A DNA stretch of 64,000 nt from positions 24,304,001 to 24,368,000 of the forward strand of contig OX597821.1 of NCBI GenBank assembly GCA_951406725.2. The letters run 5' to 3'. Within the stretch, counting starts at the first letter, position 1. Every line of letters starts with the position of its first letter. Below are positions 1 through 64,000 of this stretch, one piece after another. The translations under genes were made by a program, and so were the position numbers. The notes beneath the pieces were generated by a model, which worked only from the letters and a program-made list of their open reading frames with translations, was not told the origin of the DNA and made no database searches. The stretch comes from Octopus vulgaris. Its lineage: Eukaryota.

Positions 1-395
1 GTTCAGCGAAGTGGTGCTGAAAATTCCGCACACATCTGCTTGGACTCGTCTGTCATGCGCGCATTACGCAACGTCAAAGACTGGATTGTGGTTTTGTTTC
101 CTCATTGTGCCTCAGCCATCCGGGCCCATCGAACGGCTTTTGTTACCTCATATTTTTGAGCACGTGCCCTAGCTCTGACAACACAACCTTCATGCTTGGC
201 GTTGAAGAATTGGTCAAGTGCCAATCTGACCGCCAGCACGTCAGTCGCTATGCCTTTACTAACCGCCTCTTCTAGTTTCCTAAGTAGGTATCCCCCTACT
301 CTAGACTTCTCTATCACTATTTCCTTACTAAACCCTAACACCTCAACTTTAATCACCCTTTTCAGACCTACCCACCATCGGTTATTGAAGACAGC
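1..395 (-). mobile_element. Tx1/L1-clade LINE ORF2 fragment (region between endonuclease and RT)
   Basis: Minus-strand translation WWVGLKRVIKVE...HEGCVVRARAR...AEAQ*GNKTTIQSL...FQHHFAE resembles the L1/Tx1 ORF2 linker and contains a stop. Confidence 0.65.
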
Positions 396-590
396 GAGAC
401 CTGAAATTTGGAAGGAGGGGACTAATCGACTACATTGACCTCAGTGTTTCACTGGTACGTAATTTATTGACCTCCAAAGGATGAAAGGTAAAGTCGAATC
501 GGCGGAATTTGAATTTAGAACGTAGCAACGGGCGAAATACTGCTAAGCATTTTGTCCAGCGTGCTAGCGATTCTGCCAGCTCGCCGCCCT
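396..590 (-). mobile_element. tRNA-derived SINE, family B (head GGCGGCGAGCTGGCAGAA), diverged
   Basis: Matches other copies in the window: head, GAGTTCAAATTCCGCC B-box and CTTTCATCCTTT core. Confidence 0.8.
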
Positions 591-810
591 ATATCTTACT
601 ATTACGGGTGTTATCTCCGTCTGACTGTTTCCTGTCTGTCTGTCTGTTTATTACTTCTTCACGGTCAGACAGCTGGAGCAATGGTCGCGATGTTTTTCGG
701 GATTACGAAGGAGGTAATCAGGAAGGTTTTTAACGAAAAAATGTGAAAAAGTATGATTATTTAGTGGATATTTATACTAAGTCTGAATCTGTTTTTTTGA
801 ACCCCCAAAG

Positions 811-999
811 GTTCAACTCGCGCATTCACAGCAAACAAGACACAGGGCCAAACTTTAGATCGTGTAGGTATATTTTTACCCACTGCGATGTTTACACACG
901 GCTAGTTATAACGTCACTATGAGTAGAGCAATGAACTCCAGGAATTTAAAAATTAGTGTCAACCAAACAGAAAATTTCGTCTTCAAAGAAGTTTTATAA
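811..999 (+). mobile_element. Helitron remnant, C-terminus of PIF1-like helicase
   Basis: Frameshifted translation T-ANKTQGQTLDRVGIFLPTAMFTHG*L-VTMSRA...NFVFKEVL* matches the Helitron motif TINKSQGQTL..VG..L..PVFSHGQLYVALSR. An upstream (TCTG)n tract near 620-645 is typical of non-autonomous Helitrons. Confidence 0.75.
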
Positions 1000-1499
1000 T
1001 CATATTGATATTATCGAAAGGAATATGATTCATAATTTAAGTAAGGAAATTTGTGAACTTTGAATGTATAAGTGTATAAACAAGCGTAAAATAGTATAAA
1101 CAACGAAAATAAAAGTATATCTAAATAACATTTTTTTTCTTAATACTTTTTATGTAGTGGTCGAAGGATGCTCTGGCTTTCACTAGGAGTGGTCCACATA
1201 ACCATTCATGATACAGAAACTGGGAGCCTCTGTATCAGTTCGGGAGTGAATCCTCATCACACGTCACTTAGTCGCAAACACATGTCATATAACTGCAATT
1301 GAATGCTGTATCACCAACAATAATGATGAAGATTACACAGTAATTATACCCAGTAATCTATCAAGTACATTTGCATATTTCTCAATACATACTGCTGTTA
1401 TAACTTCCCTCGCTCATTTTATGCCTGCATCGTAGATGGGTAGATTTGTTAGTGGTGATGATGATGATAATGATGATGATGGTAATGATGATGATGATG

Positions 1500-1543
<44 letters not shown>

Positions 1544-1544
<1 letters not shown>

Positions 1545-1932
1545 GTTTCAAATTTTGCCTGAAATTTGGCGGGAGGAGGATACTCGATTACGTCGACCCC
1601 AGTTCTCAACTAGTACTTATTCTATCGAACCCGATAGGATAAAAGGCAAAGTTGACCTTGGCGGAATTTGAACTCAGAACGTAAAGACAGACGAAATACC
1701 TATTTCTTTACTACCCACAAGGGGCTAAAAACAGAGAGGGCAAACAATGACAGACAAACGGATTAAGTCGATTATATCGACCCCAGTGCGTAACTGGTAC
1801 TTATTTAATCGACCCCGAAAGGATGAAAGGCAAAGTCGACCTCGGCGGAATTTGAACTCAGAACGTAGCGGCAGACGAAATACCGCTAAGCATTTCGCCC
1901 GGCGTGCTAACGTTTCTGCCAGCTCGTTGCCT
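1544..1932 (-). mobile_element. SINE family B composite (head-body-tail-body-tail) ending in (TAA/TGA)n
   Basis: Two core blocks joined at GAAATACC|TATTTCTTT (~1700); adjacent microsatellite 1453-1543. Confidence 0.85.
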
Positions 1933-2100
1933 CATCCATTACTAATAATGCAATCCATACAACACATACCCCTTATAATCATTACCTGACACAGGGGATA
2001 TCTTAGCAGCATATTAGGCCCTCCCCCCGGGAAAATCCATGCATTGGATATTTATTGATAGCAAGCCACAAGGGTGTGTAGAGGGCTCTGAATAGAGGTA

Positions 2101-2338
2101 ATACCTATTTCTTTACTACCCACAAGGGGCTAAACACAGGAGGAACAAACAAGGACAGATAAACGGATTAAGTCGATTATATCGACCCCTGTGTGTAACT
2201 GGTACTTATTTAATCGACCCCGAAAGGATGAAAGGCAAAATCGACCTCGGCGGAATTTGAACTCAGAATGTAGCGGCTGACGAAATACTGCTAAGCATTT
2301 CGCCCGGCGTGCTAACGTTTCTGCCAGCTCGCCGCCTT
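2101..2338 (-). mobile_element. SINE family B, full length with target-site duplication
   Basis: TGAATAGAGGTAATACCT present on both sides. Confidence 0.9.
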
Positions 2339-2923
2339 GAATAGAGGTAATACCTTCGGCATCTGGCTGCACCTTACCAGGGATGGTCAGATGAACAGGC
2401 ATCTCTGGTCCTCATTCAACTCCTGTTCTCTCACCTGGTGTCTCCTAGCTCCACACTTCGGTATCCCACTTCAACCAGCAGGCTGAAACAAGTGATGGGA
2501 AGGTGTTAACACTGTACCAGTAGGCGAAAGACTCCGGGCGGGGTTTCCTAAGGAGTTATCGGCTTGGGTGGAGGAACCTGTCCAAGTCAACAGCTTTGTG
2601 TTCAGGGCCAAGACGTGTCACACAAAGAGGCATGAGGTTGTAACCAACAGCTTGGAGAGGAATTGGCCCTACCAGACTAATTTACCCGTGATGCATTAAG
2701 GATGTATCATGGGCAAGTCGCACCCAACCACCCGGGTTAACATCAAGTGTGGAGAGGCTTCAATTTTGCCGATTCACAGTGAGCAGCAGATGACCGAGAA
2801 AAGTGTCTCAACGACCACACTGGGATAGGAAGGATAGGAAGAAGAAGAAGGAAACAAACCACAACATACATAGATCTGAATTGGGGTCCTAGATCCGTGC
2901 GGCCATCGTCCGACACTAAAATA

Positions 2924-3444
2924 CCGCAAATCCTCGAGTATAATCCGCACTTTTTTCCCAAAATTTAAAGGTCAAAATCCCTAGTGCGTACTGTATACGA
3001 GGTTAAAAATGAAAAATATTTTCTAAGCAATGTCTGAGCCTCTATTTGCTGTCTGGCTATGTTTATTCAGACGCATTTTGTGATGTCGGGCGTGAAAATA
3101 CCTTAAGCTAAGCCTGAAAGCAATGAAGTCATAAAAAAATCATTCATAACTTGCAGTAAGCAACATTTATTAAAATAAAAGTATTCAGAACACAGAATTA
3201 CATGTAACAAAAACATTTTGCAAACATATTTACATTTCCATATAACAGCTAAGAACACCACCATTATTGTATTACGCATGCGCTGAAGTGCTTGTTCGAC
3301 TAGGTGCTGCTGGCTTAATTATGCACGACTCAAGTAGAGAAGGGGTGCGTATTATACACAAGGTTTAGGTTTTTCAGAGGTACAGTCCCCTAAAAAAACC
3401 CTGCGTATTATACTCAAGGGCGGACTATAGTCGAAGATTTACGG
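2924..3444. mobile_element. Tc1/mariner-superfamily (pogo/Tigger-like) MITE
   Basis: Imperfect TIRs CCGCAAATCCTCGAGTATAATCCGC / GCGGACTATAGTCGAAGATTTACGG; TA dinucleotides at 2922-2923 and 3445-3446; subterminal TGCGTATTATAC repeats. Confidence 0.8.
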
Positions 3445-4263
3445 TACAAATTACATCACGCACTCTTCATAATCACCATCCGATATACAGCCCACACAAT
3501 AAATGCTCTCCACCAGACATAGGCGACGTTTTCCGAGAGGCGGGCTGCGTGTAACGTGGCTAGTCCTCAGGCGGCCCATATTATTAAAAACAAAAGAAAA
3601 CAAATAAAAAAATATCCGTCTCGCCAGATTTCAGTTTTTTATTTTTTAAGTGGATGCTCCAGCATGGCTGCAGTCAAATGACTGAAACAAGTAAAATAAT
3701 AACAGAATTGTAATTTTTAGTTAGGCATGCCATTCAGAAAGCTCCGTGTCTGCCAATGATAGCTCTGCACAATCACAACCTGACGTTAAAAGCACAACTC
3801 ATACGCACATACTCAACACAATGACCACTTAACACCGTAACACATAACAACAATTGTGTAAATCACACGAAACACAAACATCACCCCCAGTAAATAAATA
3901 AATAAATAAATAAATAACATAGCACATATTGCACATATTCCGCATAACAAAGAGACGAAATACTCAAATAACAACAAACAGGAAGCAAAATATATCTGAC
4001 AGAAATATATAAAAATACAGTTTGACATTCCCAAAAAGCATTGTTGCACAAACTTCAGATGTACGAAAATACACCTAGTAGTAGAGATGAAATTTGGTAA
4101 AAACTTGTTGAAAGTTTGAGGAGAATCAAAAGTTAGAGTAAACTGTTTTTATATTGACAACGGAAATGTATGAATATGAGATACAGCAGGATAGACACCA
4201 GAACCGTGGATGAGGTGGGAAAAGGAAGCGCGCTGTGAAATATTATACTCTCTTTTCTCTTTT

Positions 4264-4644
4264 CTCTCTTTTACTTGTTTCAGTCATTTGACTGCGGCCA
4301 TGCTGGAGCACCGCCTTTTAGTCGAGCAACTCGACCCCGGGACTTATTCTTTTGCAAGCCCAGTACTTATTCTATCGGTCTCTTTTGCCGAAACGCTAAG
4401 TGACGGGGACGTAAACACACCAGCATCGGTTGTCAAGCAATGCTAGGGAGACAAACACATACATATACATATACATATATACGACAGGCTTCTTTCAGTT
4501 TCCGTCTACCAAATCCACTCACAAGGCATTGGTCGGCCCGGGGCTATAGCAGAAGACACTTGCCCAAGGTGCCACGCAGTGGAACTGAACCCGGAACCAT
4601 GTGGTTGGTTAGCAAGCTACTTACCACACAGCCACTCCTGCGCC
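4264..4644 (-). mobile_element. tRNA-derived SINE, family A (head GGCGCAGGAGTGGCTGTGTGG), full length
   Basis: tRNA-like head, internal TA/TG microsatellite and tail CAGCATGGCCGCAGTCAAATGACTGAAACAAG; many near-identical copies in the window. Confidence 0.9.
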
Positions 4645-4675
4645 TATTATGTCAACAGTATATTTAGGAGGCTTT

Positions 4676-4831
4676 TTTGTTAAGGCCGGTCAGAGAGTGA
4701 CCATTGGATTCGCACCTATAAAGCACTTGGCTGTATAGGCACAGACTCAAATGAGTCTGATGTGTTGCCTATACAGCTAAGCGCTTTATAGGTGCGAAGC
4801 CAAATGTCACTCTCTAACCGGTCATAACAAA
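4676..4831. repeat. ~156-nt imperfect hairpin (small fold-back element or structured RNA)
   Basis: TTTGTTAAGGCCGGTCAGAGAGTGAC...TTCGCACCTATAAAGCACTTGGCTGTATAGGCA pairs with TGCCTATACAGCTAAGCGCTTTATAGGTGCGAA...GTCACTCTCTAACCGGTCATAACAAA. Confidence 0.85.
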
Positions 4832-5960
4832 TACATACATACATGATGGCCGCCCCCTCGTTATCGAGTATGGCCATTGCACGAAGCTTAACTGTTATTG
4901 GTGCTGTGATCAAATGTGACTTTTTAGCCTAGCTAAAGATCTACAATATCTTGTACAGAATTGGCAGCTAAGACCTTTACCGACAATAGCCGGCTGTAGT
5001 TGTAACTGGGCTTCATGTACCTTTGCATGTCGTTTAAGTCCTCCTACCGAATTACACTCTCTTCCACGTGCCTGGCAGATATGATTAGTATGGTGTGTAA
5101 CACCACCACCAGTAGTCAGGTTGTCACTCATCTGTCTCGCTTTACGACTACGAAGATGACTCTTGAGTCCAGCTTTACTGAGGCAGGGTCTTAAACAGAC
5201 ACTGCATGTCAGCATCATAGGAAGACCCTTCCCATCTGGAAGTGTAACAGCGATGCCCTCCCTGACATCCCTCCATACTTTCTCATGCGCAACTCGAGAT
5301 TTCTCAAAAGTAGCTGTCCCCTCGTGCACAATCCTTCTCCACATGCTACGATCAATAGCTATGCTCTCCCATGTGTCGGGAGAGATGCAAGCATCTCTTA
5401 AGGAAGCCTTCAGCAAGTCCTTATACCTCTTTTTTGGTTTATGTGGGGGTCGTTCTCCTTTAGCTAACTCTCCATAAAAGAGTTGTTTTGGCATCCTTGA
5501 ATCCTTCATCCTGACAAGATGACCACTCCATCTGAGCCTTTGCTTTAACACAAGAGCTTCTATACTTTCGCACCGAGAGCCTTCCAATATTTCAAGATCA
5601 CTGATGCGGTCCTCCCACTTAATGCCATAGATCCGTCCGAGACACATCTGATGGAAATGTTCCAGTTGTTTAAGGTGATATCGATATGTGACCCGTCTCG
5701 CAGGCATAGAGAAGAGAAAGAGCACACATGCCTTGTACACCTTTATCTTTGTCTTTCTGCATGTCTCGCCGACTCCAGAGGCGCTTTTCTAGCCTTCCGA
5801 AAGCAACACTTGCTTTCCTAATTCTCTATGGAACTTCATCATCCACATTGCCATATCTATTAATAGTGCTTCCCAGGTAGACAAACTGATCAACTACATC
5901 AAGTCGTTTACCATATACATAGATATTTGGTACACTATACTGCTTACCAGGAGCAGGTTG
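4832..5960 (-). mobile_element. RTE-clade LINE 3' portion (end of RT, C-terminal zinc fingers, 3' UTR ending in (TATG)n)
   Basis: Motifs LDVVDQFVYLGSTI, QRLRWSGHLVRMKDSRMPKQLFYGEL..G.R....PKKRYKD and WESIAIDRSMWR; frameshifted. Confidence 0.92.
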
Positions 5961-6014
5961 GTACATACATACATACATACATACATACATACATACATAC
6001 ATACATACATACAT

Positions 6015-6305
<291 letters not shown>

Positions 6306-6590
6306 TATAATTATAGACAGGGTAAACTTTAGCCAGTTCTCCGCAGACTGAAAATATGATGAACAACCTTAACTTTTACTTGTTTCACTTATTAGATTGT
6401 AAACATGTTGGGGAACCACCTTACAGAAACTTACTTGAACGAATCCACTCCAGTACCGATCGTTTTTTAAGTCAGGTACTTATTGTATCGGTTCTTTTGC
6501 CGAACTGCTAAGTTACGGGTGTAAACACACTAACACCGGTGACGGGAACAAACACAAAGACACACACGCGTGTATATATATAAATATACT

Positions 6591-7400
6591 AATTTATAAT
6601 TATATAATACAATTATATTAAAGTGTGAGGATAAGCTCCACCAACACGCTAGAAATAGACGCCAAATGGCTCTAAAAACCATATCTATATTCCGTTAGCG
6701 CAGATTGTAAGCAGGCAGATGAAAAATGAACAAGATTTTTGAAAAAAGATGGTTAATTGCAGATCGATCTCTGGCTTAGGGATATAAAACCCCTTGCTGT
6801 CTTCAGTACAATATACCAAAGTATATAGGTACAAATATTTATACACACCCATTCGAAGAATATACCTGCACGATTATATACATACATTTAAATGTAGACT
6901 TAGTAAAAATCTAATTTTTTCTCATCTCAACCAGGTGCTTTTATTATCAAAAGGTTTTTATTTCACGGTGGCCACTTCATAAAATCATTAAAGTGGTTTT
7001 ATCTTTAATTTTGTATAAAATATTTTTTTTTCTCCTGATAAATTGCATTCTTTGCGAGATTATTTTGATAATAAAAGCACGTTGCTGAGATGAGAAAAAT
7101 TAGATTTTTACTAGTGTATACATTAATATGTATGTATATAATTGTGCGGATATGTTGTTCGTATGGATATGTATAAATATTTGCATGTATATACTTTGGC
7201 ATATTATACTGAGCCAGAAATCGATCTACAATTAACCATCTATTTTCAAAAATCTTATTCATTTTTTTTTATCTGCCAGGTTACAACCTGCGCTAACGGA
7301 GTATAGATGCTGTTTCTAGAGCCATTTGGCGTCTATTTCTAGCGTGTTGATGAGGTTTATCCGCAGCCTTTCATATAATTTTATTACATAATTATAAATT
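6591..7400. repeat. Diverged long inverted repeat (fold-back/MITE-like), arms ~6591-6952 and ~7061-7400
   Basis: For example CAACACGCTAGAAATAGACGCCAAATGGCTCTA vs TAGAGCCATTTGGCGTCTATTTCTAGCGTGTTG; arms clearly homologous with many substitutions and an indel. Confidence 0.85.
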
Positions 7401-7463
7401 AATGGGAATTGTTACCTACAAGGTTTCTATCATTAAAGTGGTTTTATACTTAATTTTGTATAT

Positions 7464-7530
<67 letters not shown>

Positions 7531-8060
7531 AATGAGCAAAGGGAGAAAATGGAGAAATTGACATACAGACATCAGTTTATTCAAAGATATTCAAATCCAC
7601 ATAATGAAATTCCTGTCCTACGGTCGTTTCTATATCCAATTGGTTCAGTTACAGAAATTAAATTAAATTAATCTAATTTGAATTTTCATATTGGTTAATT
7701 GGGTAATTTATCAGGGAAGGATTTTCCCAAAAGGGAGTTACATTTCATCGTGTTGGTTGACCAACGGCAGACTCAGGTGTGTCTGAGTCTATCACCTGAG
7801 TCTGAGTCTGACATTTGAGCCTGCCGTTGGTCAACCAACACGATGAAATGTAACTCCCTTTTGGGAAAATCCTTCCCTGATAAATTACCCAATTAACCAA
7901 TATGAAAATTCAAATTAGATTAATTTAATTTAATTTCTGTAACTGAACCAATTGGATATAGAAACGACTGTAGGACAGGAATTTCATTATGTGGATTTGA
8001 ATATCTTTGAATAAACTGATGTCTGTATGTCAATTTCTCCATTTTCTCCCTTTGCTCATT
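7531..8060. repeat. Near-perfect inverted repeat, 240-bp arms (7531-7770 / 7821-8060) with a 50-bp spacer
   Basis: Direct reverse-complement comparison; about one mismatch seen. Confidence 0.95.
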
Positions 8061-8222
8061 TATAAATATTTTAAATACCTATATACCGCTGCTATGTTAA
8101 CGTTTGTTTTCGTTTGCCGCAAAGGCATTTTTCAAAATACGCCGGCCAAGATAAGTTAAAAATTGTCTAAAGTCGTAAGACGCCGCTGTTTTTGTCCTGC
8201 TTACCATTCTTGTTTTTTATTT

Positions 8223-8541
8223 CTATTTTTTGTTTCTTGTATTTATATTCGTGTGGCATCCTGTCTTTGTTTCGTATACATTCGATCCTCTTTCCAAGAA
8301 ATCTAATGCCTGTGGCTTAGTTTTTCCATGGAGCTGGCCGGTTCGGAGCGATATCGAGATTAAACAGCCGAAATTGCTAAGATGATCCGGTTCCGACTGA
8401 AGATTAGAGGCTTCGAGTGACCCGTCTGTTTTCTTGTGTCGTCTCTTTGTGTGTTTTTGCGTTCTTGTCCCACTTTGTAATTTATATTTTTTATATTTAA
8501 TTTCTATACATATATTATTGCGGCGTAACGTACCCCTATCT

Positions 8542-8545
<4 letters not shown>
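8223..8545 (+). repeat. Unclassified interspersed repeat abutting (TA)n; related copy on the minus strand at ~22770-22880
   Basis: Shared block GATGATCCGGTT..GACTGAAGA.T.GAGGCTTCGA followed by a GT-rich tail. Confidence 0.6.
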
Positions 8546-8602
<57 letters not shown>

Positions 8603-8837
8603 ATGCAAAACTAATATATTTAGTTTTCACTGAACACTTGTATAAACCGGATAACTAGGATGCTAGCATCTCTTAAAGGATTATAGGTTCTTGACACAAT
8701 TATATATATAGTCATAAATGACAGACAAATGCTTAGATGAATTTTTATTCAATGATAAAAATTTCAAACATTCGTAAATACATACATACCCTTTCTCTTT
8801 CCTCCTCCTATTCTGTATATATATATATATATATATA

Positions 8838-9211
8838 TTCTAGTTTCAGCTCAGAGCTGTGGCCATGCTGATGCATCGCCGTTTTGTGCTACACTGTTAT
8901 TACGAAGAACCTCCTCTAATATGTGGCACTTGGTGAAGAATGGAGTTTGATATAGCTACTCTCATTTGTACCTCTTGCCGTGAGGTAGGTTCATCTGGGA
9001 CTCTTGACAGGAAGATGTCCAGCTTTGATTTAAAAACCGCTACATCTACTTTGTGCAAGTTCCTCAGACTCTCTGGGAGAATATTAAAAAGCTGTAGGCC
9101 CTTGAAACCCAGGCTGGTCCTGAAGCGTGATGGCATTGCTGGGATCTTTGGCACTATGCAGTGTCGTCCCGTTCTAGCATTGGTGTAGCTTACAATGCCA
9201 AAATTTGGCAC
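8838..9211 (-). mobile_element. CR1-clade LINE 3' end with 3' UTR
   Basis: RTGRHC.VPKI...SLGFKGLQLFNILPESLRNL...FKSKLDIFLSRVPDEP...NSI; the UTR carries a terminal stem-loop. Confidence 0.85.
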
Positions 9212-9234
9212 AATATATATATATATGTATATAT

Positions 9235-9780
9235 GCTGCTGTCTCTCTCCCCTGGCTCTCTCAAGGTAATGGACGACATTCTTTTTGCTCCGCTCGTCGT
9301 CCTTAAAAAATTCTGCGTTTGCAATACTTTTTTTCGTTCGGCGTTAACAGCCCTTCTTATCTTGTTTTCCCTGTCCTGTCTTTTACTGTTTACAATTTGT
9401 ACTGTCGTTACTGTCCTGTTGTTACCATTTTTTACCCCTCTGCGAAAAGATTTCAGAATTTTAATTGATTTACTTTTCGCAGGAAGGAAAGTTTTCTTGT
9501 CGAAGATACGTCTCGCTTTTATCATTTGAAACGTAGAGTAGATGAAACCTTTAGCGACTGAAGAAGGGGTCTGTTCTTTGTGTTAATTGTCCTGTACTCT
9601 ATTTTTTTTTTGCTGTTTTTAAAAAAATATCCAGTTCCTTTGGTTTGTGTCTATGTTTTCGTTTCTCATTGTGTTCGACGTCCTTTTGGTGTCCTGTACT
9701 CATATATGCGTGTATATGTACATGTAGAGGTAGGTACGTACATATATGTTTATATATATGCATATGTTTTATTTTATTTA

Positions 9781-9785
<5 letters not shown>
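9235..9785 (+). repeat. Unclassified interspersed repeat between (TA)n tracts; its 3' part recurs at ~34026-34205
   Basis: Shared TATGTTTTCGTTTCTCATT.TGTTCGACG...CATGTAGAGGTAGGTACGTACATATATG. Confidence 0.7.
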
Positions 9786-9839
<54 letters not shown>

Positions 9840-11616
9840 TTATATATGTATATGCGTGTATGTGGGGGTGCGTAAATGTAATGGGAAATATTTGGAGCAA
9901 AAGAAGAAAAAATATTTTGAAAAAAATTTAATAAGCTAGATCAATTGAAGATATTTAGATACCGATCGTATCATGCGCTAAACAGAAAACCATACAAATC
10001 TTAGACTACCCTAATTATGAAAGACAAATACCCTAACCCATGTATGGTCTCGAGCCTAAAGTCTTTCAGCCTTGCCAAAATCACCACTCTCACCTCGTCT
10101 TTGAGTAATTCTACTGGATAATAACACCTATCTCTTCCTTTATGGTTTCTCTTCAGGTATTACTTGAATAAGTTAGAGAATGTGTAGCCAAGGAGGGAAA
10201 ATTCCTGTCTTTGTCGCTAGACAGCGAAAGAACGCCAGCCCTTCTTTGTCGAAAGGGAGGCGGAAGATTGACCTTTACGGTAGACTCATAAAAAATTAAA
10301 AATGATTTTATTGAACTCAGAAGCATGGCCTGTGAGGAAGGTGTTTGCGAGTACATCGGTCCGGGGCCCAGACAGCAAAGTAGGAGTCTGAAGATCCAAG
10401 AAGGGGTTTCGTGATTTTTTAATGACAAGGAAGAGGTCCCAATCACTTCCGAGGTGAGACCCGAGAGTAACCTCTTTTTGTCTTGGAAAATTTTCTCATG
10501 GTGGCCTTGCTTGGTTTTACCATACCCCCACGGCAATATAAGACAAAGTGATGGGGACTCTTCGAAATAGCCTAAAGAATCGAGGATAGAAGGGTAACTC
10601 CTCTGATCCTATACTTTTTCAAAGACAGCGTGACAGGTTGGAAGGAAGTTGCGGAGGTTGGAAACTTCACCCGAATATTTGTAACAGAGCGGAAACCACA
10701 TCTGAGGACCAGATAGTGATGTTAAACCAGGTGACAGATTGAAACTACCATCCAAGGGCCAGATAAACACCACAAGGTATTTCATCTAACCCTCCAGCAA
10801 CTCTTGTAACAGAGTAAGCTTCTCTCGACTAAGGACCAAGGAATGGTGTTAAACCAGGCAGCAGTTTGGAACTACCATTCAGCAACTCAGTACGCAAACA
10901 CCACCAGGTATCTCGATCGATCCCTAAAAAAATTCTTCCAATCTATTCTTCCTAGATAGACTAACTTTATTTCATTGGCCTCAAAAGGATGAAGAGTAAA
11001 GTGTTTTGTACCGCAAGGTGTTTTGTTCCATGCTGTAACGACCCTACCAAATTAGCAGCTAAATGACATGCTAGTGGCTGAAAGAAAGGAAGGAAACCTG
11101 TACACTTTGAATGATGTAGTCCTGGATAGATTGTACCATAAAACAAAGACAAGACGATCATGCTAAGAATGTCTTTGATTATAGATCTGTTCAGACAGAG
11201 CTGACCGGAACTAAACCACCACCACCATCACCACCGCCACCACGACCACAGCAACAACATCCGCAATGAAAATTGTAGTAAAGAAGCTTCTATGTGGATA
11301 CTCTATCAGTTAAAAATATCAATAAAATCTTCCTCAAATCGCATTCAACCGTCCCAAATACTATCTACCAAAAAGGATTTTTAAAAGGCAGGATGGTCGT
11401 GCTTGGAATACTGGTCATACAGTGCTTACCTGGTGCCATACAGCAATAACAACTGCCGCAAAAGAGAATCAGGTCACCGAAGGAAATTATTCAACTAATG
11501 AACTTCAGTGAAGAATCATTAGCTCGATATACTAGAAATAATAACCAAATCTCACTCATGTAACACTCTTAATGTTTTAAAAAAGAAAGGACACAATGTA
11601 GTCATAGCTGTACTCA

Positions 11617-12017
11617 TGAGTGGCTGTGTGGTAAGCAGCTTGCTAACCAACCACATGGTTCCGGGTTCAGTCCCACTGCGTGACACCTTGGGCAAGTGTC
11701 TTCTACTATTATAGCCTCGGGCCGACCAAAGCCTTGTGAGTGGATTTGGTAGACGGAAACTGAAAGAAGCCTGTCGTATATATGTATATATATATATATA
11801 TGTGTTTGTGTGTCTGTGTTTGTCCTCCTAGCATTGCTTGACAACCGATGCTGGTGTGTTTATGTCCCCGTTACTTAGCGGTTCGGCAAAAGAGACCGAT
11901 AGAATAAGTACTGGGCTTACAAAAAGAATAAGTCCCGGGGTCGATTTGCTCGATTAAAGGCGGTGCTCCAGCATGGCCGCAGTCAAATGACTGAAACAAG
12001 TAAAAGAGTAAAAGAGT
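11617..12017 (+). mobile_element. SINE family A
   Basis: Identity to family. Confidence 0.9.
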
Positions 12018-12094
12018 ATGTCTCAAAGCATAAAAGTGGCTTAATCATGGTTGGAATATCTTAAGTTTCCTGGATTATGACTGACCTGAGGTTA

Positions 12095-12125
<31 letters not shown>

Positions 12126-12295
12126 ACAACTATCTGTGTGTATCCGCAAGAATTTTGAAGTTGCCACGGTTTTCAAATATGGTTGTAACAAATCATTTGC
12201 CCCCCCCCACACACACACACGCGCATACACTTATAGGCCTTTCCACACAGAAACAGCCACCTACATACATACAGAGCAGCTACGAAGACAGTCTG

Positions 12296-12359
<64 letters not shown>

Positions 12360-12379
12360 ACGTTCATATACAACCCATT

Positions 12380-12789
12380 TTTTTACTACCCACAAGGGGC
12401 TAAACACAGAGGGGACAAACAAGGACAGACACACGGATTAAGTCGACTACATCGACCCCAGTGCGTAACTGGTACTTATTTAATCGACCCCGAGAGGATG
12501 AAAGGCAAAGTCGACCTCGGCGGAATTTGAACTCACAACGTAAAGACAGACGAAATACCTATTTCTTTACTACCCACAAGGGACTAAACACAGAAAGGAC
12601 AAACAAGGACAGACAAACGGATTAAGTCGACTACATCGACCCCAGTGCGTAACTGGTACTTATTTAATCGACCCCGAAAGGATGAAAGGTAAAGTCGACC
12701 TCGGCGGAATTTGAACTCACAACGTAACGGCAGACGAAATACGGCTCATTTCGCCCGGCGTGCTAACGTTTCTGCCAGCTCGCCGCCTT
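12380..12789 (-). mobile_element. SINE family B composite (head-body-tail-body-tail)
   Basis: Same junction sequence as at ~1700. Confidence 0.9.
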
Positions 12790-13296
12790 ATACAAACATG
12801 CACTTATACACTCGCACATACACACACATCTCACACTGCTTTACGTACTACACAGACAGAACCTCACAACATACACACAGACACACAAATACACACAAAT
12901 ACACACACATACTTTATACACTTACAATCTTAAATGACGTGCACAGTTACTGTATCATACACCAGTTATACACGTATACGTTCGCGCCGCTCGTACACTC
13001 ACTCACTCACACATTAAGCAGATAGAGTTAGCTCCCCATTTCCCTTACACACAAAACCTTACACATATACATTATACACATAGTTACAATAATAGCCACA
13101 GAAACAATTAACCACATTCATTATACACTGAAACATAGTCAACCGCAAACACACGCAGACTCACGCACACTCACATATTGAGATACACAAGCTCACAAAA
13201 CAAAACTGGGCAGCGTAGTCAGCCACACACTCAGAGAAGCATACACACGCACACGCGCGCGCGGACACAATCACAATCAGTTACACACATAAGCTG

Positions 13297-13329
<33 letters not shown>

Positions 13330-13488
13330 GTAGAGAGTCAGCCACTTACACACAGACAATCAGCCACACACCGCTTACTATATTATACAGTAAAACACAG
13401 ACACACGCAAACAGCCACACAGATCGAGTTTGCTAGTGAAGTTTTATTTTCTCGTTCCTTTTGTTAAGTTGTGCTCGGTGCTGTAAGG

Positions 13489-13552
13489 ATGTTCCAACTT
13501 CTCTCTATAGCTGCAACATTATTATCTTTCTTCTTAGCTGCTCTTGAATCAG
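13489..13552 (+). CDS. Putative first coding exon encoding a signal peptide (MFQLLSIAATLLSFFLAALES-G), phase-1 donor
   Basis: ATG with a purine at -3 (AGGATG), hydrophobic core, small residues near the end, then CAG|GTAAC donor. Lies in apparently non-repeat sequence. No downstream exon identified. Confidence 0.45.
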
Positions 13553-13794
13553 GTAACATCAAACTCATTATACACATTTTGTTTTTACACTTTTATCTAT
13601 TACACATGTATCACACATATTTCACACTGGATTCATTCAGATTTTTTTTTTGTTACGTGTCTGTAATAGTAACTGATAATTGTTTAAATATTATTGTTGT
13701 ACCGTTTGGCTTACAGTTTGTGTATTTCACATGATAACTAACAATATTATTCAAAAATCATAATTCATCATCTCATCATAATTATAATTATCAT

Positions 13795-13824
13795 GAGGTA
13801 TTATTATTATCATTATTATTATTA

Positions 13825-13903
<79 letters not shown>

Positions 13904-14085
13904 CATTATTATTATTATTGCTCTTTTTTTAAAAAAAATTGTTAGTCTTATTTACACGCAAAACCCTCAAAATAACACACACTCACACATACACAGATAT
14001 TCTCTGTATTGTCTTGTTCTGTCCGTAATGTTTTTCTTAATGTAAACCCGGGTAGTTAATAAATAGATAAATAATAATAATAATG

Positions 14086-14120
<35 letters not shown>

Positions 14121-14146
14121 TATTATTATTATTAGTAGTAGTAGTT

Positions 14147-14201
<55 letters not shown>
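13795..14201. repeat. (ATT)n, (AAT)n and (AGT)n microsatellites
   Basis: Direct inspection. Confidence 0.9.
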
Positions 14202-14202
<1 letters not shown>

Positions 14203-15420
14203 TTGAAAAGAGATATCATTGTTATTGTTGTTTTGTTGTGGTTATCAATATTTCACTAGTATTAATGAAAGGTTTTCCTAAGAATCTCATTACACATGCA
14301 CATTAAATTTATTGTATCTTTGTGTGTGTATTTGTGTGAGTGTGTAATGCGTGTATGTATGTATGTTTATTTGTATTTCATTTTTATTTTATTTTATTTA
14401 GTTTCAGCTCACAAGCTGTGGTCATGTATGAATGTATGTATATATAAACACATACATATACGCGTACATGCAGTTCTATATATAGGTCTATGTCTATCGA
14501 TTTATTTGTCGTTCCGGCTAGTTGTGTGTATATGCAGTGTGTATGCATGCATCATGTATGTTTGTATATATGCATGTATGTATGTATGTATGTATGTATG
14601 TATGTATGTATGTATGTATGTATATGCGGTATATGTATATTGTTTTATTGCATTCTATCTCGTATCTAGTAGATGCATATGCTGTATGTATGCATATATG
14701 TATGTGTGTATGTATGTATGTATGTATGTATGTATGTATGTATGTATGTATGCATATATGTATGTATGTATGTATGCATATATGTATGTATGTATGTATG
14801 TATGTTTGTATGTATGTATATAATGTATGTATGTATACCGGTGTTATGTACACACTTTCACATATATGCATTGTATTGTATTGCCATATTTGTGTCAATG
14901 GAGCCTCTCCCTTCCTTCCCCGCTGGTGAAACCAATGAAACAATTCATTACTATTGGTGAGGTCGAATCACCAGATACCTACTTCCCTCCCTTTTATGTT
15001 ACGAGTTCAAATAACACCGGCGCGATTGCAGCATTCTTGCTGTAAATAATCACGCGAACAACGGCGTCGTCGTCGGTTTTTTCACCTCCAAAGTCAACTC
15101 TAGTTCAGCGCTCCAACCGTGACCAACTTGGCTGCTATTCGGACACATTATTTCGAATGCGTGCTTCGTGTTTGTGATTGATAGAGGCGTGATATTTCTA
15201 ACGAGTCGAGTTGGTCGCATACATCACACCTCTGTTAAGTAGTAGTAGTAGTAGTAGTAGTAGATGATGATGATGATGATGAAGAGGAGGGGGAGGAGGA
15301 GGATGTAGTTCTTAATTTTTGCTTACTTTCTGATCCAGCAGACATTTGATCATATGCGTTCCAGTGGTGACCATTCCGCCTTATATTGTTCCTAGTGTAC
15401 CTAATATTATTTTGTTTAAC

Positions 15421-16025
15421 AGGCGCTGCGAGCTGGCAGAATCGTTAGAACGCTGAGCAAAATGCGTGACAGTATTTCGTCCACCAAGGTCGACTTTGTC
15501 CTTCGGGTTCGATAAAATAAGCACCAGCTGTAATCGACTTATTCTCTCCCGCGAAACTGCTGGCCTTGTGCCAAAATTTTAAGTCAATATTAAACGCGGC
15601 CAGCTGGTAAAATCGTTGACACGCCGGCAAAAATGCTTAACAGAATTTCGTCCGTCTTCACGTTCTGTGTTCAAATTCCGCCGGGAGTCAACTTTGCTTT
15701 ACATCTTTCGAGATCGATAAAATAAGCATCGGTTAAATATAGGGGTCGATGAAGCTGACTTAACCGTCACCTAAAATTGCTGGCTTTGCGCCAAAACTTG
15801 AAACCAGTCTTATCTTGCTTATGCCGGCGAACTGGCCGAACCGTTAAGCACGCCGGGCAAAATGTTTGCTCTGAGTTCAAATTCCGCCAAAGTCGACTTT
15901 GCCTTTCATCCCTTCTAGGTCGATAAAATAAACGCCAGTTGAATACTGGGGTCAGTGTGACCGACTACCCCCAACCCTAACATTGCTGGCCTTGTGCCAA
16001 AATTTGAAACGAATATTATCTTGTT
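15421..16025 (+). mobile_element. Three head-to-tail diverged SINE family B copies
   Basis: Heads at ~15422, ~15595 and ~15824, each followed by GTCGATAAAATAA and GCTGGCCTTGTGCCAAAA tails. Confidence 0.8.
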
Positions 16026-16348
16026 TAATGCGTTATTTTTAAATTGTTTATTTCTGACAGCATCGTGTGATTTGAGGGCGAGGCAAATGCTTTTGTCTGA
16101 GGTTTCTATAGGTTAGTGCGACCACATAAAGGTTATCCGGTTGGTTTGGGTAAAGCTAAAACAAGTGGATCCTGTCGGGCAAACAAATAGCGCATCTTAC
16201 ACAGACGCAGACATACACGCACACACACACACAAAAAGGCACATACGCAAGCACACAGGTGCGCATGCACACAGACACGCGCTCACGCACACGCAGGCAC
16301 ACTTACACGCACGCGCACACGCACACACACATATACACATATACTCTA

Positions 16349-16409
<61 letters not shown>

Positions 16410-16412
<3 letters not shown>

Positions 16413-16783
16413 AAGCACTCCGTCGGTTACGACGACGAGGGTTCCGTTTGATCCGAATCAACGGAACAGCCTGCTCGTGAAATTAACGTGTAAGTGGTTG
16501 AGCACTCCACAGACACGTGTACCCTTAACGTAGTTCTCGGGGATATTCAGCGTGACACAGAGAGTGACAAGGCCGGCCCTTTGAAATACAGGTACAACAG
16601 AAACAGGGAGTAAGAGTGAGAGAAAGTTGTGGTGAAAGAGTACAGCAGGGATCACCACCATCCCCTACCGGAGCCTCGTTGAGCTTTTAGGTGTTTTCGC
16701 TCAATAAACACTCACAACGCCCGATCGAAACCGCGATCCTATGACTGCGAGTCCGCTGCCCTAACCACTGGGCCATTGCGCCT

Positions 16784-16786
<3 letters not shown>
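16410..16786 (-). mobile_element. tRNA-derived SINE, family C (head GGAGGCGCAATGGCCCAGTGG), within (TA)n
   Basis: A-box TGGCCCAGTGG and B-box-like GGTTTCGAT; nearly identical to 20263-20647. Confidence 0.9.
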
Positions 16787-17772
<986 letters not shown>

Positions 17773-18308
17773 ATATATATATATATATATATATATACTA
17801 GCGTAGCAACAGTGTGTGCCGCCTTCAGTTTTCCACCCCCAGGCCTCCACGAAAATACATATTACCTACAGCAGACCCAAAAGTGGTACTCTCCCATAAA
17901 AGTATTGCCCGGGACAGACCACCCCATCTTCGCCCTTTAGCTACGCTATTGTATATATGCTGACCTTGGGGGTCAATCCTAGAAATCGTTACTATTGTGG
18001 AAAAGTGGTTGATTGACTGATATCGTATAGCGGAGCTGGATACGATAGTCTGTTAAACTAAACATATCGGGGGGAAAGAAAGACGTTAGTGCGTTTGTGT
18101 GAAGGGCAAGCAGGTTATTAAGGGTGCCCTGAATATACCCTGTGCAGTTGTTTATTATTACTTCTTTTATTTTCTAACTTTTACTTGTTTCAGTCATTGC
18201 ACTGCGGCCATAACGGGGCACACATACACATACACACACATACGCACACACATACGCACACACATACGCACACACACGACTGAAACAGAAAGAAATCCGT
18301 CGTATATA

Positions 18309-18378
<70 letters not shown>

Positions 18379-18595
18379 CCTGTGTGTGTTTGTGTCTGTG
18401 TTGGTTCCCACCACCGCTTGACAACCAGTGTTGCTGTGTTTACATCCCCGTAACTTAGCGGTTCGGCAAAAGACGTCGATAGAATAGGTGCCAGGTTTAA
18501 AAAAAAACCAGTACTTGGGTCGATTTATTCGACTAAAAAATCTCCAAGGTGATGCCCCAGCATGACCGCAGTTTAATGACAGAAACAAGTAAAAG

Positions 18596-18638
<43 letters not shown>

Positions 18639-18681
18639 TTCCAGTAAATATCGGTGCTTCGTTGTGCCATTTATTTACTTC

Positions 18682-18773
<92 letters not shown>

Positions 18774-19539
18774 CTGTGCAACTGGTTTTGCTTTGCGCCA
18801 AAAACAGAGCACATGGTGCATGTTGAAAGGAAAGTGGATAGGGCATTTACAATAAAAATTAAAATTCAAGCATCAGAACTGTCAATGTTTTATGAAAATT
18901 ATGATTCTGAAGAAGTGACTTTAGACGGAACAAAACGTCTTTTGTTGCACTCACCAACATTAACAATACCACACCATCTCGTGGCCACCGCCACCACCAT
19001 CACCACCACCTATACCCCCACCACCCCACCACTACCACCACTACACTGAGTGGTGAATCTTTAGGTGGGAACACCTAGTGGGGCTATAATTTTTAAGGTA
19101 GAGGTCAGTGTGAGGTCAAGACACTGATACATTTCACTGAGCCTAACCACCTCCAACACCACCACCACCACCACCACCACCACCACCACCACCACCACCA
19201 ATAACAACAACACCACTATCTCCAATACCACCACTGTCTTCAACATCACCACAAAACCACCACCACCAATAACAACAACAACAACACCTACAACAACAAC
19301 AACAACAACAGCAATGTCAGCAGTTACAATAAAAACACTATTGCTACTACTACTGAAACAGTTATTGTCACCAACATCAAAGCAGTCTAGCAATAGCAGG
19401 CAAATCTGCCTCAAATTCCACAAAGATGAGATAGTCACAGCTGATATAATCTTTCGATCAAGGCTGTCTTGGGGCTAAATAACATCACAACAATGCCATC
19501 ATATCTAAAAAACATATGACAGCATAAAGATAGATATAG

Positions 19540-19682
19540 ACGTGGCTGTGTGGGTAAGAAGGTTGCTACCCAACCACATGGTCTTTGGTTCAGTTCCAAG
19601 AGTTTTTCTAGAATAGACTGGGGGTCGACCAAAGCCTTGTGAGTAGATCTTTTAGATGAAAACTGAGAGGCATCAGAGGTGA

Positions 19683-19746
<64 letters not shown>

Positions 19747-19966
19747 ATGCGTGTGTATTTGTATGTGTCCGTTTATGTTGTATTTGTCCTCCAGTACCGT
19801 TTTGACAACCGGTGTTGGTTTATTTACATCCCCATAACTTAACGATTCGACAAATGAAACCATAGAATAAGATTTACATATGCAAAAAAAAAAAAAAAAG
19901 TACTGGGCTTCATTTGTTCCTCTAAATCCAGCACGGCTGTGGTCCAATGACCGAAACAAGTAAAAT
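19540..19966 (+). mobile_element. SINE family A, old diverged copy
   Basis: Recognisable head, internal (TG)n and tail. Confidence 0.8.
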
Positions 19967-20118
19967 ATATAATATATTGTGGATTCAGCTAAGGTTTTGT
20001 TTTCTTAAACTTAGCACAATTATTTGGTCTTAATTATACAAACTTTAATTATTGTGGGAGATGGGCGTGACTGTACATCGGATGAGAGAAAAATGGGAGG
20101 ACGGATTTTCTGACAAAC

Positions 20119-20745
20119 GAGAGTGACGAGTTTTCAGGTGGAGCAAGCAGGAGTGACGAGTGTTCTAGCGAGACAAGTTGGAGTGATGAGTGTTCAGGTG
20201 GAACAGGGTAGACTACCGAGTGCTCAGGTGCAGCAAGCTGGAGTGATGTTCGTTCAGGTAGATGGAAGCACTCCGTCGGTTACGACGACGAGGGTTCCGG
20301 TTGATCCGATCAACGGAACAGCCTGCTCGTGAAATTAACGTGTAAGTGGCTGAGCACTCCACAGACACGTGTACCCTTAACGTAGTTCTCGGGGATATTC
20401 AGCGTGACACAGAGAGTGACAAGGCCGGCCCTTTGAAATACAGGTACAACAGAAACAGGAAGTAAGAGTGAGAGAAAGTTGTGGTGAAAGAGTACAGCAG
20501 GGATCACCACCATCCCCTGCCGGAGCCTTGTGGAGCTTTAGGTGTTTTCGCTCAATAAACACTCACAACGCCCGGTCTGGGAATCGAAACCGCGATCCTA
20601 CGACCGCGAGTCCGCTGCCCTAACCACTGGGCCATTGCGCCTCCACAGTTCAGGTAGAACAAGCTGGACGGACTGACGAGTGTTCAGGTGGAGCATGCTG
20701 AAGCAGGTTTTCAGGTGTAGCGAGCTGGAGTGACGAGTGTTCAAA
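20119..20745 (+). repeat. 30-bp minisatellite (GAGTGACGAGTGTTCAGGTGGAGCAAGCTG) split by a SINE
   Basis: About 5 units before and about 3 after the SINE. Confidence 0.85.
20263..20647 (-). mobile_element. SINE family C, full length with 11-bp TSD
   Basis: GTTCAGGTAGA at 20252-20262 and 20648-20658. Confidence 0.93.
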
Positions 20746-21020
20746 CTCATCAGGATCCAGAGACGATTATGAAAGTGGGTCAGGATTGCGTGGGGATACT
20801 GAGCTGATCCTTTTTATTTTTTGTATGTTTATGTCAATTGCTGTCAATCATCATATTGATTTCAATCTTGAAACCATCTGTGTTTGTTCTATCTCGTAGT
20901 ATTAATGGTTTTCTGCACATACACACACACACACACACACGCACACACGCACACATACACACACACGCACACGCACACGCACACACGCACACACACACAT
21001 ACATACATACATACATACAG

Positions 21021-21098
<78 letters not shown>

Positions 21099-21258
21099 CC
21101 TGCTCGCTTAGTCAGCGGGGTGGCGTCATTCGAAGGCTAAAACAATGCGAACGCATTGTGACCAGCGATGTGTAACAACATCTGATGGTCTGGTCGGTCA
21201 CGTGATCACGTGATATATATATATATATATATATCACGTGATCACGTGACCGACCAGA

Positions 21259-21339
<81 letters not shown>

Positions 21340-21344
21340 TATAG

Positions 21345-21736
21345 AAGTAATATTTGTAGCCACTTTAACGTGGCCGACCGTTCGAGCGGACTCTACTACG
21401 ATTTTTTAACCCCAAGAGGACATTTCTAGCTGGTTGACGATGCACACCTGCATCCGATGGAATTGCGTCCAGGGGAGCGAACACCTACCATCTCCTAGCG
21501 ACGGGACCAGTAGACCAGTCCTGGAGTACTGAGGAGTGGCAGAAATAGCCCGAAACCAGGACTGGTCTACTGGTCCCGTCGTTAGGAGATGGTAGGGGCT
21601 CGCTCCCCTGCTCGCAATCATATCGGATGCAGGTGTGCATCGTTAACCAGCTACAGATGTCCTCTTGGGGGTTAACAAATCGCAACTGAGTCTACTCGAA
21701 CGGACAGCCATGTTAAAATGGTTACGAATATTACTT
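21345..21736 (+). mobile_element. GC-richer fold-back element (~180-nt imperfect arms) with a hammerhead ribozyme at the apex
   Basis: Arms 21345-21524 and 21556-21736 are reverse complements with ~25 differences by manual alignment; flanked by TA/TTTA microsatellites. Confidence 0.85.
21525..21571 (+). ncRNA. Type-I hammerhead ribozyme, canonical core
   Basis: Stem I AGTA/TACT; core CTGAGGA (21529-21535); stem II G(T)GGC-agaaata-GCCC; GAAA (21552-21555); stem III ACCAG-ga-CTGGT; GTC cleavage triplet, predicted cut after 21567. Confidence 0.8.
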
Positions 21737-21783
21737 ATCAGTACAACTACTGCATTGATCACTTAGATTTTAGAACTATATAA

Positions 21784-21867
<84 letters not shown>

Positions 21868-21869
21868 TT

Positions 21870-22086
21870 TTGTGTGTCTGTGTTTGTCCCCCTAGCATTG
21901 CTTGACAACCGATGCTGGTGTGTTTACGTCGCCGTCACCTAGCGGTTCGGCAAAAGAGACCGATAGAATAAGTACTGGGCTTACAAAGAATAAGTCCCGG
22001 GGTCGATTTGCTCGAATAAAGGCGGTGCTCCAGCATAGCCGCAGTCAAATGACTGAAACAAGTAAAAGAGTAAAGAATAAAAAGAA
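21870..22086 (+). mobile_element. SINE family A 3' half
   Basis: Identity to family. Confidence 0.88.
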
Positions 22087-22092
22087 TATATG

Positions 22093-22127
<35 letters not shown>

Positions 22128-22140
22128 GTGCATACATAGG

Positions 22141-22300
22141 GAGAGTTTATGAAAAAAACAAAAGATGAAGACAGGTGGTGTACAAAACAAACAGATGTAT
22201 TAGTATAACGTTCAGGAATAGAAAAAGTCTTTTACGTTTCGAGTCTACGCTCTTCTACACCGAAAAAACAAGGAGAGAAAAAATATATGTAGTGGCTAAC
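22141..22300 (-). mobile_element. Penelope-like pLTR fragment with degenerate HHR-like motif
   Basis: Minus strand GTGTAGA-A-GAGC-gtag-ACTC-GAAACGTA-aaagac...TTCCTGAACGTT, homologous in layout to 43590-43800 and 50160-50326. Confidence 0.6.
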
Positions 22301-22355
22301 GATCTATCATGGTGTCTGCGTATGTACGTATACGTATGTACGTATACGTATGTAC

Positions 22356-22418
<63 letters not shown>

Positions 22419-22476
22419 TACGGAGATGTACTCGCATAGCAAGTAATTTGATCTGAGATCGTGTGCTGAAACGAAA

Positions 22477-22748
22477 ACAATTGCAGCGTGGAAGGTGTTT
22501 ATAAGCCATTTAAGAAACACACAAAAGCCGTTCGATTCACTCCAACATTTAAGTTTAATTTGTCAAAATATTTTCGTCGCTAAAATCCGCCACCTGTTCA
22601 CTGACAAAGTCCGGACTTTGTCAGTGAACAGGTCGCGGATTTTAGCGACGAAAATATTTTGACAAATTAAACTTAAATGTTGGAGTGAATCGAACGGCTT
22701 TTGTGTGTTTCTTAAATGGCTTATAAACACCTTCCACGCTGCAATTGT
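22477..22748. repeat. 272-bp spacerless palindrome centred on AAAGTCC|GGACTTT (22612/22613)
   Basis: Direct comparison; one mismatch seen. The left arm extends further, to ~22415. Confidence 0.95.
22617..22666 (+). ncRNA. Candidate minimal hammerhead ribozyme with G3-C8 core variant (mirror copy on minus strand 22559-22608)
   Basis: Stem I TTTGTCA/TGACAAA; core GTGAACA; stem II GTCGC-ggatttta-GCGAC; GAAA; palindromic stem III AATATT. Confidence 0.55.
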
Positions 22749-22877
22749 ATATATATATATTATGATATGTAAAAAAATACAAACTGTGACAAGAACGCAT
22801 AACACTTAGAAGACGATACAACAAACACAGACAGGACATTCGAAGCCCTCAGTCTTCAGTCAAGAACCGGATCATCG

Positions 22878-22968
<91 letters not shown>

Positions 22969-23609
22969 TACATACACACACGCGCGCACCCACACAGGCA
23001 CACACACATATCCACACACAGAAACACATAGACCTCCTCCCACATATGCGCACAATGCAAATATACCTACGCGCGCACAAATGCAAATATACATACACAT
23101 GCATTCATAATCAGCCACACACACATGTCAAACTCACACTCTTATTCGCGCGCACACAAAGACTACACGGAAACACCTGTTCGGTAATGCACACATACAA
23201 ACATGCACACACACACACACACGCACTTCCTGACATTGACACACCTTTCTAAGTGACCAGATATGTGACACGCATACACAAGACCACTTTTAGTTGACAC
23301 ACGACACGCCTACGAACTACAGATGCTGCCATTAGTCAAGTTGCTCACGCCATGCTCCTCTCCCGTACCCTTGTTTGATGACGTCAAAATTAAATTTGAG
23401 AAAAATAACCCACCTCTTAATGACACTGAGTCAAAAGTAGTCCAGTACCTGAATGAAAAAAAACCGGATGATCATGGGTTTGTTTAATTTGGGCAGACAC
23501 GAAGGATCCTGTTAAATTTCTCTCAACCACTTGACATTTTTCAATATCTTCCCCAGACATATCAGACTACTACATTTTTCAACAATATATATATAAGTAT
23601 GTATGTATG

Positions 23610-23710
<101 letters not shown>

Positions 23711-23896
23711 GACAAAATCAAAGTGGATGACAGATTTTCGTATATCAAGTTCCTTTATCATGGGAATGCAAAATACATAAAAAATTCATCGAGATGTTAA
23801 GGTTTCAAGCGCTCCAAAATTACAATCCAAGAAAAACATTGTCGCAAAACCTTACGATCGTTCGAGGAATACGTTTGTACTGGGCGAGTTTATATA

Positions 23897-25126
23897 TTGG
23901 GTTGGCAACTAAGTTCCCGTAATTTTTTAAAATTTATATTTTTTAAAAGGTTTAATAAAAAACAACAACTAATTAATCAATAATGTATTCACTCTTGTTG
24001 TTTACAACTTTTTCCCAACGTTCAACAAGATTTTCAATACCTTGTTGGTAGAAATCACCCGATTTCGACTTAAAAAATTGATCCAACCAAGCTCTCAGTT
24101 CTGCATCCGTATTGAACGAAACTCCGCGCGTAGCATTTGAAAGAGATCGAAAGAGGGGGAAATCCGTTGGTGCCAAATCAGAAGAGTACAGCGGGTGTGG
24201 CAGCACTTCCCAGCCATGCGTTTAAATGGCTTCCTTGGTCATATTGGTGATATGAGGGCGGGCGTTATCGTGCAGCAGAACTCCATGCTTCCGATTAGGT
24301 CTTTTCTCTTGAATAACCGTGTTGAGTCGTTCCATCTGTTGAACATAGGGTTCTGCATTGACCGCTTGGTTCCGTTCAAGCGATTCGTAATGGATAATCC
24401 ATTCCCAGTCCCACCATACAAACAACATCGTTTTACGCGGATGAAGATCTTGTTTCACGTGCGGTGTCACTTGTTTACCGGGGCTAAGCCATTCCTTACG
24501 CTGCTTCATAATGTACAGGCACTATTTTTCGTCGTCAGTAACGATTCGGTAAAGAAATAATTGCTTGTGTCCATGACTTGAGTGGTGACGGGCGAGCAAA
24601 CCGGAGATTGTGGCTCGTTGATTTTTGTTGTTGTCACTTAAAGCATGCAGAACCCATGCTCAATACTTCTGAACCTTTCCCATCGAGTGAAGATGCTTCT
24701 CTATAGCTGTGTGGGAGCATTCCATTTTCTCTGCCAGTTCCCTTGTCGTTTGAGGAGAATTTTCGTGCAAAAGTTGGTTTAACCGCTCTTCATCGAACTC
24801 AACTGGACAGCCAAAACGAGGTGCGTCTTTGAGGTCAAAATTTCCATTTTTGAACTTGACATACCAATCATGAGCGGTTCTTTCTGCTATGGCACCCGCT
24901 CCATACACAGCACAAATGTCGCGAGCAGCTTTTGCGGCCTTAGAATCTCGAGTAAAAGCAAAAAGAAGGAGGTGTCGAAAATGCTCGTTTTTCTTAACTT
25001 GACATTCCGTTTTAATGATCTGAAAATAAACAAAAATTAACTAAAATTAACAAGAAAAAAACCCGAAAAAAAACAAAATAGATTCCAAAATCTAAAATAA
25101 ACCGCGGGAACTTAGTTGGCAACCCA

Positions 25127-25127
<1 letters not shown>
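23897..25127 (-). mobile_element. Full-length mariner transposon (mellifera-subfamily-like), inactive
   Basis: TIRs TTGGGTTGGCAACTAAGTTCCCG / CGGGAACTTAGTTGGCAACCCAA; TA on both sides; ~1.23 kb. Confidence 0.95.
23973..25010 (-). pseudogene. Mariner DD34D transposase pseudogene
   Basis: Motifs WVLHAL (WVPHEL-like), IVTDDEK, LLHDNARPH and HPLYSSDLAPTDF; start codon reads ACG; several stops and a frameshift. Confidence 0.95.
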
Positions 25128-25195
<68 letters not shown>

Positions 25196-25213
25196 ACACA
25201 TATATATATATAT

Positions 25214-25287
<74 letters not shown>

Positions 25288-25289
<2 letters not shown>

Positions 25290-25530
25290 AGGCGCAATGG
25301 CCAAGTGGTTAGGGCAGCGGACTCGCGGTCGTAGGATCGCGGTTTCGATTCCCAGACCGGGCGTTGTGAGTGTTTATTGAGTGAAAGCGCCTAAACCTCC
25401 ACGAGGCTCCGGCAGGGATGGTGGTGATCCCTGCTGTACTCTTTCACCACAACTTTCTCTCACTCTCTGAGTAACGCTGAATCTCCTCGAGAACTACGTT
25501 ATGGGTACACGTGCCTGTGCGGTGCTCAGC
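25288..25530 (+). mobile_element. SINE family C, internally deleted and diverged, after (TA)n
   Basis: Identity to family head. Confidence 0.85.
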
Positions 25531-26037
25531 ATGGCTACACTCTAATGAATGAAACAGATAAAAGATATAAAGTTCAGAGATAGTTCTGATCTGGATTCTG
25601 ATACGTCAACAACAGAAGGCTTTCGGTTGGCTAAGATTACATAATTTTGAAATGCTTGTAACTCCTTTATTATTCCTTTCTAGAAAAAATGTATGTGGTT
25701 TCGTCATGAACATATAAAATTACACCAGAATTATATTTCTTTTGCAAATAATCTTGTGAAAATTTGAAAAACTGCAGGTGGTTGAAATTTAACAAGATCC
25801 TATACGGAGATGGGAACTGACTGGGGCACTGCCTGGAAGGTTGCTCGGAATGGCCCGAGCAGATATTGACAAATGGCGGATGCACCGATGCGCTGCAATG
25901 GCACATGCCTCATACCGGACCTGACGCGGAAACACTCGGCAACTGATGACTTTAACAAGCATTAACTGTCTCCTTACCTTGATAGCGTCGACGTTAAAAC
26001 TCTGACCTGTCCCCATAGCCGGATATTAGCTCGCATG

Positions 26038-26496
26038 GAGATCGATGGTGTAGGCATTTGCTAACTGATTGTCCCCTTAAGTCAATGAAGTAGACATTTA
26101 ATTCCCGAATGTACCCATAGATCGATGAAACATTTAACAACAGACTGTCCCAATAGGTTGAACATGTAGACATTCGTCAACTAAGTGTTCCCATAGAGGA
26201 ATGCTGAAGACACTTAGTCCCAGACTGTCTCCATAGAATGATGGTGTGGACATTTAACAGTAGACTGTCCTCTTAAACCAATGGTGTAGAAATTTAACAA
26301 CAGACTGTTCCCATAGATCGATGTTGTTGACATTTAACCAGTGATTGTACCCACTTATTTATGATGTGGATATTTAATCCCAGACTGTCCCTATAGACTA
26401 ATGGCGTAAACATTTAAGCCCAGACTATCACTATAGGTCAGTGATGTAGATATTTAACCACAAACTGTCCCCGTAGATCGATCGTGTCATTTAACT
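26038..26496 (+). repeat. Degenerate ~40-bp minisatellite (AGATCGATGGTGTAGACATTTAACAACAGACTGTCCCCAT), ~11 units
   Basis: CATTTAA and GACTGTCC recur at ~40-bp spacing. Confidence 0.85.
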
Positions 26497-26959
26497 ATTC
26501 ATTGCGTTCTTGGAATGAAAACTCATTCTCTAACGAATGTAATCAGAACCATGGAAAATATTCAATGTACCCGGGAAAGTATTGTCGATAACGCTAGAGA
26601 AGTGTAATCAATATACTTATGGAAGAGTTGTTAACCTAGTATTGCCAGTCTACTTGGAAGCATAGGGACTATAGCTGTAGAAGTATAGTCTATATACCTC
26701 TAATAAGATTGTTAGCACACCTAGGGATGTATGGCTTTGATACTTGTGGGCGTGAATTTTGAAAATCTGGAGAAGTTTTGTCAGGAAAGTATAGCAAAAA
26801 ATGTGTAGTCATGACACCTTGGTTAGTACACTTAGGGATATACACTTAAGATACCCTTGGCTGTGTAGTTTGTATGCCTGCAGAAGGATAGCCAGTCTAT
26901 TTGGCTACACTGTCTACAAGAGTAGCCAAAGAAGTGAAGTCAGTATACCTCATAAAATG

Positions 26960-27175
26960 TTGGCTTCAAATTTTGGCATAAGTCCATTAATTTTGGGTGA
27001 GGAGATAAGTCGTTTACATCGATCGCAGTGCTCAACTAGTACTCATTTTATCGACTCCGGAAGGATGAAAGGTAAAGTCGACCTCGGCAGAATTTGAACT
27101 CAGAACGTAAAGATGGACGAAAAGCTGCTAAGCATTTGCCTGGCGCAGTAACGATTCTGCTAGTTCGCCTGCCTT
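26960..27175 (-). mobile_element. SINE family B
   Basis: Identity to family. Confidence 0.8.
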
Positions 27176-28349
27176 ATACCTAATTAAATATTAGTAGTAT
27201 ATATATAGGACAGTTTAGTGCAGATACCTATGACGTGTAGTCGATACACTTAGGGAAGTGTAATCGATATAAATGGTGAAGATATGTTGTTATGCTCGCT
27301 GAAAGGTAAACGAATAAACACTATCCGAATAACTTTCCTAAACAGCATATATGTAGATGAAGCCAAATCCTTCGTTAATCACCCCTTGCTCACTAAAAGC
27401 TTTTGGTAGACTTTAGGTCTATCTAAACTTTTTATCTTTATATTAAAATATTGCTGGTCGTTTATATTCGTTCATAAACTTTCAGTTTGCGAAAATTACT
27501 AAATCCATTTAGCAAATCTATTTCTGATTAAGTGATTCTTTTGCATACAACTTCCCACAATCCTATGCTTTAATATTCAATGAAGCATTGTAAGCCAGCG
27601 AATATTATTATTTGCTAACTTTATTACTTGTATTACCTTTAGCAAGGAATAGAGGGCCGAAATAAAACGGACTGCAGTACTTACTTGCAACTTTGTTCGT
27701 CCTGTGTTCAAATCTCTCCTAGGATCCACTTTCAGCAATCTGGTACTGTAAAGTAATTAGTCGTCAACTAATTAGTTTTAATTGATCATTGTTCCAACCT
27801 GGTTCGAAGTAGTGGCTGTGCACTTATTGTTAAACTATGCTATTTAGCTACGTCCTTTTAAGTTCCCGTGTTCAAACCACACGTGCGATTGATTTTTGTC
27901 GTGTATCCTTTCGAGATCGATAAAACCGGTAGCAATCAAATACTAGGATGACTTCCATCGATTATTCGCCGCTCGTCTTCTCTCCCCAAACCGGTGGCGC
28001 CGTGTAACAATGCTAGGAAACAATGTTTTGTTATGTCCCTTTGATTTCTATATTCAACTCTCAAACTGATCTCATGATATTAAGCTCAAACGCAAGCAGG
28101 TTCGTTTCAATTAGCTCTACCAGACAAGTATCACGAGGATATTCAATCGATTATGCTCCTTCCCGGCTCCCATTCAAACTTATGACTTCGTACCAATGTT
28201 AGGAATCCCAGATGCACTCATGAAAACATTAAAGTGAACTGAAATAGAAAATACAAACTGTTTTGTGACAGTAAAGATAAAACTCCATCTCAGTCGAACA
28301 CGTGGTTGTAATTGATGACGTTCGTGAGGAAAGCTTAAAACAGTGTATG

Positions 28350-28700
<351 letters not shown>

Positions 28701-31700
28701 TTTATCTTTGATATCTACTTTAGTCTTAGCAGAAATGAAACTGTTCACAAACCTCTTTTGTCCTTGTTTGAGTCATGACATTTCAGTGAATTGCGTATAT
28801 GTTAGTGTGTGTATGTATATGCATGTATGTGTAGATATATTTGCACTAATATTATGATGTACCTGTCTCCGTAAAGTACTTTTTATGTATGTGTCTACAT
28901 ACATTGCTGCATAGATGGTCATTCCAGGAAACTCAAAGGTAACATCTTTAGAATATTCTAGAAATCTTCTCTATACTACTAATCCATTGGATTTGGACAA
29001 CGCGAACGAGTTTATCTTTGTTCTTTTTGTGACTGTTCCTTATCAGCATCTCCTGTAGATTTTGAATAGTTCAAAATAAAATCGTAACTGATGTTTTGAA
29101 CTTGCATTATCCCTTTTAAGTTTCCGATGTTTTCTCATATTCTATCGATGATCTTCAGTTGTATGTTATAATTTTGTTCGATCTCTGTTACTTCTATCTA
29201 TTGGTGAATTGTAACTGCAGCACAATACAGTGAGCCATTTAATACTCAAAAAGTGGAAGCTTCCCTTTGTGTTAGGTGTTCTTTAACTACATGGTCGATC
29301 ATAGCTTGCATCAAATCAATAGGTGTTCTATCGATTTATATCATAATCGTTCTTCCATTTAGTGGCTTGTTCAAGTAAAGAATGAAATTATCTCCAATTC
29401 TAACGATAAACTACATTTTAAGCCTTTTTGTATCATTCACTCGTTTCTGTTTCTTCGCAAACGGTTACGGCATGTTCGTGTAACGGCAGTTACCGCATGC
29501 ATGTGTAATACCTTTGTGTTATTGTTACATTTTCGTTTGGGCTCCAGCAATGTTCTCTAGGCCACAGTCTACTGGATCGTTGATTTTGTTATTTACCGTG
29601 CATTTTGGTGGTTGATTTTGTCTAGTAGGGCTGTGTATTTCTTCTTAATAAGCGTAACTCGCCGATTAGGCCGCTTCATTTTGAAATGTAATTGGATGGA
29701 ATAATTTACATCCTAGTAGCTCTTTATTTTCTTAATGTAACCGATCAACGGATTTCCCATGCTCTTTCCGCTGAAATAATACAGGGCTTGATTCAGCTCA
29801 TGAGTCTATTGCAGTTTCTCACGACTTGCGATAGCAGATACCAGTTCCTTGCCTTGAGATATATAGTATGAATCCACGCATTATTTAAGAGTTCAATTTT
29901 ACCGCTTGATAAATGCCACGATCTTCTTTTGGTGGTTTGATTCAGTGGCAATTTCCTTGTTGATTCATGGGTTTGCAATCAACAGAACACCTTTAATATC
30001 TATTGAACCATAGCTTCCTCACTGAGAATCGTGTACCTTCAAAGATTTCTTTTTGAATTTTCACCGAATTTTCCAGCGCATCTCAAACGCTTCCAAAATT
30101 TAGTTCATTGCTGATATATTTTGGCCAGCAACATTTATAAGGTTACTATAACAATGGACTTAGATGGCAAGTTGAGAACGCTTATTTATGCTTGTTGCCA
30201 AGCTTCTATCAATATCGTTCATATTTGCCCTGCCATCAATACTTCTCCAACATTTTGTCAAGCTTCAACTTCTCGACGATAGTTTTGACTAACGTATAGG
30301 GAACACTCCGCTCAAGTAGAAAGCGTTGCATGGAATCTAATGAAAAGATCTGATTTCATCTTCAGTGATAAATTTGAGGCACACAACCCTGCTGACATCC
30401 GATGTTTCAACAACGCTAATGAAATATTCTGAACACATTTTTCACATCATTAGTTCTGCTTTCTCAGTCACGATATAGAGAATTATATTTTTGACAATGG
30501 AGGAAATCAATTTCATTGTTATATTTTAAGTTTCCAGCATTCTCTTTGCTATGGAATCACCTGTTAATATTGGAAATTTTGCCTAACTGGGGTCCCCTGT
30601 ATGATCACATTAAGCTATGTAAAAGAGTCAGTGAACAATAAATAAAGTTTCAACAATAATTTGGGGAATAGAATTACGATGATAATAATAATATCCTAAT
30701 ATTCTCGGTTCTGTGCTAATCGCTTTTGTTTTTATATTATTTCGTTGAGCTAACGTTAATGTTTGGCGCCTGAATTCGTTCGATCATAATCTATATAACC
30801 ATTTCAACGTATCCTGTTGATGTTTAACAGTTTTTGCATGCTTTGTGAGTCGGTTTGTCTTTTTCTAGTTTTCAATTGCAAAGCTGTTTACTATGCATGA
30901 ACGCTTTATAAGTATAACATAAAAGTTGACATTTGTTTGTGACATAGGTAAGCTACAGATAAAAGATTAAACCATTTGCTATTGAAATCTCTCAAATTTA
31001 TTTGGCCTATTGCATTGTGCTTCTCTGATATTATCCCAAAGAGCAGCGGAACCAGAAGACATTCACTCGTCACAATCTTTTCATCTGCATTTTAGTCACT
31101 TGAAATATTTTCAGATTCAAAGGTGTTTGTTTCTGAATATATTCGAGTTAATTTTTTTTTTTTTTTTTTTTACATTATCTTGATCTTCGCTATCAACAAA
31201 GCTGTTTTGAGCTTTTTGAGAATTCCTTCCTTCTTCCTTAACTGCAAGATTTGGAGTTGAATACTTTTCAACAACAGCGCGCAGTGTCTGTCGTGATTAT
31301 TAAAGTACTGGTGAGACAGTTACCGTTTGACCGACATAAACAGTCCTAATATGCATTTTTCTTTGTTTTTGTTTTGTTTTTTGTTTTTTTTTAGTTAATC
31401 ACAGTGTCTTCTGCTTCCCATTTGATTCGTTGACGGGGAAACCCGTCTGCATATTTACTCCATGACAATAATAGTGAACGCAATTTAGATTTGGTATCTG
31501 ATAAAAATAAACATGTTCTGAAGAGAGTAACTCGTACTGTATTAGTCAACGCTACTATAAATACATTTCAAGGTGAGCGTGTTCGTTTTTTTTTCCACCG
31601 CCAGACATTGATACATCAAATACTAAATTTACAGAAATTGGAAAAATCCAGAAATTTCTGCAATGAACAAATACGAAAATGGAGTTAACTAAAATGATAC

Positions 31701-31755
31701 AAAGGCGCTCAGTGAATTTCCCTACGACAAGAAAAACAGAAATAACAGAGATATT

Positions 31756-32165
31756 AGGCGCAGGAGTGGCTGTGTGGTAAGTAGCTTGCTAACCAACCAC
31801 ATGGTTCCGGGTTCAGTCCCACTGCGTGGCATCTTGGGCAAGTGTCTTCTGCTATAGCCCCGGGCCGACCAATGCCTTGTGAGTGGATTTGGTAGACGGA
31901 AACTGAAAGAAGCCTGTCGTATATATGTATATATATATATGTATGTGTGTGTGTGTTTGTGTGTCTGTGTTTGTCCCCATAGCATTGTTTGACAATCGAT
32001 GCTGGTGTGTTTACGTCCCCGTCACTTGGCGGTTCGGCAAAAGAGACCGATAGAATAAGTACTGGGCTTACAAAGAATAAGTCTCGGGGTCGATTTGCTC
32101 GACTGAAGGCGGTGCTCCAGCATGGCCGCAGTCAAATGACTGAAACAAGTACAAGAGTAAAGAGT
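31756..32165 (+). mobile_element. SINE family A, full length
   Basis: Identity to family. Confidence 0.92.
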
Positions 32166-32346
32166 ATATAATTAAAGAAAAAAAAGTTAAGAATTTTGGC
32201 TAATTTAAATCTGCCATTCATTAGTCATCATCATGGACAGGTTGTTCTTTGGATTTTCTCTTCTCAAGCTTCTGCCTTCTTGTTTTTTTTTGCCTGAAAT
32301 GGTTTTAATTTAGGATTGGAAGTTACCCCCTCTGCCCATCTTCCCG

Positions 32347-32445
<99 letters not shown>

Positions 32446-32759
32446 CGTGCGTGTGTACATACACATATACTCATATATTTTACAAAATGACCGCTCAACA
32501 TGTTAGAAATAGAAGTCAAATCTCCCTCAAATCATACTGCTGGGTACAGTTAAATACAATACAGAGTGGTCACCAGTGAGGTCGAACAACGATACAATGG
32601 CGAATCTGACTGTTGTTCTCGTTTAACCCGAAGTCTTCTCTCATTATGTAGACTTATGGTCCAATGAATTCTAGCCATGACTGTCCCATCTGTTTAGGGG
32701 TATGTACCATCGACTGGGGTCGATGTAATCGACTTACCCTCTCCCCTGAAATTGCTAGT

Positions 32760-32890
32760 CAATTTTGTAATAAACAGCCCTTCTGAAGAAAAGGTTCTCT
32801 CTGCTTCCAGGAACAGTGAAGTGAGAGTAAAGAACAGTTTCCACAAGTAAAGATTTCTATGTTCAGTAATTTCAAGCTCTTCCATTTCCG
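32760..32890 (-). pseudogene. hAT transposase C-terminal dimerisation-domain remnant
   Basis: EAERTFSSEGLFITKL resembles the hAT motif (S)ER.FS..G...T..R. Confidence 0.55.
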
Positions 32891-33390
32891 TTACAATAAT
32901 ATTTTTGTTAGGTCGTAAAATGATTAAATGGTCTTTTGATAGTTTTCTATAGCTTTGTTAATGACAATGTTCAGTATCTTCAGTAGGGACGTTTCTTTTG
33001 ATGTGGGACGGAGGAGACGCTTCATTTATCATGAGGTCGGGGCGATTCGGACTGGAAAGTAAAGAGTTCATATAACAATGGGAAAAAAAAAGACATTCTT
33101 TAAATCCAACCTCCTTATCATATTCTGCAGTGAAGCCTCTGATGTTGACAACATAAATAAATGAAAATTAATCGAGTGGAGTGAAATGTAAAAGAGGAAT
33201 GTTAACAGAATTCATCAATACAATATAAATTTTTTTGCTCTTCGATATATTTCAGATATCATCCTCTTTACATTGGGGTGTGGGCGGGTATTGGAGCATT
33301 TGTGCGTGTATGGTGCGTGTATGGTGCGCTGTGTGGGTGCACATACGAGCATATATAAATGTATGCATAAGTATATTCATGTAACTGGGA

Positions 33391-33487
33391 AAGAAACCTG
33401 GGGCCGATTTGCTCGACTAAAATGCAGTGCTCCAGCATGGCCACAGTCAAATGACTGAAACAAGTAAAAGAGTAAAAGTGTAAATGA

Positions 33488-33540
<53 letters not shown>

Positions 33541-33570
33541 GAATATATATATATATATATATATATATAA

Positions 33571-33615
<45 letters not shown>

Positions 33616-33715
33616 TATATTCATTTACACTTTACTCTTTTACTTATTTCAGTCATTTGACTGTGGCCATGCTGGAGCACTGCATTTTAGTCGTCAAATC
33701 GACCCCAGGTTTCTT
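33391..33715. repeat. Inverted duplication of a SINE A tail centred on a (TA)n tract
   Basis: Arms ~33391-33490 and ~33619-33715 share private variants (AAAATGCAGTGCTCC, GTGTAAATGAAT). Confidence 0.9.
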
Positions 33716-33739
33716 AAATAAATATATAAATGTATATAT

Positions 33740-33784
<45 letters not shown>

Positions 33785-33950
33785 TCACCCCTCACCAAAA
33801 TAAGAAATAAGCACTGCGGTTGATTTGTTCGATTAAAACCTTTAAGGTGATGCTCCAGCGTAACCGCAGTTCAATGACTAAGAAATAGAAGATAAAATAT
33901 GGCAGATAAAAGATACACACGCAACACACACATATACACGTGTATGTATG

Positions 33951-34001
<51 letters not shown>

Positions 34002-34823
34002 GATTATATATATATATATATATATTTCGTTGTTTAAGAAAAATGTCCATGTCCTTGGTTTTGTGTTTATGTTTTCGTTTCTCATTATGTTCGACGTTTT
34101 TTCTGGTGCCCTGTACCCACATATGCATGTATATATACATGTAGAGGTAGGTACGTACATATATGTATGTATATATGCATATGTTTTATTTTATTTATTA
34201 ATTTATTATACATATATATATATACTCATGTATTCTTTTACTCACACACACACAGACTCGCGCGCGCAACACACATAAATGAGTGTGTGTGTATTTATCT
34301 CTGGCAGTTAAGAGAATTACTTACGAAGGTAGCTATAGTTAGGAAAAGAAGATAAAAATAGCAGGAGAATCAGGTGTTTCTGAACAGGCGATTCATTGAA
34401 CGAATCTAAATGGAGTAAAAATGACGTGATTTTCGAAACAGGTTTTTTTTTTGTAGGTGGGAGAGAGAAAAAAAGAGAGTGATAGATTGAAGTTAGATGT
34501 AGGCTAGGACACGAAACTCTTTGTCATTGGTGGGAAAAAAGACATATTCTCGTTTTTTTATTCGTTTTTTTTATATTTTGTTGTTATTTTCCTTTTATTT
34601 TTAATTTTTGAAACTTCATTGTTTGGTTAAAGCTCTGTGCCACTCTGTGTGTATATGGTGTGGTGCGAATGTATATGCACGCGTATGTGTTTATGGGTGT
34701 GTTTATGTGTGGGTGTGTCCATGGGTGTGTGACTCTTTGTTGTGTATAGATGTCGTGTGTGTGTGTGTGTACACGCGTTTGTGTGTGCGCGCGTGCACTC
34801 TTCTTCTTCTTCTTCTTCTTCTT

Positions 34824-34867
<44 letters not shown>

Positions 34868-34880
34868 GCTACTACTACTG

Positions 34881-34909
<29 letters not shown>

Positions 34910-34912
<3 letters not shown>

Positions 34913-35325
34913 ACTACGTGCTGTGTGGTATATCTTTCGGATCTTCGCGTTCAAATCCAGTCGAAATCAACTTTGGCTGTCATCCTTTCAGGGTCGAAAT
35001 AGATACTAGCTGAGCATTGGGGGGGGGGGCGGTAATCGACCAGCCCCCCCCATTTTAAGGCCTTGTGCCTAAAATAGAAAGGATTATTAATAATTGTTTC
35101 AAATTTTGGCGGAAGGCCAGCAATTTCAGGAGACGGGGTAAGTCGATTGACACCAGTGCACAAGTGGTACTTATTTTACCAACCCCTCCTCGATAAAGAA
35201 TGAAAGGCAAAGTCGACCTCGGTGGCATTTGAACTCAGAACGTAAGGACGGACGAATTGCCGCTAAGTATTTTGCACGGGTTGCTAACGATTCTACCAGC
35301 TCGCCGTCCACGTTATTATTAAAAT
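34910..35325. mobile_element. Two SINE family B copies tail-to-tail
   Basis: Plus-strand partial copy ~34910-35090 and minus-strand copy ~35092-35310. Confidence 0.75.
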
Positions 35326-35449
35326 TAGTGAGCCTGTAAGCTGAAAAGTACGGAGAAAAAAGAACAAAAGAAAAACACTCCTCATGCGTTGGATGGTTTG
35401 GGATCTGCAGGTTCCCTTGGTCGCTCCTAGGTGGTATTCCCTACCTATA

Positions 35450-35930
35450 TATACTTAGATAACTTAGATATGTTTCGACCAATGATTGGTCCAGGCCATG
35501 TCTAACTTAATAGCACCACCTGATAGGATTATTTGAATCCTGTTTAAGTCAAGTTTTGTTTATGGTCATTTTAGTAGTGAGTTTTTGTTGGGTGAGTTGT
35601 ATCCAATTATGGGTGGCTTATCTGGTATTCCTTGAAGGAATCTATCCAGACTCCGTTTAAAGTTGATGGGATCCTGTTCCTCTTTGATCTCTTTCGGAAC
35701 AATGTTAAATAGTGCAGGGCCTGTTGAGGAAAAGAAATTATGTTGTGGTGTACATGTATGCTGTGATCTTGAATTGGGCAGGGGACGTATGGCCCGTGGT
35801 CCCAGTCTTGGATGAACCTTGAAGCTAATGTTCAGGTCGTTTGGGCAAAGTTGGCGGTATATTCTCCACATCGTACAAATGATGTACCGCTCACGGCGAC
35901 GCTGGAGAGAGTAGAGCTTCAAGGCTTTAT
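35450..35930 (-). mobile_element. CR1-clade LINE 3' end (second family)
   Basis: LKLYSLQRRRERYII...RLG...GPALFNIVPKEI...FKRSLDRFLQGIPDKP...NSLL; UTR stem-loop and (TATCTAAGT) tail. Confidence 0.88.
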
Positions 35931-36497
35931 ATATTTCTTTTACTAGTTTCAGCTGGAGCGTTGCGGCCATTTTGATTGAGGTTAGGGAAGTTCGTTATAA
36001 TTTTCTTGTAAATAGTTTTATTGTATTTATGTAAATCCCCACTGTTCCTTGTCTTTGTATAGTCCTAAATGTTTTTACAGCCCTTGTGGACAATAAAGAA
36101 AGTATATTATCATCATTTTCGTTTGACTCAGGTTCGGTCTTATTTCTGGCAGGATTTTTATGGGTAGCGGGTTACTACCTTAAATATCCACGTGTTTTCA
36201 GCAGTCTTTTAAGTGCTTACAACCCTCCTGATAATCCATGTTCTCCCTAAGAGACAAATTCTATAGCATTCTATATCAGTCTCCTTTAGCCATTTGTCTT
36301 CTTCTTCTTCTTCTTCTTCTTCTTCTTCTTCTTCTTCTTCTTCTTCTTCTTCCTTCTCATCCTCCTTCTTTTTCTTCTTTTTCTTCTTCTTCTTCTTCTT
36401 CTTCTTCTTCTTCTTCTTCTTCTTCTTCTTCTTCTTCTTCTTCTCCTCCTCCTCCTTCTTCTATTGTTATTATTATTGTTGTTGTTGTTACTGTTGC

Positions 36498-36557
<60 letters not shown>

Positions 36558-36579
36558 CGTTATTATTATTATTACTATT

Positions 36580-37710
36580 GTATGTTTGACTTGTGCATTG
36601 TATTTGTACAAGTCGGCTCCGTGTGTCACCCAGAAACCTCAAGAGACAACAAGGTAGAAATTCAAGTTGGTATTATGCCTGAGGTGTCATATATTTGGTT
36701 TTGCAGAAAGTATTGTTCAAGAGAATGCTTAAGAAAGCATGAGAAAATTATAAGTTTGTTTTAAAATTTGAGATTACATAGACCGCATTTTACGTAGGAT
36801 GTGGACAGTTCCCATGAGCACTATCTTTTGAATTTGTACCATTTGGGGGGGTTCACTGGTATCTGAGTTAAGTAGGAATCAGCTCCTTTTGCTATCATTC
36901 CTAGGCACCTATGACAACAGGTATTGTTTTAATCTTGAGGTTCCACATTTTGCCAATTTCTATTTCAAGATCTTTATACTTGCTCAGTTTATTGGTAGGT
37001 CTTGACAGATGCATTTATGTCGATTGGGACAGTCATATCAATGAGGAGGCATGATTTTTGTTTGGTCTTTAAGTATGATGTCTGGCCTATTTGCTTTTAT
37101 CTTTCTGTCAGTTTGAATGGTGAAGTTCCAGAGGAGTGAGATGTGGTCATTTTCAAGTTAGGTTCAAGTTTTTGCAAATTACCCAGTAATACTGTAGGCG
37201 CAAGAAGACTGCACATGGAGACAACATGATCAATATTTTCATTTTGTCGTTTACACAGCATGTTGAGCTCCTTGTAGGTAGGCATTGATCTTGGGCTGCC
37301 ACGATAAACCCTTCTGTTTCTGATTTTAAGTCAGGAGACACTAACCAATGATGGGTAAGGGCTTTGTCAACATCGGCATTATTAGCTCTCTTTGGGTATT
37401 TGCTATTGAGAGGTTTTTCTTGCCATTTATCAGTAAGAATATCTAATTGTAGCACGGTTTTTCATACGCTTAGCCTTTTTCTGTGTCTGTTTCCAGTACA
37501 TCTAATTCTGGGATTTGTTGTATTTGGAATTCACTTAGATATTCCTTTGCCTGTTTTGCTACTGAGTATGATGCTTTCTTATTTTCGTGCTTTCAGACAA
37601 GTTTTAACATCCAGTCATCAGACTTTTTCAGATAGGTGCTTAGGCCAATAGTGGCAATCTTCATTGTTAATTCCAGTTGTAAAAGTCCACGGTCACCCTC
37701 TTTTGAGGGT
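36580..37710 (-). mobile_element. R4/Dong-like non-LTR retrotransposon 3' part (CCHC finger plus restriction-like endonuclease), ending in (TAA)n
   Basis: LKSETEGFIVAAQDQCLPTR, ENIDHVVSMC, ANRPDII, LLIDMTVP, KYKDLEIEI.KMW and IPVVIGA. Confidence 0.88.
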
Positions 37711-39988
37711 TGTTCCAGTTGTGGGGTACTTCCAGCTCCTGTGTTTCGGGAATATTTGAACCAGTAGCTGATTTTTTCACACCCAGTTTGGTTACTCACT
37801 AGAGTGCACAGCCATTGTTGACCTGGGTGACTGCAGATTCGGTGTGTGTCTTGCTTTGTTATCATTAAGGCATGACGAGCTTGGACGTTGACATTAACGG
37901 AGGGATCTGCCTGTTTAGGGTTAATTTTTTGAGCCAACACCACCTCTGAGTTCTCTACATGGAAACATTGCTCGTAACATAGCTTCTTAAGGCTAACAGA
38001 GCTGTATTCGTGTGTAATTTTGTTTTATTGTTGACAGATCTATCTCCGGGCATTTTTGTGGTGTCTTTAAACTTATGAATTGTTTACTGTCTGTGTTAGT
38101 TCGAAAAATAATTGTTTTATTATATCTTTTTGCTTCGACGGTGACACGTGCTTTCATATGCGTGTATGTACGTCCTGTAAATTGCACGTAGTTTTGTTAA
38201 CATTGGGATGTATATGTAGTCCTATAGGTATTGAAATGTATAAATGATTGTATAGACATTCGAGTGTGTGCGTAATTAATCAATTTACGTACTTACTGTT
38301 TTGTTCCAATTATATTTTATAATTTGTAAACTTTGTGATGTTGATTTCGCATGTGTCTTTCGCCTCCCCTAAAACTGCTGCCCTTGTGGCAAAATTTGAA
38401 ACCATTATTAAAGTTATTAAGGCGGCGAGCTGCGTCTTGATATACACAGGATATAGATTATTGAGAGAGGAGATTCCTTCGGACTTTTAGCCCCAATATA
38501 GCCATATATATATATGCATGTATGTGAATAGTCCCAATGTCAAGAATTAATGGGCAGGTGGCTCGAAATTACTTGGGCTGTAGCAGGGATGCAATGAAAT
38601 GACCAGTGCGATCTACAAGTGTCATTCTGCTCTGAAAATACGAGTCTCGCGGTGGAGTTTCTAGATATCGTTGAAACTTGATCACAGCTGTTTGAATTTT
38701 CTGTACACAGTCTAACAGAAATACGTTCTTCATATGCTCAGGGTGAGAAGCCCATAAAAGTTTCACTAAGTTTACAACATGACGGCCACACATAACCTAG
38801 TTTAGCCAGTTTACCAATACTGTTGCCAAAATGGTGGCTCATTACTACATGAAGCAGTTCGCAGGATCACAGGTGAGAACCGGCTACCAGGGTTAAAGAA
38901 GTGTTTTGAGCGGGTTTGAAATCATGAGGTCTCGTGTTCGATCCCGTTACATGGTAACTAGATCAAGTGTCTTGTACCGTACCCTACCAATCGATCTAAG
39001 TCTTGAGGGAAATCGTGTGGACTGGAACTCTGTGTAGATGCCTCACAGATGGATTGTACCAGTAATTTAAATCTTCAGCCATTTTTTCGCTCAGGTAGTG
39101 AGGGGTGGAAGTCTCAAGACGTTTTTTGGGGGGGATGAGGAGGAGGAGGAGGAAGTTATTTTCAAACATAAGACCAGGCTCGAATGCTTACAACAGAGAG
39201 AAACACGACTATATTCACCGAAGGATTAAGGGGTGGTATTAAACTGAACTACGCTTTAAACAAAACTTGTTTAGTTTATGCCTTGTCGAAAACTTTTGTC
39301 ATGTTAGTTCTGCCTGAAAATTACATTAAGGGTACATGCGTAACTGAGGAATACTCAGCTATTTGCACAACAATTTAAAGAATAGATACTTTAATTGATC
39401 GAACAACTGCGGCACTTCATCGTCGAAACTGACGGAAGACATATCGTCCTCGTTCATTCACATTTTTGTCGACTCCGGAAGCAAGACAAGCATTGCTGAA
39501 CTTGGTGACATTTCAACTCAAAAGGGTCGTAACTAAACACCGTGAGGAATTTTGAAATTCTTTTCTTCTTAATCTATATAGATGGAGCTTTTCAGAAACG
39601 CCTTTAACATTAAACGAAAAAGAGGGAAAAAACAAAAAGAAACAAAACCTAAAACTGCAGCAAAATAACTGAGGCATCGTTTAGCTATTATCTCTCCATA
39701 ACACTGCATTATTTTGATCAGATATCACAAAGAACACATATTTCTTCAAATTCCCTTCATGTTTCCTTTCCGTTTACACCCCAGTAACCCAGATTTTTCG
39801 TCGAGGGTTAAACAGCGTGTAAACAGTGTATAAAAGTACGCAGCCTTTAAAGAATCAACATGTAATTAATGACGTCATTGTGACGTCCCACTGCTAACTG
39901 AAATAGAACAATAACGTCAAAATACATTGTATGTATGTACCTATGGATGTATCCACATACAAACATACACATACATACATCACCCTAC

Positions 39989-40074
<86 letters not shown>

Positions 40075-40369
40075 TTACGGACTCGATGATTACTTACCCA
40101 GCTTAGATGAGCTAAGATTGTACCCTAGACTCATACGTGTCTATCAATTCCCTTCTCTCTCTCTTTCTCTCTTCCTTCTCCCCCCCCCCCACCACATATA
40201 TGCATGTGTGCGTGTGTGTATATTTATACACACACACACACACACACACAGAAGTGTGTGTGTCTGTGTGTATTATATAAGAATTTTTCAAGAGAAGTAT
40301 TTCGTCAATAGTGAATACAACTCACATCACTAATGGTATTTATTTTTTCAACCCTGAGAGGAACACGTC

Positions 40370-40543
40370 TTACCAATGACATGGTACCGGGTTCAGTCCC
40401 ACTGCGTTGTACCGTGGGCAAGTGTCTTCTACTATAGCCTTGGGCCAAACAAAGCCTTGTGTGTGGACTTGGTAGACGGAAACTGAAAGAAGCCCGTCAT
40501 TTATATGTATATATATATACGGAAACTGCAAGAAACCCGTCGA

Positions 40544-40620
<77 letters not shown>

Positions 40621-40920
40621 CATACATACATACATAATACATACAAACATACATACATACATACATATGTGTGTGTGTGTGCGTGTGTGTCTCTGTGTCT
40701 GTGTATGTTTGTGTGTCTGTGTTTGTTCCCCCACTGTCGCTTGACAACTAATGTTGGTGTGTTTACGTTCCCGTAACTTAGCGGTTCGACAAAAGATACC
40801 GATAAAATAAGTATACTAGGCTTACAAAGAGTAAGTTCTGGGGTCGATTTGTTCGACTAAAGGCGGTGTCCCAGCATGGCCACAGTCAAATGACTGAAAC
40901 AAATAAAAGAATAAAAGAAA
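40370..40920 (+). mobile_element. SINE family A with expanded and duplicated internal microsatellite region
   Basis: Identity to family; ACGGAAACTG..AGAA.CCCGTC is duplicated. Confidence 0.85.
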
Positions 40921-41428
40921 GTAAATTACTTGATCTAGTAAAAATAGCAGCCGAATCTGGAATTACATCCCACCTGTCTATAAACTGGATTATGTATGTC
41001 TTAGAATATACAAACACCTCAAATGTAAATAGATACCCTTGATTATACTGTTTTATGTGTACGGATATTACCGATTAGCGGGTTAAATCACTGAAACCTG
41101 CACAAGGCATGTCTACTAAATACCAGAACAAGTACTTAAATGCATCAAATGACATTACATTAATGCCTCGATATACGAGTTACTTGTTCTCGGAGACCGC
41201 TCGTAAAGCGAAAACTCGCAAAACAGAGCAACAACTTCCCATAGTAGCAATGTTTATATATCGTAATTCGTTCCCAGAAAAATATTTTACCTATAAAATT
41301 TATAATAGTCGTAAATAAATGGCAATAAAACAACAGTAGAATGTAAAGAATACTTTATGTAAAATAAAAAAAAATGTCAAGTTCATTTATGATAAAAATT
41401 ATTATCGTTGTTGTTGTTGTTGTTGTTG

Positions 41429-41498
<70 letters not shown>

Positions 41499-41499
<1 letters not shown>

Positions 41500-41722
41500 A
41501 AGGCAGCGAGCTGGCAGAATCGTTAGCATCCCTGGCGAAATGCTTAGCGGTATTTCGCCCGTCGCTACATTCTGAGTTTAAATTCCTCCAAAGTCAACTT
41601 TGATTTCATCCTTTCATGGTCGATAATTAAGTACCAGTTGAGTCCTGGGGTGGATGTGATCGACTATCCCCCATCCCCAAAATCCAGGCCGTATGCCTAT
41701 AGTAGAAAGGATTATTATTATT
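41499..41722 (+). mobile_element. SINE family B after (GTT/GCT)n
   Basis: Identity to family. Confidence 0.85.
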
Positions 41723-42895
41723 ACCGTTTTCTGAATCACTTTCACTCGCGCACAGTTGTAGACGCGATCGCCGATTCACAAGCACTCGTAGACTGACTTG
41801 TAGATTATTTCTTTTTAAAAAACAAGTTTAGAGTTGTTTGCTTACAAGAAACTTTTGTTTTTCGCTCTCTATAAATTTCTCGGTAACAAAGCCAGCAATT
41901 TTAAGGAGGCATACCATTTGATTACATCATAATAATAATTCTTTCCATTATAGGCACAAGGTCTGAAATTTCCATTATAGGCACAATGTCTGAAATTTAT
42001 GGTAGTAGAGACCTTTGCACTTCGTTCAAAATTAGGATCTTGTACTTGAAAAATAAAACTCGCAAAATAGTACCAGTTTAGCACTGGGTCAATCTAATGG
42101 AATTATACTCTCCCCAAAATTGCTGACCTTGAGCCATACATTTCTTCTAGTTCTTTACGTTCTGAGTTCAAATCCAGCTGAGGTCAAAACTTTACCTTTC
42201 ATCCTTTCGGGGTCGATAAAATAAGTACCAGCTGAGTACTGTGTTTGATGTAATCGGCTGGCGCCCTTACGTCCAAAATTTCAGACCTTCTGCCTATAAT
42301 GGAAAGAATTATTATTATGATGTAATCAAATGGTATGCCTCCTTAAAATTGCAGGCTTTGTGGCAAAATAAGAAACAATATTAACATTTTGCATTAATAC
42401 GAGACCCCAAACTTGAGATAGGGTTACGTGTGATTGAAGCAGTCAGGTTTGTGATTAATCGACTCCGGTTGGATGAAAGTTAAAGTTAACTATGGCGAGA
42501 TTTGCACTGGGAACATCATAGGGTCGTAACTAAATACTGTAAGTTCTTGAATTCCTTTCTTCTTAATCTATATAAATATGTTTTTTTTCTGTAACGCCTT
42601 TAACGAAGATAACAACAAAACTGAGTCATCTTTTCGCTATTATCTCACCAAAACACTATATTAGTTTGATCAGATATAATAACAAAGATCGCATATTTCA
42701 TGTTTGTTTTTCTGTTCACGCCCCAATAAGCCTTGATTTTGTCGGAGGTGTTGACCGTTTGTAAAAGTATGCAACAATCATAAAATCAACAAAGAATTAA
42801 TGACGTCATTATGACGTTCCACAACCAACTGAAAACAAACAATAGCATAACACAACATATTACGCGAGCGCACATAGATAGATATATAGATATAG

Positions 42896-42928
<33 letters not shown>

Positions 42929-43549
42929 GGCGCAGGAGCGGCTGTGTGGTAAGTAGCTTGCTTACCAACCAAATGGCCCCGGGTTCAGTCCCACTGTGTG
43001 GCACCTTAGGCAAGTGTCTTCTACTATAGCTGCGGGCCGACCAAAATATGCGCACCTATGTTAAACGTGCTGGCGAGTTTGCATGGCAACTATTTTTTTC
43101 CTCAAATAAATGCGTGATCTCTAGGACAAAATTCCTCATCCTGTAAAATGTGGCCAGAGTAGACCCGAATGAAATCGGGTTATATTAACCAAAATGTGAA
43201 AAGGGGTCTAAATGGGGCTGGAAGGTGAGTGTTTTTCTATCTACCTTGAAGCAAACCTTTCCGTTGTCACTGCCTGATATTTATGATTGATCTTTCAAAA
43301 TATTTTTCTTTCTCAACTTAATTAAGATCTTTTGTTGTTTATAAATGGGAGAGAGATAGATAGAGAAAGATAGAGAGTAAGAGAAAGCGAGGGAGAGACC
43401 GAGAGAAAGGAAGAGTAAGAGAGTGGGAAAGTGAGAGAGAAAGGAGAGAGAAACAAAGAGGGAGAATGTGGTGATAAAAAATATGAAGGAAGCAACAGAA
43501 AGTAACAACCACACTCTTACCCACGCGTAGAGCGGGTCACCTTAAGCTA

Positions 43550-43589
<40 letters not shown>

Positions 43590-43593
<4 letters not shown>

Positions 43594-43800
43594 ATCCAAA
43601 CATGAAAACACAAAGAGAAAACACAACAACGCGAGGACGTGGAACAAGTATAGTGTTATTGGACGCTCAGGAAAGGAAAGAAAGAAGGAGGATTTAACGT
43701 TTCGAGCGGAGCTCTTCGTCAGAAACATAGGAAAAGGAAAGATCCAAGGAAGGGAAGACGGAGGGAAAAAATCGCCAACGACACACACGCGGTCACATAT
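43590..43800 (-). mobile_element. Penelope-like pLTR fragment between (TA)n tracts, with minimal hammerhead motif
   Basis: Minus strand GTTT-CTGACGA-A-GAGC-tcc-GCTC-GAAACGTT-AAAT at ~43692-43726. Confidence 0.7.
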
Positions 43801-43808
43801 TGAATGAC

Positions 43809-43860
<52 letters not shown>

Positions 43861-43943
43861 CTATATATATATATATATATATTCATATATATGTGTGTGT
43901 GTGTATGTATGTATGTATGTATTCATATACATACATGTGTGTG

Positions 43944-44004
<61 letters not shown>

Positions 44005-44193
44005 TAATACCGAATACAAAATGGACATACGTAAGTCATAAAACAAGGAAAAACAGATATTGGAAAAATTTAGATTTGTGGTTAATAGAGTTAGAAAAAT
44101 CAATTAATTGATTAGTATATTGGGTACAACAGTTAGTGTGAGTTATTTTATTGGTAGACTTGTTTTCATAAAAAAAAAACCAGTTCACATACA

Positions 44194-44245
<52 letters not shown>

Positions 44246-44371
44246 CACAACACTGAAACGCGCGCGCAGACGTAAGCAAATACACACTCATACATACATA
44301 TGTATATACATATGTATATACATATTGATATATATATATATATATATATATGGATATATATACACACACAT

Positions 44372-44415
<44 letters not shown>

Positions 44416-44464
44416 GTATATATGTGCATAGATATATGAATATATATGACTATATATTTATGGT

Positions 44465-44574
44465 TTTCTTAATATTTAGCAGAAGCAACTGAGTGACTGA
44501 AGGTCCAAGAGTTTCGTTCATTGATGGATCACTCGGACTTTGGGTCAGTCTGTTGCTTCTACTGAATATTGAAA
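44465..44574. other. ~110-nt imperfect hairpin in an AT-rich context
   Basis: AATATTTAGCAGAAGCAAC/GTTGCTTCTACTGAATATT, GACTGA/TCAGTC, AAGGTCC/GGACTTT and GAGT/ACTC. Confidence 0.7.
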
Positions 44575-44941
44575 AATATATATATATATGCTCATATTTT
44601 AAGTTATATATTTTTTTTGTTTGCATCACCATGTCTGATTATATATTTATATATATCGGTGTATATATTATCCTTACCTCTTTTGCTTGCTTCTGTCATT
44701 GGACTGTGGACATATAGGGGCACCGACTTGAAGTGTTTTGTCGAAGAGATCAACAGCAGTACTTAATTTGAAACCTGTTATTTATTCTATCTTTCTCTTT
44801 TACCGAACTTCTAAGTTACAGGGGACATAAAGATACCAACACAGGGGACATAAAGATACAAACACAGGTATAAAGACACAAGTATAAAGACACACACACA
44901 TATTCATACACACACGCACTTACACACACACACACAAACAA

Positions 44942-45045
<104 letters not shown>

Positions 45046-45880
45046 GTGTGGATGTATATACAAAAGCACGCACATATGTACTACTGCTTTTCTTAGTTTT
45101 TTTATTTATGTAAAAGCGCCACTAAGTGTTGGCTACTTGGCATTCTTCTTCTTCTTCGTCTTCTTTTCTTCTTCTTCTTCTTCTTCTTCTTCTTCTTCTC
45201 CTTCTCCTTCTTCTTCTTCTCCTCCTTCTTCTCCTTCTTCTCCTTCTTCTTCTTCTCCGTTTCCTCCTCCTCCTCTTCTTCATTTCCCCCCTCCTCCTTG
45301 TTTCCCCGAGCTTCCAATTCGTTCCCATAAGCAATTCGTTCCCATAAGCAATTCAGAGGTATCCATGTTAGGCGTTTAAATTTTCACGCTTCGCATTGTA
45401 TTTGAATTCTTTTTTGAAAAAAGTCGCTTTAAAGCACGAGCAATTCCTGCAAGGCTTTCAAGATAATCCTTCCTAATTTCTGAACGTCTTGAAAAAATTT
45501 TTAAACAAACCCCTGTTATAATTCTTTTCATTCTCAGTTATGTTTAATAGAAGCGAAAATAATACTTTTCTGTACGATATTTTTCCTAATTTTTATCTCT
45601 AAACCACTGTATTTTATATTTTTAATCTTCAATATACCAGTATGACGTTTTCTTTTCGCTAATCTTCAGAGTGCAAGAAAGTCAGAATGATAGAAGACTG
45701 TAATATTAAAGAGTCATAAGCTACAAATGGTCATAGCCAGTTACGTATACTATTTATATTACAATGTATTAAGCGACAACGATCAGAATACAACAAGGAG
45801 TCATTTACAGTGCAATGTAGTAAGCTACAAACGGTTAGACTGAGCCGTGATAACCAGTCTCGCATTAAAATACCACGTCA

Positions 45881-46303
45881 GGCGCAGGAGTGGCTGTGTG
45901 GTAAGTAGCTTGCTAACCAACCACATGGTTCTGGGTTCAGTCCCACTGCGTGGCATCTTGGGCAAGTGTCTTCTGCTATAGCCCCGGGCCGACCAATGCC
46001 TTGTGAGTGGATTTGGTAGACGGAAACTGAAAGAAGCCTGTCGTATATATGTATATATATGTGTATGTGTGTATGTGTGTGTGTTTGTGTGTGTGTGTTT
46101 GTGCCCCTAGCATTGCTTGACAACCGATGCTGGTGTGTTTACGTCTCCGTCACTTAGCGGTTCGGCAAAAGAGACCGATAGAATAAGTACTGGGCTTACA
46201 AAGAATAAGTCCCGGGGTCGATTTGCTCGACTAAAGGCGGTGCTCCAGCATGGCCACAGTCAAATTACTGAAACAAGTAAAAGAGTAAAAAAGAGAGAGA
46301 GAG
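45881..46303 (+). mobile_element. SINE family A, full length
   Basis: Identity to family. Confidence 0.92.
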
Positions 46304-47189
46304 TCAGTCTATGACTACAGCTTCTGTAACAATTGGCAGTGTATCGACTGTTTCACACAGAACAAACATGTTATGACATGATGTCTGAAAAGTTTACAAC
46401 ATAACAGTGGAACATTGTTTTTATAAACATGACAGGACATGTCCTTCGACAAGATTCCACACTGTATGTACGTATGCATTTATGCATGTATGTATGTATG
46501 TATGTATGTATGCATGTATGTATGTATGTATGTATGTATGTATGTATGTATGTATGTATGTATGTATGTATGCACGTATGTATGTGTGCATGTATGAATA
46601 TACGTCCTTGGATAAGTGCATGCGTGTATGTATGTGTACGTATTATGTATATGTGTATATATATGTATGTATATATATATATGTGTGTGTATGTATATAT
46701 ATGTATATATATGTATATATATGTATATATCTATATCCATATCTATCTATCTATCTATAAATATATATATATATATATATATAAACATATATATATAAAT
46801 TCAGGTTGAATACTTGATAAATGTAAGCACCTGTATATGCCAGCTAGTAGCTATATATATATATATATATATATAAAACATACATGTTCATGATCACCAG
46901 ACAAAAGATAAACTTTTTTACTTAAAATTTTTATAAATTTTTACTCATATTTGATAAGATGAGATTCATCGAAATTGGTAATATTTTCCTTATATTATTT
47001 TATAGAATTTAAAAAATTATTTTTATTAAATTCCCTCTTAGATTGAAATGACTTAGACTTACTTCTGTGCCATTTCCACTTCTATCTTATACGTACGCAC
47101 ACACACAAATTTATATAAATAAGGATAAGATCGTTATTTAAAATACCGACCATATCAAGTGGCTAGTTATAATTATATATATATATATT

Positions 47190-48362
47190 TATATATATAA
47201 AACTGAGAATGTGTGTGTGTCTGTCTGTCTGTGTGTTTCCCTAAAAATTGAGAACTACACAACCAATTTCATTCAAATTTTACACATGCCTTACTTAGGG
47301 TCCGGGGAGTGTCATCGGCAAAAAATTTGAACTTTTTGCCTAGGGCGAGCCCACAGCAATATCATATCTTCTCCACAACGATTCCCTAAAACTTGAGAAC
47401 TACACAACCAATTCTATTCAAATTTTACACATGCCTTACTTAGAGTCCATGTAGTTTCATGGGCAAAAAAAAAATGTTCCACTTCTTGCCTAGAGCGAGC
47501 CCATAGCAATATCATATCTTCTCCACTGTTTCAGTATTACGTGTTAAAAGTGAAACAAAAACGTTTCTCTATTTTATGTCAGTTACTTTCACTTTAACAA
47601 TAAAAATAATAATAACAATTGAATTATACGTAGTAAGTAATAATTAAAATTAAACTAAAGTATAATATAATCGTAACATAGCAAAAGTAAAAATAGTAAT
47701 TGGTATAAGATTGCATCAATGACTTGAACTTGAATAAGTGGTTTCACATGAATGGGAATAAATTAAAAATAAAATTAGCGTGCAGAAATGGAATAGTCCA
47801 GATGGATAATAAAAAATTAAATTAAAGAAAAGACTATTGTCTATAAAGTAAACAATGTAGAGAAAAATGAAGATTTGAACACATGGAGGAAAGCACCTTC
47901 GAAAAGTCTCTTGGTGCGACTATGAAAGGTATCTAATCAGAGGCGGTAAAATCGCCACAATAGAAGCAAGGTTCGAGTCGACGGAGCGTGCAAGAGAGTA
48001 CTCGACTCGAAGTTGCAAATTGGAAATATTTTATTTTTACCTTTATATCTGGGACGTAGGACGTCCAGGAAAAACATTTTAAATGCCCCCTTCCCCCAAG
48101 TAGAGATAGGCTGGATTGTAGCCACACTTCTATACAAGAGGGAGGACAAGATACAATTGATCGAAATTACAAGAGACGGGCTAACAGTTCCAGTCTGTTA
48201 TATATTTTAAGTTTTGTTATCACTAGCTATATCAAGATATAACTTTGTATTTTGTATTTTATGTGTAGATGTATAGATATATATATAGATGTACATGTAA
48301 TATGTACACATATATACATGCACTAGCGCTATGACCCGGCAACGACGGGTCTTTAATGCTAG
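47190..48362 (+). mobile_element. Non-autonomous Helitron with helicase remnant; a second partial copy follows in tandem (~48363-48640)
   Basis: 5' TATATATAAAA...(TCTG)n; 3' hairpin GACCCG-gcaacga-CGGGTC then CTAG (48359-48362); internal remnants G..GKTF and GIVATLL of PIF1 motifs; ~145-bp internal repeat. Confidence 0.85.
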
Positions 48363-48679
48363 TAAATGTATAAAGATGAAAACGTGTCTGTCTGTGTGTA
48401 TCCCTAAAACTCGAGAACTACACAACCGATTTCATTAAAACTTTACACATGCCTTACTTAGGGTCAGTACAACGTCATGGGCCCAAAAAAGTTTTGACTT
48501 CTTGCCTGATGCGAGCCCAGAGCAATCTCTTATCTCTTCCACTATTTCAGTATTACGTGTCAAAAGTGAAACAATAACATCTCTCAATTGTAATGTGAGA
48601 TACTTTCAGTTTAATACTTTCACTATTAATACTGAAACTATTATCTCACATATATACATGCATGCATACATACAACTCT

Positions 48680-50326
48680 AGACTCCGCTTGGAACAACAT
48701 CACATTTCTACTCTACATAACCAAACATCTTTCGGACTCAACACAAACTCCTCCTCTCAATAACTGTCCCTGCACCTTGCTTAAAAAATAACTTTTTACC
48801 CTATCTTATTTTTACTTATTTATCTATTATTTTTATTCATTTTTCATAACTTTTATCGTTTATTTATCAATTTTTTATCCTTTAGTCTGTTATTTTTTAG
48901 TCTGTTATTTTCTATTTATTTTTTAATTCAATTTTTTTCGCATATTTCTGTTACTGTTATACTTGTTTATTTTGATCCTTTTATTTCATCTATTATTTTT
49001 CACCTTTTTATTTTTTATTTTACTTAATTTTACTTAATTTTTTATCCAATTTATCTTTTTATCTAATTTTTATTTAACTTATATTTTTTATTTTTATCTT
49101 TTTATTTTTTATCTTATTATTTTATTATTTTTATTTCTCTCACTGATTTGTTAATACAATCTTTTCCTTTTATGGCTTTATTTTACCAATTCCTGCTTAT
49201 TATATATATTATTTGTACTACTTATTTTTTGTATTAATTTTTAAAATTTCCTATTCCTATACCACACACTACACTACACATACCACATACAACCACCTAT
49301 CTCCGTCTCACGCATGCACGCATACACATACACACACGCACACAACACACGCACACACAACCCTCCACACACACACACACCAGCACATACACGAACGCAC
49401 ATATACCTCCACACACAACAACCCTCCACATACAACACAGACACACATACATAGACACACATACATGCACACACATACATACACATACATACACTTCCAC
49501 ACTCACTCACACATGCACCCATACACATGTTCACACACAAACATTCCCACTCCGTCTACGTATACATGCCAACACATATCACGCATTCACACACCATTCA
49601 GACTACCCCTCAAACACCCTTCAAACTTTCCCGACTCACTACTGACCATCCCATCTACGCCATACGGGCAAACACACACAGACACACACTGCCTCAACCA
49701 CCAATATATACACCTCTCAGCATAGCTGCTGGTCTCTCACTACGACATTAACAGACATACACAGACCACTCAGACAAACACGTGTAAACAGTTAATACCA
49801 CACACACACACACAGTTACCACCACAAGCACACACGCTACCTCCCCCCCACACACACATACAGTTACTGCCACAGACACACACATGCACACGCTACTATA
49901 CACACACACGCTACTATACACACACATGCCACCACCACACGCACATACACCACCGCGAACACACACTCAGTTACTGCCACACACACACGCTACCACACAC
50001 ACACATGCCACCACGCACACACGCGCACATATCCACACATACGCGTAAATACCAACCATACTTGACACTCCCAGAAAGCACTTTCTCTTTGTCCATCAAC
50101 TCCCGGTCATTTCAAAAATGTAACTACACGTGGACTGTTGGCCAGTTTTTCCACTTCCTCTTCTTTTGGACTTTCTTACGTCTCCCGTTTCCGAAGAGGA
50201 GCTATGCTCGAAACGTAAAATAACCACTCTTTCTTTCCTTCTCTGAACGTCTCATTAATACTTTGCATGTACTACGTTCTTGCGTTGTTGTTTTTTCTTG
50301 TCTTTTTTCTCCGTTTTTTAATTAAC
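48680..50326 (+). mobile_element. Penelope-like element 3' end: ORF terminus, long T-rich/CA-rich spacer, pLTR with HHR-like motif
   Basis: RLRLEQHHISTLHNQTSFGLN resembles the PLE GIY-YIG C-terminus (R...E...I..L.T..P.GLN); CCGAAGA-G-GAGC-tat-GCTC-GAAACGTA at 50191-50217. Confidence 0.6.
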
Positions 50327-50346
50327 TACATACACACACACACACA

Positions 50347-50385
<39 letters not shown>

Positions 50386-52089
50386 ATATATATATAGAAA
50401 GAGAGAGATGTATGTATCTATGAGTGTGTATGCATGTGTGCGTGTATGTATGTATGTAGTGGAATCTTTCAAGTATTTATTTTTATGCAAAACATTCAAA
50501 ATCCTTGTGCATGTCTGTGTGCGAGTGTGTGGTACGTATACACATACACACGCGCGCATACAGGCATTTATACAGAGTTACATTCTATTTTTTTTTTCTT
50601 TGTAAAAGAGTAAAGAAACAATGCTGGTAACGCCGACACCAGATCGTTTTGTTTTGGTTGTGAAAACAACCTCTTCACTATCGTTTATAATTACCAAACA
50701 CACGAAAACATTTGTATTCGCCACCCCTCCACTCGTATCATTTTGTATGGTATTAGGTTTCCCACACCCACACTATTAACTCCCTGAATCTCTCTCCTTT
50801 GAGAATCATCCACCATATTTGTTAATATGTTTATGTGTGTGTGTGTGTGTGCGCGCGTTTATGTGTCTATACGTATGTGTGGGCTAGGTATGTTTGTCGA
50901 TAAGTGTATATACATATGCATATCTGTATTCGTGTATGCATAAATGTATACTTGTATGCATGTATTCATGTATGTCTAACGTTCGACCTATCTATTTGTC
51001 AGTCTGCCTGTCTGTTTGTCTTTCTATCCATCTGTCTGTGTATGTATCTGTCTGTCTTTCTTTCGTCTCAGTGATAATGCGATAATCCCTCGGTATTTTA
51101 TGTCTATTTCATTAGTTAAATAAACATCATATGTTTGATGTAAGCAAAACATGGACACACCACATAACACACGAATCATTGCAGTGTGTATGCATGTATC
51201 TTAATACAGAATACTACAAGATACATGTCGCATTCGGGTCTCTATCTGGTCTGACAACTTGCTAGAAATAGCGGATAAATTTCCCCCAGGGTACACTGCT
51301 CTGTCAAATGAATAAAGCCATTTGTAGTGATGAGACCTACAAATGAAAATGAACTTGAAGCAACCAATTTTAACATCGATCTTGTCAGAATGAAAGCTTA
51401 GGCGGGTATGTGGGAGTTAAATTCGAGTAATTTCAGTGAGAAATAGGTCTGCTAAACCTTGAAGTGCACTCCTGATATTATAATACGAAGTACAGCCACC
51501 CGTTACTCCCGAGAGTGTAATATTTGGTAACATGTATCATGCTTTCGTTAATTGTTTTTGGGGCTTATGTAGTCGCGAGCCACCATTCTGGCCCCTTCAT
51601 CTTTGGCCCAGCAAAACGTTCAGGATGTAACTGCTTGAAGGAAAGATTAGAAAGATAGACAAATAGATGCAGATAGATGGGATGTTTCGTGCATTGCACA
51701 GCACAGAAGATAATCACAGGCAGTTTTAGATGTTCCAGATGTACCGGGAGTGAAATTTGGTCGGAGTCATGGGGCATCTCTCACCCTCCACTACGTGGGT
51801 TAGTTGCCCTTAGTTGCTACCGTACAGGTTTTGCCAAGTAGTGCCCTTTGGACAATAATACTGATTGTCTTATTATTTACATAGAAAGAAGATCACTCAT
51901 TAGAGGGCGTGCAATGAGAAAAGTAGAGTGTGCAGACAATTATATCGATCCTATTAATTTAACTGTTAGATAATTCTATCAACCCTGGCAAAATGGCGTA
52001 GATAAATTAATAGAACATTGATTTCTTAATCGCCTGCTGTACCACTCTTACAGTTTCTGCCCGCCAATGCCTCTAGACAGCATTACATT

Positions 52090-52305
52090 TGTCTCAAATT
52101 TTGGCACAAGGCCAGTCCTTTATGGGGTACGGGGTAAGTCGATTACATCGACCCCAGTGCTCAACTAGTCCTTATTTTATCGACTCTGAAAAAATTTAAG
52201 GCAGAGTCGACCTCGGTGGAATTTGAGCTCAGAACATAAAAGACGGACGTAATGTCGCTTAGCGCTTTGTCAGGCACATTAACGGCTCTGCCAGCTCACC
52301 GCCTT
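52090..52305 (-). mobile_element. SINE family B
   Basis: Identity to family. Confidence 0.8.
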
Positions 52306-52760
52306 TAGACATCGTTATATTAACAATTAAAAAGACCCCAAAATCGCAAATATCAACCCACGTTATCGCAGTCATTATCTACATCGTCGTCGCCATCATC
52401 ATCACCATCACCATCATCTATTTGCATTACCAAATCTTTTCCCCAATACCACCTTCAATGCCACTACCTTAAACTCCTCCTCCTCCCACTACTACTACTA
52501 CTACTACTACTACTATAAAAGTAATAAATAATACTAATACTAAAACTGATACTGATAATTAACATTATTGTCGTTGTTATCATTACATTGTTATTAAAGC
52601 GTAATGTACCGAGGGGAAAATAGTTGAGGCTGCAGTTAGGTTTAAAAATAACCACAGACGATGAAACTGAAGCATTGAGAATGAGTGGGAGGGAGAGAGA
52701 GAGCATGAGGTGGCGGAAAGGAGATGGGGTAAAGGAGACTAGCAGATGCTATGTATATAC

Positions 52761-52802
<42 letters not shown>

Positions 52803-53371
52803 CAGTTTTCCCAGGTGTTTTAGATCATAGTTGAGCAATATGTTTGAAAGTACCATGTGTCTATAAATGCTTCTCTCTCTCTCTCTGCGTGCATGTATGT
52901 GTGTGTGTGTGACTGCTCATACATATATGCACCCAGACAAAATGGCAGACAAAGAGACTGATAGCTAGAAAGACACATCCACATGTATTTATTTATATAT
53001 TGGGAGTTGAAACTTCATAAATCATTATATTGAATTACTGGTTGCCGATCTCCTGACGGATTGTCCGTCCGTCCCACTGACCGTTTGTCTATCTATCTAT
53101 CTTTTTTTTTCCTCTTCCCCTTTTTTTCCCCTTTTTTCTTCTTTTTTCATTTATCTTTTCTTTTGTTCCTTTTCCTTTTCTTCTTTTTTTTAATTAAAAA
53201 AAATTTTTTTTTGTTCTTTTCTTCCCTTTTACGATCCCTCTTGATCGAAAACCTACGCCACCCCTTTTTTTGTTTCTTTTGTTTTTTTTGTTTTTTTCAT
53301 CCCCCAAAAGAAAAGCTCTACTTTGTAACTTGTCCCATCTGTGTGCAGCCCTGTGTGGCCAATAAAGAAAC

Positions 53372-53442
<71 letters not shown>

Positions 53443-53670
53443 CCACCACTTACACAACCATCACAGCCACCACAACTACGTGGACTACAACCACTACCAC
53501 CAGTATCACGACTCTCCCTACTCGCATATTTCACAAGGGACTCGATCAATGTAAATCGACTTACCAGTGTTTCTTTTTTTTTTTTTCAAAATTGCGTCCG
53601 CCGCACAATTTAACTCTCGTGAAACACGGTTATAAATTATGTAAAGCACAAATCATTTTGTACTTTAGAC

Positions 53671-53960
53671 CAGCGGCCCCCAACCCTTTTTGCACATGGA
53701 CCGGTTTTATTCAAGACAATTTTAACACCGGGAGAGCAGGTGCATAACAAAATAAGATAAAGTGCATTATATATAATTTGATTATGACTTATATAATACA
53801 TATTACATTATAATGTATATATAATCAAAAGCAACCTGCAGATAGCATTAGTAAATACAATGGAAATAGAAATTTTAAAATCTGTTCTTTCAGTGCGATC
53901 TGGCACCAAATGACTGCCAGCCCAAATACTGTTCTACAGCTGGGTGGTATTGGACCCTTG
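53671..53960. mobile_element. hAT (Charlie-like) MITE, decayed
   Basis: Left end CAGCGGCCCCCAACCCTTTTT; degenerate right end GTATTGGACCCTTG. Confidence 0.5.
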
Positions 53961-54688
53961 CTTCACACAACTATTCAATAAATTACTTCAAAATACAAAC
54001 TATACCAGTGTTGTACCTCATTGATATGACCAAATACTAAAATGATCGAATACAGGATTCACTCAAATACGTCAATAACTTCGTGAGTTAATACAATATA
54101 TGTATCACTATAGTCAGAGGTGTACTACAAACGTCAGTCATGTACTGCAGTATACAACCACAGTCTGTGCTACACCTGCCCAGATATGATGCTTCAATAT
54201 AATTTTGTGACGGACTAACCTGCTATCAAAATTTGGTAGCAACTAATTTTAACAGAAATAACTGAGAGCTAACGTTATTCGAGATTTTAACAATCGACTT
54301 CCACTCTAGCTGTCTATTTACGTCTATCTAGCAATGTATATTTTATTAGAAATTGATTAATGTGTCGCAAGAAAGAATTGCAAGACAGTTTCTTCAAGCC
54401 GAGCTAGCTGACAGAAGACCTCGAGATAAACAAAGAACGTTGGATAATACTTCTAACCTCACTTACTCGCGCTTGAGAATTCAGTCGAAAAGTGTAATGA
54501 CCGTTGCGTTTAGAAGTCTATGAAAGAGATGTCTAAGACGCTCACCCGACAAAAACCCTCCTAGGAATTATGAACAGAGATAGATTATATATATAAGAAA
54601 TTAAAAATGGAAAATACACACACTTTACATAATTTTAATGGAATTAAAAGCGGTTTCGCTTTTGCTATTCATGATATTAAGGACTGCT

Positions 54689-55109
54689 ACCACGAAACCA
54701 ACGGTTAAAAATTGTGGACGCCCAAACTGTGGAATCCTGCCCCAACTTACTTGAAGGCTCGGATTTCCTTTTCAAACAAGGACAGAGGTTCACAATGAAA
54801 ACTAGTTTCACTTGTGTCGCTGAGAACCTAACTTATGTAATAACCTGCTCGGGTTGCGAACACAATTATATTGGACAGACGAGTATGACTGAGACGGAGA
54901 ACCCCTCTACATAAAAAGCAAATCCGTTTCCCGCAATACAGGCAAATTCTTTTCAGTGAACATATAGAAAAATGTCCAGATAACATCAAACCAAATCTCA
55001 CAGTCTTCTCCTTCTACCAGTGCAAAGACACAATTTCTCCACAAGAACGTTTAAATAAAGAAATTTTTTCATCGAAAAATACAGAACACGTCTTAATATG
55101 CACGCATAA
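54689..55109 (+). pseudogene. Penelope-like element GIY-YIG endonuclease remnant
   Basis: CGRPNCGI-CP Cys linker, FTCVAENLTYVITCSGCEHNYIGQT, HKKQIR...FSEHIEKC and ERLNKE..FIEKYRTRLN; frameshifted. Confidence 0.88.
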
Positions 55110-55394
55110 CCAACTTTTATATTTTTAGATATTTCAATTCACGATCACATCACTACATAAATCCCCCTCGCTAAACAAGTTTTTCGAAACTTCTTTTTGT
55201 GTATATATATATATTACCCTCCCCTACAGAAAGCTAAACAGTTATCTCCCTAACAAAAATAACAATAATAACGATAACCAATTACCTCCCTTATTTTACC
55301 TTCTTGTGAAGTCATTCACTCGTAAATATCATCACACACAACGTGGACAAAAGTGTCTTCTTAAGCAAATACACGTTCAAATAAGTAAACCTTA

Positions 55395-55428
55395 ATATCA
55401 TGAATAGCGAAAGCGAACCGGTCGATAT
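55395..55428 (+). ncRNA. Candidate minimal hammerhead with A3-U8 core variant (one A of GAAA missing)
   Basis: Stem I ATATC/GATAT; core ATGAATA; stem II GC-gaaa-GC; GA-ACCGGT-C with palindromic stem III and GTC triplet; ~290 nt downstream of the PLE ORF on the same strand. Confidence 0.5.
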
Positions 55429-55525
55429 ATTAAAAATCATATTAAAACTATATAAAGTGTGTATAACCTTGGTATTTATTGTATTAAGCTCATTCAAGGA
55501 TATTGGCTATGAGACAAAATCGTAA

Positions 55526-55918
55526 ACTCTTTTACTTGTTTCAGTCATTTGACTGCGGCCGTGCTAGAACACCGCCTTTAGTCGAGCAAATCGACCCCAG
55601 GACATATTTTTTGTAAGCCTAGTACTTATTGTATCGGTCTCTTTTGCAGAACCGCTAAGTTACGAGGACGTAAACACACTACCTTCGGTTGTTAAGCGAT
55701 GTTGAGGGGACAAACACAGACACACAAACATATACACGTACATACATATATATACATTTATGCAACGGGCTTCTTTCAGTTTCTGTCTACCAAATCCAGT
55801 CACAAGGCTTTAGTCAGCAAAAGCTATAGTAGAAGACACTTGCCCAAGGTGCCACGCAGTGGGACCGAACCCAGAACCATGTGGTTCGTAAGCAAGCTAC
55901 TTACCACACAGCCACACC
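55526..55918 (-). mobile_element. SINE family A
   Basis: Identity to family. Confidence 0.88.
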
Positions 55919-57508
55919 TGTTCATGTTTTGTAAATTTGTTCATATGGACACGCCCTACCCGCTCTGTATATGTTTAATGTTTGGTTGTATATATTCATG
56001 GTTTGACCACCATAGTATTTTGAACCCAATTCTGAAGAGTCTTATTCAGCATTTTATAAAGGTTACCTTGAACAGGACATGAGAAGTAATCAATTATTGC
56101 ATGAATTATTGCGTAATGTTTCAAGACTGCTTGCACTGCACTAAGACGAAACAACTGTAGAATGACTGCTCATTTCATTCTTTTTGTTATATTATAAATA
56201 CATACATATACGTATACGTGTGCGTGTACATACATACATACATACATACATACATACATACATACACATACATACACACGCACGTACGCACACACATATA
56301 TGAAGGTGAAACTCTCTCGTTAGAAGGTGAGAGCACAGTTGTTCGATCAACCAAATTTCAAAGCGTAATACAATGCACGAGAAAGCTGTACCTTTTAAAT
56401 TGAAGTTACATTCCATTTCATGGGTCTCTATACAGTTTCTCTTTACCAAATTGCACTTTAAAGGTATGGGTAAACCCGAATATGTAGAGAATGTCACTCG
56501 TCTTCCATGTCACGTTTTGGAATCGAACTCGAAACATTGTGGTCGCGAAGTTAACCATTCGACCAGACCAGACCCACACGCGCGCGCGTGTGTGAGTGAG
56601 TGCATAAACGTGTATCTACATATATTTATATGTGAGTAAAATTTTACGTAGAGGCGCGTAACTTAGTTGTCAGGGTGTCGCATTCATGATCATAAAATTG
56701 TCTCGATGCGTTGTGCTTTTCAGCAAAACACTTCATTTTACGTTACTCCAACCCACTCAGCTGCTAAAAATGTGTAATTTTGTGAATCCAGCAAATTTTG
56801 TAATCCAGCAAATCGACCTTATGAGCCTATGGCCTGGAAAGGACCTTCGATTCTTTGATTGACTGAACATTTTGAGGTGTACGCCATTTTGATGAAGTGA
56901 AAGACGGCGGAAAGAAAGATAAATACTTTTTTGAACTGACCCCTTTGTGTGTGTGTGTGAGTGTGTGTGAGTGTGTGTGTGTGCGTGTGTGTGTGCGTGC
57001 GCGTATATTTGTATCGTCTGGAGTAATTAGGTCTAATCTGACCTAGTGGTGCTGTTGCCTGATGTAACATGGTTTAGTCTGGTGTAAAAGTTTAAAAACA
57101 CTTCAAAATATCTAAGCAATGAATATCAGTATGTTAATGACATTTCTGTTCTTTTATTCACATTATCAAACAATTGTCGAGTTTTGCATATCAAAACAGA
57201 ACAGCGAGAAACGAATGATCACCTCATATGCGAAAAGTCATTCACATTCCGTGTGAATGTTCTCATAACTTTTATTGTTACATTCAGATTTCTTTTATAA
57301 TGCTGTCTTGCAACGTGCATGCGCCGAGTCGCGAGCACTCTCTGCTCCCCTGCCTACCTCTGCGACTATATATACGCACACACAAGCACACATATATGCA
57401 CACAGACACACATATACACAGGCACAAATACCGTGATAGCTTTGAGCCTGCAAATATTTTTTACTTACAAAGTAATATTGCAGACAAATTGAAAATAACT
57501 CAGAATAC

Positions 57509-57544
<36 letters not shown>

Positions 57545-57568
57545 TGCCTGTCGCAACTTCTACGAGTG

Positions 57569-57613
<45 letters not shown>

Positions 57614-57739
57614 ACCTGTGCGGCTTTATAGATATCTATAGATGCCTTTACGAAACCAATTGGAGGTTTCGGATATCTGCCCCTTCATCAAAAATAAACA
57701 CGCACACACATGTATATGTGTGTGTGTGTGACAGTGTTG

Positions 57740-57787
<48 letters not shown>

Positions 57788-58944
57788 ACAATTTTTCAGT
57801 TAAACTAGACAGCAGCCCATAAGTTTTACTCTTCCCCATGACATACAAGTTTATCAAATTCATCTTCTCTACACGGCACACAATCTTATTCAAACATAAG
57901 TTCCACAATATAACTTTTACCGAGAAAGATTTCTGCCAGTTATTTTACCTTTTAACCAGGAAGGAAGTCAGCCGCCATTACCATTTATAGTGCTTCAGTG
58001 ACTGGTGGAAGGGAGCGAAAGAGGAAATGATCCTCAAAGCTACGGGTAACACACACACACACGCACACACACGCACACACACACACACACACACATACGA
58101 GCACGCACGCATGCACACACACACACACACACCTAAGTAACCAGGTGTTGGCTTTTTAAGCCAAACGACAGGTCATGGCGAGATTTGAACTCAGAACGCA
58201 AAGAGATGGAATAAGGTATCCTATCGGACGTTCTTACATGTCCGTCAATCCACTGCCTTGAATTGATACATTTTTATCAATCCAAGGCAAAGTGGATTGG
58301 GCGGAATTTGAACTCAGAACGCAGATAGTCGGAACAAATCTCGCGAGTAATTCTATCCAATACTGTAACAATTCAGTCAATTAATTCAGCCCGCTTGATT
58401 GGTACAATTTTATCGACTCTGAAAAGCAAAGCTGAGCTCGCAGAATTTGAGCTTGGAGTACAGTGGTAATCGGAAGCACTAACCATTCTGTCAGTTCGCC
58501 ACCTTGGTGACCAACTATTTCTCAAAGAGATTAGGATTATAATCATCTTTATCAGATTATGTTTCTCTCAGTAATGAGGATTGACATTATTCAAAATGTC
58601 TGGTGGTGTGATTTTTCCCCCTGATAGACGTGGCAGGACAACAATGACTACGATGGATGCAACCGACAAAACCTTGAAAACGCAGCCTCACGAATATTAA
58701 TTTCTTCATCAGCTTTTCTTGTTCCGTGTGGTGGTGATAGTGGTGTTGGCGGTGTTGGTGGTGTGGGAGGGGATGAGGGTGAGGATAATGGGAAGATTTT
58801 AGGTATTCGTTTACAACCGAAGTAGAATGAATGCTTTAGCAATATTCACAACTTAATCTAGTTTGACGAACGAAATGAAAATAAAATAACAATAAAAATA
58901 AAAAGAATTGGCCAGCGAATAGATTAATGAAGAGATTAGTAACT

Positions 58945-59310
58945 TGTTTTTCTTGTTTCAGTCATTGCACAGCGACCATGTTGGTACACAGCCTTGAACT
59001 GTTTAAACGAAAAAATCGACGCCACTACTTTGTTTCTAAATCTGGTACTTATTCTACCGTCTCTCTTATCGAACCGCTGAGCTACGAGGACGTAAACAAA
59101 CCAATACCGGTTGTCAAGCGGTGATAGGATAACAAAAACAACAACACACACACATTCGATGGGCTTCATTCAGTTTCCGTCTACCAAATCCACTCATAAA
59201 GATTAGGTCGGCCCGGGGGCAATAGTAGAAGACACCCAAGGTGTCGCACTGTTAGATTGAACCTAAAACATTATGGTTAGAAACCTAGCTTCTTACCCAC
59301 GCTTCCACAC
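58945..59310 (-). mobile_element. SINE family A, old diverged copy
   Basis: Recognisable head and tail. Confidence 0.78.
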
Positions 59311-59810
59311 CTCTATTACTACCTCATTTAATCACATCGTTGTGAATTAAACATTCACAACACATCGTTAATTGGATTATCCGAATATCGACATACATAC
59401 AATTCGTTTCAATTAAAAGCCGACTGCGAAACAATTTAGATTGCGCAGCGAGATTTATAATTCATAACAAGACAAACATACCGGCTTTAAATTTGCATTT
59501 CTTTGTAGTTATTCAACTTTAGCTCTTAAATAATGCTACAGGATGTGTTGCTTATGCAGAGGGAGTGTCTCAGTTGTTTCGGTTTAATATTTATAGGTAA
59601 AAACCAGAAAGGAAACATGTGCACAGGTGCATGTATGTATTTGTGTACTAATATACATATGAGTGTGTGTATGTGTCTATACATACATACACACACACAC
59701 ATATATATATATATGAGAGAGAGAGAGGGAGAGACAGAGAGAGAGAGTTGTTCAATATGTTTTCACGAATCAGAAAAGAACAAGCAAACATATATTAAGT
59801 AATAGATTGC

Positions 59811-61024
<1,214 letters not shown>

Positions 61025-61027
<3 letters not shown>

Positions 61028-61091
61028 GTTTGACTTTTACTTTACATTTGCACAAGCTGGCTCCAAGTCTCACCCAGAGACCTCAAGAGAC
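61025..61091 (-). mobile_element. R4/Dong-like 3' terminus abutting the (TAA)n array
   Basis: Homologous to 36580-36647 (TATGTTTGACTT...CACCCAGA.ACCTCAAGAGAC). Confidence 0.8.
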
Positions 61092-61099
61092 CACAAGAA

Positions 61100-61457
61100 G
61101 ACTTTGCCTTCTATCTTTTCGGGGTCGATTAAATAAGTACCAGTTACGCACTGGGGTCGATATAATCGACTTAATCCCTTCCCTCAAATTTGAGGCCTTG
61201 AGCTTCCAGTAGAAATGATTATTATTATCATTATTATTAAGGCGGCGAGATGACAGAATCGTTACCACGCTGGATGAAATGCTTAGCAGTATTTCGACCA
61301 TCGCTGTGTTGAGTTCAAATTTCGTCGAGGTCGACTTTGCTTTCATCTTTTCGAGATCGATAAATTAAGTACCAGTTGCATACTGGGTCTGTCTAATCGA
61401 CCGGTCCCCTCCCCCAAAATATCAAGCCATGTGCCTATAGTAGAAAGGATTATTATT
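61100..61457 (+). mobile_element. Two tandem SINE family B copies
   Basis: Identity to family. Confidence 0.82.
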
Positions 61458-61529
61458 GTTAATTTAATATCATAGCCTCGTCATCGGACGATTTCATGCT
61501 GATAATACCACTCATGCGTGGTATTCTTT

Positions 61530-63310
61530 TGTATGCTGAGTGCTTTCCATTCAGGTCATCTCTGAGGTAAGAGAGCCCAGCTATTTTGGGGCTGTATAGG
61601 AGATCATCTGGAAAAGAGTGTTTCTTGAGGAGTTCATTGCCAACTCGTACAATGTTGCTCACTTCACGTTTCAGGGCTGCATAAATATATTCATTTTCAC
61701 TGCTGTTGTTTCGCAGGTGCTGTCTGAGTGATACCATACGACATTCGAAGGCCGTCTGCACTGATCTCAGGTCTCTACCACCTTTATTTCTTCTTAGGTA
61801 GAGCCTGTAAGCATCACTGTTTCTGTGGAAGTTCCCAGTTGTTGTCAGGATTTTGCGGGTTTTGATATCTATGGAGTGGATTTTCTCTACAGATCAATCA
61901 AGTATCCCAAATGTTGGGATCAGCCCTGGTACTGCGAAAGCATTGTGGGATATTGTTTTGTTGTAAGAGGAGAGTTCCGACTACCATATTTTCCTAAGTC
62001 TGCTGTAATATTCTCGGGTCACTCTATCTTTATTCACAGTGCCTTCATATGATACATTTATGTCTATGCCTAGGTACTTCTAACATTCTTTGTGTGGAAG
62101 GGGAAGATAGACAGACTGTTGATGTACGGATTTTGGTTTGTGGGGACTGACTTTCCTCGTTCTATAACCAAATACGAACATTTCTTTTGGCCAAATTCCA
62201 TGCCTATATCAGATGAAAACATTGTTATTAATTCCAGTTTTTTTTTCATTATTAACACTTTTAGGATAAATCTTCAGGTCGTGTACAAAGAAATTATGAG
62301 TTACATTGATATTTCTGGCAGTTGAAGATCCTAGCCTGTAACCATTTGTTTCCTGCAGTAGGAACGACAATGGATTCAATGCCAAAATGAAAAGAAGTAC
62401 AGGAAGACTATCTCCTTGGAATATTCCCTTTGTAATTCTTATACTATTAGAAACAATTATTCTGTTCTCAGTTGTAAGGGTAAGAATAGTTGTCCATGCC
62501 TTTCCGAGTCTCTCTATGGCAGCAATTAAGGCAGTAGGTACCTTTGCCAGATGTAGGCTCTTCAACAGCCATGAATGAGGGATAGAGCCGAATGCCTTCT
62601 TATAGGTAAGCCATACTGTCACAAGGTTTCTACGATGTTTTCTTACTTCAGACAGTACAGCTTTGTTCATTAAAAGTTGTTTGGCACATCCCCACACTCC
62701 CTTCTTTCCACCAGCCTGTTCATCAGTCACAATGTTGTTCGACTCACAATGGTCCTGGAGGAATTGGTTGAGGCGTCTTGTGTACAGTTTGTACATAATG
62801 TTTAGGCAAGCAATGGGCCTGTAGTTTCCTGCTATCTCGGTGATTTCATTGTTGGCAATAAGATTTGTCCTTGCTGTAGCAAACCAATGTGATATATCAA
62901 TCTGACCTTCCATAGTCCTTTTGAACATGCATATCAATTGGTTACAATAAAACGTCAGTTTCTTGTACCAATATATTTCTTTACTACCCACAAGGGGTTA
63001 AACATAGAGGGGACAAACAAGGACAGACAGAGGGATTAAGTCGAATACATCGACCCCAGTGCGAAACTGGTACTTTATTTATCGACCCCAAAAGGATGAA
63101 AGACAAAGTCGACCTTGGCGGAATTTGAACTCACAACGTAACGACAGACGAAATACCGCTAAGCATTTCACCCGGTGCGCTAACGTTTCTGCCAGCTCGC
63201 CGCCTTCAGTATCTTGTACCAATATCCAACTATTAGGTCCCTTCCAGGTACCTTCCCATTCTGAAGTTTGCTTTCTGTTACAGCGAAGATTTCTGCATCA
63301 ATTTAAATGT
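61530..63310 (-). mobile_element. R4/Dong-like reverse transcriptase region, decayed and interrupted by a SINE
   Basis: NYRPIACLNIMYKL, EQAGGKKG..GC..QL, W.TYKKAFGSIPHSW, GIFQGDSL..LLF.LALNPLS, HNFFVHDLK (YMDD-like), DIGMEFGQKKC and LYL.R.KGGRDL. Confidence 0.9.
62975..63207 (-). mobile_element. SINE family B inserted in the RT with ~20-bp TSD
   Basis: TCAGT(T/A)TCTTGTACCAATAT on both sides. Confidence 0.9.
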
Positions 63311-63314
63311 AGAT

Positions 63315-64000
63315 TTAGGTCTTCACATTGAGTCTTGACAGATTGAATAGTTTACCGTCCGACCTTGTGTGGAGGCAAACGCCGTCGTTATGCGTCCCAA
63401 ATGCATACGTCAGCATGGCAGCGAAGTAGCTGTTTAACAGGGTAGGGGCAAGCACGTATCTTTGTTTTACCCCACGTCGAACATCAAAGGGTTCTGAGGT
63501 GTTTTCGTTGAAGTGTACTGTAGCCTTTATGTACAGATGGAATGACTCAAGGATGCGGAGCAGTCGAGGAGGACACCCAATATTCCCAAGAACTTGGAAC
63601 AACCCATTCCTACTCACCGTGTCAAACGCCTTCGTCAAGCTAACGTAGAGAGGGTGGTTCTGTAGAAGGGTTGGTTTTGTTCCCTGCATTTCTCTTGTAA
63701 ATGCCGAAGGGAGAAAATCATATCCATCGTGGATCGTCTGGAGCTGAAACCACTTTGAGATTCTGGATAGATCCTTTCTACAAGTTTCCGAACAAATGCC
63801 TTCTCGATGACATTGAGCAGTGATATGCCTCTATAGCCGTCACAGTGATTCCTGCTTCCTTTGGTTTTATACAACGTGACAATTTTACTGTCTTTCATAT
63901 CACTGAGAATCTCCCCTTCCATCCAGCAATGACACACGATATGGTGGAGTTGGTGTAGGATGTCTTCTTTCGAACACGTGATAACTTCAGCTGGTATCCC
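63315..64000 (-). mobile_element. RTE-clade LINE reverse transcriptase fragment
   Basis: GIPAE, IVTLYK.KG....C..YRGISLL, PESQSGF...RST.DMIFSLR.LQEKCREQ, LTKAFDTVSR, GVKQ..VLAPTL and RSDGKLFNLSRL. Confidence 0.93.

Follow-up and report, generated by a model that had tools for sequence, protein, structure and literature searches.

The hairpin at 21345-21736 of the window (the whole stretch of 64,000 nucleotides of Octopus vulgaris DNA analysed here) raises the question of whether a long fold-back sequence with a hammerhead ribozyme at its apex is a working, mobile RNA, as the first-pass annotation proposed, or the trace of something else. The data suggest that it is very probably an old copy of a 361-nt retrozyme lying head-to-head with a truncated, inverted copy of itself, likely as a result of one insertion by the reverse transcriptase (RT) of a Penelope-like element (PLE), with a ribozyme that is predicted to be inactive. 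The parts of the locus are as follows.

21263..21344, no strand: AT microsatellite flank, read from the sequence; the right flank from 21779 is likewise (TA)n
21345..21524, minus strand: inverted, 5'-truncated copy of the unit (unit 72 to 254), 91% to the family majority
21525..21778, plus strand: main copy of the unit (unit 41 to 300), 90% to the family majority
21525..21571, plus strand: type I hammerhead motif, its parts legible in the sequence
21556..21736, plus strand: right arm, where the main copy pairs with the inverted copy, from folding and arm alignment
21737..21778, plus strand: one-sided "tail" (unit 255-300), from the 3'-end pile-ups at 254 and 312

The two arms (21345-21524 and 21556-21736) pair along their whole length in the predicted fold, which has a minimum free energy of -297.6 kcal/mol compared with -117.7 +/- 6.5 kcal/mol for 100 shuffled controls (z = -27.9). 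Alignment of one arm against the other gave 24 substitutions and 1 gap, excluding two extra terminal gaps that are artefacts of the cut points, which agrees with the earlier description of arms pairing end to end with about 25 differences. The apex measures 31 nt (21525-21555) and the adjoining 25 bp are without mismatch (P ~0.03 in the window copy), as had been reported. The accompanying statement that the differences are mostly distal needs qualifying, as the distal and proximal counts were 16:9 (P = 0.11) and no apex-to-end gradient was present in 13 other fold-back loci (0.218 near the junction vs 0.191 farther away, P = 0.26). The element runs on past the proposed right end at 21736, to about 21778. 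The end of the inverted copy coincides exactly with the first of the two 3' ends seen in the family, the tail lacks its last 12 nt because the second of those ends is at unit 312, and the 5' truncation of the main copy falls within helix I of the ribozyme. No direct target-site duplication was found in the flanks of the window locus. The flanks at 21334-21344 and 21776-21786 are an 11-nt inverted repeat of each other, which may be chance.

The proposal of a canonical type I hammerhead was borne out. The core consists of CTGAGGA (21529-21535), GAAA (21552-21555) and the UH at 21566-21567, and it is surrounded by three helices with helix I open, which is the type I arrangement. Helix I (AGTA at 21525-21528 with TACT at 21568-21571) has 4 bp in the window copy; in the majority unit it has 6 bp and a long extension, and it was shortened in the window by the inversion junction. 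Helix II (21536-21551) is made of a G-C pair, a bulged T, GGC/GCC and a 7-nt loop, while helix III (ACCAG/CTGGT, 21555-21566) is near-palindromic and leads into the GTC with a predicted cut after 21567. Helix III, the cut site and the 3' strand of helix I all lie in the right arm, and no hammerhead core motif was found on the minus strand, including the inverted copy. When the Rfam hammerhead models were run on the window and eight family loci, as had been recommended, no match was obtained at gathering or E-value thresholds, and the only Rfam matches there were generic microRNA-hairpin models below the gathering score. Motif scans overlooked the window's ribozyme because its helix II is bulged, and such scans therefore cannot show that ribozymes are absent elsewhere.

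A search of the window's genome for the family gave 1,293 candidates, the best 40 of which were scored, and later family queries gave 1,017-1,628 candidates with the top 40 scored each time; these are candidates and not copy numbers. With more than 1,000 search candidates the locus is not single-copy, a case that the first-pass annotation had named as counting against its proposal, and its suggestion of a non-coding, retrozyme-like element is supported, the family being multi-copy and bearing the PLE insertion marks described below. The unit derived by aligning 69 pieces (45 distinct loci) is about 361 nt long; its core lies at position 45, its GC content is 47% and its longest ATG-started frame has 21 codons. 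Many of the family matches span only the ribozyme and the right arm. Sixteen of 56 loci are longer than one unit and 6 of 56 contain two whole ribozymes; no long tandem array was present among the loci fetched, and copies reach at most about two units. Upstream of the ribozyme, copies continue into the 3' part of the 361-nt unit, with no reading frame. In other sequencing runs the usual neighbour in front of the position corresponding to 21525 is the linear unit, with loose ends in 43 contigs of run X1 and 58 of run X5. Two runs whose status as RNA is a guess contained 6 and 33 contigs with family pieces, one of which is close to the window locus and spans the cut site; the contigs show no ends. 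Rather than a rod-shaped unit, the hairpin represents a single copy of a non-coding repeat of 361 nt that is partly tandem.

The way in which these copies begin and end points to PLE machinery. The 3' ends pile up at unit 254 (11 pieces) and unit 312 (10 pieces), 58 nt apart, and in a sample collected with a ribozyme-free query 17 and 17 of 45 ends were near these two positions. Flanks are 78% AT compared with 63% locus-wide (51 flanks), and an AT microsatellite is present at 28 of the 51. Head-to-head pieces were found in 34 of 71 loci, and in 11 of 29 loci of the ribozyme-free query sample. The ribozyme-at-apex layout is uncommon (4 of 71 loci), and six fold-backs do not have a whole ribozyme. 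The 5' ends cluster at unit 96-103 (7/19, P 0.009-0.025), within the 3' strand of the ribozyme stem, and such clustering would explain why the ribozyme is sometimes at the apex. The available text of Craig et al. 2021 (PMC8557442) describes 5' truncation, partial tandems, an inverted truncated copy and a one-sided tail for PLE insertions, and that of Frangieh et al. 2024 (PMC11167929) describes how a PLE protein nicks both strands and extends them, with two internal start sites that define the tail. The octopus family resembles the PLE insertions of these two accounts in its inverted 5'-truncated copy at the 5' end, 5' truncation, partial tandems, tail at one end, AT-rich targets and two internal start sites. 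It differs from the PLEs of PMC8557442, as far as that text goes, because the octopus unit has no reading frame and its tail is 58 nt compared with 30-40 nt.

These observations can be accommodated by the following model. The unit RNA, tandem or circular, would be processed by the hammerhead, possibly as a dimer formed through the near-palindromic helix III. A PLE protein would then nick both strands of an AT-rich site, cDNA would start at the two internal 3' ends of the unit RNA, and the two truncated cDNAs would be joined head-to-head. Once inserted, the arms mutated independently. A more specific version, in which a PLE dimer primes both target strands at two sites 58 nt apart and the RT stalls in the ribozyme hairpin so that capped hairpins recur, is put forward tentatively, at a little less than an even chance.

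At one locus, L174 (1501-3900), TA runs enclose an inverted copy of the unit, a unit fragment and a PLE frame truncated at its 5' end. The junction between unit and PLE has a 2-nt overlap with no unit sequence beyond the PLE, and the divergence of the two parts from their respective families is about 9% and 11%. This structure fits a template switch within one insertion. The junction was not shared by any of 39 other best matches, and a PLE protein match was found in only 1 of 56 family loci, where the frame is downstream of a unit fragment. The genome carries PLEs with RT and GIY-YIG domains, including frames of 781 codons, and one PLE family has copies that are 99.8% alike; a cysteine-rich linker suggests PLEs of the Neptune or Nematis type. 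No RT and GIY-YIG frame was present within the 361-nt unit, and comparison with 67 stretches (30 GIY-YIG loci, 13 regions and 24 PLE loci), a small part of the 6,136 GIY-YIG candidates, revealed no autonomous PLE whose terminal repeat shares homology with it. Searching for a partner by terminal-repeat homology returned only neighbouring copies of the sister family discussed below and one 36-nt match. The octopus unit differs from the published PLE insertions in that no homologous autonomous element was found for it among the stretches compared, and we infer the family's link to PLEs from the insertion marks and the single fusion (1/56 loci).

Several other elements were seen in the course of this work. 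In one PLE family (L119-L123 and L127), which has many similar copies, the 781-codon RT-GIY-YIG frame is intact, with a second open frame upstream of it; the hammerhead in the terminal repeats of this family has the U3-A8 core and, like that of the sister family, a short palindromic helix III. On the minus strand of L120 near 5730, a hammerhead of a different family lies near a fold-back apex and adjoins a PLE 3' end. Within the window, 54683-55068 is a broken PLE endonuclease fragment, 24225-25040 contains pieces of a mariner-type transposase and 62212-63830 contains RT pieces. A minimal hammerhead-like motif at 43722 belongs to a further repeat on the minus strand (43600-43760) that is also present in L189. 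The fold-back at 22420-22750 is a young member of a different family, for which there are 1,556 candidates and copies are 95-99% alike; one arm has a 57-nt tail, the apex varies and no hammerhead was seen in it. By eye it resembled the 361-nt unit, but the alignment between them did not rise above shuffled controls. Another fold-back, 7527-8064, has 254-nt arms that are 98% complementary; other copies in the family are about 85% alike and for the most part have a single arm, and the arms of 7527-8064 are far more alike than the age of the family predicts. Short inverted repeats lie at 33391-33715 and 4676-4831, in one of which two fragments of a common repeat face each other head-to-head across a TA run. 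A Pfam scan of 40 of 123 candidate frames gave no host gene; its matches were transposon pieces and one weak zinc-finger.

The effect of the inversion on the ribozyme was estimated by folding prediction. Imposing the hammerhead fold costs 2.5 kcal/mol in the majority unit, 14 kcal/mol in the right copy alone, 20 kcal/mol in a nascent RNA ending at 21571 and 33.5 kcal/mol in the full element. Because the ribozyme fold costs about 33 kcal/mol in the hairpin and about 2.5 in the normal unit, inactivity is predicted for the window copy. In the normal unit a long imperfect stem, continuous with helix I, is capped by the ribozyme; in the window the inversion replaced one strand of that stem with sequence perfectly complementary to helix III and the cut site. 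The segment 21500-21590, which had been proposed for an isolated-motif cleavage control, includes 25 nt from the left arm, and the prediction is that it is trapped to the same degree (+33.5 kcal/mol). Helix III is predicted to be far more stable as a self-duplex (-16.9 kcal/mol) than as a hairpin (-2.0 kcal/mol), and its near-palindromic sequence fits the dimer model of animal hammerheads given in the part of PMC4209133 available. Changes in loop II were fewer than expected (ratio 0.48-0.57), which is only a hint of a tertiary contact between loop 1 and loop 2.

Divergence of family pieces from the majority has a median of 9.4% (4.3-17.7%, 69 pieces), and no young family copy turned up, the best being 90% to a good copy. 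Intact cores were found in 23 of 61 copies of the larger sample, from which four loci were left out (picks by exact core pattern or the query itself), compared with 31% expected from background, and in 6 of 21 copies of the ribozyme-free query sample. The first-pass annotation had named a core no better conserved than its flanks as a finding against its proposal, and here the evidence is divided: in the ribozyme-free sample the core changed at a rate of 0.091 and its neighbours at 0.096, whereas in the larger sample, which was drawn with queries that include the ribozyme, core changes were 48 against 67 expected (ratio 0.71, P about 0.01). This deficit is not predicted by pure post-insertion decay. 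Family decay appears mostly neutral, perhaps with some selection among source copies, and the window locus is probably an inert fossil.

The inverted arm could instead have come from fold-back (self-priming) of one cDNA, or from later DNA repair, without priming on two strands. This is an unlikely route, though it has some points in its favor. Both arms do derive from one template lineage, as 2.1% of sites carry a change common to an inverted arm and its own main arm, compared with 0.8% for unrelated pairs, and at some loci (L003, L005-L007) the junction lies in sequence where the unit is self-complementary. However, self-priming predicts equal outer ends, and the window arms end at 254 and toward 312. 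One arm at each of the canonical 3' ends was likewise seen in 7 of 27 inverted loci and both arms at the same canonical end in only 1 of 27, most having one canonical end and one other. There is also no overlap at the window's junction. This alternative alters only the inversion route and not the verdict on function.

A second alternative, that the unit is the terminal repeat (pLTR) of an autonomous PLE and that its copies are the short 5'-truncated ends of such an element, is given less than one chance in ten in spite of the fact that all of the insertion marks are PLE marks. A rare full-length parent could have been missed since only the top 40 candidates were scored. However, the ribozyme is preceded by the 3' part of the same unit and not by a reading frame, 16 of 56 loci extend beyond one unit, the unit has no ATG-started frame above 21 codons, and the only locus with a PLE protein match has its frame downstream of a unit fragment.

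The reading that motivated the question, in which the mobile or functional entity is the rod itself, alternating between the rod fold and an active ribozyme as in hammerhead viroids, is highly improbable. The core in the window is intact and 25 bp next to the apex are perfect, but an intact core is expected by chance in about 31% of copies. A similar ribozyme-at-apex layout does recur in 4 of 71 loci, but all 34 of the 34 inversion junctions differ and the whole ribozyme is missing from six fold-backs. The first-pass annotation took the arm differences to be those of a master element, which predicts that they are held in common by other copies, and they are not. Inverted arms have changes in common with other inverted arms at 0.78% of sites, equal to the 0.8% of unrelated pairs, and for apex-type inverted arms the value was 0.65% compared with 0.73% with unrelated arms; inverted arms share changes with their own main arm, which together with the differing junctions speaks against the rod as a unit. 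One substitution and a 3-nt deletion that the majority lacks are common to both window arms, which have 12 and 13 private changes in addition; the 12 in the left arm recurred in 5 of 103 inverted-arm comparisons and 9 of 132 main-arm comparisons. A left-arm change at unit 201 was found in 6 of 25 inverted arms vs 2 of 34 main arms, which would favor a shared rod, but four of those six came from a search ranked by likeness to the window. The ratio of G-U to A-C mismatches was 86:88 (12 loci), and the rod therefore shows no strand preference. The cost of the ribozyme fold (33.5 kcal/mol, and still 20 in nascent RNA to 21571), the removal of part of helix I by the inversion and the lack of a core on the minus strand also argue against a switch. 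In the Avsunviroidae, the hammerhead viroids, the hammerhead is masked by a more stable fold. The window hammerhead is likewise hidden within a more stable fold, but it is present on one strand only, in a genomic DNA repeat with no sign of selection on the rod, and its perfect-complement rod stems from a DNA inversion with no covariation between copies. The hairpin is probably an insertion by-product with no working RNA switch, and the fold-back is a recurring accident of insertion.

A fold-back DNA transposon (MITE) or an assembly artefact has practically no chance of being correct, since long inverted arms within a TA-rich site are accompanied by many single-arm copies, junctions that are all different and no target duplication, by arms 13% apart with independent changes that a duplicated read would not show, and by a contig from run X4 that covers 21547-21753 with 3 differences and no gap.

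The old retrozyme copy and its family can be compared with a sister family (L132-L161, for example L152:509-1794; 2,724 search candidates), which has a 360-nt unit with young copies that are 96-99% alike. The two families are identical at 221 of 380 columns (score 144 vs a shuffled maximum of 46.5). The sister family has up to 2.6 units in tandem, inverted copies, and 3' ends 59 nt apart (a 59-nt tail). Its hammerhead keeps all three helices with different sequences, including a palindromic helix III, and each of 39 cores has a compensatory U3-A8; the available part of Cervera and de la Pena 2014 (PMC4209133) describes this covariation in PLE hammerheads. Selection on the ribozyme is clearer between the families than within the window family.

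Animal non-LTR retrozymes include mussel repeats of about 350-390 bp, according to the available text of Cervera and de la Pena 2020 (PMC7229834). The octopus family agrees with that account in its type I hammerhead, non-coding unit within 150-450 bp, GC content below 50%, partial tandems and the presence of PLEs in the same genome. It differs in that the octopus copies seen here are dispersed and truncated, do not exceed about two units and have decayed by about 9%; inverted copies, common in the octopus family, are not mentioned for animal non-LTR retrozymes in the part of PMC7229834 available. On the features compared (hammerhead, size, tandems, coding, GC), all of which agree, the family is a further member of the known animal non-LTR retrozymes. 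As in the PLE hammerheads of PMC4209133, so far as covered there, helix III is palindromic and suited to dimers, and the U3-A8 core given there is present in the sister family and in one PLE of this genome; unlike in those hammerheads, helix III of the window family is longer (4-5 bp) and closure as a monomer is possible. The preprint of Li et al. 2026 (bioRxiv 10.64898/2026.07.22.740005) argues, in the portion available, that retrozymes are non-autonomous PLE derivatives, and reports that most genomic copies of vertebrate retrozymes are inactive and that 1 of 9 tested dimers cleaved. Use of PLE machinery is thus concluded in both cases, with that preprint relying on co-occurrence and terminal-repeat homology and the octopus data on insertion marks and one fusion. 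The words "tail" and "octopus" do not occur in its main text as available, and "inverted" occurs once. In another cephalopod, a squid, 235 hammerhead matches are counted in the available part of PMC6962438. The octopus 361-nt family is not described in the corresponding parts of PMC6962438 and PMC10886601 and did not turn up in literature searches on octopus, cephalopods or PLE inversions, though it may already be catalogued in Repbase or Dfam.

The one-sided tail, the inverted truncated copy and the PLE fusion together provide direct genomic support for the idea that PLEs mobilise animal retrozymes, and the family is a modest new addition to the support for PLE-driven retrozyme insertion. The data also serve as a caution that a ribozyme-capped rod in an animal genome can resemble a viroid-like RNA and yet be a by-product of insertion. 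If priming of both target strands by a PLE dimer is true, retrozymes would record their own integration mechanism and the chimera with a PLE frame would name the donor lineage. In that case the young sister family and the near-identical PLE copies would make the long-assumed partnership between retrozymes and PLEs testable.
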